From: Raja brachyura
Lineage: Eukaryota
Length of the DNA stretch: 64,000 bases
Assembly (NCBI GenBank): GCA_963514005.1
Contig: OY740790.1
Coordinates: forward strand, 49,042,001 to 49,106,000
Direction of reading: 5' to 3'
Shown: piece after piece, positions 1 through 64,000 of the stretch
Layout of the letters: each line of letters starts with the position of its first letter
Position numbering within the stretch: the stretch's first letter is position 1
Translations under genes and position numbers: made by a program
Notes under the pieces: model-generated
What the model saw: the letters and a program-made list of their open reading frames with translations, nothing else
The model's database searches: none
What the model was told of the DNA's origin: nothing

Positions 1-164
1 TTTCCCAGGATAGCATTGCACACCTAATTACAGAGGCTTTTCTCTCTTTATATATGGAACTGCCAGTAATTGCCCTCATGGATGCTACAAAATTTAGAAT
101 TCCCAAAATATGCAGATGTCCCAGATTTGTCAGGCATTCTTTGGTGCTGATTTACTGTCTGTGT

Positions 165-376
165 TGCCACACAGGACTCTCCTGTGTGAGTTGATAGGTG
201 AAATTGGCTTCAGTAGAATTACCCTTAGTGTGTAGGATGTGGATGCAAAATGGCATAACATGAAATTGGTGTGAAAGGGCGAGCAATGGTCAGTGTGCTC
301 TTGGTTTGCCGATGAGCCTGTTTCTATGTTGTATCTTTCAGTCAATTAATCAATCGTTCAATCAATCAATCAATTC
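165..376 (+). mobile_element. Degenerate V-SINE (HE1-like), 3' part with (TCAA)n tail
   Basis: Similar to the 3' halves of the SINEs at 10452 and 26345 (aattgg..aatt.ccct.agtgtgtagg...gcctgtttc..tg.tgtatct). Confidence 0.55.
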
Positions 377-3300
377 ATTTGTGCATATGGAAAACTTGTA
401 TCGAGTTTGGTAGGGCATGGGAACAATGATTTCACTTGATGAAATTGGAATTTTCGTGAGAATTTGAGTACTCTGCAATTTACATTGTACAGGGATGTTC
501 AGAAACATTTGTAATTTTTGACAAGTTTCTCAGCTGATTATTCCAGTGTGTGGCTTGGCTGGCAACTAAAGTATTGTTCAGATGTTTCATAACCATGTTC
601 TGGCCATTCCATCTGACATGTAAGGCCATGTCATCATATAGGGTATCGTAACTAAGGTTCAAGCTGGCATATTTTAAGCAGTTAACGGGATCCACAAAAG
701 CTAAGTTTTAACACTTTTCATAGGTCATGACACTTTTTAACACTTTCATAGGTCACCACTGACATGATTCTGTCCCATTACAACAAGAGGCTGGCTTCCT
801 TCCTTGGATTAGGATTGACTGAAACAGACATGATTTTGCCAAGTTATATTATTTTGTTTCTTCCCTCCAGACATATTCAGGAATCCTAATTCCTCTCATT
901 CAAAAGTTGAGTAAATTTGCTCTTTCATCTTCACTGCTACTTTCTTTAAAAAAAATCTTGATGATTCAGGAACGTAAAGGGAAAGTGTCATGTTGATTAG
1001 TTAATGACAATCTAAGGTGACATTTTATAGCGTTCCTGGAATCATGAATTTTCAGCAATCAGTGGCACTTCAATTCGCTACATTTATCTGATCTGCAGAA
1101 TTATTCAGCTTGGAAAGTATGTTCATTCCTATTCTGTGGTTTGCCATAGGATAACAATCCTGACCACATTATAGAACAGCTTAACTCGTAATCTGTTGCT
1201 ATAAAGCCAAATAAGAAATCTCTTTGAAACCACAGCTCTAAGCAGTGCGATCGAAGAACATAAATAAATGTCATAAATTCAGTGTTGGCAGTTAGTTGTT
1301 CTTAACAAGGGCTTTAATTGGCTTTAATGAAGCTTAAGCAAAGGCTTATGAAACTATTCTAACAGAGCCTGGTAATAATATATTTACAACATATCACATG
1401 AATCGAATGTGATCCAGCATCACATTGTGTTTTCTTTTAAATTTAACTTTTAGCTTCTTCATTTTGCAGGCAATTCAACAATGCCTGTTTTTCTTCATTT
1501 TAGTGTTTTTTACTGTTATAAATACTGCTAATGCCATTTGCACCATCAAGGAAAACATATGATTTACAGGGAAAGGTGGTCAGAAACTGTGAGCTGAAAA
1601 GGCTTGATCTTGTTTTACATTCTGTCTGACTGAGAATAGAAGACTCCAAGGTCCAATTGGTAGCTGCAATGCCAAGGATTTAAATGTGTTGGAAGCAAAA
1701 CCACCAACTGCCTATTTACGTGCACCAGTCATTAATGAAGAAACCAGACCGTGCCCATCATTAAAGTAGTTGATTCTGCAGTGTTCAATTTGAGCATCTG
1801 TTCCAAATGAACAGTTAATATGCGATATGGTAGAATGGGCGAGACTAGCTTCCAATGATTTCAATAATATTTTTCAGTCCGTCACTATAAGCAAAGAATT
1901 AAAAAAAATCAATGCAGTAGTAATCCCTTACCACTAGATGCCCCCAGCAGTAAATGTCGTTTTACTTACAAGGCCTGTGCAAAATAAATTAGTGACAGTT
2001 GTGTAAAATCACGCTGACCTTTCCTCCATGTTACTCCTTCTGTCCAGTTTCGGCTTGCTGAATATTTTACTTTTGGATCAGAGTGAATGCTGTTAATTCC
2101 TACAACACTATGGTACTACATCATCCAACCGCCACATACTTATTGAGTCGAATGCCACATTGGGCAACTACAACTGTTGGTCCTCATGAAAAATGGAATG
2201 TGCTTCATGGCATTGGATGATTGATAATGCCCCGTTGCTGCACTGCAGTTCAAAATAACAATATTTATTGTCAAAAAAATAAAATGCTAAAATTGTAACA
2301 ACTGCCCTCTGTCCCTTTTTGTCATCACTGAATAATCGATTATTCACACAGACAACCTGCAACTGTTTGGCATTAAAAAGATCTATTATTTGTGACACTC
2401 CTATAACACACTACAGCTACAGAAGGACAGTATTATTTGGTATCAGTGGCTGTGCACTTCTACTTCGCATGCAAGGGATGTGTTTGGAAGTGAGCAGCCT
2501 CCGCAATATTTAAGAATAGTTTATTAAGCTGAGCTGCAGCCGTATGTAGAAGAGGGCCTGAGATTGACATGTTTGGGATTAGTTCGGCCCTACATTTTTC
2601 AGAGGTCGTTTCCATGGATCTCGGAGGCTGTGAAATAAATGGGCCTTGCTTTAGCAGCCAGCCAAAAGTATGAAACCAATACATAACATTTAATGCTACT
2701 GTCTGCATAGGAAAAATACCGATTATTCAGTTATTTGATTAATACAGGAATGAGCTTCTACTTGACTAAAACTATTATGGCCTAATAATCATTTGACCTC
2801 TATTTTAAATAAAAAGCTTTGGAAAAGAAAGGAAGAGTAATTTATGTTGCGAAATACTACAATGACACCTCCCAGACATCACTCCAGCCATATAACTAAG
2901 AAGTGCAAATGCTAACTCAGTGGTTAAATTGAAAGTCTTTCTACCAAGATTACTTGTTATAAATTGAGTATACTTTCACTTCATCTTGTTTCTGCTGATT
3001 AAAAAACTTCATTTAAAAAAAATTAGTGATAACCGATGATCTCACATGGGAGAAAGGGATTCACATAGAACAGCTGTTTGGATATGACCACCTTTAAAGA
3101 CATTATCTAACACACTTTGTGAGTTGGTTTAGTTGGCGAAACATTCTTGGCTACTGATTATATTAAATCAACTCTCATATATCATATCCTCCGCCTGCGT
3201 GTGTCCCAAATGAAGCCATCAACATTTATTATTTAAAGCAGAAATCTCTGATTAATTGGCATCTAAAATAAACAATTAAAAATAACTCTTGTTCTTATTG

Positions 3301-4134
3301 GTGATGTTTTAAAAATGGATTGTTACTGCGCTACTCTTTAATTACTATTGTGTGGCGTCATTCGTGTTCCCCACGTGTAATGACTAAGAATTTAGTTAGG
3401 CCATTAATAATAAAAGTAATGATTTATTAAAATGTTGGGAAATATACAACTGTGTGCCCAGAGGACATGTATAAGTTACAGGCTGTCTGACATCAGAATG
3501 ATTTTATGTGAATGATTGGGAGCAGAGTGACAAGGATGCTTCTAACAATTGGTGCTATGTTATGAAGATAGACTGACAGAATCTGATGTTCTCAATGAAT
3601 AAAAAAAGATATAGCCTGATTCAGGACTTTAAAATGCTGCAAGGCAGGGATAACGTGGATATAAGCAGGTTATTTAATTTTAAATTTGATTGTGGGACTC
3701 GAGCACACATACAAAATTGATATGCCTCAAGCAAGACTAGAGATTAAAAAAAAGTTTTTTCCCCCACACAGTTGCAGATATGTAGAACTGATTCCTATCA
3801 AAAGCAGAACATGCTACATTGATTGAATCCTTGAAAAAGACCAGGGTGAAATATCTGACTATGAAAGGGATTGAAGTTTATAGGAATAGGTTGTAGCTCA
3901 GATAATAATTCTAAGTTGAATAGACAGTCTTCTTTGAACCAATAGAACAGGTCTGGGCTTAAGAATATTAATTGGATAACCTGCAGTGTTAGGTAAACAG
4001 CCTTTTGCCTCAAGAAAATAATATGCAATTCATTTTCTTTTCATGGAAATTATTATTTGCCTCCCACGTTAGATAGAAAGACTGAAAAAGAGAACTTGAT
4101 GCTGTGCCCAAATGTAGTTGATTGGGCTCATTGG

Positions 4135-4456
4135 GAAACATAGAAACATAGAAACATAGAAATTAGGTGCAGGAGTAGGCCATTCGGCCCTTCGAGCCTG
4201 CACCGCCATTCAATATGATCATGGCTGATCATCGAACTCAGTATCCCGTACCTGCCTTCTCTCCATACCCTCTGATCCCCTTAGCCACAAGGGCCACATC
4301 TAACTCCCTCTTAAATATAGCCAATCAACTGGCCTCAACTACCCTCTGTAGCAGAGAGTTCCAGAGACCCACCACTCTCTGTGTGAAAAACTTCCTTCTC
4401 ATCTCGGTCCTAAAGGATTTCCCCCTTATCCTTAAGCTGTGACCCCTTGTCCTGGA
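4135..4456 (-). mobile_element. CR1 (HER1-like) LINE, 5'-truncated 3' end
   Basis: (GAAACATA)n tail; reverse complement of the 3' end of the CR1 at about 38660-38976. Confidence 0.9.
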
Positions 4457-4980
4457 TAGGAAGGATAGGCTTAATGGGACATGTTGGTTTTCTTCATTTC
4501 ATTTTGACGTTACACTTTATGCCCATCACCATGCCATATTGAATTAAAATAAATTGCAAAATTATCAGTATATATTAATATACTATTGCATACAGCTGTG
4601 TGGGTCCAAGTAAATGCATATTTGTGTCTGATTTAATTTTGGTACAAGTTGAGTCAATTTTTAATTTTAAATCTATGATTGATTAATGTTCAATGTTGCA
4701 ATATTACTTCCCAGAACCTATGTTTGATGCAGTTAGGTAAATTTAAAGGTAATGGATTTGGAGGCACGTGAAGGGAAGTTACTCAAATTGGCACCATGTG
4801 ATTGGACGGATCCTGTGAAAATTTACGTTAGGGCAACAATCATTCATGACATTTATATATAACTGCCTTATTGGGATGGAAGGCTGATTGCATAAATATA
4901 AACAGTGCTGTAAGAACTGAGGATGGAAGCATGAAATTATATGGAGGATTTTGGCAGATGAAGCAAATTAGTCAAATTGT

Positions 4981-5113
4981 AGTCTGAAGAAGGGTCTCGA
5001 CCCGAAACGTCACCCATTCCTTCTATTCAGCGATGCTGCCTGTCCTGTTGAGTTACTCCAGCATTTTGTGTCTATCTTTGGTGTAAACCAGCATCTGCAG
5101 TTCCTTCCTACAC
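4981..5113 (+). mobile_element. Penelope-like element 3' terminal (pLTR) fragment with hammerhead-like core
   Basis: Same sequence as the end of the GIY-YIG element at 21983-22614: ctgaagaaggg..cccgaaacgt...gatgctgcc...gagttactccagcattttgtg...cagcatctgcagttcct. Confidence 0.8.
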
Positions 5114-5214
5114 AAATTGTAGTTATGATGGATATCAATGGTCATGTGTAAGGTCATCCAGTTTGAAACAAAAAAAGTTAGAACAGAGAACTTGCTAAAT
5201 GGTGAAAAACTGGA

Positions 5215-6040
5215 AGCAGTAAAGACTCTGAGAAATGTAATGGTCCATATCCATAAGGACATCCAACATGAAATAATGAGAAGACCTAATGGTTTCCTGT
5301 CTTTAAGATATAGAGATGTGGAATACAAGGAGGTAAGAATTTTGCCACAGTTATATAATGGAAAACGCTAAAGAGGTCATGCTTGAAATATTGTTGACCA
5401 TTCTGATCACCACACCACAGGAAGGATATACTGGCTGAAGAGAAAGTGCAGGGTGAATTTACCAAATGATATCTGGAAAGAACTGTTAAATTACAAAGAG
5501 AGATTGCACAAAAGTAAAGTTATATTCTCAGAAATTGAGAAGGCAAAGTAGGCGGTTGCAGAAAGTGGTGGACATTGTCTGGTCCATCGTGCATTGCCAC
5601 CACACCATCAACAGGATCTGCAGGAAGTACTGCTTCAAAGGCAGCTATTATCATCAAAGCCCCATGCCACCCTGGTCATGCCGTCATCTCGCTGCTACCA
5701 TCATGAAGAAGATATAGGAGCTTCAGAACCATAGCCTCTAGATTCAAGATAAAGCTTTTTAACAACTAAGAGGCTCTTGAACCACACTACACAATGCCAA
5801 CTACAAACCTATCTCAGCAATGATCAATAGTGGACTTTGTTTAGATTGCATTATGTACTTCAGTTTGTACTATTATAGTCTGGTTAACTATTATTACTGA
5901 TCTTGATTGTATTATTGATTATTGTATATTTATTTGTCGTGTTGTTGCATTAATATTTATGTAAAGCTGCACCAGTTAAGAAACTCATTGTTCCATTCTC
6001 GTTGCATATGACAATTAAACACTCTTGATTCTCTTGACTC
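5215..6040 (+). mobile_element. Decayed CR1 fragment (about 5215-5535) followed by a decayed Rex1/Babar 3' end (about 5550-6040)
   Basis: Residual similarity to 38290-38570 (CR1) and to 18780-19170 (Rex, including a cttga-type tail). Confidence 0.6.
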
Positions 6041-7032
6041 AATCAACGTTTTCAAACCAGTTTGATACCACATTTCAATTTTAGCTTGTTATGAATCCCT
6101 GCTTTATATTGTTCCACCTTTGTGGGGAAGTCTTTCAGTTGCATGAACTCTAAACTCTCGAATTCTACCCCTCTTTCCCCGCTCCCAAAATCTGAACCAA
6201 GCTTTTGATTATCTTTTCCACTAACTTCAGTTGAAACCTGGTATCAAATTTTATTTTCGAATTCTTCTATGAAGTGCCTTTTTAAATGGGTAGAGCATTT
6301 CTGCATAAATTAAAGCTGTTGCTAAACTCCAAGTCATGTCAAGGAATGTGAGACTATCTTTTTTGTAAAACATTGCATTACTTTTCATGGGATTCACTTT
6401 ACCTTCTGATTCCTAAGGTTTGATTCATAATTTTATTATTGCAAACAGACAATATTACAAATTGTTATAACAATTCTTGGCTTGCTGTGTAAATTCACAT
6501 AGGCAAGCATTTTATTTACTAATGTCAAACCTGTAGAAAGAATTGTAAGTCTTGTTATATCAGCTGTTGTCTCCGAATAGGTAGGTGGTCTTTATGGTTT
6601 TTCAATCTTGCTTGTAAATTGGTAAAAGTACGTGGGAAGAAAGGAAAATTAGTTGAAGACAGCAGAACGTGTATCACACTTGATAATTTGAACCTCTTTG
6701 TGATATTTTTGATGCATTTTCCTTTCTTTGAGAAATACTGTGAGTGATGTATTTTCCTTTCTTTGAGAAATACTTTCTTTGTATAATCATAAGGATTAAT
6801 ACAGAGAACTGTGGGCATTTCCTTCTAACGAAGAGAAGCAGATGCCAGCACAATACTGTGAGTCGATGAGAAGAGATGAGAAGACATTGCCAGAATTACT
6901 TGTACACTGGTGTTATGTGTTCCTACTGACATGAATTGTAGTCCTATTTTGACAATGTTAATATTTTCTAATATGACCATTTTCTTTTCATTTGCAGTAT
7001 TGTGAACAAAATGTTATTTTCTTTTTCCACAG

Positions 7033-7128
7033 TCAGTTTTGCTATCAGCACCAATTAAAAGGGAAGGGGAATCACCGACAGCATCACCTCTCTCTGCAGA
7101 TGACACTCATCATTCAGACAGATACCAG
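7033..7128 (+). CDS. RNF220: RNF220 internal coding exon (96 nt, phase 0-0): SVLLSAPIKREGESPTASPLSADDTHHSDRYQ
   Basis: Pyrimidine tract and acceptor ttttccacag|TCA, donor CAG|gtggga. Peptide matches the vertebrate RNF220 segment IKREGESPTASP..DD.HHSDRYQ and is in frame with the next exon. Confidence 0.95.
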
Positions 7129-9741
7129 GTGGGAAAAGGGAAAGCATGGCATCCATTGGCAGTTGTAAGAACCCAGGTGAAATGTGATTTGTATGAGTAT
7201 CTGGATAATGTTCCAACTATTCCAATATCAGAATGAGGAAACCTTTTCCGAAAGGATATAATTCATGTGATTTATCAATAGGACTCTCTTTTCAATCAGA
7301 GCATCATTTAAATGGGCAATCTCATCAGCAAGGATCATCTGAAGTAGGAATTCTCACCAGTAGGATTCATTTTTTAAAATAAAGACTTTACAATGGGTAA
7401 TGATAAAAAAGAGAGATCTTTTTAATTCTAGGGAACAACTCAAGTAACCGGTAATTAGGATTATTTAAAAAAAAATGTAAGTTCAATATAATGCCAATTT
7501 GTCCTGAAGAGTTGCATAAACCTGATTATGTTAGTTGCAGAGAATGCTATAAGGAAGTTGATTTCATCACTTGAAATATATGATTTAAATATATATTATC
7601 GTACAGAAAGCCTTCCACTTTTGAGCAGGTCATTAAAGCTGGTCATTAAAAAGAGCTATTAATATTAAACCAGTTTTAATTTGTGCAGGCTCTGGACAAT
7701 AGAAAGGTTTTTATGATTTGAAATCTGGAAAATAGCTGGCTTGAAAATAAATTATTATTTACACTTTTTTCCCCTACTGTCCGATCCTCAAATCAACGAC
7801 TTGTGTTGAAGCATTGATGCTCAGGCATCAGTAGTTCTTCACCTATCCTGGACAACCAACCATTCATTTTGTAACTTGGGTGATGCTTTTTAACACAGCT
7901 ATTCCATCTTAGGGGCTACGATGGTCAAAGCTGGTCAGTTCTCAGCTGGAGTTTACACTCTGTCTTTCAAGTCACTGGATAATGATCGAGATCGGGGACA
8001 CGGGTTGATTTACCTTTCCATAGCTCAAGAGTTCTGAGACCAATTACAGTGCACCTACTGTTGCTGCGGCTTATGTCAGTTAACTCAGCTCAAACCATGT
8101 TCTGTTTGGCCATCTACCATTCCCAATGGTGCATTTGTCAGGTCTATTATCAGAGGAACAGGGGAACCACAAAAAAACAAATACAAATAAGCAAAACTAA
8201 TGACTGGATGGTGGATAATTTTGGTGGGGGGTCAAACTGTTTTGCTTCGCTCACATTAGCATTTTCATGGAATGTGTAAACATAGTGCAGGAGCATCACA
8301 TTTTTTATTTGTAGTTTTGGCAGTCAAGTTAATAAGTGTGAAAATAAAACACCACCCAGTAAGGGGCTGGAACAAAAATGCTAATTTCACTGTTTGATTT
8401 AAAAAGTATTATTTTAACAAGTCTGACATATTGTGCCCTTCTTTTGCAATTGGGCTTTGAGTAGTGACTGTGTTTTCTCCAGCGCTGTACACATATTTTG
8501 TCTTCCCCATTACATATCAGGAGTGCATTGCCAAAAAGTAATCTACTCCCTTGTAACGCAAAAATCTGTCCCCATCTTTAAGAGTCTTTAAAACACAGAA
8601 ATTGCACACAGATGTGAATTCTGTTTTTCACGAGTGGGGTGCACATACCTGATTTATTTAAACCCAAGGAGTTTAATCAAATTTGGAAATTGACAGTCCT
8701 GGGAATATGCACATTGTGAAATGCTGGATCTTAACCAACAAAACTTTCAGGGCCAAACTCATGTTGCGAAGCAGAAGTAAAGACCACGTAACTTTTCTCC
8801 TTCTGGATTATTTTAGGAAGTTTATTTGGAAAGATTGGAATGAGAAGAATGCCAGCTCCAATGACTGTTCTACCCTCCAAGTTGAGCTAATGAGCTGGAG
8901 TGGCTGGTTAATTATCAGTTGCCTCACATTGGGCTGTCTGACCTTCCGTTGAGTATATCATGTACTCCTGGGGTTTAGTTTGGGTCTGAATTTACATTGC
9001 TGGGCATATAATTTGAGATATACCTCAACATCTGAGGGATCTCATTGTTCAGGTTTCTTAACCCCAAGGTGACCTTGCTTGGTTACATCAACCTTCTTTT
9101 GACCCAAAATGAAAATAGTTTGCCCAAGGAGCGCAGTCCTACGATATTTTACCAAATAAAAAATATCTAGATGTTATGTGATCTTGCTAAAATGTGTTTT
9201 ATTTATTTATTTGTTACTGAATTTTAATTCTTACGTAATTTTAAATTCTGTAAAATGTTAGTCCCTTAAATGTGGAATTCCCTTGCTACTCATTCATTGA
9301 TGAAAGTAATACAATGTGTAGTGAGAAACATTTACTTATGTAAATGTAAAGCAGAAGAATCAGGTAATTACTACTGACGCTGTTATTCTTTCCTGAAACC
9401 ACACCTTGATGAGAAATCACTTTTTTTTGTCAGTGAGAAGGCAAAATGAGAACATGACGTTCTTCTTTAGATGCTTAATTAACATAAAGATAAGAGTTAG
9501 AGGGAAGGATCGAGGGAAAACGACAATGATTGTACAGGACTGTATTTTAAAATCACGGGACGGGAAACATAAAGTTAAACATGATACTGGAAACAAAATG
9601 TTGGGGAAAGGAGGAAAAGATCATTAGCAACACATTTAAATCATGAAGGGAACAAAGAGGTCCATTTTGAGTTATAATTTGTACTGAATCAGAACTAAAG
9701 CAAAGGATTGAATGCAAGGTAATGTTGCCAAAATCTACATG

Positions 9742-10001
9742 TAGAACACAGAACATAGAACAGTAAAGCATAGGAACAGTCCGCAATGTCTTCGCCAAAC
9801 ATGATGGCAAGTTAAACTAATCGCCTGTGCCTGCTCGTAATCTATATCCCTCCCATCCCTGCATATCCATGTACTTATCTAAAGACCTCTTAAATGTCAC
9901 TATTGTATCTGCCTCCAATATCACCCCTAGCAGTGCATTCCAGGCACCCACCACTCTCTGTGTTAAAAAAAATGCCTTGCACATCTCCTTTAAACTTTCC
10001 T
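9742..10001 (-). mobile_element. CR1 LINE 3' fragment
   Basis: AGAACAT-type tail, and cattccaggcacccaccactctctgtgt is shared with the 4135 copy. Confidence 0.75.
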
Positions 10002-10451
10002 CTCAATTCCGAAGTAACCACTTAACTCTATTAATAAATGAACACTATCATGATTCAGTGGAAAGTTGATTAAGGCAATATATATATAAAAAATGACACC
10101 TTCTATTAATCCAAAGTTATGAGAAAGGTTAACTGATCTCCCCAGATGTTAAATGATCTAGTAAACTAGATGGGCTGAAAGACTGTCTGTGTTCTTCTCT
10201 CTCACTGTTCACAGCTTCATTTAAAACTCTTACCCCATTAAAACTCTGAACAGTTTTATTTTGTAACATATAGTTCATCCTCAATATTTTGAACAAATGG
10301 GAAACATTTTCACTTTGAGGTTGCCATTGGTTCTCAAAGGTCCTGCTAATGCTGTTGTACTTGTGTCAAGTGAATGAATATAACCAAAATCTTTCACTCA
10401 GTGGAATTACATGAACAGCTCTCTATTCCGGAACATCCATTCTACTACTTA

Positions 10452-10756
10452 AAGGCAGCAGAGTGGTGCAGGGGTAGAAATGCTGCCTCACAGCGCCAGA
10501 GACTCAGGCTTGATCCTGACGACGGGTGCTCTCCATGCAAAGGTTGCAATGTCTCCCTGCTACCACCTGGGTTTTCTCTGGGTGCTCTGGTTTCCTCCCA
10601 CATTCCAAAGACATGCCAAAATTGTAGGTTAATTGGACTCTGTAAATTGTCTGTTGTGTGCAAAAGTGGGATAACATTGAATTAGTGCAAGGGTGATCAA
10701 CGGTCGGCGTGGACTCGTTGGAACAAAGGGCCTGTTTCCACGCTATACAGTATCTC
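10452..10756 (+). mobile_element. tRNA-derived V-SINE (HE1-like), near full length
   Basis: A-box TGGTGCAGGGG, degenerate B-box gcttgatcc, V-domain ggtttcctcccacattccaaagac, CR1-like tail gggcctgtttcc. Confidence 0.85.
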
Positions 10757-12059
10757 GTTAAACAATCATGCATACAGACAAGCAAACCAATGCCTACTGC
10801 TCAGGTAATTCTCAATAATTCTCAAAATTCATGTCACAATTGACAGAGGTACAATTGCTCATGCATTTAAGCAAAGTATTTCTTATTGCAGCTTTATGTC
10901 AGAGGTACTCTTGAAATTCACCATGCAGAATATACTAGGACAGAACACCATAGATTGCAAGGATCCTTTATAAAAATAATTGCTAAATTACAGCAAAATG
11001 TATAGAGAGGTTGCAGAGGAGTTTTAATGGAATGAAACCTGAAATGAGGGAACTTGAACGTGTGTCAATCAAGAAAATCAATGACTGTTCTCCATAGAGA
11101 AGGTTAAGAGTAGATTTAATATCCAAAGTTATGAGAGATCTAATTAACTCAGTAAGAGGCAACTATTTTCTCTATCTGGAGGCTCAGAAACCAGAAGACA
11201 TAAATTTAAGATATCAGGCAAAATAATCAGGTGAGTTAAGTTTTAGCTGAACATTATTTGATTCAGTGGCTTGGAGTGCAGTGGTTGCAAGAAGATCCAA
11301 CAATAAATTTCAAAAGGGAAATTGTTATATATGTGAAAAAGAAAGTAAATGCAGGATATTGACAAAGAGCAGGAGAATGCAACAAATTGAAGAGCCCTTT
11401 CAAATCACTGACATAGACATGATAGCCAAATGGTCTTCTGTACTTTATGACTCCAGAAGACGACATCCCTAACGGTGAGAGAAAACAAACTGTGTATCTG
11501 GCTTAATTAGTGTTTGAGTATCTCAGTAAGTGAATTATTGGATCCTCACCACTTCTAATTATAAATAGTTTGTATAATTGATGCTCTCCTGTTGTTGATG
11601 AAAATGTGTGTTTTACTGTGTTGTGCTATCATTAACCTCTCACATGCAGAAGGAATAGTGCCAGAGAATGTTGTCTCTATGAGGAGCTGTTATCACTGTA
11701 CCAGTCTCATCAGTAGTCTACAATCTAATTTGTGTGTGTGTATTTTTCATTCAATGACAACATTTGCCTGTTCTTTCCCAATTCTAATTAGTTGTATTAA
11801 TTCAATGTGCAATTTTCAGTTCAAGGGGTTTGCTTAAGATGTGAAGGGAAATTGTCCTATTGTTTCTTGTATTGGTGAAAGGTTTATTTTCTGCCTTGAA
11901 TGCTTTTAAAAAAATATGTTCTGTCTTGAATGCACGAAGTTGTTTTCAGGTGTAATTAAGAAGCGCATGAAGTGTTGCAAAGAGCAGTAACAGCGTGGGC
12001 TGCAGCACTGGCTGAGAGAAGTCCAGGCACTGTTCTTGGATGCTGAGCTGCTGCCACCT

Positions 12060-12260
12060 ATCGGGCGCTTGGCGCAGGCGCGCTTTGTGACGTGCACTTT
12101 CACCTTTCGCCGGCGGTCACGTGGCCGCGCTTTCTCCGAGGCCTGGTGGAAGCTGTGCAAGATGCAGCCTCTTGGTTACAATCCAATGACATCCTCCCAG
12201 TTGCTGTGAACTGCACGGATCGGATTATAAAGGTGCAAAGCTTCCAGGTGCTACATTCAT
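12060..12260 (+). promoter_or_regulatory. Putative internal (alternative) promoter of RNF220, CpG-rich patch
   Basis: Dense non-repeat CpG cluster in CpG-poor DNA. NRF1-like GCGCAGGCGC (12072-12081), CRE-like TGACGTG (12088-12094), E-box CACGTG (12118-12123), CCAAT (12183-12187), TATAAA (12226-12231), Inr-like CTACATT (12251-12257). Confidence 0.65.
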
Positions 12261-12300
12261 GCCAAGTAATATTGACAGGTTATCCCATTTTAATCCTGCC

Positions 12301-12351
12301 ATGGACCCAGCAGGAGTGGAGGATCCAGAACACACCAATGGCAAGGAGGAA
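12301..12351 (+). CDS. RNF220: Putative alternative first coding exon of a short RNF220 isoform: MDPAGVEDPEHTNGKEE
   Basis: Kozak gccATGg at 12301 (in-frame upstream ATG at 12259). Phase-0 donor GAA|gtaggt at 12352 and a 156-nt intron lead to the phase-0 acceptor at 12508. Confidence 0.7.
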
Positions 12352-12507
12352 GTAGGTTTTGTTTACATCCTGTGTAGTTGGGGCAATGGGAGAATCCACT
12401 GCAATCCATCTGCTTCAAACATATATTTCACTTATATTCGGGCAGTATTTGACAGTTTAAGTGCTTCTTATTTATTTTTCACCTTTCTTTTCTGTTTTTC
12501 TTCATAG

Positions 12508-12550
12508 ACATTTTTGCGAGTAAGGTCCAACAGGCAAGCAAGGCTGAATG
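12508..12550 (+). CDS. RNF220: RNF220 coding exon (43 nt, phase 0-1): TFLRVRSNRQARLN(A)
   Basis: Long pyrimidine tract with ttcatag|ACA, donor G|gtaagg. Matches RNF220 TFLRVRANRQTRLN. Confidence 0.95.
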
Positions 12551-12776
12551 GTAAGGTTACGTGTATGGCAACTTTGTAAAATACTAATTTAAGGGGGAAA
12601 AAGCTTTTTTTGAAATGGGGGAGGAGGTTTCAATTAAAGCTGCACTCTTTGATGAAAACAATTGAAATATATGCCATGAGGTGATAGCTTTTCAGTGTTT
12701 TCCATGACTTGTATGGTAAACACACTTCATATTGAGTAACTTTTTGCTCCATTCTGAATGGAAAGAACAGACATAA

Positions 12777-12831
12777 CAATTGTTGTTGCACAAGGATTTT
12801 GGAAGTGTTTATTTTCAACATCAATCCTTTC

Positions 12832-12864
<33 letters not shown>

Positions 12865-13171
12865 TCAATAGTTAGATCAGGTCAGGCGTGGAAACAATAC
12901 ATGGACAGGAGTTGGGTTTGGATTGGCTGCAACCAGGCCAGGTGAGGTTTGAAATCTATACTTAATGCTGATTAGATCAGATGAGACACCAATATCATTA
13001 GATTTATTTCTGTTTCAATCAATTGCTAGCAAAGGATAAACTTAGTGGCTTGACGAGTTTGCCATGGGTCTAAATGTAAAATCGTTGAAGTTAAATATTA
13101 AAATTAAAGTACTCCAGAAAGGGTTGATGTTGAAAATAAAAGCTGCCAAAATCCTTGTGCAACAACTATTG
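12777..13171. mobile_element. MITE-like element with 55-bp terminal inverted repeats
   Basis: 12777-12831 versus 13117-13171 are inverted and 50/55 identical by hand alignment. TA flank on the right and AA on the left; internal (TA)n(CA)n. Confidence 0.65.
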
Positions 13172-14562
13172 TACAGAACAGACGCTCCTGAAGTTCTCAA
13201 CTTTCTGAAAATTGCTTTCCCATTAAGAAAATCAGCCTGGCATGGATGAAGTACTGTACCAGGCTAGCATGGCATATTCATATCAAATCTGAATACTTTT
13301 ATCAAATTTCTATACACACTGAGCCAACTTTGACATGTGTCATTAAATCCCATAGGTCTTGTGATTGGCTAGCCAGGTTTAAATGTATATTCTCACTGAT
13401 GCTGTCCATTTCTACCTTAATGATATCCGGTCACTATTGGTGCATCAGTTCATAAAACCCTCCTCTGTGCTTTGTGTTACTCTGGCGTAACTGACCCGAC
13501 AGCTGCAGTCACGTGTTTTTAATGACATGAGGAAAATATTTTACAGTGTGAGGTTGGAGGAGAATTTCTTATATGGTAAGGTTAAGGTCTGGGGTGACTA
13601 CAAGGTGTAATGGTGGAAGTAGATCCCATTTTGTCACGGAAGGATTCTGGGTAAGTATATGAAAACAGAATTTGAGAGCTGCGTAAGATTGAAGCGTGAG
13701 GCTATTTGAAAGGCTTGAGAGTGGGACAGACTCGGTGGGCTGAATGGCATCCTTCTGTGATTCTCAACATGAATCAGCATATAGTGACCTAGAGACATAC
13801 TCCAGCGACTTGGATAAACATCTTGCTAACACTCCTGTACAATTCTAACCAAGTGCTGTGCTATGCATTGTTCCACTTTAAATCAAAGTTTTAAATTTAG
13901 ACCTTATCTGCTCTCTTGGGTAAAATATTTCATGACTTTACTTAATTTAAGAGTAGTGGTATTATCTCTTGCCTTGGTGATTTTTTTGTCCTTAAAACTG
14001 ATTTTCTGGTTGTTTTCTCACAGAGGATGTAAAAAAATATTATTTAAATGCACTTTTTAACAAAAATGACCATGATCATCCTATCTTCTAAAAACATGAG
14101 GTCATTCAATATTCTGCTTCCATTGTCCTAAATCATATCAAATCCTTGTTCATTCATCATCCTTGTTCTTGCTGATCCGTATGGCTCCCAGTTAAGCTTT
14201 GTAATGTTCTTAATCTTGCTTTCAAATCCCTTCATGGTTTCACCCATTCCACTCTCTGTAATCCACTACTCCTGCAGTCCACCAAGGCATTTCCATTTGC
14301 CTAATTCTAGTCTCTGAAACTTCCCTAAATTTTAATTACTCCTATTTCTCTCTTTTTAAGGAGCCTCTTTAGGGATCACATTACTAATAATCTCCCACAG
14401 TGGTATGCTCCAATGGGGTGCCTTGGAATGCTTCGCTGTGTTAAAGGTGTCATGAATGGAATATTAAATCTTCAAAGTTCTGTGTGATAACTCTGCCCAT
14501 CCACACTGTTAACCAAGTTTTTCCTCAAAACAAAGAACGTTATTAAGTTTACTGGTAATAAA

Positions 14563-15180
14563 AAAGAAACTGCAGATGTTGGTTTAGACAATGATAGACA
14601 CAAAAAGCTGGAGTAACTCAGTGGGTCAGGCATCTATGGGGAAAAAAAAGTGACGTTTTGGTTTGGGACCGGTCTTCAGGCTTAATGTGGGGGGGGATGG
14701 GGGAGAGGAATTTGGGACAAATTGGGGCTGGCAAAAAATGACCTCAGGCAAGAGGGTTTGCTGGTAGGCCGATTGTTTGCTAGAGATGGTGTGAGCCCAA
14801 GAGAGGTGCACCGTTGAAAACTGGAACTGGTTAATGGACTTTTAGTGGAGGAATGGGCGAGGGAAGGGAGGTGTTTGTAGAAGTTATCTGAAATTGGAGA
14901 ATTGAATGATCATACCACTGGGTTGTAAGCTGCCCAAAAGAAATATGAGGTGCTGTCTTTTACCACCAGATTGACTTTTCTATCCTGGCCTCCATTGCCA
15001 GGGCGAGGCAAATTAGAGGAACAGCACCTCTTATTTTGTTTGGTTAGTTTACAAGCCAGCAGTGTGGGGGGTGGCACTACAATCACTCTGAAGAAAGTTC
15101 CTGACCCAAAACATCACCTATTCAATTTCTCCAGAATGCTGCCTGACCCACTCAGTTACTCCAGCAGTTTGTGTCTATCA
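14563..15180. mobile_element. Penelope-derived insertion with inverted terminal arms
   Basis: Minus-strand pLTR at about 14563-14680 and plus-strand pLTR at about 15087-15180; GIY-YIG C-terminal remnant KLEEQHLLFCL between them. Confidence 0.75.
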
Positions 15181-16340
15181 AGTTTACAGGGTATTTTAAT
15201 TAAAAATGGGGACATAACACCAATACTGTTACAAATTAATTTAATTGGAGCCTCCTATCAGGGTTGTGATGGTATTTATAAACCATTTGTATTGAGCTCT
15301 TCCAGAACATAATAACATATGATTTATCAATAAATTATTAGCAATGGCTTTAAAGGAGCCTTCCTTGTGGTAACAGTTTGTATTGGGTTCTTGGGCTTAA
15401 TTATACTATTGTGTTTTAGGCTATAAAGTAGTTCTGCATTTAATGGTTAGGTTTTTGTAGTTTTCCTTATTTCAACAACTCTCACTCACTGCACTCATCA
15501 CATCCCAAAAATGTCCCAAGAGATGCTTGAGCCTGGAGAAGCAATAAAAAATTTAAATCTTATTCTGTGGCACCAACACAACACAAATCTTTGCCCCCAT
15601 CCATATCATGAAAGTATTTTTCTCAATAATTTGTTATTAGTCTCGGGAAGTAGAAAGAAGAAGAAAAATAAACATTAGCTGTCTGGATTGGTTTTTGGAT
15701 GACAGGTTTAGTAATAAAATAAGCTTCAACACACTGGATATTGTAATTGGCTATCTAATTGATACAAGATTAAGTAATTAAAATTTTAATCATGGGATTA
15801 ATTGCTGTTTCTTTTAACCAGGCTAGCAGGTACAACACTGCACGTGTAGATATACGGTGAAATATTTATGGGAGAATCTGGTTTATTTAATTAATATAGC
15901 TCCCTACTTTGACATTCCTTGTCTTCACTGTTATGAAGAGATATGAAAACAATAAGCTATCTAGAAATTATTAATTGGTGGAATTTCATTGAAAGGTTCA
16001 GAGAGCTTCATTGCAAGCTCGTATTCATGTGGTATAAATGCTCAAAAGTACCTGCAATTCATTCCAGTATTTAACTGTTGAAATGGAAGCTCACAGGATT
16101 TTTCATTTGTTATTGAGGAATGAAGGTGATGAGCTGCATGGAAGCTTGAGTCCAATGCATAACTATCTTGCCAGCGAGAATAACATCAGCCTATTCACCA
16201 CCACAAATAGAAGAGGGACAAAATAAGCAGTTGTAATGTGGAAAGCGGGAAAAAAATGATGTAAAAATAGAGGATGTTCTTGTGACACTTTTAGTTTTAA
16301 ACGTTTATACAAAGAATGGAGAATTGGGGACTGAAGTATG

Positions 16341-16492
16341 GACACAAGAGACAAGAAATGCTGGAATTTGGAGAAACAACAGTTGGCTGGAGGAACTCAG
16401 CAGGTCAAGCAGCATCTGTGAAGTGGAAGGAAATTCCATAGCCCTCCCTCTGTGCTTTTCCATCAGCTGAGTTCCTCCAGCCAATTGTTTGT
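16341..16492. repeat. Penelope-derived fold-back (24-bp arms, 1 mismatch)
   Basis: aacagttggctggaggaactcagc (16378-16401) versus gctgagttcctccagccaattgtt (16466-16489). Confidence 0.75.
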
Positions 16493-16989
16493 CACAGAAT
16501 AATGTTGCGCACGGTTTTTATATGAGGTTCTGGGGTTTCCTGTTGTTGTCCATGTTAAAGGCTTATTTACAATTCAACTGCAAACCTGGCTTGGTAATCT
16601 GTAGTTGGCCATTTTAGAAAATCTTGCTGTCTCTAATTATTTATTTTATTTGAAACTTCTTTCCATTGTTAATTGATATTCCTCCCCCAGTCACCATTAT
16701 AAAGCAGTCATGCTTTGAATCTTTCAAAATAACAAATTGTTAAATTGAACTCCATATGTAAACCAGTTGTAAACATATTGAATAACAATTTGCAGATTGT
16801 TAAAAGACAATCTCTGAATTGATGTGTAATTGCTGCACAAGCTAACAGGTTTCTCTTAGGATATTAGAAGATCTTCAAAAGATATGTAATCTGAAATGCG
16901 CGTTTCAGATTATAAATGCATTTAAATCATAATTTCTGTTTGCAATTTGAGTTTAAAGGTTCTGATTTTTGATAACGGAACTGAATGTT

Positions 16990-19173
16990 AGGACCAAACA
17001 CCCTCAACCACTGCTACACCACCATCAAGAATGCCTACCGCTCTATCCCTCGCCCTCACTTCGGTAAATCCGACCATACCGCGGTGCTTGCTTCTTCCTG
17101 CCTACAGGCAGCAATTAAAGAGCGCACCCCAGAGGTGAGGACAGTACAGAGCTGGTTGGCGGGGGCAGAGGAACAACTACAAGACTGTTTGGAGTCTGTG
17201 GACTGGGCTATGTTCAAGGACTCGGCAAAGGACTTGAATGAATACGCCACAGTCGTTACAGACTTCATAAAGAAATGTGTGGAGGACTGCATCCCTACAA
17301 AAACCTTCCGAGTGTTTCCCAATCAGAAACTTTGGATGAACTGTGAGATCCGCACTCTTCTGAAGACCAGACACCGGGCATTCATGTCTGATGACTCCGT
17401 GGTCTATAAGAAGTCCAGATACGACCTTGGTAAGGCCATCAAAAAGGCCAAAAGGGAGTTCTGCTCCAAGCTGGAGGATGAGACAGATGTTCGGCAACTG
17501 TGGCGGGGACTGAATGCAATCACCTCTTACAAGGCGAAACCAGGAGGCAGCTCGGATGTCGGTGATACATCACTCCCTGATGAACTCAATGCATTTTATG
17601 CACGCTTTGATAAGGAGAACACCGATGTGCCTTCCCGAGCCCTTATTCGCTGTGATGGTATTTCAGTCTCAGTCACAGAGGCCGACGTCAGGAAATCCTT
17701 CAGAGGGGTGAACCCTCGAAAAGCATCTGGACCTGATGGCGTACCTGGTCGTGTCCTAAAATCCTGTGCGGACCAACTGGCTGGAGTTTCTACGGACATT
17801 TTCAACCTGTCACTTCTGAGGTCTGAGGTTCCCACCTGCTTCAAAAGGGCATCAATAATACCGGTGCCCAAGAAGAGCAAGGTGACATGCCTCAATGACT
17901 ATCGACCTGTGGCACTAACGCCTGTGGTGATGGTGCTTTGAGAGGTTGATCATGGCGCAAATCGACTCCTACCTCGACAAAAACCTGGACCGACTACAGT
18001 TCGCTTACCGCCACAACAGATCAACGGTGGACGCAATCTCGCTGGCCCTCCACTCCACTCTGGACCACTTGGACAACAAAAACAAAAGCTCGGCATTTAA
18101 CACAATCATCCCCTCCAAGCTGGTTACCAAACTCGCAGAACTGGGTCTCTGCGCATCCCTCTGTAATTGGATCCTCGACTTCCTCATCCACAGACCACAG
18201 TCTGTTCGTATTGGTGGAAATGTTTCAGACACGATAACAATCAGCACGGGAGCACCTCAGGGTTGCGTGCTCAGCCCCCTGCTGTACTCACTCTATACTC
18301 ATGACTGCGTAGCTGGTCATAGCGCGAATTCCATCATCAAGTTCGCTGATGACACCACTGTTGTGGGACGTATCACTGATGGGGATGAGTCAGAGTATAG
18401 AAAAGAGATCGAGCAACTGTCCATATGGTGCCGGCACAACAACCTGGCCCTCAACACCAGCAAAACCAAGGAACTGATTATGGACTTTGGAAGGAGTAGG
18501 ATGGGGACCCACAGTCCTGTTTATATCAACGGGTCGATGGTTGAAAGGGTCAAGAGCTTCAAATTCCTGGGCGTGCACATCTGTGAAGATCTTTCCTGGT
18601 CCGAGAACACAGATGCAATTATTAAGAAAGCTCATCAGCGCCTCTACTTCCTGAGACGATTACGGAGAGTCGGTCTGTCAAGGAGGACTCTCTCTAACTT
18701 CTACAGGTGCACAGTAGAGAGCTTGCTGACTGGTTGCATCGTGGCTTGGTTCGGCAACTTGAGCGCCCTGGAGAGGAAAAGACTACAAAAAGTAGTAAAC
18801 TCTGACCTTCCTTCCATCGAGGGGATTTATCACAGTCGCTGCCTCAAAAAGGCTGGCAGCATCATCAAGGACCCACACCACCCTGGCCACAAACTCATCT
18901 CCTTGCTACCTTCGGGTAGAAGGTACAGGAGCCTGAAGACTGCAACAACCCGGTTTAGGAATAGCTACTTCCCACAGACATCAGGCTATTAAACCTGGCT
19001 CGGAACACTGAACATTAATATCCCTCCATCTGTTATTTGCACTTTATTAATTCATGGGTGATTTATGTATAGAATTGTAGTCAATGCATTCTATGTTCTG
19101 TTGTGCTATGCAAAGAAAGATTTTCATTGTCCTGTCAGGGACACATGACAATAAACTCTTTTGACTTTGACTT
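16990..19173 (+). mobile_element. Rex1/Babar-clade non-LTR retrotransposon, 5'-truncated, frameshifted endonuclease/RT ORF
   Basis: ORFs 16985-17941 and 17946-18992 carry SDH (APE C-terminus), [26 protein letters not shown] and [10 protein letters not shown]; ttgac-type tail. Confidence 0.92.
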
Positions 19174-19779
19174 CTGATATTTGCCAGGTATTTGATAATT
19201 TTGTTTCCATCCCGTAGTTTAAAAAGTGGCATATTTTCTGCATTACTCGAGTAGGGAAAAAACAAACTGAGCTTCATCTGACATGAACCTCAGTGTATAT
19301 AACAATAAACTAAGCTTGTCTATCGGAAAGTTGGTAAAAAGTATTATGTAATCAAGGGCTTAAATGAGGTCAAGAATAATGCTAGAATGGTTTGGCATTG
19401 TTATCTTTTTTTTAAACTAGATATTGGGAATTTGGAGCAAAGCAACTACAGATGCTGTAAACTAGGTGCAGCAATGGTAAAAAGGTCATGACTCAACAAA
19501 TGTAATTGAATAGATTGTTAAGCCTACTATCATCCTTCTACGCATGCTGCTGGATCTTCATAACGCTTTTTGTGTTTATTTCACCTTATGGAGCAACCGC
19601 AGCTATGAGATGATGTTAGACATATTATCAATTATAATCTAAAGGGCACAATTTTAAAAGATATAGGAGAACAGAGGTCTGAGACATATAAACATAGATT
19701 GTTGAAAATGGCAGGATACCTTGAGAAAATAATCCTGGGTTTTATAAATGGAGGCTTAGAATGAAAGAACAAGTTAGTA

Positions 19780-20580
19780 CAGTAAATCCTTGTTTTAACA
19801 GGCCCCTTTGTAGTGGATTTTGGTTAGAGCAGACACTCCCAACTCGCACTGCCACCCCGGCCGCTTAGAGCGCACGCTTATGAAGGTCTCCAGCAAGCCC
19901 TTCTTCACTCACTGTACAGTCCAATTGAAGCAGCCATTTTTATGGCTCACGTGGCTCCTGAGCACAGGGCTTTCTTCGGGATGCTGTCAGGACACCCACT
20001 GTCACCGTGCGGTTCCCTCCCCTCTCACCAGCTGCTCCTTTCTCCTTCCCTTTATCCGCTCGACCGCCGCCACCTCCCATTTCTCCCGTTGGTCTGTCCA
20101 CAAGGCCTCTTTCCCGTCTCCCACCTCCTTTTCCTTTTCCCCCCGGAGTCGCCAACATACTCCACCTTGGAAGTGGCACCAGGTGGGAGGGGGCACCATG
20201 GTGACCGAGCGTGTCATGTTGTTGGCAGCGGCCTGAAGAAAGCTGGCAGCCAAAAGCTACAGCGAGAGCGGTAACAACAGCTGCGTCAACCTTTGAAGAA
20301 GGGTTTGCTGGTGCAGACCAGTAGCATCGGTGCCTAGTTTTAAGATGGAATGACTCTGCATACTGAATTGGTCAGAAGAAGGGTCCCAACATCACCCATC
20401 CATGTTCCCTAGCGATGCTGCCTGATCCGCTGAGTTACTCCAGCACTTTGTGTCCTTTTGTGGATTAACCATCATCTGTAGTTCTTTGTTTCAAATACAT
20501 GCAATGATGATACCATACTTGGTTATAACGGACATAATTTGATCCCCCCCCCCGTGTTGTCCATTATAACGAGGGAACTG
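19780..20580. mobile_element. Tigger/pogo-like non-autonomous DNA element with a nested Penelope fragment (about 20370-20495)
   Basis: TA|CAGTAAATCCTTGTTTTAACAGG at the left, GTCCATTATAACGAGGGAACTG at the right (imperfect TIR), a subterminal GGTTATAACGGAC repeat and a GC-rich interior. Confidence 0.55.
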
Positions 20581-20602
20581 AGATAACTGGGAACTGAGCT
20601 AA

Positions 20603-20954
20603 ATGGCCTTCTATGATGTAAATCGTCTGTGAAATTAGGTTATAAATTGAATTAAAGAACAAAAAATGGCACAGAAATATTGTTGGGAATGTATTAAAAA
20701 TCTCTGAGGGAAAGAGAACAAATTTGTAAGCAAATTTCTGACATGTAAAAGTGCTAAAGCAGTAATAATATATTTTTTTACCTGAATAATAACAGAGATA
20801 GTTGGTAAAAATAAGATTGAGTGCATGGTATTTCTTAACTGCATTCAGGAGTTTTAAAATAATTGGTGAACAGTAAACTGAATAATGGCAATTGGGGGTG
20901 GGGGGAGTTGATTTGATTTGGTGAATATAAAATGCTGGAAATATTTGGCATGTT
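20603..20954 (+). repeat. About 350-bp locally duplicated segment, copy 1 (copy 2 at 23710-24062)
   Basis: Collinear match from atggccttctatgatgtaaatc to tgctggaaatatttggcatgtt, with scattered substitutions and indels. Confidence 0.9.
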
Positions 20955-21982
20955 AGGCAGCATCTTTGTAGAGTGAAACAGTTAATGCCATTAACCTGAA
21001 ACACTAACTCTGTTTCTCTTTGGACATGTGTTGTATGATCTCCAGTGTATTCAGGCATTTTCCGTTTGCAGGATCTGCAGGGTTTTTTGGCTTTGGGGAA
21101 TGAAGCTGAGCAGTTGAAAAGTATCAGTGCGGGAGTATTTTGTTGGTTGTGATCATAATTCATTTAGGGTTAACATAGTTATGGAAAAGGACAAAGATAA
21201 AATGGGGTTAAAGGTTCACTATTGGGATAAGGTTAACTTTATTTGACTAAGAAGTGATTTACTAAAGGTCCACCAGAAATAGCTATTTGAAGATAAATCA
21301 GTCTCTGGGCAACATGAGCATTTAAGAAGGAGATTTAAGGGTTTCAAATAAGTGTGTTCCCACAAGGAAAAAGCATGTGATTCTCATCCAGGAGGCTCCA
21401 GTTTTGGTAATGTACATTGAGGATGAGAAGGCAAAAAAGGGAAGAATGAGACTGAAAATAATGCAGTAGAGAGCCTGGAAGCATACAGAGAAGTTTAGAA
21501 TGAAATTATAAAGAAAATTAGGAAAACAAAGGCGGGGGGGGGGGAGGGGGGGCATGCAGTAGCAATGTTATAAATCGGGAAATTGATGGTGCATGTAACA
21601 AGGGTAATATAATAATTATGGGGAACTCTAATCAACAGAAAGACTGGACAAACCAAGTGTGCAATAATTGTGTAAAAGACAAATTCATGGACTATGACTT
21701 TCCTGATTAGCTTGTTGAAGTACAAACAATGATATAACCTGTTTTAGATCTAGTATTGTGGATTGAGGATGTGCTAATTAAAACCTTGCACTTCTGGTCT
21801 TTTCAAGAAGAATGAAAGCATTTAATGGAATGCTATAAAACTTTATATATGGACTTAAAGTGTTTCAGCTCAATCTAAAAAGAGACTTTAAAAAAAATCT
21901 AACTACATAGATGGGAAGCATGTGTTGATCTAATTCTAAAATTTAATTACAACTAATGACACTGAACAAATAATAAATGATG

Positions 21983-22614
21983 TGTTAAAGAAGGAACTGC
22001 AGATGCTGGAAAATCGAGGGTACACAAAATGCTGGAGAAACTCAGCGGGTGCAGCAGCATCCATGGAGCGAGGGAGATAGGCAACGTTTCGGGCTGAAAC
22101 CCTTCCTCAGACTGATGAGGAGTGGGGGGAGGCGGGGGGAAGAAAGGAAAAAGGAGGAGGAGGAGCCCGAGGGCTGAGGGAGAGGTAGGAAGGGGAGGAG
22201 ACAGCAAGGGTCAACAGAATTGAGAGAATTCGATGTTCATGCCAAGAGGATGCAGACTCCCCAAGTGGAATATGAGGTGCTGTTCCTCCAATTCGTGGTG
22301 TTGCTCACTCTGGCCGTAGAGGGGGCCCAGGACAGAGAGGTCAGATACGGAATGGGAGGGCGAGTTGAAGTGCTGAGCCACCGGGAGGTCGGGTTGGTTA
22401 TTGTGGACCGAGCGGAGGTGTTCGACGAAACGATCGCCAAGCCTCCGCTTGGTCTCACCGATATAGATCAGCTGCCATCTAGAGCAGCGGATGCGATAGA
22501 TGAGGTTGGAGGAGGTGCAGGTAAACCTCTGTCGGACCCTGAACGACTGCTTGGGTCCTTGAATGGAGTGGAGGGTGGAGGTAAAGCGACAAGTGTAGCA
22601 TCTCATGCGGTTGC
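21983..22614 (-). mobile_element. Penelope-like element (Neptune-type) 3' portion: GIY-YIG endonuclease plus pLTR
   Basis: ORF 22211-22606(-): FTCTSSNLIYRIRCSR..IYIGETKRRLGDRFVEH...VAQHFN...EEQHLIFHLGSLHPLGMN, followed by a pyrimidine tract and the terminal repeat. Confidence 0.92.
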
Positions 22615-23625
22615 AAATAATAATGATAATGTTTATTATATTGTTTATTTCAAATATATAAAAACCTTGGTTAATGGGAAGTTAAAGGCAAAGATTTTCA
22701 ATGTTGCTTAAAGTGTAGTGAATTAATGAATTAGGAACCTTTCATAATTTGGGAAAGGAGCAAAATGTTGATAAGGAAACGGTATACAATGTGAATAATC
22801 TTCAAGAAACTAATCAGATTTTAGAAGCTTCTATAAGTGTGTGTGTACAACAAAAAGAGAGTATATAAAAAGTTAATGTGAGTTCATTATTGAAAAAGAA
22901 CAAATATTCTTGAGGCAGAAAACCTGAAAACACTGCTGAATGTAGCTCTCGAGGGAAGAAGCTGAAGAATTTAGCTTTAGTTTAAAAAAAGACCAATTAA
23001 TGTGACTGAAAGCCAATCAATCTGCATTTCAAGTTTTCATTTTTCACCATTCCATAGATTCTAGAATGGTTCTCACAAATTTGAAGGGGACAGATGTAAC
23101 TCCATTATTCAAGAATGAAGGAGGAGAGAAAATGGTGAACTGCAGACTAATAAGTCAGATGTTGGGAGTATAGAACATGCTAGAATCCATTAATAACAAA
23201 GTAGTCACAGGGCATTTGGGAAAAAAGAGTGTATGGATTGGGCAGAATTAACATAGCTTAGCCAAATAGAAATTACATTTGAAAAATGTGTTAAGAGTTT
23301 TAGGTTGTAATTAGCAGAATAAATGAGCAAAAAAAACATTGGATATGGTCAACGTGCTTTCAGCAAATCTTTGACGGACTGCAAGAGGTTATTAAACAAA
23401 TTTGAAGCATGACTATTGCTGCACATTATATTAAATAACAAGCAAAGAGTGAGAATGAATGGGTATCTTTCATGTTGGGAGGCTGGAATTAGTGAGGAAC
23501 TGCAGGGATCAGTGGTTGTTCTCTATGCATTCCCAATCTATATTAATGATTTGGATGGGGGAAATTGTGTTTAATTTACACATGTTTGCTGGTGATTTTG
23601 TGCTAGGTGGTATTGTTGGTTATGA

Positions 23626-24062
23626 TGTTTAAGAAGGAACTGCAGATGCTGGAAAATCGAAGGCAGACAAAAATGCTGGAGAAACTCAGCGGTTGAGGCA
23701 GCATCTATGATGGCCTTCTATGATGTAAATCTTCATAAGAATTAAGCTATACATTGAATTAAAGAACAAAAAATGGCACAGAAACATTTTTGGGAATGTA
23801 TTAAAGATCTCTGAGGGAACGAACAAATTTGTAAGCACATTTCTGACATGTAAAAGTGCCAAAGCAGTAATAATTCTTTTTTTTCTTAATAGTAACAGAG
23901 ATAGAGTTGGTATAGATATGATTGAGAGCATGCATTCAGGAGTTATTAAATAATTGATAAACAGTAAACTGAATAATGGCTATATGGGGGGGGGGGGGGG
24001 GGGGCGGGGAGGGAGTTAATTTGATTTGGTGAATATAGAATGCTGGAAATATTTGGCATGTT
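23626..24062. mobile_element. Chimeric insertion: Penelope 3' tip (23626-23709, minus) fused to a copy of 20603-20954
   Basis: 23626-23709 is nearly identical to about 21984-22065 and is immediately followed by the duplicated segment. CR1 remnants continue on both flanks. Confidence 0.8.
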
Positions 24063-25599
24063 GGATTTAGAATGGGTTGAGGATACACTTAGACTAAGTA
24101 AATGAGAAACAAAAAGTTAAGTGGAATATTATGTTGAAAAATGTGGTCTATTTGTTTTAAATTGTAAGAAATTGAATGATAGTTGTTCAAAATGGCGGGT
24201 ATTATGTATGTTATTAAAGGTTAAAGTGTAAACAAATGTTATTAGTATTGCGAAATTAGAGGATAAGAGTAAGAATGTCTTCAGTACAATTGTCAACATG
24301 GATTATTAAAAGTACCAGGATAGGTCAATAATGAGATTTAAAAAAAACAGATGGGTTCTTTGTTTATTTTATTCTTACATCCATGCAGCAGGCCATGAGT
24401 CGCATAGCCTCTCTCCTAATTTTCCTGCACCTTTAACTTATTCTCTGTCAAATATGTTCATCAAATCCCCCAACATTTTTTTTCCATTAACCTAAACTAA
24501 TGGGGACTTCACAGTCACTGATTAACCTAACAGCATGTCTTTAGGATGTATGAGCACACAAAGGAAGCCGAATGGTTAATGGAGGAGCATGCAGACTTTA
24601 CTTGGACAGCACCCAAAATGAGGATTAAACCCGGGTCCCTGAAATACTGAAGCCTAAAATTCTGAGCCATAGAATATAAAACTTTTAGAGATTTTGGTAG
24701 AACCGCAAATAATGATAATTAGGCCATGACTGAGTTATTGTTTACTGTTCAAAAACAATGTTGTAGGAACGATGTGATTACAATTCAGAGGATGCATTTA
24801 TGAGGATATTGCCCGGGCAATAGCTTTAGAGAGCCGATGAGCGATGATCCCATATGCTAACGCTATCCTTCACACTATAGACAATTTATCATTTTACTGA
24901 AGCCAATTCACCTGTAGTCAGGATCGACCCTGGTTCTCTGGCACTGAAAGGCAGCAACTCTACTGCTGTCCTAACTCTGAAGAAAGGTTGGCTAAAATTT
25001 AGGTTATTTTCTCTGGAGCACTGAGGAGCCTTATTTCTACTGGCAGAGACTTGATGGTCTGAATGGTTGTCTTCTTGTCATGGTTTTCTTTGATTCTTTC
25101 TATGACTCTCATTTGTTTACCTGTAAACAACTTGTTATCTGACAACAAGTCAGAAACTTATGATATGTTAGGTTATGGATGTACAGCTGGCACAGTCACA
25201 AAAAAAACTCCTTGATTGAAACTAAAGTACTGTCACACTGCTTTATTTTTCATATTGAGGCACCTAATACCACTTATGCATTATAAAGTTAGATTACTGA
25301 TTATACAAGAATGAGAAATGAGGGAAAGTAGAATTACTTACATTTTATAATCATAAAATACTGTGGATATTGTTTTCCTGAAATAATAACAGAAAATGCT
25401 GAAAATACTTAGCAGCGGGGGGGGGGGGGAGACCATTTACACTGGTACCGTTACTCAATTTTTTATTCTCTGCATGTTTTTGTCAACTCCTCCGATTTCA
25501 CCACTTGCTAACAAACTAAAACAATTTACACTAGTCAATTAACCCACTCAGGCTTGACACGTCAGAGGAAGCCAAAGCAACTGGAGGACACTCCATACA

Positions 25600-26612
25600 G
25601 GCAGCACGGTGGAGCAGCGGTAGGGTGTCTGCCTTATGGATCTGTCCCACTTAGGCGACTGCAGGAGACTGTGCAATCGCCACATATTTGCGGGTGGTTG
25701 CCGGGGAGTTGCCTTCATGGTCATGAAGTGTTTCTGCATTTTGGGAACTAGTCGCGGCCTCATTATTGTCACCGTAAATTCATCAAGATGTTGACAAATT
25801 AGCGATGACTAGAATGAAGCTGCCATGGAGAGTAGGGAGAATTCTCATGCCGCAGGTGGGTCGCCAGGAGGTCCTAGTGGGTTGCCAGGAGGTCGAAGGT
25901 CCTCACAGCCAGTGCTGACCGGTCAATTTCATTGGAGCAAAAAAAAACGTAAGCAGTAGTTTTCAGAACCAAGGATAACCGACCGGTAATGTTAAATGTC
26001 CGCTGAGCTTCACTGTCGTGTATCTCTGCCTTCTTAAAGTTGCCCCCCCCCCCTTCTTTTAAAGGACTTGCCATACATTGTGCTTTTGTCATCTTAATTA
26101 CAGCGCCAACCTTCCTGTTCATCGTGGTGTGTGTTTGTATCGAATTGGCTTTGCACTGTGTGAATTTCACTCCAACAGTGCTCCCCCCGCTTGCCCTGTC
26201 TCCCGCTTAGATCACAGGCTGGTGAAGGAAACGATGTGTGTGTGTTCCACTCTGACATTCGCCGTTCCAGTTGCCAATTTTTCAGGCGACTGCCGGCAAC
26301 TTGGCAGTCGCCTGAAAAATCACCTAAGTGGGATAGACCCATTATAGCGTCAGAGACTCTGGTTCGATCCTGACTACGGGTGCTGTCTGTACGGAGTTTG
26401 TATGTTATCTCTGTGACTGGGTGGGTTTTCTCCTGGCGCTGGTTTCTTCCCACACTCCAAAGACCTACAGGTTTGTAGGTTAATTGTCTTTGGTAAAAAT
26501 TGTAAATTGTCCCGTGTGTAGGATAGTGCCAGTGTATGGGAACCGCTGCTCGGCAGGGACTTGGTGGCCCGAAGGGCCTGTTTTCGTGCAGTATCTCTAT
26601 ACTAAAAAAAAC
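25600..26612 (+). mobile_element. V-SINE split by a MITE, itself nested in an older antisense V-SINE (about 25520-25599 and 26620-26720)
   Basis: ggcagcacggtggagcagcgg..gcctta | tagcgtcagagactctggttcgatcc rejoin into an A-box/B-box head; V-domain and tail follow. Confidence 0.85.
25637..26341. mobile_element. PIF/Harbinger-like MITE (705 bp)
   Basis: TIRs TGGATCTGTCCCACTTAGG / CCTAAGTGGGATAGACCCA with a 3-bp TTA target duplication (25634-25636, 26342-26344) and a subterminal palindrome. Confidence 0.85.
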
Positions 26613-26939
26613 TAAAAGATGTTCACATAGAGAACAGGCAAACTCCACTCCTGAGGTCAGAATTGAATCTGGGCCTCTGGCGCTGTGAGGAAAATGGTTG
26701 ATTATTTGCCATTGTGCTGTTTGCTTAACAGGATGTCAGCTAAATGCCATGTCTGCCTGAGTTGATCTTTGTAAAATAACTAATCGCACAGCTCTCCACA
26801 ATCTACAAGGTACAAATCTATGATAGAATTTCCTTTACTTGCTCGTCGAGTATAGCTTCAACATTACTTGAATTTCAACAACATCCAAACCAAAGATTTT
26901 GATGAATATCTTAGTGCAGTATGCAAAGGTAACCCTGTG

Positions 26940-27100
26940 CTTTTAGTCACCTGCCACTTTAACTCTATCCTTTTCTCATTCTGTCTTTGGGTTCCAATTG
27001 CTCTGACTATTGTCCAAATGTAAGCTCACAAAACAGCATCTCATCTTTCATCTGGGCACATTACAGCTCTCAAGGCTTACTATGGAATTGCAGAAAATCG
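26940..27100 (+). mobile_element. Decayed Penelope GIY-YIG C-terminal fragment
   Basis: Translates to CKLTKQHLIFHLGTLQ, matching EEQHLIFHLGSLH of the 22211-22606 ORF. Confidence 0.6.
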
Positions 27101-27108
27101 CACTTCTA

Positions 27109-28721
27109 CAGTGGCTTGCAAAAGTTTTCATACCCCTTGAACTTTTCCACATTTTGTCACGTTACAACCACAAACGTAAATGTATTTTATTGGGATTTTA
27201 TGTGATAGACTAACACAAAGTGGTGCATAATTGTGAAGTGGAAGGAAAATGATACATGGTTTTCAAATTTTTTTTACAAATAAAAAAAACTGAAAAGTGT
27301 GGCGTGCAAAGGTATTCAGCCCCCTTTACTCTGATACCCCTAAATAAAATCCAGTGCAACCAATTGCCTTCAGAAGTCACCTAATTAGTAAATAGAGTCC
27401 ACTTGTGTGTAATCTAATCACAGTATAAATACAGCTGTTTTGTGAAGGGCTCAGAGGTTTGTTAGAGAACATTAGTGAACAAACAGCATCATGAAGTCCA
27501 AGGAACACACCAGACAGGTCAGGGATAAAGTTGTGGAGAAGTTTAAAGCAGGGTTAGGTTATAAAAAAAATCCCAAGCTTTGAACATCTCACGGAGCACT
27601 GTTCAATCCATCATCCGAAAATGGAAAGAGTATGGCACAACTGCAAACCTACCAAGACATGGCCGTCCACCTAAACTGACAGGCAAGGATTGCATTGATC
27701 AGAGAAGCAGCCTAGAGGCCCATGGTAACTCTGGAGGAGCTGCAGAGATCGACAGCTCGGGTGGGAGAATCTGTCCACAGGACAACTATTAGTCGTGCAC
27801 TCCACAAATTGGGCCTTTATGGAAGAGTGGCAAGAAGAAAGCCATTGTTGAAACAAAGCCATAAGAAATCCCGTTTGCAGTTTGCCACATGCCATGTGGG
27901 GGACACAGCAAACATGTGGAGGAAGGTGCTCTGGTCTGATGAGACCAAAATTGAAATTTTTGGCCTAAATGCAAAGCACTATGTTTGGCGGAAAACTAAC
28001 ACTCCACATCACCCTGAACACACCATCCCCACTGTGAAACGTGGTGGCAGCATCATGCTGTGGGGATGCTTTTCTTCAGTAGGGACAGGGAAGCTGGTCA
28101 GAGTTGATGGGAAGATGGATGGAGCCAAATACAGGGCAATCTTGGAAGAAAACCTGTTAGAGTCGGCAAAAGACTTGAGACTGGGGCGGAGGTTCACCTT
28201 CCAGCAGGACAACGACCCTAAACATACAGCCAGAGCTACGATGGAATGGTTTAGATCAAAGCATATTCATCTGTTAGAATGGCCCAGTCAAAGTCCAGAC
28301 CTAAATCCAATTGAGAATCTCTGGCAAGACTTGAAAATTGCTGTTCACATCCACTCGCGCTCCATCCAATCTGACTGAGCTTGAGCTATTTTGCAAAGAA
28401 GAATGGGCAAAAATGTCGGTCTCTAGATGTGCAAAGCTGGTAGAGACATACCCCAAAAGACTTGCAGCTGTAATTGCAGCGAAAGGTGGTTCTACAAAGT
28501 ATTGACTCGGGGGCAGAATACTTTTGCACGCCACACTTTTCAGTTTTTTATTTGTAATAACATTTGGAAACCATGTATCATTTTCCTTCCACTTCACAAT
28601 TATGCACCACTTTGTGTTGGTGTATCACATAAAATCCCAATAAAATACATTTACGTTTGTGGTTGTAACGTGACAAAATGTGGAAAAGTTCAAGGGGTAT
28701 GAAAACTTTTGCAAGCCCCTG
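27109..28721 (+). mobile_element. Full-length Tc1 (DD34E, IR/DR type, Passport-like) transposon, 1613 bp
   Basis: TA|CAGTGGCTTGCAAAAG...CTTTTGCAAGCCCCTG|TA; TIRs of about 210 bp with inner and outer direct repeats; transposase inside. Confidence 0.96.
27491..28505 (+). pseudogene. Tc1 transposase, frameshifted
   Basis: MKSKEHTRQVRDKVVEKFKAGLGYKK...GRPPKL...WSDETK...FQQDNDPKH...[15 protein letters not shown]...KGGSTKY*, with frameshifts near 27570, 27690 and 28350. Confidence 0.93.
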
Positions 28722-29454
28722 TATATATTTCTCGCTGTAGCTGTTATTTTTTTTAAAATGTGATTATTACCTTGAAGGTTTAGACTGTGCCACATTCACT
28801 TTTTTCCTCTATTCCCCTCTCTGTAACTTAAAATGCTACATTTCTCAGTTTTCTAGTTCTACCATGCCAGCCTCTAATAATAAAGATCTATAATTTGATC
28901 TTGAAAAATGTGACTTTTGATGGTGCCATGTCTCAATGAAAGGTTGCCATCAAAGATGAGGCTGCCAGTGCCTTTCCCATCGTGGGAAAGCCATGCTTTA
29001 AGTTCAAGACCTCATATCCAGCAGAAAACCTATGGTCTTCTGGGCATTGGAGCTCTCGGCCCTCCAACACACGCCTGAGACATGAGCTACCTGTGGCAGC
29101 CTCCTCAGCATTGGGGAAATACCACACAAACTTTATGCTGAAACCTAGACATCCATTGGCAGGATAAACAAACAAAGGCTGCATCTCTACTTTGGCTTTG
29201 AAGGCCAGGCCATACTGTCTGCATGTCTGAGACCAGACTCCTGAAAATATATACTCTTGAGTTATTTCATGGTGGACGGGGGGGAAAGATTTATGTTTGT
29301 TCCCAAAGCCTCCTGTGAAAGTGTAACATCTCCATTGATATGTGGGAATTCCTGCCCAACGGTCACACAAAATAGTGAAGGAAAATTTGGAATGGCATTG
29401 AAAATTTCCAATCCATTTCTTGGGCGTGTACGGGAAAGCCAAAGTAAACCTTGG

Positions 29455-29558
29455 AAAGAATGATGGACACAATGCGCTGGAGTAACTCAGTGGGCCATGC
29501 AGCATTTTTTGAGAAAAAAGGATCGGTAACGTTATGGGTCGGGACCCTTCTTCAGACA
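29455..29558 (-). mobile_element. Penelope pLTR fragment
   Basis: Reverse complement reads gtctgaagaagggtcccgacccataacgttacc...ctgagttactccagc. Confidence 0.75.
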
Positions 29559-32500
29559 TTTAGATAGAATGAACCATCTCCCAACCTGTGACAGAATATT
29601 CTAGTTGTTAATTGGTCTAATTAGCCGCCTCTAAATCGATTGAACCGGAATGGAGCAAATCTCTTTGATCCCAAGGGACTGCCTAAGAAGAGGATGAAAA
29701 GAAAAAAGCGAAAGTCACAACATCTGCTGCCCTAACTCACCTTTCCATAAATCCAGGTTTATATGATTTATTTTTTGCCTGGTATCAGATCACTTTAGTA
29801 AAGATCAAAGCATGCAATTTTACCTCAGTGCATTGTGAGCTGCAGTATGGAATATGTTGAGGCCCCTTGTCTCTCAGTTACAGGACGGTAAGGTCAATAA
29901 CATACCAAAGAATGATTTAACACTCTATTGCCACTGTCATTTACACTTTTTGTAAAATATTAATACCACGGATCAGGATCTGATTTTACACACTTTTAAA
30001 GGCATTGTTTTAAGAATGTTATGAACCAAAACGTGCAGATATCCAGCCTTTTCCATCTCTATCCCTTTAACGTTGTCACATTGAAAGGAAGCAAGGCATA
30101 GTATTTACATTGAACCTTTTCTTGTGTTCGATAATGGATTAAGTACTTTTGAAGTGTTTTTAGTGTTGCCTTGCAGGAAAAAACAGCCAGGTAGCTACAA
30201 AGAAAAGGTTGTTTTATTGGTGATGGTGTGAGTTAATACTGGAGGGACAATTACACTGATTCCCTGCTCTTTGAATAGTGAATTGGTATCGTTTACATCC
30301 ATCTGAATAGCCTGAAAGGCATATATTTTAATTCAAAGCTCAACTCTTCTAACAGTGTAGCATCTATATAGTGAGAATTTTGAGATGAATAGAATCAATG
30401 GTCTTTAGATGTGAGAATCCTATTATTGAAGCATAGCTGACTTTGTGTTGGCTTATTTTTGCATGGTGTATGGCAGAATGGAATACTGGGTTGGTTTGGT
30501 TCCAATGCTGTTAGTTTGCTGCCCTTCATTGTATAGTAATGGAGATGTCCTGGGCACAAGCCTAGTTGCTCACCAGAGAAAAAGGATGAAACGCTCGGGC
30601 AGATGACTCTTCCTTGGTACGTGTCACAGAAATATTTGCAACAGATCTGCATTGTGAAGGTGGAGTTTAAATGTCTGGATATCTAGTCACTATCTTGATG
30701 CATACAATGTGTCGACTGTTAAATCTTCAATGCCTCTCAGCATTTTATAACCACTTTTCACAATTTGGCTCACCCCAATTACATCTTGTGACTCAAGGGC
30801 TACAAGGTTGATGAGGGCAACCTTCTTACCATCTACAATATGTCAATTGACACGATTCTGTCTGCATCTTGTCATTCCTTTGGGTTCATATCAATAACAC
30901 ATTTCCTAATTAACCACAAAGGGTACGTCAGTTTGTTTGTGCAGATATCCCCTGAGACAAATGGATATTCTTAATGTTTTGCAAATGGGGAACTGTTTTG
31001 CAGTATTTCTGGGTAACCATAGGGATAGTCAGTAAAATGGTAGGGGTGCTGGGAAGGGCATGAAACTTGTGGGGTTGGCATACAGCTGAGAGTAAAGGCA
31101 TTTTGTTACATTAGCTGTGTCGCAATAGATTGTTTGGAAAAACCTGATCTGCAGAAAACATTTGTAATTATGTTAATTCATTTATATTTTGCTGCAGCCT
31201 TTGCCTTCATTAGCACAAAATAGCAGAGGAATTGGTTACATTAAATTGTAGTGTACCTGGGAAATAATGCTTTCTTGTACGGAATGGTGGGTACTCTTAT
31301 TGCTTTGAGGTATATGTTATAGTTTCACTTTGAATTGATCGGTTTCATTCTGGGTGTGAGAATTTGTTTGGATTTATTTTCAAATATTAAAAAGGTTCCT
31401 GATTAATGCATCACTGCCTATTGATTTTTTTTAAGTAATTTGTTCCATTGGTGAACAGTGATGAAAATATCAGTGAACTATGTTTGCAATACTAATACTG
31501 TCAGTTAGGAAATGCCAAAATAATATACTTCAGCCATACATATGAAGTCGTATTTAGGTCAAATTCTGGTCATTACTTTGGTTGATGATTAATGCATTCT
31601 TTAAAATAAGCTCTTAATTTGCTCTGTTTTATAGTTACAGAGTATGGTCCTGTAATGGCCACATTTTCTTTATTCGGGATCGTGGAAACTGTTAGCTTAT
31701 TATCTTAATCCCTCTTCACAAGAACAAATGCAACAATATTCTATTGGCATTTTCAAGCAAGGGTCCTCAGCAAAATAATTCCCACCTGAAAAATACAAAT
31801 TCTTTCGACTGAAAATAAAAAAAAAATAAGGTGTTGATTTTAGACCAGCAAGTAAAAACTGGGCTATACTTGGCAGAATAGTTTTTAAATGTGGAGTGGG
31901 AACTCTTTACAACTGTTCCACCTTTCAAGACTACTGTAGAACATTAAGAGGGTCCCAGTTTGCCATTTTATCTGAAAGATGGTAGCTGCAATCTTTTCAG
32001 TTTAATGTTGCCCTCGATTATGTACACATCCATAAATTTATGCTTCAACTGGAAGGAAGAAGTGTAACTACTAAGCCAAATCCACAGGTTTATGGGAAAT
32101 TCTCCTTTGTACTGATACTTATCTGCTAATCAAAATTTCTAAAAATTATTGTCTTTCATTACATTTAGTGGGGCCACATCGGTGCGCAAATTCGGTTGCT
32201 GCATCTTCCAGCATCTCACATATGACTACACTGCAAAAGCACTAGAATGGTGTCTCTGCAACATTGCCTATATTCATTGTGAGGAAAAGCAAATCACTGT
32301 CAGTGTTCTCTTCCAGGCTCCACTCCAATAGAGTGTTTGTTGGGGGATAAAGTGAAATATTGCACTGGAAAAACACTGAAAAGAGCTTCGGGGAATGACA
32401 CACCACTGATTCTGTACTGAAATTGGGTCCTTCGTGTACCCCACTGGTTAAGATCACATCTTGCTGTCCATCATGAATGTCTCCAGGCAGCCGCATTCCC

Positions 32501-35500
32501 AAAATGTAATTTTTGTACACTGCAAATGCAGTCATCGTGGAGCTGTAGAAGCAAGTGGTACAGGAGAAAACCATTCATTGTGTGTGTGCTAACTGAAGAG
32601 GAGCTTCAAACTCGTAAGAACTATCTACCTTGGTTCCATTTTTGTAGTTTATATGCAAGCCTTCCTCAACTTTGCACAAAGTTTGCATTTTAGTATATTT
32701 TATATATGACAAATGTTCCTGTGGAATATTAATTACAGAATCTGAATTACATATTTGAATGAGATTGTTGTATATTAAAAGTAAACAGAAATCCACAGTG
32801 CAGATATGGTGAGCGATCTGAGAGATAATGTGATGATTCCAAGTTGATCTTCCTTTTCTGGAGTTTAGACTGTCTGTGTTTAAACTGAGGTTTTTGTTAA
32901 CGCTTTTATAACTAAACACTGCACGTGATATGGCTGAGCCTCATTAAACTTTTTTTCTTTTAAATGCCCAGTAGCTAATTGCATCAGCAGAGCTGTTTGC
33001 AAACAAAGCTCTGGCAAATGGTGCACATGTAGCCTTTCACCATCATGATTTTTCACAGCCCTTTCTGTCATAGTATTTCTATACATGTGGTGTTAACTTC
33101 CCTTACTTGTTCCAGAGAGATTAGCAAATGAGACTTGTTATCCTCCATATGAAGGCAAAGTGACTTTGTCAGTCTGTATATTTTGCATATTAAAAGGCCA
33201 TTTTCTGTGTTCAGTCAGGTGTGTCAATATGGAATCTCTGTTGTGACTATTAACTTGACCCTAATCAGAATTTATCCAATTAAATGCAAAGGTGTCTTTC
33301 ACATGGGATTGCTGAACATTGTCTCCAAGATGCATACGTTGTTTAAAAATTGATGAGCTGTTTCATTTTTGGTGGTATATATTAGTTTTTTTTACTCTTG
33401 AATTCACATTTTGAGCATTTATTGTTCCTAGAATAAGGTACTGTTCTGTTTTAAGATGATGAAAACCCAGTTTAATTTTGATATTTAAAAATGCACTTAC
33501 CACAAATGTGAATTAGCCTAGATAATATTCAATTCCCTGTGAAAATTCCTAACTGGTAAAGCTTAACATACTATACAATATCTTTAGCATTGACGTTAAG
33601 TTAAAAAACACTTTGCACGTGTATTCCAAATTTTCCAATAAGTCATTCATTAGAATAAGCTTGTTCAATACAATAAGATTTCTTGTGGCAGTCTCAAAAC
33701 CAAAACTGTACGATTGATGTACATGGACATGACATAGCAATAATAGAATGCTGTAGGTATTAGATAAGTACAGGTAATGTATCCAATGGCATTTATTTGG
33801 ACAGGTCATACCATCAATTCTAATTCTTAACCCTGTAGAATCATGAATTAGTTAAAGCAGCGTAAGAGACCATTCAGTCTATTGTGGTGGTATTGGCTCT
33901 TGTGGAACAATGCAATAATTCCCATTCCCTTGCTCTTTATTGCGGTGCCTCAAGTATTTAACTAGTTCCCTTTCAAGACCCCTGATTCTGAATTTTGTTT
34001 CCATCATCTTGACAAATATTGAAGTGCAGATCATAACACACCCTGCACATAAAGGAATTACCTGCACTGGATTGATGAAGCAGGGGTTGGTCTGGCCCAG
34101 TGTGATGGTGTTACTTCTGTTCAGTGCTGCAGGCTGCATTAGATTTACTCGCTAACCCAGCTGCTACAGCACTTGTAGCCACAGCACGACCTGCAACTAT
34201 TCGCAAACGACCCATCCATTGCCTAGGGCAGCCACCCCTCCGCTTTCTTGCGCCAAGGTCATTTCCCGAGCTGATCACAGGACTTTAGAGTGCTTTCTGT
34301 GGGCGGGAGAGATGAGCTTATGGAACATTCACAGCTGTTGACTTTTCCCTTCACCTTTTGCCACCGCCATCCATTATTGTCTGAATTCTGTTTGTAAGCC
34401 ATGTGGCGATTCTACAATTGACCCGATGAACATATAATTCACTTTCAGGAATTTCTTTCAATTAGAGATCTTGATCTTCAGATAGCCAAATATAGTTTGA
34501 ACAAAGTGGTTAATTTGGCATCAAATTGTCACTTCAGTTGCTATAACCAATCTTGGCTTCCATCCTGAATTATATCATCATAAAGCTGACATTAAATGAT
34601 AACTTTATAAGTGCAATGGAGCCTACCTGATTTATTATTGTCATGGCCTTTTGCAAAATCTGGAAGGTTAATTCATCAGATTTATTGGTAAACTATATTG
34701 GTTCTGAAGGTAGATAACATTCATAAAATAAAATCTGAAGGAAGCCGTCTGTCTGGCACTGCCTCTTGTTTTTAAAAGAGTGTTCAAGAAGATTTATGAT
34801 TAAAGTTGGGACAGCATGGGAACTTAACGGCAGTAGTTTTATGTCCTTCATATTTGTGTCCTTTATATTGGCAGACTGTGGTTTAATTCCAGTAGTTCCT
34901 TGGACATCAATGTACTAACTTCATTGAAATGCAAGGTAGAAGCGATTAGATAGAAGCAGGAGTATCAAATCTATTTTTTTGGATTTAATTTTCTTGAGAT
35001 TCTAAATAGTTTAGTAAAATGGCTAATTTAAAATGTGACGACCTGTGTTAAAATAGTTCCTATACTTGTCACAACTCATTGATGTGATGATGTGGCAAAA
35101 TGCTCTTCATTGAGAAATTAATCAGACCGTGACAGTCAGAATTTTAATTTTATGCTCTTCTGCATAGATTAAAACTAGAATGTGAATTGGCTGCTATTTG
35201 ACGTTTATTGTGGGTTCCCTAAAAATCACATTGCCGCACATAATACTATAATTCACTTGCAACTGTTTTCTGACACTTCTGAAAACTTGCATTTTGAAAA
35301 TCAATATTAGAGAGATGTGATGCTCACCATAATTAAAAGAGTACATTGGCAGCAGATTTTGGCTACAACGTTAGGGAAGTGAAATGTAGAAATTTAGTCG
35401 CCACCCTGCTCCTCCATAGACAGTAACATTAGCCTATCTGGTAAATTCAATATCGAATTACATGGCAATATATACTGATAAGCAGAAATAAATGCTGCAG

Positions 35501-35744
35501 GTTTGTTAAGAGTAGTATGCCAGAGTTTTGATGTGCACCTGACACCACAGATAAATGCTGGCACTAAAGTGGGCAACATGTGTTCCCTGCCTGGAAAAAA
35601 AAACAGACTTTGCAGCTTTTTTAAAACCTGACTGATTTTTAGTAATTTCTCTTCTGTAGTTTTACTCAACTTGTCTTCAGTTCAGGAAATATAAGCTGAT
35701 TCATGCAGAATGTTCAGAATATTGGCTGGGTATGTAAGATATTT

Positions 35745-38700
35745 GCAAAGGCTACTTGGGAGACTATAAACTAGATCGGTTGGGGGGGGAGGGATTCAAA
35801 TAGAGAAATCTAGTAGACAGTGTGTGAGGCAGGAGGCAGAGAAGGGAAGCACTCAGACCCAACATGTAGGGGGGAAAGAAGAAAAAATAAATAGAAAATA
35901 AGAGGTGGTGGGTTTCTTAAATGTGTGAGCAGAGAGACGGAGGGGTGTAAAATGAGGGTAGAAGCAATAGGTAGCAAGGTGAAAAGTAAAAGTGGCAGGC
36001 TGACAAATCCAGGGCAAAAATCAAAAAGGGCCACTTTTCAACATAATTGTATAAGCGGTAAGAGCGTTGTAAAAACAAGCCTGAAGGCTTTGTGTCTCAA
36101 TGCAAGGAGCATTTGTAATAAGGTGGATGAATTGAATGTACAGATGGCTATTAATGATTATGATATAGTTGGGATCACGGAGACATGGCTCCAGGGTGAG
36201 CAAGGCTGGGAGCTGAACATCCAGGGATATTCAATATTCAGGAGGGATAGATAGAAAGGAAAAGGAGGTGGGGTAGCATTGCTGGTTAGAGAGGAGATTA
36301 ACGCAATAGAAAGGAAGGACATTAGCTTGGAGGATGTGGAATGGATATGAGTAGAGCTGCGAAACACTAAGGGGCAGAAAACGCTAGTGGGTGTTGTGTA
36401 CAGGCCACCTAACAGTAGTAGGGAGTTGGGGATGGCATCAAACAGGAAATTAGAAATGCGTGCAACAAAGGTAAAACAGTTATAATGGGTGACTTCAATC
36501 TACATATAGATTGGATGAATCAAATTGGCAGGGGTGCTGAGGATGAGGATTTCTTGGAATGTATGCGGGATAGTTTTCTAAATGAACATGTAGAGGAACC
36601 AAGAAGAGAGCAGGCTATTCTTGACTGGGTATTGAGTAATGAGGAAGGGTTAGTTAGCAGCCTTGTTGTGCGTGGCCCCTTGGGCAAGAGTAACCATAAT
36701 ATGGTTGAGTTCTTCATTAGGATGGAGAGTGACATTGTTAATTCAGAAACACGGGTCCTGAACTTAAAGGTAACTTTGAGGGTATGAGACTTGAATTGGC
36801 CAAGATAGACTGGTAATTGATTCTTAAAGGGTTGATGGTGGATATGCAATGGAAGGCATTTAAAGGCTGCATGGATGAACGACAACAATTGTTCATTCCA
36901 GTTTGGCAAAAGAATAAATCGGGGAAGGTGGTGCATCCGTGGATAACAAGGGAAATCAGGGATAGTATCAAAACAAAAGATGAAGCGAACAAATTAACCA
37001 GAAAAAGCAGCCTACAAGAGGACTGGGATAAATTCAGAGTCCAACAGAGAAGGACAAAGGGCTTAATTAGGAAAGGGAAAATAGATTATGAAAGAAAACT
37101 GGCAGGGAACATAAAAACTAACTGCAAAAGTTTTTATAGGTATGTGAAGAGAAAAAGATTAGTTAAAACAAATGTAGGCATCTTGCAGTCAGAAACAGGT
37201 GAATTGATCATGGGGAACAAGGACATGGAAGACCAATTGAATAACTACTTTGGTTCTGTCTTCACTAAGGAAGACATAAATAATCTGACGGAAATAGCAG
37301 GGGATCGCGGGTCAAATGAGATGGAGGAACTGAGTGAAATCCAGGTTAGCCGGGAAGTGGTGTTAGGTAAATTGAATGGATTAAAGGCCGATAAATCCCC
37401 AGGGCCAGATAGGCTGCATCCCAGGGTACTTAAGGAAGTAGCCCCATAAATAGTGGATGCCTCAGTGATAATTTTTCAAAACTCTTTAGATTCTAGAGTA
37501 GTTCCTGAGGATTGAGGGTTGCTAATGTAACCCTACTTTTTAAAAAAGGGAGGGAGAGGAAAAAATGGGTAATTACAGACCAGTTAGTCTAACATCGGTA
37601 GCGGGGAAACTGCTAGAGTCGGTTAATAAAGATGGGATAGCAGCACATTTGGAAAGTGGTGAAATCATTGGGCAAAGTCAACATGGATTTACGAAAGGTA
37701 AATCATGTCTGATGAATCTTATAGAATTTTTCGAGGATGTAACTAGTAGAGTGGATAAGGGAGAACCAGTAGATGTGTTATATCTGGAATTTCAGAAGAT
37801 TTTCGACAAGGTCCCACATAAGAGATTAGTATACAAACTTAAAGCACACGGTATTGGGGGTTCAGTATTGATGTGGATGGAGAACTGGCTGGCAAACAGG
37901 AAGCAAAGAGTAGGAGTAAACGGGTCCTTTTCAGAATGGCAGGCAGTGACTAGTGGGGTACCGCAAGGCTCAGTGCTGGGACCCCAGCTATTTACAATAT
38001 ATATTAATGATTTGGACGAGGGAATTGAATGCAACATCTCCAAGTTTGCGGATGACAAGAATCTGGGGGGCAGTGTTAGCTATGAGGAGGATGCTAGGAG
38101 GCTGCAAGGTGACTTGGATAGGCTGGGTGAGTGGGCAAATGCATGGCAGATGCAGTATCATGTGGATAAATGTGAGGTTATCCACTTTGGTGGCAAAAAC
38201 AGGAAAGTAGACTATTATCTGAATGGTGGCCGATTGGGATAAGGGGAGATGCAACGAGACCTGGGTGTCATGGTATACCAGTCATTGAAAGTAGGCATGC
38301 AGGTGCAGCAGGCAGTGAAGAAAGCGAATGGGATGTTAGCATTCATAGCAAAAGGAGTTGAGTACAAGAGCAGGAAGGTTCTCCTGCAGTTGTACAGGGT
38401 CTTGGTGAGACCACACCTGGAGTATTGGGTATAGTTTTGGTCTCCAAATCTGAGGAAAGACATTCTTGCCATAGAGGGAGTACAGAGAAGGTTCACCAGA
38501 CTGATTCCTGGGATGTCAGGACTTTCATATGAAGAAAGACTGGATAGAATCGGGTTGTACTCGCTAGAATTTAGGAGATTGAGGGGGGATCTTATAGAAA
38601 CTTACAAAATTCTTAAGGGGTTGGACAGGCTAGATGCAGGAAGATTGTTTCCGATGTTGGGGAGGTCCAGGACAAGGGTCACAGTTTAAGGATGAGGGGG

Positions 38701-38976
38701 AAATCTTTTAGGACTGAGATAAGCAAAACATTTTTCACACAGTGGTGAATCTCTGGAATTCTCTGCCACAGAAGGTAGTTGAGGCCAGTTCATTGGCTAT
38801 ATTTAAGAGGGAGTTAGATGTGGCCCTTGTGACTAAAGGGATCAGGGGGTATGGAGAGAAGGCAGGTACGGGATACTGAGTTGGATGATCAGCCATGATC
38901 ATATTGAATGGTGATGCAGGCTCGAAGGGCCGAATACCCTACTCCTGCACCTATTTTCTATGTTTCAATGTTTCTA
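35745..38976 (+). mobile_element. CR1 (HER1-like) LINE, about 3.2 kb, with complete but disrupted ORF2 (APE + RT)
   Basis: LCLNARSI, GITETWL, MGDFN, KSPGPD, NYRPVSLTS, GVPQGSVLGP, KFADD, LVRPHLEY; several stops and frameshifts; (TTTCTATG)-type tail. Confidence 0.96.
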
Positions 38977-39829
38977 GATGAAACTACATTTGTATAAAAA
39001 GTGATTAAAAAAAAAAAAAAAAAGTGGTTACTGCAAGAAAGTGTAAATTGCAAACATGGCAGGGCTTGGAACTTTTTGACTCATTGTGACTCCCTTATGT
39101 CATTGCATCAAGATGCATAAATAATATTCCTCATCTCCTGTAATAATGAAATTCCAACCAGGAAGAAAACTATGATTGGGGAAAAAAACAATTGTGCATT
39201 TTGGATTTTTCCTGTTTGGAAGATGATGTATAATGTTCAAGTTTGCAACGGGAAATAATAGAGAGAGAATTGCAAATCTAATCTGTGTCAATATTATACA
39301 ATGAGGTCACTTAAAAGAAGAAAAATAATTAGTCTTTGTTCAGAACATACCCTGTTGCGAAAAGGAAATTGTACTTTTCCTTCTGTTATCTTAGGCAACA
39401 GTGCTCAAGTGCCTCCATAGACTTATAGAGGGGTTAACAATGTGGTCTTTTGATGTAGTTTACAATATTATGTGAACCAGAAACATCACGATGAATCAGT
39501 CTGAATAAATAGCCTACCTCACCGACAGGCACCAACCGATTGGGGCTAGATTCTGTCAGTGCAACCCAGATCTTAAAGTACACAGGAGTGTGATTACCAG
39601 ATAATTAATTAATGATGATAGTGTAATCACTTCTAATTAATTCAGTCATAATTGTTTTAGACATAGTATTCCTGGAAGTATTATGCGTTAAGGGTGTCAG
39701 GTAAGTAAAGTTAAACCTGCCTTTGTTCGTTCCCTGAGCAAAAAAACAAATTGCTGAAGGAATTTATCCGGTCAGGTAGCATTTATAGAGGGAAATGGGC
39801 AGGCTGGATTTCGGGTGGGGCTCATTCTT

Positions 39830-40545
39830 CAGATTGATTTTCCAATTTGCAGGAAAACTGTCTCCTCCTTCATGTTTACCCGGCACTCGCCCACTCCCTC
39901 CTCCCGTAACCCCTTCCATTCCAGACCCCTTACTGCCCTGGTCACCCAGTTCCTTTTGCCTCTTCCATGTCCCATCCATTCATCATCCACCCCTCCCAAC
40001 TCCAGGTCACTCCACCCCGACAATTCCTTCTACCCACCATTCCCCTCTCTGATTCTACATTTCATTCCCCACCTTCCTTTCTTAGCAGAGTTCAATATTT
40101 GTACCTTTTTTGTCTTCTCCACATCACCTCCAACCTTGAGTTTGAAGAAGGGTTCTGACCTGAAACATTGCCAACCCATTCACTCCACAGATGCTGCAAG
40201 ACCTGCTTAGTTCGTCCAATGTGTGTGTTTTTCTCAAGATTCCAGCATCTACCATTTCTTGTGTCTACATCTTGGTTATCGTCCCTACTCTTCTTTCCAC
40301 CCCCTTCCCCACCATATCTGACTCGTCTGCCAATCACCCCTCCACTTGGCAATTCATGCTTCACCTCTTCTTCTTGCCTCTTTCTCTCAGTTTTCTCCCA
40401 TCTACTCCACCAGTCTGAAGTGGGCCCCAACCCAAAATGTTGTCTCTTCATTTCCCCTCACAGATGCCTCCTCGTCCGTTGAGTACCTCCAGTAGTTTGT
40501 TTTTTGCTCGGGATTCCAGCATCTGTTGTCTCTTTTGTCTCCTTT
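39830..40545 (+). mobile_element. Decayed Penelope 3' region with two tandem pLTR-like units (about 40140-40270 and 40411-40545)
   Basis: Each unit is a pyrimidine tract followed by tgaag..ggg..cc.aaa..ttg..cacagatgc..tccagcatct. Confidence 0.65.
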
Positions 40546-42919
40546 ATTAGTTCACTCTTGGCTTTATCATGGAGCTGGCAATTTCATTTTTATTGTAATT
40601 GGGTCAAAGATAAGCTCACAAGTATCTACTCAATTGTGGTAGAAGCATTTTGCCTGTACAAGAACTATATTCTGATTATGTTTAAAATTTCAAGAGCAAG
40701 AGTTGATGCTATTTGGCAATGCTGCTTGAAACTAATTCGCATTCACCATATTCTTAACGTTAAGTTTGTGCTTGGATTATTAGATGATTAAATGCCGTTG
40801 TTCATCGGCATCATTATAGTTGTATAGTATGTGATCTGTGATTTGAAAGATCCATTTTTAGAATTATTTCATTCTGAATGGAGAGGGTTGGTTAACAAGC
40901 AAATTAGATCTTCAAGAATTATTTCTCAATGAGCACCAAAGAGAAAGCTGAAATGACAGGCCAGAGCTTATCTGTCGTCAGAATCCAAAGGTCTGGTGAC
41001 ACATTTCAAGTACAAAAAAGCTTTGCTATTGTTGACTGAACAGGATTTATACATAGATCTTTAAAATAATTAAAATTAGATACTGACCACTCCCCTTTAA
41101 TGTAAACTCAATGTGGCAGTGAGAGCTTGACCATATTTGGATTGTTTTGGTATATATCACATGTCAGTGTCTTCTGAGGCTGCTTTCGGAAATCACACCT
41201 ACAATGAGTAGATCAGCCCCCTTCCACATTTGAGGTTCACTGAACCTGCAATATATGAATTTTCTTTAAAAATTGAACAGCTGCCTTTCAATTGTTCCAT
41301 GTAAATTAACAGTCAAGAAAATCCGAAATATAGCATGAGTGCTCTTTCTGATGAGGACTTCCTTTTCGTATTGCACTAACAGAAAATGTATTTCTGTTAA
41401 ATATTTGTATCCAAATTTCTTTATTCAGAAAGAAAGATCAGTATTCAAAGTAGTGATTTTTAGAAGTATTCCAAAAGTTTTGTTTCAGTTGTCCACATAA
41501 CTATTCTGTGATCATTAGTTCGATGCTGGTCCAGAGTTACAATATCTTTCTGTTTCAGAAATGTGCTATCAGATTTCACTCTATAGAATACAGTGTAAGA
41601 ATAACATTTTTCTGGAGCCTGGTGTATTAAGAATTCAGCAGTAGTTACACCAGTGGGTCCTGCGTAATTGAGCTGGGTTTTTCTATTCAGCCGAGCCTTT
41701 CGAGAGTACATTGTCGATTAGAGCAGAGATATTTCATTTAGCATTTAGTCAGAGACAGCTGAATAATCTGCATATAGCCATAGATGGATTTCCCACCTCC
41801 CCCTCCCCTCCTTTTACTTTTGATATTACTTGTACCTAAAAATTAATGTAGCATCACTCAATTTGCAGTTAAGGAAGAACAAAGAATTACAGTGTAATAG
41901 GCAGTGTTCTGCGGTGTTAAATTTCTAATTATGTGCAGGACAGTTTTTAAAGAAAAGAATAAGGGAAGAGAAAATTCATAAATTTGTACAATGGGCACTG
42001 GGGATTGGAAGGACAATTTTGGAATGAGACTGTCAAGTGAAACAGTTTGAAGAAATAATTTAGTTTTGTAACTGCAACACATTAAATCTGCTGTCTGATT
42101 ACTATTTAAATGAACACTCTAATTGTCATGATAGATTATTTCTTTTATTAATTGAAAGGAAATTTTCAGACGGGTTGGAACAGATACCTTGACTCTTAAT
42201 ATTAGAAAAAAAGGATGCATCACTTTTGTTTGAGTGAACCTTTTGTTAAACCTGAACGGAGAAAAGTTTATGAATATGCTGAGGAATGAGCAGTAATTCC
42301 TAATTATTGGAATTTCTAATTATTGGAATAGAATTCTAAATTACCGATGTACATAGTGAAATTGAAGTTTGAACCAGAAATGAACAATGTAATGCAAACT
42401 AGATTATGACAAGCTGGAATTGAAACTGCACTTTTGTGGCCTTTAACTAAGCATAAGGCAAAAAAGGTGATTACCAGACATTTCAAACACAACTGACAAT
42501 TCTTAGTTAAATGTAACGTTAAGTGAAGTTGAGTTATTTGAAACAACCAAGATTGTATCAGGCTTTGGCTTATGAGGGTCTTTGCCATTTATTCTTGAGA
42601 GCTTTCCTTTTGACCTCCCCACAGTTTTGTGGTAAAAGGTTATCTGCCATAACTTGATCATCATGGTCCAATTCTATTTAAAATTTATTACTCTGCATTA
42701 CCAAAGTAATTATACTTTTTTGAACTTGCCCCAGGTTTCTTTTTGGATTTTAAAAAAATCTATTTTTTAAACAACAAAAGCCACATGTTACAAAAAGGTT
42801 TTCATCAATAATATCATTCTTATACAGTAAGGTATTAATAAACCGAAAATGATGATAGTCAAATAATAGGTTCAGTAACATATGTTGAGGGATTAATAAT
42901 CTGATTTTCCCTAAATAAC

Positions 42920-43130
42920 AAGAATTTTACATGTCACAGATCACAGATGAAGCTGGGATTTTAAAACTTGCCTGAAAGATGATATCTCAACAGTGTAGTT
43001 CTCATGCAGTATTGCACTCACACTTTTGTCTAGATTTTATGCTTGAACTCCTGAAGGAGAACTTGAACCATTGAGTGACAATATTTGATTCTATAAACTG
43101 CAACCCCCTACTGCCTGAGTAAAATGACCA
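42920..43130 (-). mobile_element. Old DeuSINE (SacSINE1/AmnSINE-like) remnant; similar remnants near 30160-30400 and 31880-32080
   Basis: ttttacat...ctgaaagatgatatctcaacagtgtag...cagtattgcact...ctagatt...acttgaacc resembles the Deu domain as recalled. Confidence 0.45.
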
Positions 43131-44668
43131 TGAGCCAGTTCAATAATCCCCGAAATTGGAAAAAAAAAATGCTCTTCAGCTTTCCCTAGAGGCAAACACC
43201 AGGAGACCCAAACCCATTAATTATTTTCTGAAATAATTAGTTTTATCTTGTAATCACTGCTTCATCTTGTGGAAATTTGTCTAAAATGTATTTGAAGAAC
43301 TGTGACATCAAGTACTTTAATAGCCTTTCATAGAATGATCAGTCTCTGAAGAAATGTAAAGCTTTGTGAAGGTTTATTTTTAGTGAATTGTGTGGAGTTT
43401 TAGTGAACATGAACCGTCTGTAATTAAACTTCTTTCAGTCATTTCTCTTAGTTATTTGATTTGCTTTTTATCAGTGTATGTTTAAAGCTCCTCACCAATA
43501 TCGCCCTCGCAAGTATGAACTAGGTCATGTAAAGATCAGCTAATTTAACATCTGTACAGGACTTTGTTGCTGAGAATAACCGTCTGAAACCGCCATTGGC
43601 AGACATTGATGTTCATGGGAATACATGGGAGTAGAACTCTGGCAGGAAGTATTTTCTAAGGATCTATATGCTGTATCTAATATACATACCTTGAGTAAAC
43701 GAACAGAAAAAATTACAAGTTGTATATTTTGTACATCTGATGAAAATCTGATCTAAATTAAATACTGCAATATTGTAATCAGTATTTTATACTATTTAAT
43801 TCGTCTCTGCACCTTTCTGAGCAGAAAATGTTGTGAGGAAAGGGAGTTTCTACATAAATTGAATCTTCCCACAGTGTATGCATACTATTTAACAATATTT
43901 CCTCTAAGCACGGGGCTAATACCATAACCTCCTAATAAACTGGGCAACAATATATTGCTAACTGTATGATCTAATTGAGTTTCCTTGTTTAAACTGTTCA
44001 GTGACTTTAATTTAGCAGTCAGAAGATTGTGTTATTATTGATATGTTGACAATTTGCTGTCGTTGCTCTGATGCTTATTTGCAAGCGCAGATTTATTTTT
44101 TGAAATACAGTAATGACTAAATAACTATTCTAATATAAGTGCATTAAGCTCGCATGAATTACAAGATACATCATCAATGATATGTTGTTTTTAAATGGGA
44201 TTGTTTTAGAAGGAAAATGTAATCCAGAATATTGGAGTATCCTAAAAAAAAAGGTTTGAATGGGTGAGCAAAATTTAGGTTGCCATATTGGGTGCCTTGC
44301 TGTAGCGTAGACTATCACATAGTAGCTTCATCCTTGGAACCAACTTTAACATTGCAGAAACCCTCATAGCAATGCTGTGCGTGGTACATAGTCATTATTT
44401 TATTGGAGGCATTTTGTCTATGAGCAGTACACTTACTTGTGAGAATATAGTGTACTGAACACTTTTGGTGAGATATACTTTGACTAGACTCTTGAGTAGT
44501 GGTCTGCTGAAATGTATTCATTCCCTTCTAAATATGTTTGTAAGCATTTTGTTTAAAATCCAGCTGCTGTAAAGATATAATGCATTTTAAAATTATATCT
44601 GGGTTATTGGAAGTATTTTACCAGAAAGAATATTGATAGTAAATTTGTATTTCTTTCTTGTCTTTCAG

Positions 44669-44793
44669 CACGGATAGGGAAAAACAAGAGGAAGAAGGCC
44701 TCAGACGATGGCCAGGTATGTCCACTATGCAATGAGACGCTCTCTGGATCTGTGGAGGAGATGAGTAGACATGTGGAAGCCTGCCTGGACCAG
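44669..44793 (+). CDS. RNF220: RNF220 coding exon with two donors (short 44669-44715, long 44669-44793): (A)RIGKNKRKKASDDGQ[VCPLCNETLSGSVEEMSRHVEACLDQ]
   Basis: Acceptor tctttcag|CA completes the phase-1 Ala codon. Donors CAG|gtatgt (44716) and CAG|gtagtt (44794) are both phase 0. Basic NLS-like KNKRKK matches RNF220 ARIGKMKRRK. Confidence 0.93.
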
Positions 44794-45907
44794 GTAGTTG
44801 ATGGGCATGTTGGGGCATCAATAAGCTTTTTTTTCCGCTCATACTGCATCAGAAGGCTGGTAAAACATTTGTGGAATGCCTTTCTATTAGGATATGAATT
44901 TATTTCTGTTTTTCCAGATCCTTGGCAATATTCCCACACCTACAGCCCTCATACCAGTAGTATTATCCATTATGTTCTACCAGTATTCTTGCATCTATCA
45001 AACATCTCTTCAGTGACACCAAATCTCTATGGTCCTTCATAACCCAAGGCCAACCCAGCCTTTCCTGCTGTGCCTATTTCATTCCCTTCACTTGCCTCTT
45101 AATCACCTCCTGTCTGCACAGGTTATTTGTTTATTTCACCATCAGAGCACAAATGAACTTTCACCAGTTCTTGCTAAATTATGAAAAATGCCATATTGTT
45201 AAAATTCCAAACCTTACCACCCCTCCAAAAACAAATATCTGCCCAACATCTATCCTCCAAAACATCCAGCCTGTCAGCTGCTTGTTAAATAGAGCCTGCT
45301 TCCTTGCCTGCAATGATACATTAAATGCTCTCAGACATCATGACCGCAGATCTTCCTCTTCTCTTCACCTGGAATAATTTATTTGTATCGTCAAAAGCAT
45401 AATAACATATGTAACCGTTCTCATTTCCACATTCATACTTTTCTGCTTGCAGATTCTAAAGAATCTTCATTTCCCCAGACTCTGTACTGCCTTACTCCCT
45501 CACTTCTCTCCCATCCCACTGTTAGAACAGGGGATTGGCTGCTTGTTGCCACAAAACCATTTGATATCATCCTATCTGCCACCTGTTCCATTTTCAATCT
45601 GGCACAACACAGAATGATTTTTTAAATTTCCTCTTGTATATCCTGAGCTTCAAAATAAGTTAAGACTTAAAATCAAACGCAAAACTAAATAGATGTAAGA
45701 ATGAACTCCTTTAATATGTAGTTTCTGCACATAATTGAGACTGAAAAGACCGCTTGCGTTTTCATAATAACCAACAATTTCATACATCGGATCACCGTAA
45801 AATGGTGGCATGATGCAGAGCACATCACATGCCGCAGTATGTCTTTGTTTTAACTATGAGGCAATGATATATCAATATTACTGGTAATAAAAATTGTTTC
45901 CAAATTT

Positions 45908-46052
45908 CAATAGACAATAGGTGCAGGAGTAGGCTATTCGGCCCTTCATAATGTGATCATCCCCAATCAGTACCCCGTTCCTGCCTTCTCCCCATATCCC
46001 CTGACTGCTATTTTTAAGAGCCCTATCTAGCTCTCTCTTGAAAACATCCAGA
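45908..46052 (-). mobile_element. CR1 3' tip
   Basis: caatagacaataggtgcaggagtaggctattcggccc, as in the 4135 copy. Confidence 0.8.
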
Positions 46053-47328
46053 GACGCTTTCCAAACAAATGTGCATCATCCTGCAAATATTTAATGGGGC
46101 CCATTGTATTTTTTTTGTTAAAAATGCCAAAGTAGCAGCAATTTATATCAATCTTTTTAGTGTTAATTGTTATTCCTAGCAGAGTAGAGTTCCTTTAGTG
46201 TAGGTAACTCTTAACTTTTTATTTACTTCTTATTTAATCACTTGTTATTTAATCAACTTTAGTTGGACTTCAAGAAACACTTACCTCGGCTGTTTTAGTG
46301 TGCTACAGTGTTTCAGTATGTAAAGGAGTGTTCATTATATTTTAACTCCTTGCCTGCCATCAAACAAATCCATGTAAAGCTGACGATGGGACAGTTAGAA
46401 AAAGAAATATGTAACTTTTCCAAATGGTGTTAATGGAAATTCACATAAACACTATTGAATCCACAGATGGACAAAAATCATCGTAATGATTTAAAGTGGG
46501 TCACAGCAGAGGAAATTAATTTTGAGCAGACGGATAAGCTAAGGTTATGAAGCCTGATCTTAACACCTTACTCTCTTGGTTAGATCTGCTGTGTGAGTAG
46601 TAGGTTGAATTTGGAGTCCTTTAGCAGCAGGCACAGTTGGCAGTCCCTTCAATGAGTTGAGAGGTGTGATCTGGTTGAGGCTTTTATGAGTGCAGAGTTT
46701 ATGAGGAGGGATAGGAATATGAAAACACGACTTAAAAATATAATAGTATGCGTGGGAGACTTCTTATGGCTGCTCTACCATTCAGTAAAATCTTGCCTGA
46801 TTATTTTCACCTCAGCGTCACTTTCCTGCACTAAATCCATTTCCTATTATTTTGTTATTTTCCGACAAATATTGCGTTATTCTCCGTCTTGAATATACTC
46901 TGTGACTGAGCCTCTTTGGCACTCTTGGATAGAAAATTCCAAAGGTTCACTAACCACGGGGTGAAGTGATACCTCTCACTCATGATTCCTATTCTTTGAG
47001 GTTCATCCCTTGTACTACTACAGAGGACCACAGGGGTTCCAGGGGAAGGAAGGGCTACGTTTCTAACAAGGATTGCGCTTTTTCTGCAATCCAACGGCAT
47101 GTCATCTTCATGTGCACAAGAGAAGCGAGTTGAAAAAAATTGTGTTTCTTTACTTTTTTCACAAATTCTATGAGAACAAATTTTATTCTGGATTTCAATA
47201 CTTGGATAGTGAACTGTGGATTTTGTTAGGGTGGATTTACGTTCGCCAATCAGCTGTAAGACAGGGGTCACTTGTTCTGGAGCCATGGAAACATTATTCC
47301 TGTTTTTACGCTGCTAGGCCCTAAGATA

Positions 47329-48555
47329 CAGTGCATTCAGAAAGTATTCAGGCCCCTTCACTTTTTCCACATTTTGTTATGTTGCAGCCTTATTGTAAAA
47401 TGGATTAAATTCATTTTTTTATCATCAATCTACACACAATACCCCATAAGAAAAAAACAAAAACAGGTGTTTAGAAATTTTTGCAAAGTAATTAAAAATA
47501 AATAATATATCACATTTACATAAGTATTCAGACCGTTTACTCGGTACTTTGATGAGGCACCTTTGGCAGCCTCAAGTCTTCTTGGGTATGACGCTACAAG
47601 CTTGGCACGCCTGTATTTGGATAATTTCTCCCATTCTTCTCTGCAGATCCTCTCAAGCTATCAGGTTGGATGGGGAACGTCAATGCACAGCTATTTTCAG
47701 GTCCCTCAGAGATGTTCGATCGGGTTCAAGTCCGGGCTCTGGCTGGGCCACTCAAGGACAAACTCCAAGCGGGCTGTCATGTGCCTTTTACTGAGGAGTG
47801 GCTTCCGTCTGGCCACTCTACCATGAATACCTGATTGGTGGTTTGCTGCAGATATAGTTGTCCTTCTGGAAGATTCTCCCATCCCCACAGAGGAACTCTG
47901 GAGCTCTGTCAGAGTGACCATCGGGTTCCTGGTCACCTCCCTGACCAAGGCCCTTCTCCCCTGATTGTTCAGTTTGGCCGGGTGGCCAACTCTATGAAGA
48001 GTCCTGGTGGTTCCAAAGTTCTTCCATTGAAGAATGACAGAGGCCACTGTGCTTTTCGGGACCTGCATTGCTGCAGAAATTGTTTGATACCCTTTTCCAG
48101 ATCTGTGTCTCGACACAATCCTGTCTCGGAAGTCTACGGCCAATCCCTTCGTCTTCATTGCTTGGATTTTGCTCTGACGTGCACTGTCAACTGTGAGACC
48201 TTATATAGACAGGTGTGTGCCTTTCCAAATCATGTCCAATCAATTTAATTTACCACTGGTGGACTCCAATCAAGTTGTAGAAACACCTCAAGGATAATCA
48301 ATCGAAACAGGATGAACCTAAGATAAACTTAGCAAAGAGTCTGAATACTTATGTAAATATGTTATTTCAGTTATTTATTTTTAATTACTGCAAAAATTTC
48401 TAAACACCTGTTTTCGCTTCTTCATTCTGGGGTATTGTGTGTAGATTGATCATTTAAAAAAAAAATAATAATAATTTAATCCATTTAAAAATAAGCCCGT
48501 AACGTAACAAAATGTGGAAAAAGTGAAGGGGTCTGAATAATTTCTGAATGCACTG
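47329..48555 (-). mobile_element. Internally deleted Tc1 transposon (second family, 1227 bp), inserted in a decayed antisense CR1
   Basis: TA|CAGTGCATTCAGAAAG...TTTCTGAATGCACTG|TA with long TIRs. ORF 47706-48158(-) is the paired-like DNA-binding region fused in frame to [12 protein letters not shown]. Confidence 0.95.
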
Positions 48556-51404
48556 TAGTTTTTTTGTTGCTCTCGGATAATCTCCCAAACTCAGGATAAT
48601 TTGATGTAACCTCTCCTAAAACAAAGCAGACATGCAATATTCCGGATCGATGCTGTCACCTTGGCACTCATAATTTCAGTAAGATATCTACTCTTGGAAT
48701 AAACGCAAGGTTCCATTTGCCTTTCTAATTGCTTACTATACATGTACATTAACTTTCAGTGATTTGTGTAGAATACTAGGTCACTCTGAATGCCAACATC
48801 TTTCACTCCCTCACCATTTTAAATATACTTCTCTTTTCCATTCTATTCAACCATTTGAGTATGAATAAGCTATTTACTGCTCCAGGCCTATCAAGCCTTT
48901 TCCGCCAGTTAGTGAGATCATTGGTGCTCTTTGACCCAACACTATATATTTACCTCATAACTCTCAACACCTATGGGTGACAAAAATCTGTTTTTTTAAA
49001 ACCTATGGTTGACCCATTGTCAATAGTTTTTGCAGAAGAACGATAAATCACTTTCCTATCCCTATCACATAGAAGAATTTACTAATTTTATCCTTGAGGT
49101 TCAGCCTCTAGTCTTCGCTTTCTCCAGTCAGCATAATTTGTTTCGCTCCCTCTACATTAGCATACAATCTAAGGAAATATTTTCATCATTTTTAATTTAT
49201 TTAACAAGATATGTTGCTAGTTAACAAGTTCAACGTCGGTTGCCTATCCGAAATAGGATTGAGCTGCCATTCTTGAGCTGCCGAAGTCCTGCAGATGAAG
49301 CTATTCCATCATTTGTGAAGAGCTTTTCGACTTAAACCACTGAGGAACAGACAACAATTTATTTCCAAGTCAGGATGTTGATCTGACTTGGAGGGAACAT
49401 GCACTTGGTGGTATTCCCATGAGTCCTCTGGCCTTATCCTTTTTGGATGTGGTGGTTGTAAACTGATCTGCAATTTGCAGATATTATGCACTGAAAACCC
49501 AGTGTATTTGTTGTGGATATTTTGGGTGGGGGTTAAGTTGCTTGCCAAATTGGCTACTTTTTCTTGAATGGTGTATATCGTTATGGTCAGGAGTACACTA
49601 TCTGAGAGGATATACTGGTAACTTTCAGTAATGGAGTAGACGAGTTCCATCAGATATTTGACTTGTTCCTGGTAGATAGTGTAAAAGCTTTGGGCTACCA
49701 GGCAGTGAGAAGAGAGTATTGGGGATGTGGACTTAATTATGTAGCAATTTTACAGAACCAGGCTGGCCTTGTGGGCAAAATGAGTTCTTTTGAACCTGCA
49801 ATTGTCTTTGATCCTACTCGGGCCAAAAATTACCATACTTTTGAAATTATTGCTATTATTTATAATATTATTTGCTATATGTTAGAATTTTTTCATTATG
49901 ATAAGTATATATTTGTTCCTTTCCTTGTCACATGACCCTTACCCCGATACATTTTTATCCACTATCTCTCAGTTATCAAGTGCTAATTTTTTTTTCAAAG
50001 TTAACAATTGAAGCAAAATAATTATGGGAAATGCAAATAGGTATTTGGATGCTCAATCTTTTATGTATAAAGTTCACTGGTTTTATTTAGGAGCTCTGTA
50101 GAGTTTACTTAGTATGAAAACGGGTCCTATTAATAAGATAACATATCAAGATGTCGAGGAAAAAATATAGATATCATAAAAAAGTCGTTTTAAGTTAATT
50201 TCTATAATATCTAAAATCTAGAAAGTAACAAAATGTCTTCCAAATTACAGAGCAGTTGAATCAATCTGCATATTTCAGGTGCAGTGGTTGATTTCCTTTG
50301 AATTAATTTACAATAAATTTCATAACTTTTAATTTGAATTTGTTTTAGGAATTATCTCATTTATCCAAAGTATGCAACTTTGCATTAATATTCTCTCAAT
50401 TGTTCCAATAAAACACAGAGAAGCTGAAGGAAAATACAGCCAGTCCATGCAATTACCCTCTAGGGTGCACATATTTCTAATATCAATTATTACTGGATTG
50501 GGGAGGAAACCACAGAAAAAGGCGTGTGAAAAATAATAGTGGCAGTTTTTTTTAATGTGGGCATCATGTGGCTGTAATTTACATAAAAAATAAATATTAT
50601 TTATTGAGCAGTGAATGTAAGAAGTGATAAATAGAATTTCTATCTGAGATAACACTATTTGAGGAATTGATAGTATTACGCAAGTGGATAAATTACATCT
50701 TGAACTGAAATCAGTTTTCTGCAAAGAACAGCAAGCGAGTAAATTGAAGACAACTCGATGAACTGGAATCTGCAGACCCAACCTTGAATATAAAGAGGCT
50801 TTATATTCTTTAGTGGCTACATGGACCAAACTTTCTGCAGTGTTCCTTCTGCAGCCCTTCCGTAAGACAGCAGATCGCACAGTACGGGAACATAGGCCCT
50901 GCCTTTAGACAGCATATAGATAGATTCAATGGTTTCTGACAACTTGTGCCATCAACAGGCCTTTTCCCTGATGATCAAAGAACATTAAAGAACTTAAAAC
51001 ATTCAGGAAGAAATAAGTAAATAGACAATATTAAAATATTGGTAAATTTATTTAAAAACACATTAAACAGCAGTTATATATACATTGAAGTAAACCTACA
51101 TACATGCACCTCCTGGAAAAATCAGCGTGAAGCTGAGGGGTCAGATATGCGGTATATCCAACCCTTAATTCCAGCAATTTATAGATTGTGTAGGTCAGCA
51201 GGGAGGTCAGAAGAGGATGTAACGGACATCCTGCACATTCCCAATTTCCATGTTGTATCGAGCATGGATGTCCAGAGCGCGTTGCCACATGCATTGCAGG
51301 TAGCCACTGGTTCCTTATGGATCCGCTGACGAGCAACTGCATATTCCAGCCCAGTTGAATTGTTTAAAGCATTAATTATTCAAATGGTTTATTTTAATCC
51401 ACAG

Positions 51405-51543
51405 AGAGATGGCTCTTACACAAATGATGATGAGTCTGTGGACATAGAAAATGAAAGTGCAAGCGGGAACAGATTTGAAGAATATGAATGGTGTGGACAG
51501 AAGAGAATACGCGCTACAACCTTATTAGAAGGTGGCTTTCGTG
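51405..51543 (+). CDS. RNF220: RNF220 coding exon (139 nt, phase 0-1): RDGSYTNDDESVDIENESASGNRFEEYEWCGQKRIRATTLLEGGFR(G)
   Basis: Acceptor ccacag|AGA, donor G|gtatgc. Contains the diagnostic RNF220 motif RFEEYEWCGQKRIRATTLLEGGF. Confidence 0.97.
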
Positions 51544-54313
51544 GTATGCAATATTTTGAAGGTTTATTCTTTTATTGTTTAGCTAATTAAACTTTTATAA
51601 TCAATCACCAAAAGACAATTTAAAATTAATGCTTTTGAAAGCTGCTTGTCTTTTGTATGTTTTGAACTTTTTGAAAAGTGCAGAATACTTGGTGCTGTCT
51701 ATGCAATCTGCATCTGGGATTTCTACTTTTGGCCAGGATCAAAACCAGATGGATGAATAGCTTGGATGAAGAGAAGATGTTCTGATATTTAAATAAAAAT
51801 GTCATAGAATTTCCAGTAAATGTTGGTCAAAAAGTGATTGATAGTCTTGTTTGCAAGAGAGGGGGAGAGACAGCGAGAGAGAGTGAAATAAAAACAAAAC
51901 AAAAAGCATGACATGGCATTTACATAACAGCTATCACATTCCCAAAACACCTTGGGGACAGGACATAGGGTGGTGTTTACAGATTTGGCATTTTTTCATA
52001 GGTTGAAGTGACATCTAATCTAGTTAATTGATGATCTTGGTTCGAAGAGGATTCCTAACACATCACACAAGTTACTGCATTGCCATACCATGAAGCTTCT
52101 CAAAATGATTTCCCTAAAACATTTGTCCTCTGGCACGGTCAGCTGAATTTAGTAGTAAGTTATTTTCAGAATAATGTGGTTGAATTCCATTCATAGTTCT
52201 TCAGCAAAAGAACCAGTTCATACCTGAATGCAGCAAAAAATAGACTATTAAATTGTCAATAATTATTTTCTTTAACCAGAAAGATTCTAGCTACCTGTCC
52301 TTGCCATTCAGTGTGTAAACAGTGATGCGCCCCTCAATATTTGTCTCTTTTTGCATTGACCAGAAACACACTGGAAATGGGAGCACCCCCACCTGCATCT
52401 TTCTTTCCAAATCATGCACTACACTCAATTTGTAAATATATTACCATAACTTCATTGTTGCTCAGTTCCAAACTTTAAAATGATGTATTACCTGAAAGGG
52501 ATTTATTGTGACAAAAGCTTTTACTCTTTCCACCATTGGCACACTGTTCCAAAATGTATAATATAGACATACTATAGCAACTTGCCAAAATTTTATTAGT
52601 AGCACCTTCAAGTACTTTGCTGTCTTCAGCCAAGAAGAGCTAGGGGAGCAGGCATGTCAACTGAATGGCTCATTTAAGTTGCATATCATTATGAATTATT
52701 TTACCATTTTTCAGATTAATTGGGTAAAAATTTCCAAACACTGTCCCCGTACCTAAACAACAATGCAAGGTTGCTGCACCATGTGGACTGCACAAGTTTG
52801 AGAAAGCATCTTTTTTTTTTAAGGGAAAATGAAAGTCAAAGAAATGCAGAAACTGAAAAGCTGCAACAACAAAAAAAATAAAAATGCTGGAAACGCTCAA
52901 TAGGTTGGACTACATCAGTTCGGGGTTTCAGGTCTAGACGAGATATTTCCTTTGTTGTAACTATACTTTCAACCTCCCCACCTCTCTGGACCAATTTTCT
53001 CCCTTCCCAAGTTAAGGGTCTTCAACCTGAAACATGAACTGTTTTACTTTCCACAAAGCTGGGGGTTGCAAGGTTCTTTGTTTTTATATAATCTTTTCAA
53101 GGGTAGCTATGATGGGTTATAGTTATTAAGACAACCACATTCCATGTTTGAAATTTTTAGAAAACGGTCATTTATTTTTTTATGAGAACGTAAAATGGAT
53201 TTTGACAAAGCATTAATGAACATCTTCTGTAGTTAATGAGCAATGGCAAGATTTTATTCTTTAGAAATTTGTGAGAAAGACTGAAATTCAGCTGGTAAAT
53301 TTCCTTTAAAGAAATCTGTCAAATCAAGCCATTTGTTCATTCCTAATATTTGACCTTAACTTGACCAGTCCTGGGAATGTAATTTTAGTGAGGCTCTGCT
53401 TTTGGCTCACTGAGGGCAGAATAGCTGAGAAATGAGAGCTTGTCAAACAAAATTCCCTGTTATCTCCCTTGTTTTACCTAAATGAGGTAGGGCAAGGAGC
53501 ACAGTGTCTCATTTCAAAAGTTATAAAATATTAAAAAAGCTGTGTCTAGTGGGAGCTGCCAGGGGGATTGCAGGTACAAGGGCTACGATCAATTTGTACC
53601 GTTTTTCTAATGAAAGATCCAGAGTTTGTGTCAGATGCGCTTCACAGCTAGGCCTGTCATGTCGACTGACGAATAAGTCGGTATTCTTAGCTAGCTTGAA
53701 AGGACGTGAATGTATGCTTGGCACAATCTTTAAGAAACCACATCATGGTCTCATTATTGGACCAGATTATTTTGTTTAAAGGTGCAGGAATGAATGTTGG
53801 AGTAAAATATTTTAAGCTCAGCAAATGCGAACTATAAGTTCTTTGGTACACTCTTCTGGATGGATACAAAACATAGGCATATTTTTAGAAGAAAGTAGCA
53901 TGCTGGCTCATAGGTTTTATAATTTGATTGGTGCTACTGATTGCTATTTTAGGATTTTAACTGTATAGTTGTAGTTCACTCAAAGCAAGCTTTCCATTTC
54001 AGGTATAATAGATATTTTGAGCAAGGTCATTTCATAGAAAGTGTTCATAAGGCTTTTTGATTGCTTCAAATTTGTCATCTGTTACATAGCATCATTGCTA
54101 GAGCTCTGAAATGTGACTGTTGCTGTCCCAAATTTAAATTCATTTGTAGCTGAAATTATGTTGCGTATTCCCTCTCTACATTTTTTTGTTTCTGGAATTA
54201 GTTCTGCTCACATTAGTAGTTGTTAATGAGATATTCTTCATGCTATTGAATAGTTTTATAGCACAAAGAAGTGGTGAAATGGTGTGCACGAGAATGTAAT
54301 GTATAGCTAGCTG

Positions 54314-54396
54314 TAGCAACTGGCTAACAGGCTGCTTTGATGATTTTAGCAACTGATTCACTTAGCAACTGGCTAACAGGCTGCTTTGATGATTTT
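54314..54396. repeat. 34-bp direct repeat, 49-bp period
   Basis: tagcaactggctaacaggctgctttgatgatttt at 54314-54347 and 54363-54396. Confidence 0.9.
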
Positions 54397-55232
54397 TGTT
54401 TTATGCCATTCCAATATTCATTTTTGACCATTTTTAAATGACAAGCAACACGGCAAACACCAATATTGTAAATAGAAGGAGCACTGATATTTCAAAGCTT
54501 TGTGTTCATTTACGTCACCTTAAACATGTTGTTTTTATTCAGAGTATCATACACTTTAGAGAAAAAGTAATAAATCCATTAATCCAAAAATTGAATTGAT
54601 TCAGCCTAAACCAGGGCTATCATCTTTAAATGATTCACTGCAGTTTAAAGAAAGTGACTGAACAGTAACTAACTGAGGCTGCTTACTGATAGCAGACTAT
54701 TGACATACTGTGGATGAAACTATAGTAACTGTGGAATGAGCAGGCAGATAAGAAAGTAATGATGGCATCAGAAAATGTTTGATGCTGTGCTTTCATACCT
54801 GCTTTGTAATGTGACTTCAAAGCTGATGGGGGTGGGGGTAGTGGGGGGGGGGTTCTGCCTGAGCAAGTCCCCGCTCACTGCAAGCCACTGACTGAGGAAA
54901 TCTTTGGTTGTTATTTCGGCCTGAGCAGATGGGACTAAGTAGATTAGGTAGCGATAGGTCAGAGGCGGCCAGTTGTTCCCTTCTGTTCAGTTCCATTTAG
55001 GGATTTTGGGTCGATTGGCATCATGTGTCATTCCTCTAGTGATATCGCTCGGGTATTGATCCAGTCTAGACAAGAGCTGGAGGCATCGCAAAGAACGTGT
55101 GCTGCACCATGCATAATGTGATTGAAAGGCAGTTAAAATGGCACTGACCTTTTCAGGGAGGATTAGATTGCCTGCCAAGTCTGTTTAAAGCAAGTGATAA
55201 CGCGTGGTAAGGAAAACTGTCCCGACAACTTC

Positions 55233-55254
55233 AGAGAGAGAGAGAGAGAGAGAG
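55233..55254. repeat. (AG)n microsatellite
   Basis: Direct reading of the sequence. Confidence 0.9.
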
Positions 55255-57479
55255 GGAGGTTGAGCAGGAATGTTGTACAGACCTCTACTGGGCTCTTTGA
55301 AATAGCACTGTGTTTCTGTTGTACAGATTTGAAGAGGATTGTATATTAGAAAGAAAAATCACATTTTGGGCTCAGAAAATGGAAGAACTTGCAGAAATCT
55401 TGTAAAATACATCCTTGACTTGTAGTTTGCAAGCTTATAATGTTCACTTCTGAATGTAGGGTATCAATTAATTTAACAGATCTGTACTTTTATTTAATGT
55501 TTCAGTTGAAAACTGGAAGGTCATAAACTGGGTATAGTTTTGGTTCTTCCATTTATTCGGGGTGTTAATAGAGTAAAATTCGAGGTCTGTTAAATATCAA
55601 AATCTGTTAAAATTGCTTGGGAAAATTCAAGGAGGTTCCCCAAATTTGAAATTTGTTGGACAATGGTGTGTAAACTTCTTCAGTATATGTGTGAAGTGCT
55701 GCTTAAGGTATATATCATGGGGTTAATGTCCTATTTTTTCTGTTTCAAATAAGGCTATAACTATGATTTTATCCTGAGATAGGAATTGAGGGAATAACAT
55801 TGTTATATATTTATATTGATACTAACAATATGCTATCTGAGAAAATCTTCCACAATGAATTGGATCGATTCGTGTTTGTCCTACCAGGTGAGATAACCTG
55901 AGTTGTATGGGTTTGGTAGAGAAGAAAACTGACACATTGTACATCGGAACACAATCCAGTCCAATTTACAGTCGACACATTGTGTGGATAACCAATATTG
56001 AAATCTTAACAGAGATGCAGTATCTTTTGTGGCAGGCAATATAATGGTTGGATTTGAAATGTGCAGTTTAGGATGGGCTAATTTGGCATCGGTATTGAAT
56101 TGTTGAGTGATGTAAAAATATGGAATCTTTTCAGAAGGACATTAAAATTTACAGCTGGGTTCCTGTTGGTTGAAATTTGGTTCATGTAAAGTGACTGTTC
56201 CATTTAATTTGACCATTCATGTGACAGTCATTCCACTCTGCATGAGGTGCTTTGTTAGGAAAAAAAATAAAAAAGATGTCTTTGAATTGCAGGTCGGATA
56301 ATGAAATGTGCAGGACATTAGATATTGTCTTTTCCAGTTTGGATCTCAATTCAGATTCAGCACAATTGAATAATGACATCATACCAACCATACTTTGTCT
56401 ATATGTTCCACATTCATTTAGACCATAGTTGATTTATGTCTATCCACCTTTATCCAGATATATGGATGTTTCTATAATAATTTGTCTTTCCCTGAATTAC
56501 ATTTCAAAAAAGGGGCAGCAGATGAGGTTTAGCCTGCGAACCTATTGGGGCATGTGGTTTTGGTTGAGTAGATGATAGGACAGGTGGATGGTTTATCTAG
56601 TGTGTTGCATGAGAGATCAGTGGCAAGGCAAAGTTAAAGAATGTACCTACCCAGAGTGAGAAAGGCCCTTCTGACTCCTCAGCAGTGATCCAGATAAGAT
56701 GCTGACTTGGGTAATTGCTAAGGTGATGCCTGATATGTGATGTTCATCCATATTAAATAAACCATGAACAAAGTGTATTTTCCAAAATTATTAAAGGAAT
56801 ACACACAATCGTGTAATGTAGCAATGGAATGCTGTCGATGGGGAAATTATTTAATTGAGTCCTATATCCGTATTTAAAGTCAGTTTTCTTCCCTTTCATT
56901 ATTTGACTAAATAAAGATATTTAATGATATTTGTTTTAAAAGGGCAATCTCACTTGAAAGGGGTTCATTTGATAAATATATTTATCACCGCTTCCTAAAT
57001 GCCCTGACAATTAAACAGTTTACCAGTCCTCTATCTTCTTTTCCCAGAAAAATTAATAGAATTGTAATTTTTAGTTTAACACCTTGCCATGATAATCTTT
57101 GGTTTTCATGATTCAATAAAAATAAATAATTATCCTGACATACTCTTGGAAACCTGCACTTCAAGAAACATGATTTCTACCAGTGGATAATGGATGCTTG
57201 GGAGACTATAGCCACAATATTAGGAAATGTTGAAATTTCTTCTTTACACATTTATGATTTCCCTCCAGTCCAAATGTAATTGACAGTGATTTGAGGCCAT
57301 CTTTATATTTATCCATAACAAGCCTGACTAAAACGTTCTGGTGAAATTGTATCTTTCACGCATCTATCTAGTTTGAAACTAATTGGCATGTTGTAGATCT
57401 TGCCAAACACACAGCTTGTATGCATATGAAAACACAGACTTTGTAGGCCTTTTGAGCAGCTTCTGATGGGGGCTAACTA

Positions 57480-58250
57480 TATTTGACACACGGCAACTTC
57501 TTACCTCCACACCAGATAATTGCATTGTCAACTATTCTGCAAAGTGGCAGGTGACATCTGAGGCGATTGACTAGCAGAGTTGTTCTGTGTAGGACTGTCA
57601 GCTGTTCAATCAATAGAGTTTACAGAAGACACCCTGATTGCATCTGTAACTAATTTAACTTTGAAACCCCCAGCTCCCCTTTGCACAAAGTTGCAATTCT
57701 ATTCAGGATGTGCACTGAGTGGCAGGTGAAAAAAATCAATGACGGCTTTCTGCGGTCGTGCAGTCGTGGGTTTTTGCTCTGCATGGTTAACAAGCAGTCA
57801 TGACTTCAAATCAATGAACTGATCAATTGATTAAATTAACAGTGATTTTCTTTTGGGTTAGCAGGCAGGGTCATTGGATTATTAGTTGTGTTGTCTTTCG
57901 GGGTAACTCGCATTTATAAAATTTAAGGCTTATTAACAACTCAGCACTTGGAAATTCCACTTTCTCCTCTCTTTCAACATGTAATGTTAATTAGTTGGGC
58001 AGAAGCCTTGACCTACTGGGAGTTGCGATATATTTGACAGGATTGGATTGGGTTACTGCAGCACAGGCCCTTTGCTTCCTCGCTCAGCAGTTCAGAAGCT
58101 AGTTAAGTAGTTCTGATAGGTAGAGCGTGATTGATGGGGAAGTTTGTCTCCGGTAGTGTCAGGGACTTATAGAGGTGTCATTCAAGATTGGCGCCTGAAT
58201 TACTTGTCACATTCTGTGAAAGAATGGCAAAGAAACTAGGAACTGCTGCA
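57480..58250. promoter_or_regulatory. Candidate conserved non-coding element / developmental enhancer
   Basis: No recognisable repeat; TGATTGATGG (58128), TGATCAAT (57820), further ATCAAT sites, TGACAG (57595 minus, 58035), E-boxes CAGGTG/CAGCTG. Confidence 0.45.
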
Positions 58251-59244
58251 TTACTTTGTTTTTCTCTGCTAAATGACCCATGTCTTATCTGCTTGCTATT
58301 TGTATTGGTTGAAGGTTAAAAAGACAGGTTTAAATAGGCTACATTTAAAAAGTCAGAAATTAAATCTCCAAGAATTTTATTTCAATTGGGCATGTTGAAC
58401 AGTAGGAAAAAAGTTGGGTTTTTTTTAACAATTTGATAAGATACTCCGATCTGGCAGAGTGGTTGGTCTATTCATGACCTGTTTACCAATAAGTAAGCCT
58501 GCATATATCCATATATACCCTGGGACTTAAAAATGGGCAAAATTCAGATTTATAGTATGCTTCTTGATGTCTTAGATGAGAATAATGCCGAATTTAAAGG
58601 ATTGGCTAATAGCAGTGAAAACCACAAGACAAGATAGCTTCAAATCCATATCAATTCTGCTAAAGTATAACTTGCCTGCCATATGTAAACAAGCTGATAA
58701 ATCCACAGCTGATTTCTTGGTACTGCAATAATATGACCAGCTTTTTTGATCTTTTTGCTGCCCTCACAGTAGTTCTTTATTCTTTATATTTTATTCTGTT
58801 TCAATTGTTTGCAGTTAAAAAGTACAGTTTATGACCTTCAGTTTCATTTTTATTTTACTCCTTCAAATGTTGGCATTGCTGGGTAGGCTGCTATTTATTA
58901 CCCCACCCTAATTGCCATTGAGGTAATAGAGGTAAATCACCTTCCTATACTGTTAAGAGTTCTTAGCGCTTTCATTGTAATGTTTGGCGTATACGATTGT
59001 TTCAGTGGCACAGCATTACTGATATCCTCATTTTACGCCATATTGATTTAATTAAATAAATTTCCCAGTTTCACACTGAGATTGGAACTTGTATCTCTGG
59101 TTCATTAAACCAGGCCTCAGGAATACTCAGCCAATAACTGCCTTTATTGGATGGTAGAGCCAAGAGTGGTTTGTTGTTGGCTGTTCACAAGACCATGACA
59201 TCTAGTCTATATAGTGTTGCGATGTGTGTGGAGATGACTATGAA

Positions 59245-59535
59245 CAATGCAGCACAGAAACGGTCCTTTAGCCCACTGTGTCCATACCGACCAATCTAAA
59301 TAAATCCTATCTACATGCATGTGGTCCGTATGCCTCTATTCCCTGCCTGTTTATGTGGCTGTTCTAAATTACCCATAAACAATACTATTATAGTGGCTTC
59401 TACCGCACCTCACATGGCTGCTTGTACCAGGCACACCTACCACTCTGTCAGTAAAAAAATACTAGATCTGGAATTTCCCTTTAAACCTTCACCCTGTCAT
59501 CTTAAACCTGTGGTCTCAAGTATTCCCTGTTTTTT
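59245..59535 (-). mobile_element. Decayed CR1 3' fragment
   Basis: Similar to 9742-10001 (cagcacagaaac..ccttt.gccca..., ccaggcac..accactct). Confidence 0.65.
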
Positions 59536-60649
59536 TTAATATAGTTTCACTTAGAAAGCTCAATTTGAAATTGTACTAAATGTTCAAAATTTTTAATTTT
59601 GAATATTGTACAGCTGAAATTTAAGTACAATGGTTCCTATTGTGGAATTAGTGGGTAGCATGTCAATTCAGAAATGATTGATCCATTTGCACTAATCAGT
59701 TGGAATAAAACACTTAATCTCATTCATAGGTGAAATGCGTACCCTGAGTAAGTTTCTTTAAGAAGCCAAATTGGATATCATGGAGCAGAAATTAACTCGC
59801 ACCTAAACGCTGGAGCATATCCCCATAGAAGTGGTGATTTTTACACCTAAACTTGTGTGGAAGAGGACCTTGCAAAACTGAACATTTTTGTTATAATGTG
59901 TTTGTGAAAGCCTTATCAGGCCCAAGATGCACATTTCACCCCGAACAAGGAATGATGGTTTGCTGCTGAGGTTTTGTTAAGTCAGGGACTGGATGATTTT
60001 TAAAAAACTGAACAATTTTTGCATGATTCATGCTGCAATAAAAGGTGGTCTCCAGATTCATGGACACTTCCTTCCCAGCTATTATCAGGCAACTGAACCA
60101 TCCCATCACAAACTAGAGATCAGTGCTGACCTGCCATCTACCTAATTGGAGATCCTCGGACTACCTTTAATAGGGCTTTACTAGACTATTGTCGAGAGCA
60201 CATCTGTAGAAGTTCAAGAAAATTCTTGTGGACATTGCGCACCTTCTCAGATGTGTTAAAAAGTAAATATGCTGACTTACTTTCTCAAATTATTGCATCA
60301 GTGTGAAGGGACCAGGTGAGGTTGCTGATGATATAGCTGCCAATAAACTTAAAGCTGTTGAGCATCTCAATAGCATCTCAGTTGGTGAGGATTAAGGGCT
60401 GTTTTGTCCAGGCAGCTGGGGCCGAGGCCTGTAGTCATCATTGTTGGTGTTGTTTCGGATGACAATAGTGGTATACTTGGTGAACTTAAATGAAATGAGC
60501 TGACACCATACTTAACCATGCAGTCATAAGTGTACAGGCATTAATTAGATCAAGTGACTGAGCACACAATCTTGAGGGCACCAATGTTGAGGAATGGTGT
60601 GAAGCAAATTTTATGACCAATTCTAATTGACCGGTCTGGAAATCTAGAA

Positions 60650-62358
60650 TCAAGTCAAGTCAAGAGGGTTTATTGTCATGTGTCCAGATAGGACAATGAA
60701 ATTCTTGCTTGCTGCAACACAACAGAATATTGTTGGCATAAATACAGATCAGATCAGTGTTACCATATACCATAGAATGTATATGTATGTGTATATATAT
60801 GTGTATATATATATATATATATCCGCTCCTGGACGCTCAGGTTGCCATACCAAGCCACGATGCAACTGGTCGGCATGCTCTCTACAGTGCACCTGTAGAA
60901 GTTCAAGAGAGTCCTTCTTGACATACTGACTATCAGTAATCTTCTCTGGAAGTAGATGTGCTTTCTTTATAATTGCATAGTGTTCTGGAACCAGGAGAGA
61001 TCTTCGGAAATATGCACGCCCAGGAATTTGAAGTTCTTGACCCTTTCCACCATCTTGTTGATATAACCGGGACTGTGGGTCCCCATCCTACCCCTTCCGG
61101 GCCACAATCAGTTCCTTGGTTTTGCTGGTGTTGAGAGCCAGGTTATTGTGCTGGCAGCATTTGGTCAATCGGTTGCTCTCACTTCTATACTCTGACTCGT
61201 CCCCATCAGTGATACGTCCCACAACAGTGGTGTCGTCGGCGAACTTGATGATGGAGTTTGTACTATGTCCGGCTACGCTGAGTACAGCAGGGGGCTGAGC
61301 ACGCAGCCTTGAGGTGTTCCTGCGCTGATTGTTATCGAGGATGATACATTTCCACCAATACGGACAGACTGTGGTCTGTGAATGAGGAAGTTGAGGATCC
61401 AATTACAGAGGGATGCGCAGAGACCCAGATCTGAGAGCTTGGTAACCAGCTTGGAGGGGATGATGGTATTAAATGCCGAGCTGGAGTCAATGAATAACAG
61501 CCTGACATGAGTTTTTATTGTCCAAGTGTTCCAGAGCAGAATGGAGAGCCAGTAAGATCGCATCCACCGTTGATCTGTTGTGGCGGTAAGCGAACTGCAT
61601 TGGGTCCAGGTTTTTGTTGAGGTATGACTTGATTTGCGCCATGATCAGTCTCTCAAAGCACTTCATCACCACAGAAGTTAGTGCCACTGGTGGATAGTCA
61701 TTGAGGATCGTCACCTTGCTCTTCTTGGGCACCGGTATTATTGATGCCCTTTTAAAGCAGGTGGGGACCTCAGACCTCAAAAGTGAGAGGTTGAAAATGG
61801 CCGTTAAAAACTCCAGCCAGTTGGTCCGCACAGGTTTTTGAAACAAGCCCAGGTATACCATCAGGTCTAGGAGCTTTCCGAAGGTTCACCCCTCTGAAGG
61901 ATCTTCTGACGTCACGGCGAATGGGGGCTTGGGAAGGCACATCCGTGTTCTCCCTATCAAAGCGCATTGAGTTTGGTAAAACGCTTTGTGTAAAACGCAT
62001 TGAGCTCGTAAGGGAGTGATGCTTCACTGACATTTGAGCTGCCTCCTGATTTTACCTTGTAGGAGATGATTGCATTCAAGCCCCGCCACAGTTGCTGAAC
62101 ATCCGTCTCATCCTCCAGCTTGGAGCAGAAGTCCTTTTTGGCCTTTTTAATGGCCTTACCAAGGTCGTATCTGGACTTCTTGTAGACCGCTATTCTCCAG
62201 ACCTGTATGCCTGGGATCTGGTCTTCAGAAGAATACAGATCTCATGGTTCATCCAAGGCTTCTGGTTAGGAAACACTCTGAAGTTTTTTGTTGGGTTGCA
62301 GTCCTCCACAAATTTCTTTATGAAGTCTGTAGCGACTGTGGCATATTCATTCATTCAG
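60650..62358 (-). mobile_element. Rex1/Babar LINE, second copy (antisense), with internal deletions; older Rex remnants at about 60030-60640
   Basis: Minus ORFs contain [38 protein letters not shown] and [21 protein letters not shown], nearly identical to 16990-19173; (CAAGT)n tail at 60651. Confidence 0.92.
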
Positions 62359-62555
62359 GTCAATCTAGAAACCAATTGCAGATTTAATCCCAAGACCAAT
62401 ATCCAGAGGTTTAGAGATGAGTTTATTCGGTATTATGTGCCCCCGCATTGTATCTTCAAAGTCATCTTTGTCCTCTTTCTCCTTGCCAACTTAACTGTTG
62501 CCTGAGGTCTTCATCATGCAAAGAGGCAGTGTTTCAGTGGTGAAGGCTAGTTCAA

Positions 62556-62840
62556 AGGTTTAGTTTAGAGATACTGCATGAAAACAGAACCTTCGGCCTA
62601 CCGACTCCATGTTGACACACAAGTTATACACACTTCCTACACAATAGGGGCAATTTTACAGAGGCCAATGAACCTACAAACTTGCATGTCTTTGGGATGT
62701 GGGAGGAAACCGAAGCATGCAGAGGAAACACGCAGTCACAGGGAGAACATGCCAACCTCATACAGACACCACCTGAGGTCAGGTTCGAACCCACGTCGTT
62801 GTGAGGCAGCAGCTCTACCAGTTGCACCACTGTGCAGCCC
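62556..62840 (-). mobile_element. V-SINE (HE1-like), antisense
   Basis: Reverse complement has ggctgcacagtggtgcaactggtagagctgctgcctcac, B-box GGTTCGAACC, V-domain ggtttcctcccacatcccaaagac and a (CTAAA)n tail. Confidence 0.85.
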
Positions 62841-63452
62841 TAGGTTTTACCTAGCCAGGATATATATTTTATGGGTATATTCATTTCTTTAAAAAATTGT
62901 GTTCTGATCTGAAACTTTTGACATTTTTATTAAGGACAGCAAACTCTATAGTATATACAATTTAGCTAAATTGTTCTATCGGTATCCAATTCCCTGTTAC
63001 ACATTTGTTATCTATTATTAAGGGAGTCTTAATAATTTGCAGAACATATTTTCCTTTTCTGTTCATCATGGTGATTTTACTTAAGGTCTTTGCTCTACTT
63101 TGAACAAACATTCTGTGACTCCACTTGAGGTAGACAGTTACTTTGAAGAGATAACTGGTAATTTACTTTTGGTTTGAAATTGGCATTGAAAATTCATGAA
63201 TAAAAATTAAGAATTTACTGAGCGTGACTTGTCTGTAAACTGCTGTTTTTGCGTGGAGTAGATGGCAATGAGTATATAACGTAATGATAAAAATGCAGCT
63301 AATGTTATAGTGGGAACTATTAGTGGCAAATTTTCCAAAAAAGTGTAATATTTTACATTTTGACAAATGCAGAGAGTCCACCTTAATTTTAAACTGTTAT
63401 ATGTGATGTGCTTTTACCTCATTATACACCATTGTTTTTATTTTAAACATAG

Positions 63453-63549
63453 GATCTGGGTTTGTCACGTGCAGCAGTAAAGAGAACCATGATAGTGATG
63501 CAGATCTTGATGTGGATGGAGACGACACCTTGGAGTATGGGAAACCACA
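63453..63549 (+). CDS. RNF220: RNF220 coding exon (97 nt, phase 1-2): (G)SGFVTCSSKENHDSDADLDVDGDDTLEYGKP(Q)
   Basis: Acceptor aaacatag|GA. Peptide matches RNF220 DSDADLDVDGDDTLEYGKPQ. The 3' boundary is inferred at CA|gcatcctttt, since read-through stops within a few codons. Confidence 0.93.
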
Positions 63550-63559
63550 GCATCCTTTT
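63550..63559 (+). other. U12-type (minor spliceosome) 5' splice site with GC dinucleotide: GCATCCTTTT
   Basis: Matches the U12 donor consensus RTATCCTTT at every position except +2, and sits exactly where RNF220 homology ends. Confidence 0.75.
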
Positions 63560-64000
63560 GATAAATAAATGCATAACTATTAAACAGACAATTGCTTTTT
63601 GCAGATTTTTAACGCCAAGTGGAGTTTCCTATTTAAAAAAATATTGACATTTCCCCTCCAATTGCTTAATAAATTACAGGAAAATAAAGAGTAATAGGAC
63701 ATATCCTCACTGGATGCTAAGATCGGTCATGTTTACGTTGCTTTATCCAGTGCCTTCCAGACTAAGCATTTTGCTGGTTAGCTGGCTCCTGGCTGATGAG
63801 AAAACCAACGTAGATTAATGCAATGCAAGACCTTTCTGGTTGTAATTGGCCTGATGTATTCCCAGAACAGCTTTGACTGCCAGTTGGTCCCACCCTGACG
63901 ATTGGTTATCATAGCGATCACAGGCCTTGAACGACCGTTTTATGGTTTAAAACAGTTTAACATATCTAAACAGCTTATCATATTTTATGGTTTTAGCCAG

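What the first reader, a model, noticed from the sequence alone, without database searches (positions are those of the whole stretch)
12060..12550. Hidden internal promoter and alternative first exon predicting an N-terminally truncated RNF220
Seen: a CpG-dense non-repeat patch with NRF1-like, CRE-like, E-box, CCAAT, TATAAA (12226) and Inr-like (12253) motifs in plausible order. It is followed by a strong Kozak ATG (12301), 17 codons (MDPAGVEDPEHTNGKEE) and a phase-0 donor 156 nt before the phase-0 TFLRV exon. Recalled and needing verification: mammals express a short, roughly 300-aa N-truncated RNF220 isoform. Inference: the two-promoter design exists in cartilaginous fish and may be ancestral to jawed vertebrates. 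The short form would keep the NLS-like segment, the RNF220 middle domain and the RING.
Basis: partly seen in the sequence, partly recalled or inferred. Interest (0 to 1): 0.7.

Follow-up and report, generated by a model that had tools for sequence, protein, structure and literature searches.

The report
Ancient second start exon of RNF220
Inside an intron of a skate-like fish's RNF220 ubiquitin-ligase gene lies an extra exon that assembled transcripts splice onto the next coding exon; it is likely the first exon of the short RNF220 form known from mammals, which would make this second start as old as jawed vertebrates, while the long form's front end is older still.

Summary
The feature is real and largely known. 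The 12351-12508 GT-AG junction stands in 4 of 4 laid runs, from 4 studies. RefSeq already predicts this 325-aa isoform in sharks and rays, and it corresponds to human isoform 4 (PMC12296455). Contigs begin at 12118-12145, about 80-110 nt upstream of the TATAAA, so the TATA and Inr lie inside the transcript. A conserved in-frame ATG at 12259 precedes 12301. The long N-terminus occurs in hagfish, amphioxus, hemichordate, annelid, whitefly and, weakly, coral. That argues against the published suggestion that the short form is the original one. The mammalian second start (M38) is Asn here. The optional 78-nt exon tail encodes a UBZ-like zinc finger. The TSS, translation and tissue pattern were not measured. 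The scan held no earlier RNF220 finding.

The parts
11900..12200 (.). Small CpG-rich, single-copy patch; the likely promoter region
   Evidence: CpG o/e 0.68-0.76 vs 0.34; single copy
12072..12123 (+). Cluster of three motifs: NRF1-like (12072), CRE-like TGACGTG (12088), E-box GTCACGTG (12116); factor names are recalled, binding untested
   Evidence: all three together in 0 of 5000 shuffles, chosen after the fact
12118..12351 (+). Alternative first exon as covered by transcript contigs; 5' ends at 12118, 12145, 12118, 12123 with no loose 5' ends
   Evidence: tables 5, 7, 8
12162..12209 (+). Out-of-frame upstream ORF, 15 codons plus stop, A at -3; could dampen translation (inferred)
12226..12231 (+).
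12259..12261 (+). In-frame ATG in weak context; start of the annotated 325-aa form
12301..12303 (+). In-frame ATG in strong Kozak context; would give 311 aa
12316..12318 (+). GTG at the position of the inferred ancestral start codon (Met in 5 shark entries and the sawfish, and the first residue in ray-finned fish)
12352..12507 (+). 156-nt GT-AG intron
12508..12550 (+). First exon shared by long and short forms
7033..7128 (+). Last exon specific to the long form; splices to the same acceptor at 12508
   Evidence: loose end in run X3
44669..44793 (+). Next exon: basic NLS-like stretch, with two phase-0 donors (44716, 44794); the optional 78-nt tail encodes a C2HC, UBZ-like finger
51405..51545 (+). 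Downstream RNF220-domain exon
63452..63550 (+). Downstream RNF220-domain exon; remaining exons, including the RING, continue beyond the window to about 117,800 in window numbering

Best explanation
A 234-nt exon (12118-12351) near the 3' end of an RNF220 intron is spliced in frame to the shared exon at 12508 in transcript contigs, and it is likely the first exon of an internal promoter that makes the N-truncated RNF220 known as human isoform 4. Transcription probably starts at or just upstream of 12118, in a TATA-less CpG patch behind NRF1-like, CRE-like and E-box motifs (inferred), about 334 kb downstream of the long form's first coding exon (shown). Ribosomes would pass a short upstream ORF, start partly at the weak ATG 12259 (325 aa) and mostly at the strong ATG 12301 (311 aa) (inferred). 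The product lacks the long form's first 300 residues and first finger motif. It keeps the basic NLS-like stretch, the rear two thirds of the RNF220 domain and the RING. At least one transcript-derived form also carries the optional UBZ-like finger. By analogy with mammals, this promoter likely supplies the broadly expressed ligase and the far promoter the neural one (untested here). The exon was probably present in the last common ancestor of jawed vertebrates, added to a gene whose long N-terminus is older than vertebrates.
For: Junction 12351>12508 with GT..AG ends in 4 of 4 runs from 4 studies and 4 coded organisms; no cover in flanking introns; contigs go on into the exon at 44669. The contigs' 5' ends cluster at 12118-12145 with no loose ends; an in-frame stop lies at 12187; no strong acceptor lies upstream (at most 13 of 20 pyrimidines). 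10 of 14 members of the shark/ray cluster begin with this exon's peptide. By my count, 58 of the 81 new proteins begin with a comparable short first-exon peptide: gar, bowfin, sturgeon, paddlefish, teleosts, frogs, lizard, marsupials, placentals. Homology test of the window's last 12 codons: vs 9 ray-finned peptides, 0 of 8638 background and 0 of 20000 shuffles score as high; vs 4 amphibian, 2 of 8638 and 38 of 20000; vs 5 amniote, 33 of 8638 and 280 of 20000. Sheep P0390 is 308 aa with Met at 38, as PMC12296455 describes for isoform 4; the 78-nt donor choice equals the paper's 224 vs 146 bp amplicons. The long first coding exon is in the own genome at C10:48720368, and the long-form junction is seen in run X3. 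Long N-terminus (residues 1-210) bit scores: hagfish 188, amphioxus 144, annelid 97, hemichordate 77, whitefly 54, coral 33, against at most 27 in 200 shuffles each.
Against: All laid data are assembled contigs, which cannot show a start, a strand or a level. No run is on record as RNA, and the tool calls X3 'probably DNA'. Runs were selected for holding this stretch, so predominance of the short form cannot be inferred; only 4 of 24 listed runs were laid. RefSeq XP entries are predictions. The amniote peptide match is weak on its own and rests on position, phase and the amphibian bridge. The 12-codon window and the comparison peptides were picked after viewing the alignment. No protein-level or chromatin evidence exists here for a cartilaginous fish. 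No chimaera, coelacanth, lungfish or cyclostome short form was seen. The coral match covers only 20 residues.
Confidence: 0.9

Rival explanations
1. The main start is the reader's TATA (12226) / Inr (12253) core promoter, giving a short leader with ATG 12301 as first usable start.
For: TATAAA appears in only 115 of 5000 shuffles; its spacing to an Inr-like pattern at 12251 is plausible; a downstream start would be hidden inside a contig.
Against: 4 of 4 contigs extend 80-110 nt further upstream. TATAAAG fails TATAWAW. The Mustelus isoform P0127 starts with Met-Lys-Val where the window's shifted frame reads Ile-Lys-Val across this hexamer, which implies ATGAAG instead of ATAAAG (inferred from protein only).
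Confidence: 0.12
2. The exon is an internal cassette or the end of a longer 5' structure whose true first exon lies further upstream.
For: Contigs cannot show a start, and 5' ends can be lost in assembly.
Against: No loose 5' end in 4 of 4 runs; no strong acceptor; the in-frame stop at 12187 would cut the long ORF; a CpG and motif cluster sits right at the 5' ends.
Confidence: 0.04
3. The short first exons of sharks and of bony vertebrates arose independently beside the same acceptor.
For: The peptides are only 8-31 residues; amniote similarity is weak; no DNA alignment across species could be made.
Against: Residue-by-residue similarity between shark and eel, gar and catfish peptides over 12 codons, ending at the same phase-0 junction; 0 of 8638 background peptides match as well.
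Confidence: 0.04
4. The spliced contigs come from a processed retrocopy in DNA, not from RNA.
For: Run types are guesses and X3 is flagged 'probably DNA'; a stingray has a decayed second copy with the short N-terminus on another contig (P0125).
Against: No second copy in this genome; zero intron cover in 4 of 4 runs; a retrocopy would itself require the spliced mRNA.
Confidence: 0.02

Closest known systems
[quoted passage not shown] 2025, PMC12296455; parts 1-2 of 3 of the text read, covering the whole main text; figures and supplement not seen)
   Same: Own short first exon before the shared exon, loss of the N-terminal half, RING kept, about 310 aa, and a 78-nt alternative extension of the following exon.
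   Different: No Met at the M38 position (Asn), so no 4b start there. Two in-frame ATGs lie inside the first exon, both upstream of the NLS-like stretch. Expression, chromatin and function are shown only in mammals. The paper suggests the short form is the original; the long N-terminus in invertebrates argues against that.
RefSeq-predicted 325-aa RNF220a isoforms of sharks and rays (e.g. XP_041063991.1, XP_059840122.1, XP_051867781.1)
   Same: The same exon and junction; the first 31 residues are identical to the window in P0122 and P0123.
   Different: Automatic annotations, started at the first in-frame ATG (window 12259); I found no paper discussing them.
UBZ-type zinc fingers of RAD18, WRNIP1 and TAX1BP1 (for the optional 78-nt segment)
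   Same: C-x2-C...H-x3-C pattern; beta-beta-alpha model with pLDDT about 90; profile hits to RAD18 5vf0 (E 0.0015), 2mre (E 0.012) and WRNIP1 3vhs (E 0.045).
   Different: Fold-search hits are not significant (best E 1.3) and include DNA-binding C2H2 fingers. Ubiquitin binding is untested. The residue before the last Cys-Leu motif is Glu where UBZ4 fingers are recalled to need Asp.

Membership tests
DeltaN-RNF220 (isoform 4/4a) | Own exon spliced in frame to the shared exon | tested here: met
   junction in 4 of 4 runs; phase 0
DeltaN-RNF220 (isoform 4/4a) | That exon is a first exon with its own TSS and active chromatin | tested here: inconclusive
   5' ends cluster at 12118-12145 without loose ends in a CpG patch, but contigs cannot prove a start; no CAGE or H3K4me3 data
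DeltaN-RNF220 (isoform 4/4a) | Lacks the N-terminal half, keeps the RING | tested here: met
   P0133: PF15926 positions 77-248 and RING 272-311; all its coding exons map to this locus
DeltaN-RNF220 (isoform 4/4a) | First-exon peptide homologous to that of bony vertebrates | tested here: met
   strong for ray-finned fish, moderate for amphibians, weak for amniotes
DeltaN-RNF220 (isoform 4/4a) | Includes the 78-nt extension of the next exon | tested here: met
   both donors present; P0133, seen on 8 Logan contigs, has both; coupling is not strict, since some annotated short forms lack it
DeltaN-RNF220 (isoform 4/4a) | Ubiquitous, predominant expression and a detectable protein | not testable with these tools
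   only contig depth 33.5 (short) vs 10.3 (long) in one run chosen for holding the exon
Isoform 4b (second start at M38) | Met at the M38-equivalent position | tested here: not met
   Asn in the window and in 9 of 9 cartilaginous-fish proteins, and in hagfish
TATA-box core promoter | TATAWAWR match with the start about 30 nt downstream | tested here: not met
   no TATAWAW match locally; contigs begin upstream; a minor start is not excluded
UBZ-type zinc finger | Conserved C2HC ligands in a beta-beta-alpha fold | tested here: met
   C63, P64, C66, H80, C84 invariant in 53 of 53 aligned sequences, which were picked partly for having this motif; models
UBZ-type zinc finger | Binds ubiquitin | not tested
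   sequence hits E 0.0015-0.06; fold hits E above 1; no binding test run

The most novel reading that the evidence does not exclude
The long RNF220 with two finger motifs is the ancestral animal form. Early jawed vertebrates added an internal housekeeping promoter and an alternative donor, which let the gene trade modules: the short form drops finger 1 and carries a UBZ-like ubiquitin-binding finger 2, while the neural long form can skip finger 2. This reverses the published polarity and predicts isoform-specific ubiquitin binding.
Probability: 0.45. Interest if true: 0.6.

Novelty: new member of a known kind. Interest (0 to 1): 0.38.

Why it matters
RNF220 is a neural-patterning and leukodystrophy gene whose predominant short isoform was described only in 2025 (PMC12296455). 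A first exon kept from sharks to mammals indicates that the short form has long been selected. The long N-terminus in invertebrates challenges the paper's suggestion that the short form came first. The UBZ-like finger in the optional exon tail gives a concrete, testable difference between isoforms. The isoform itself is already in databases, so the surprise is moderate.

Tried and rejected
The look-up of sequencing runs: no RNA holder listed on record; 18 of 24 runs guessed as RNA. No single laying covered both 7128>12508 and 12351>12508; the long-form junction is seen only as one loose end. The 'shorter' homologue search with shark residues 301-345 gave only 3 proteins, none informative. No zebrafish long protein was retrieved, only records named isoform 10, X22 and X24 that are short; Drosophila was not tested. 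Paper searches were swamped by papers without RNF220 and show nothing. One search (RNF220 + shark) listed 8 papers, none on this isoform by title or abstract start. One search (RNF220 + UBZ) listed 2 papers; passages of one (PMC7311976) do not link the terms, and the other was seen as a listing only. Searches surfaced only the Choi paper and its preprint as directly relevant. Passages of PMC8982406 and PMC9524831 gave no RNF220 domain mapping; passages of the Tey preprint gave nothing on isoforms. The Choi supplement could not be read and may hold cross-species alignments bearing on novelty. The whole-protein fold search returned only RING-type matches among the listed rows. CCAAT and Inr were rejected as chance. 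Coding versus UTR status of 12259-12300 could not be decided: 4 of 14 columns vary vs 6 of 17 downstream, and no DNA of relatives was available. Scan look-ups gave nothing on RNF220.

Full report
Observation. The CpG patch is real (o/e 0.64-0.76 vs 0.34) and single-copy. The 5 other CpG-rich patches tested had repeat-like local matches. The NRF1-like, CRE-like and E-box motifs at 12072-12123 occurred together in 0 of 5000 shuffles; CCAAT is chance-level and TATAAA modestly unusual (115 of 5000). The motif names are recalled and the motifs were chosen after the fact.

Gene context. The window is G000:C10:49042001-49106000. Its exons match RNF220a of cartilaginous fish and carry skate-type residues. 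The long form's first coding exon lies at C10:48720368, about 334 kb upstream. Further long-form exons lie 52 kb and 16 kb before the window and at 7033-7128. Downstream exons run from 44669 to about 117,800 in window numbering.

Transcript evidence. I laid 4 of the 24 listed runs on 11500-12790. All 4, from 4 studies and 4 coded organisms, join 12351 to 12508 with GT..AG ends, have no cover in the introns, and continue into the exon at 44669. Their 5' ends are 12118, 12145, 12118 and 12123, with no loose 5' letters. Run X3 also holds the long-form junction (depth 10.3 vs 33.5). These are contigs of runs only guessed to be RNA, one flagged 'probably DNA', and selected for holding the exon. They show the junction but not the start, strand or level. 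They place the TATAAA and Inr inside the transcript, so the main start is more likely at or before 12118, directly behind the motif trio. The Mustelus isoform's upstream peptide implies that the TATAAA is not kept in that shark (inference from protein).

Start codons. The transcribed exon holds an out-of-frame upstream ORF (12162-12209), a weak in-frame ATG (12259) and the strong ATG (12301). ATG 12259 and the frame after it are kept in 10 of 10 cartilaginous-fish sequences compared, and databases start there (325 aa; 311 aa from 12301). Which start is used is not known.

Conservation. 10 of 14 members of the shark/ray cluster begin with this exon, so the isoform is already predicted in RefSeq. 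Of 81 new proteins, I count 58 with a comparable short first-exon peptide, 18 with the long-form exon, 4 with other N-termini and 1 partial. The last 12 codons align without gaps to ray-finned peptides (0 of 8638 background, 0 of 20000 shuffles), moderately to amphibians and weakly to amniotes. The ray-finned start Met corresponds to window 12316. That position is Met in sharks and sawfish and GTG (Val) here and in stingrays and Mobula. The likely ancestral start was thus supplemented by upstream ATGs in cartilaginous fish (inferred). By parsimony the exon existed in the jawed-vertebrate ancestor; cyclostomes and chimaera remain untested.

Comparison with the literature. PMC12296455 (main text read, supplement unavailable; preprint passages) describes human isoform 4. 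It is 308 aa, starts in exon 5a, has strong H3K4me3, predominates outside brain, and has a second start at M38 and a 78-nt exon-7 difference. Sheep P0390 fits that description and has the homologous junction, and the window has the same 78-nt donor pair. The M38 codon is Asn in 9 of 9 cartilaginous-fish proteins and in hagfish, so the 4b start appears limited to bony vertebrates. The paper argues from zebrafish and fly that the short form is the original. Against this, a catfish has a 629-aa long form, and several other teleosts, including a loach, have matches to the long first coding exon. The long N-terminus also matches hagfish, amphioxus, annelid, hemichordate, whitefly and, over 20 residues, coral above shuffled controls. 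I did not retrieve a zebrafish long protein and did not test Drosophila. Invertebrates may have short forms of their own; this was not tested. My searches listed no paper on this isoform in cartilaginous fish or on its evolution beyond that paper; two searches were uninformative, and most subscription papers are not searched.

Product. The transcript-derived protein P0133 matches this locus exon by exon and has PF15926 positions 77-248 plus the RING. It lacks the first finger motif and has the second, whereas coral, annelid, hemichordate and amphioxus proteins have both. The second finger is encoded by the optional tail 44716-44793. Its C, P, C, H and C residues are invariant in 53 of 53 aligned sequences, which were partly chosen for the motif. 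The profile matches the RAD18 and WRNIP1 UBZ entries at E 0.0015-0.045 at exactly this stretch, and it folds as beta-beta-alpha with pLDDT near 90. Fold-search support is weak: the best hit is TAX1BP1 UBZ at E 1.3. It is a lead, not a demonstrated UBZ. Annotated short forms without the finger and long forms with it exist, so coupling to the promoter is not absolute.

Verdict. This is a real alternative first exon, very likely orthologous to human exon 5a: a new member of a known kind, already machine-annotated in related species. The added value is its dating to jawed vertebrates, the reversed polarity of long versus short, the missing 4b start and the finger. Interest 0.38.

Noticed in passing
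P0125 (Hypanus sabinus, XP_059829990.1): An RNF220-like protein on a different contig starts with the short-form N-terminus and carries scattered substitutions and a 2-residue deletion in the RING; it looks like a processed copy of the short mRNA. Intron loss was not checked.
   Followed up: no
P0140, P0141 (Sigmodon hispidus): Two entries with the short-form N-terminus; P0141 shows unusual substitutions near the RING; possibly retrocopies too.
   Followed up: no
G000:C10, about 100,392-100,493 in window numbering (L006): A cassette exon conserved in skate and shark X1 isoforms inserts about 27-36 residues inside the RING, before its last Cys pair; it might inactivate the ligase.
   Followed up: no
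G000:C38:16840110-16840568: A paralogue with 39% identity to the long first coding exon, probably rnf220b (recalled name).
   Followed up: no
window 12162-12209: Upstream ORF of 15 codons in the short form's leader; two laid organisms differ at its sixth codon without creating a stop.
   Followed up: partly
window 12386: An intronic ATG whose peptide resembles the N-terminus of a stingray isoform (P0131, X9) that splices to the same shared exon.
   Followed up: no
window 16900-18900 and 60822-62353: Two 81%-identical inverted copies of a CpG-rich repeat with a 353-codon open frame that looks like a LINE reverse transcriptase (recalled likeness, not scanned).
   Followed up: no
P0405-P0408, P0169, P0172: Ray-finned fish have a further cassette right after the shared exon, interrupting the basic NLS-like stretch.
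   Followed up: no
P0263 (unnamed, arthropod-like): A 387-aa homologue begins with 28 unrelated residues just before the position equivalent to the shared exon; possibly an independent short form or a gene-model artefact.
   Followed up: no
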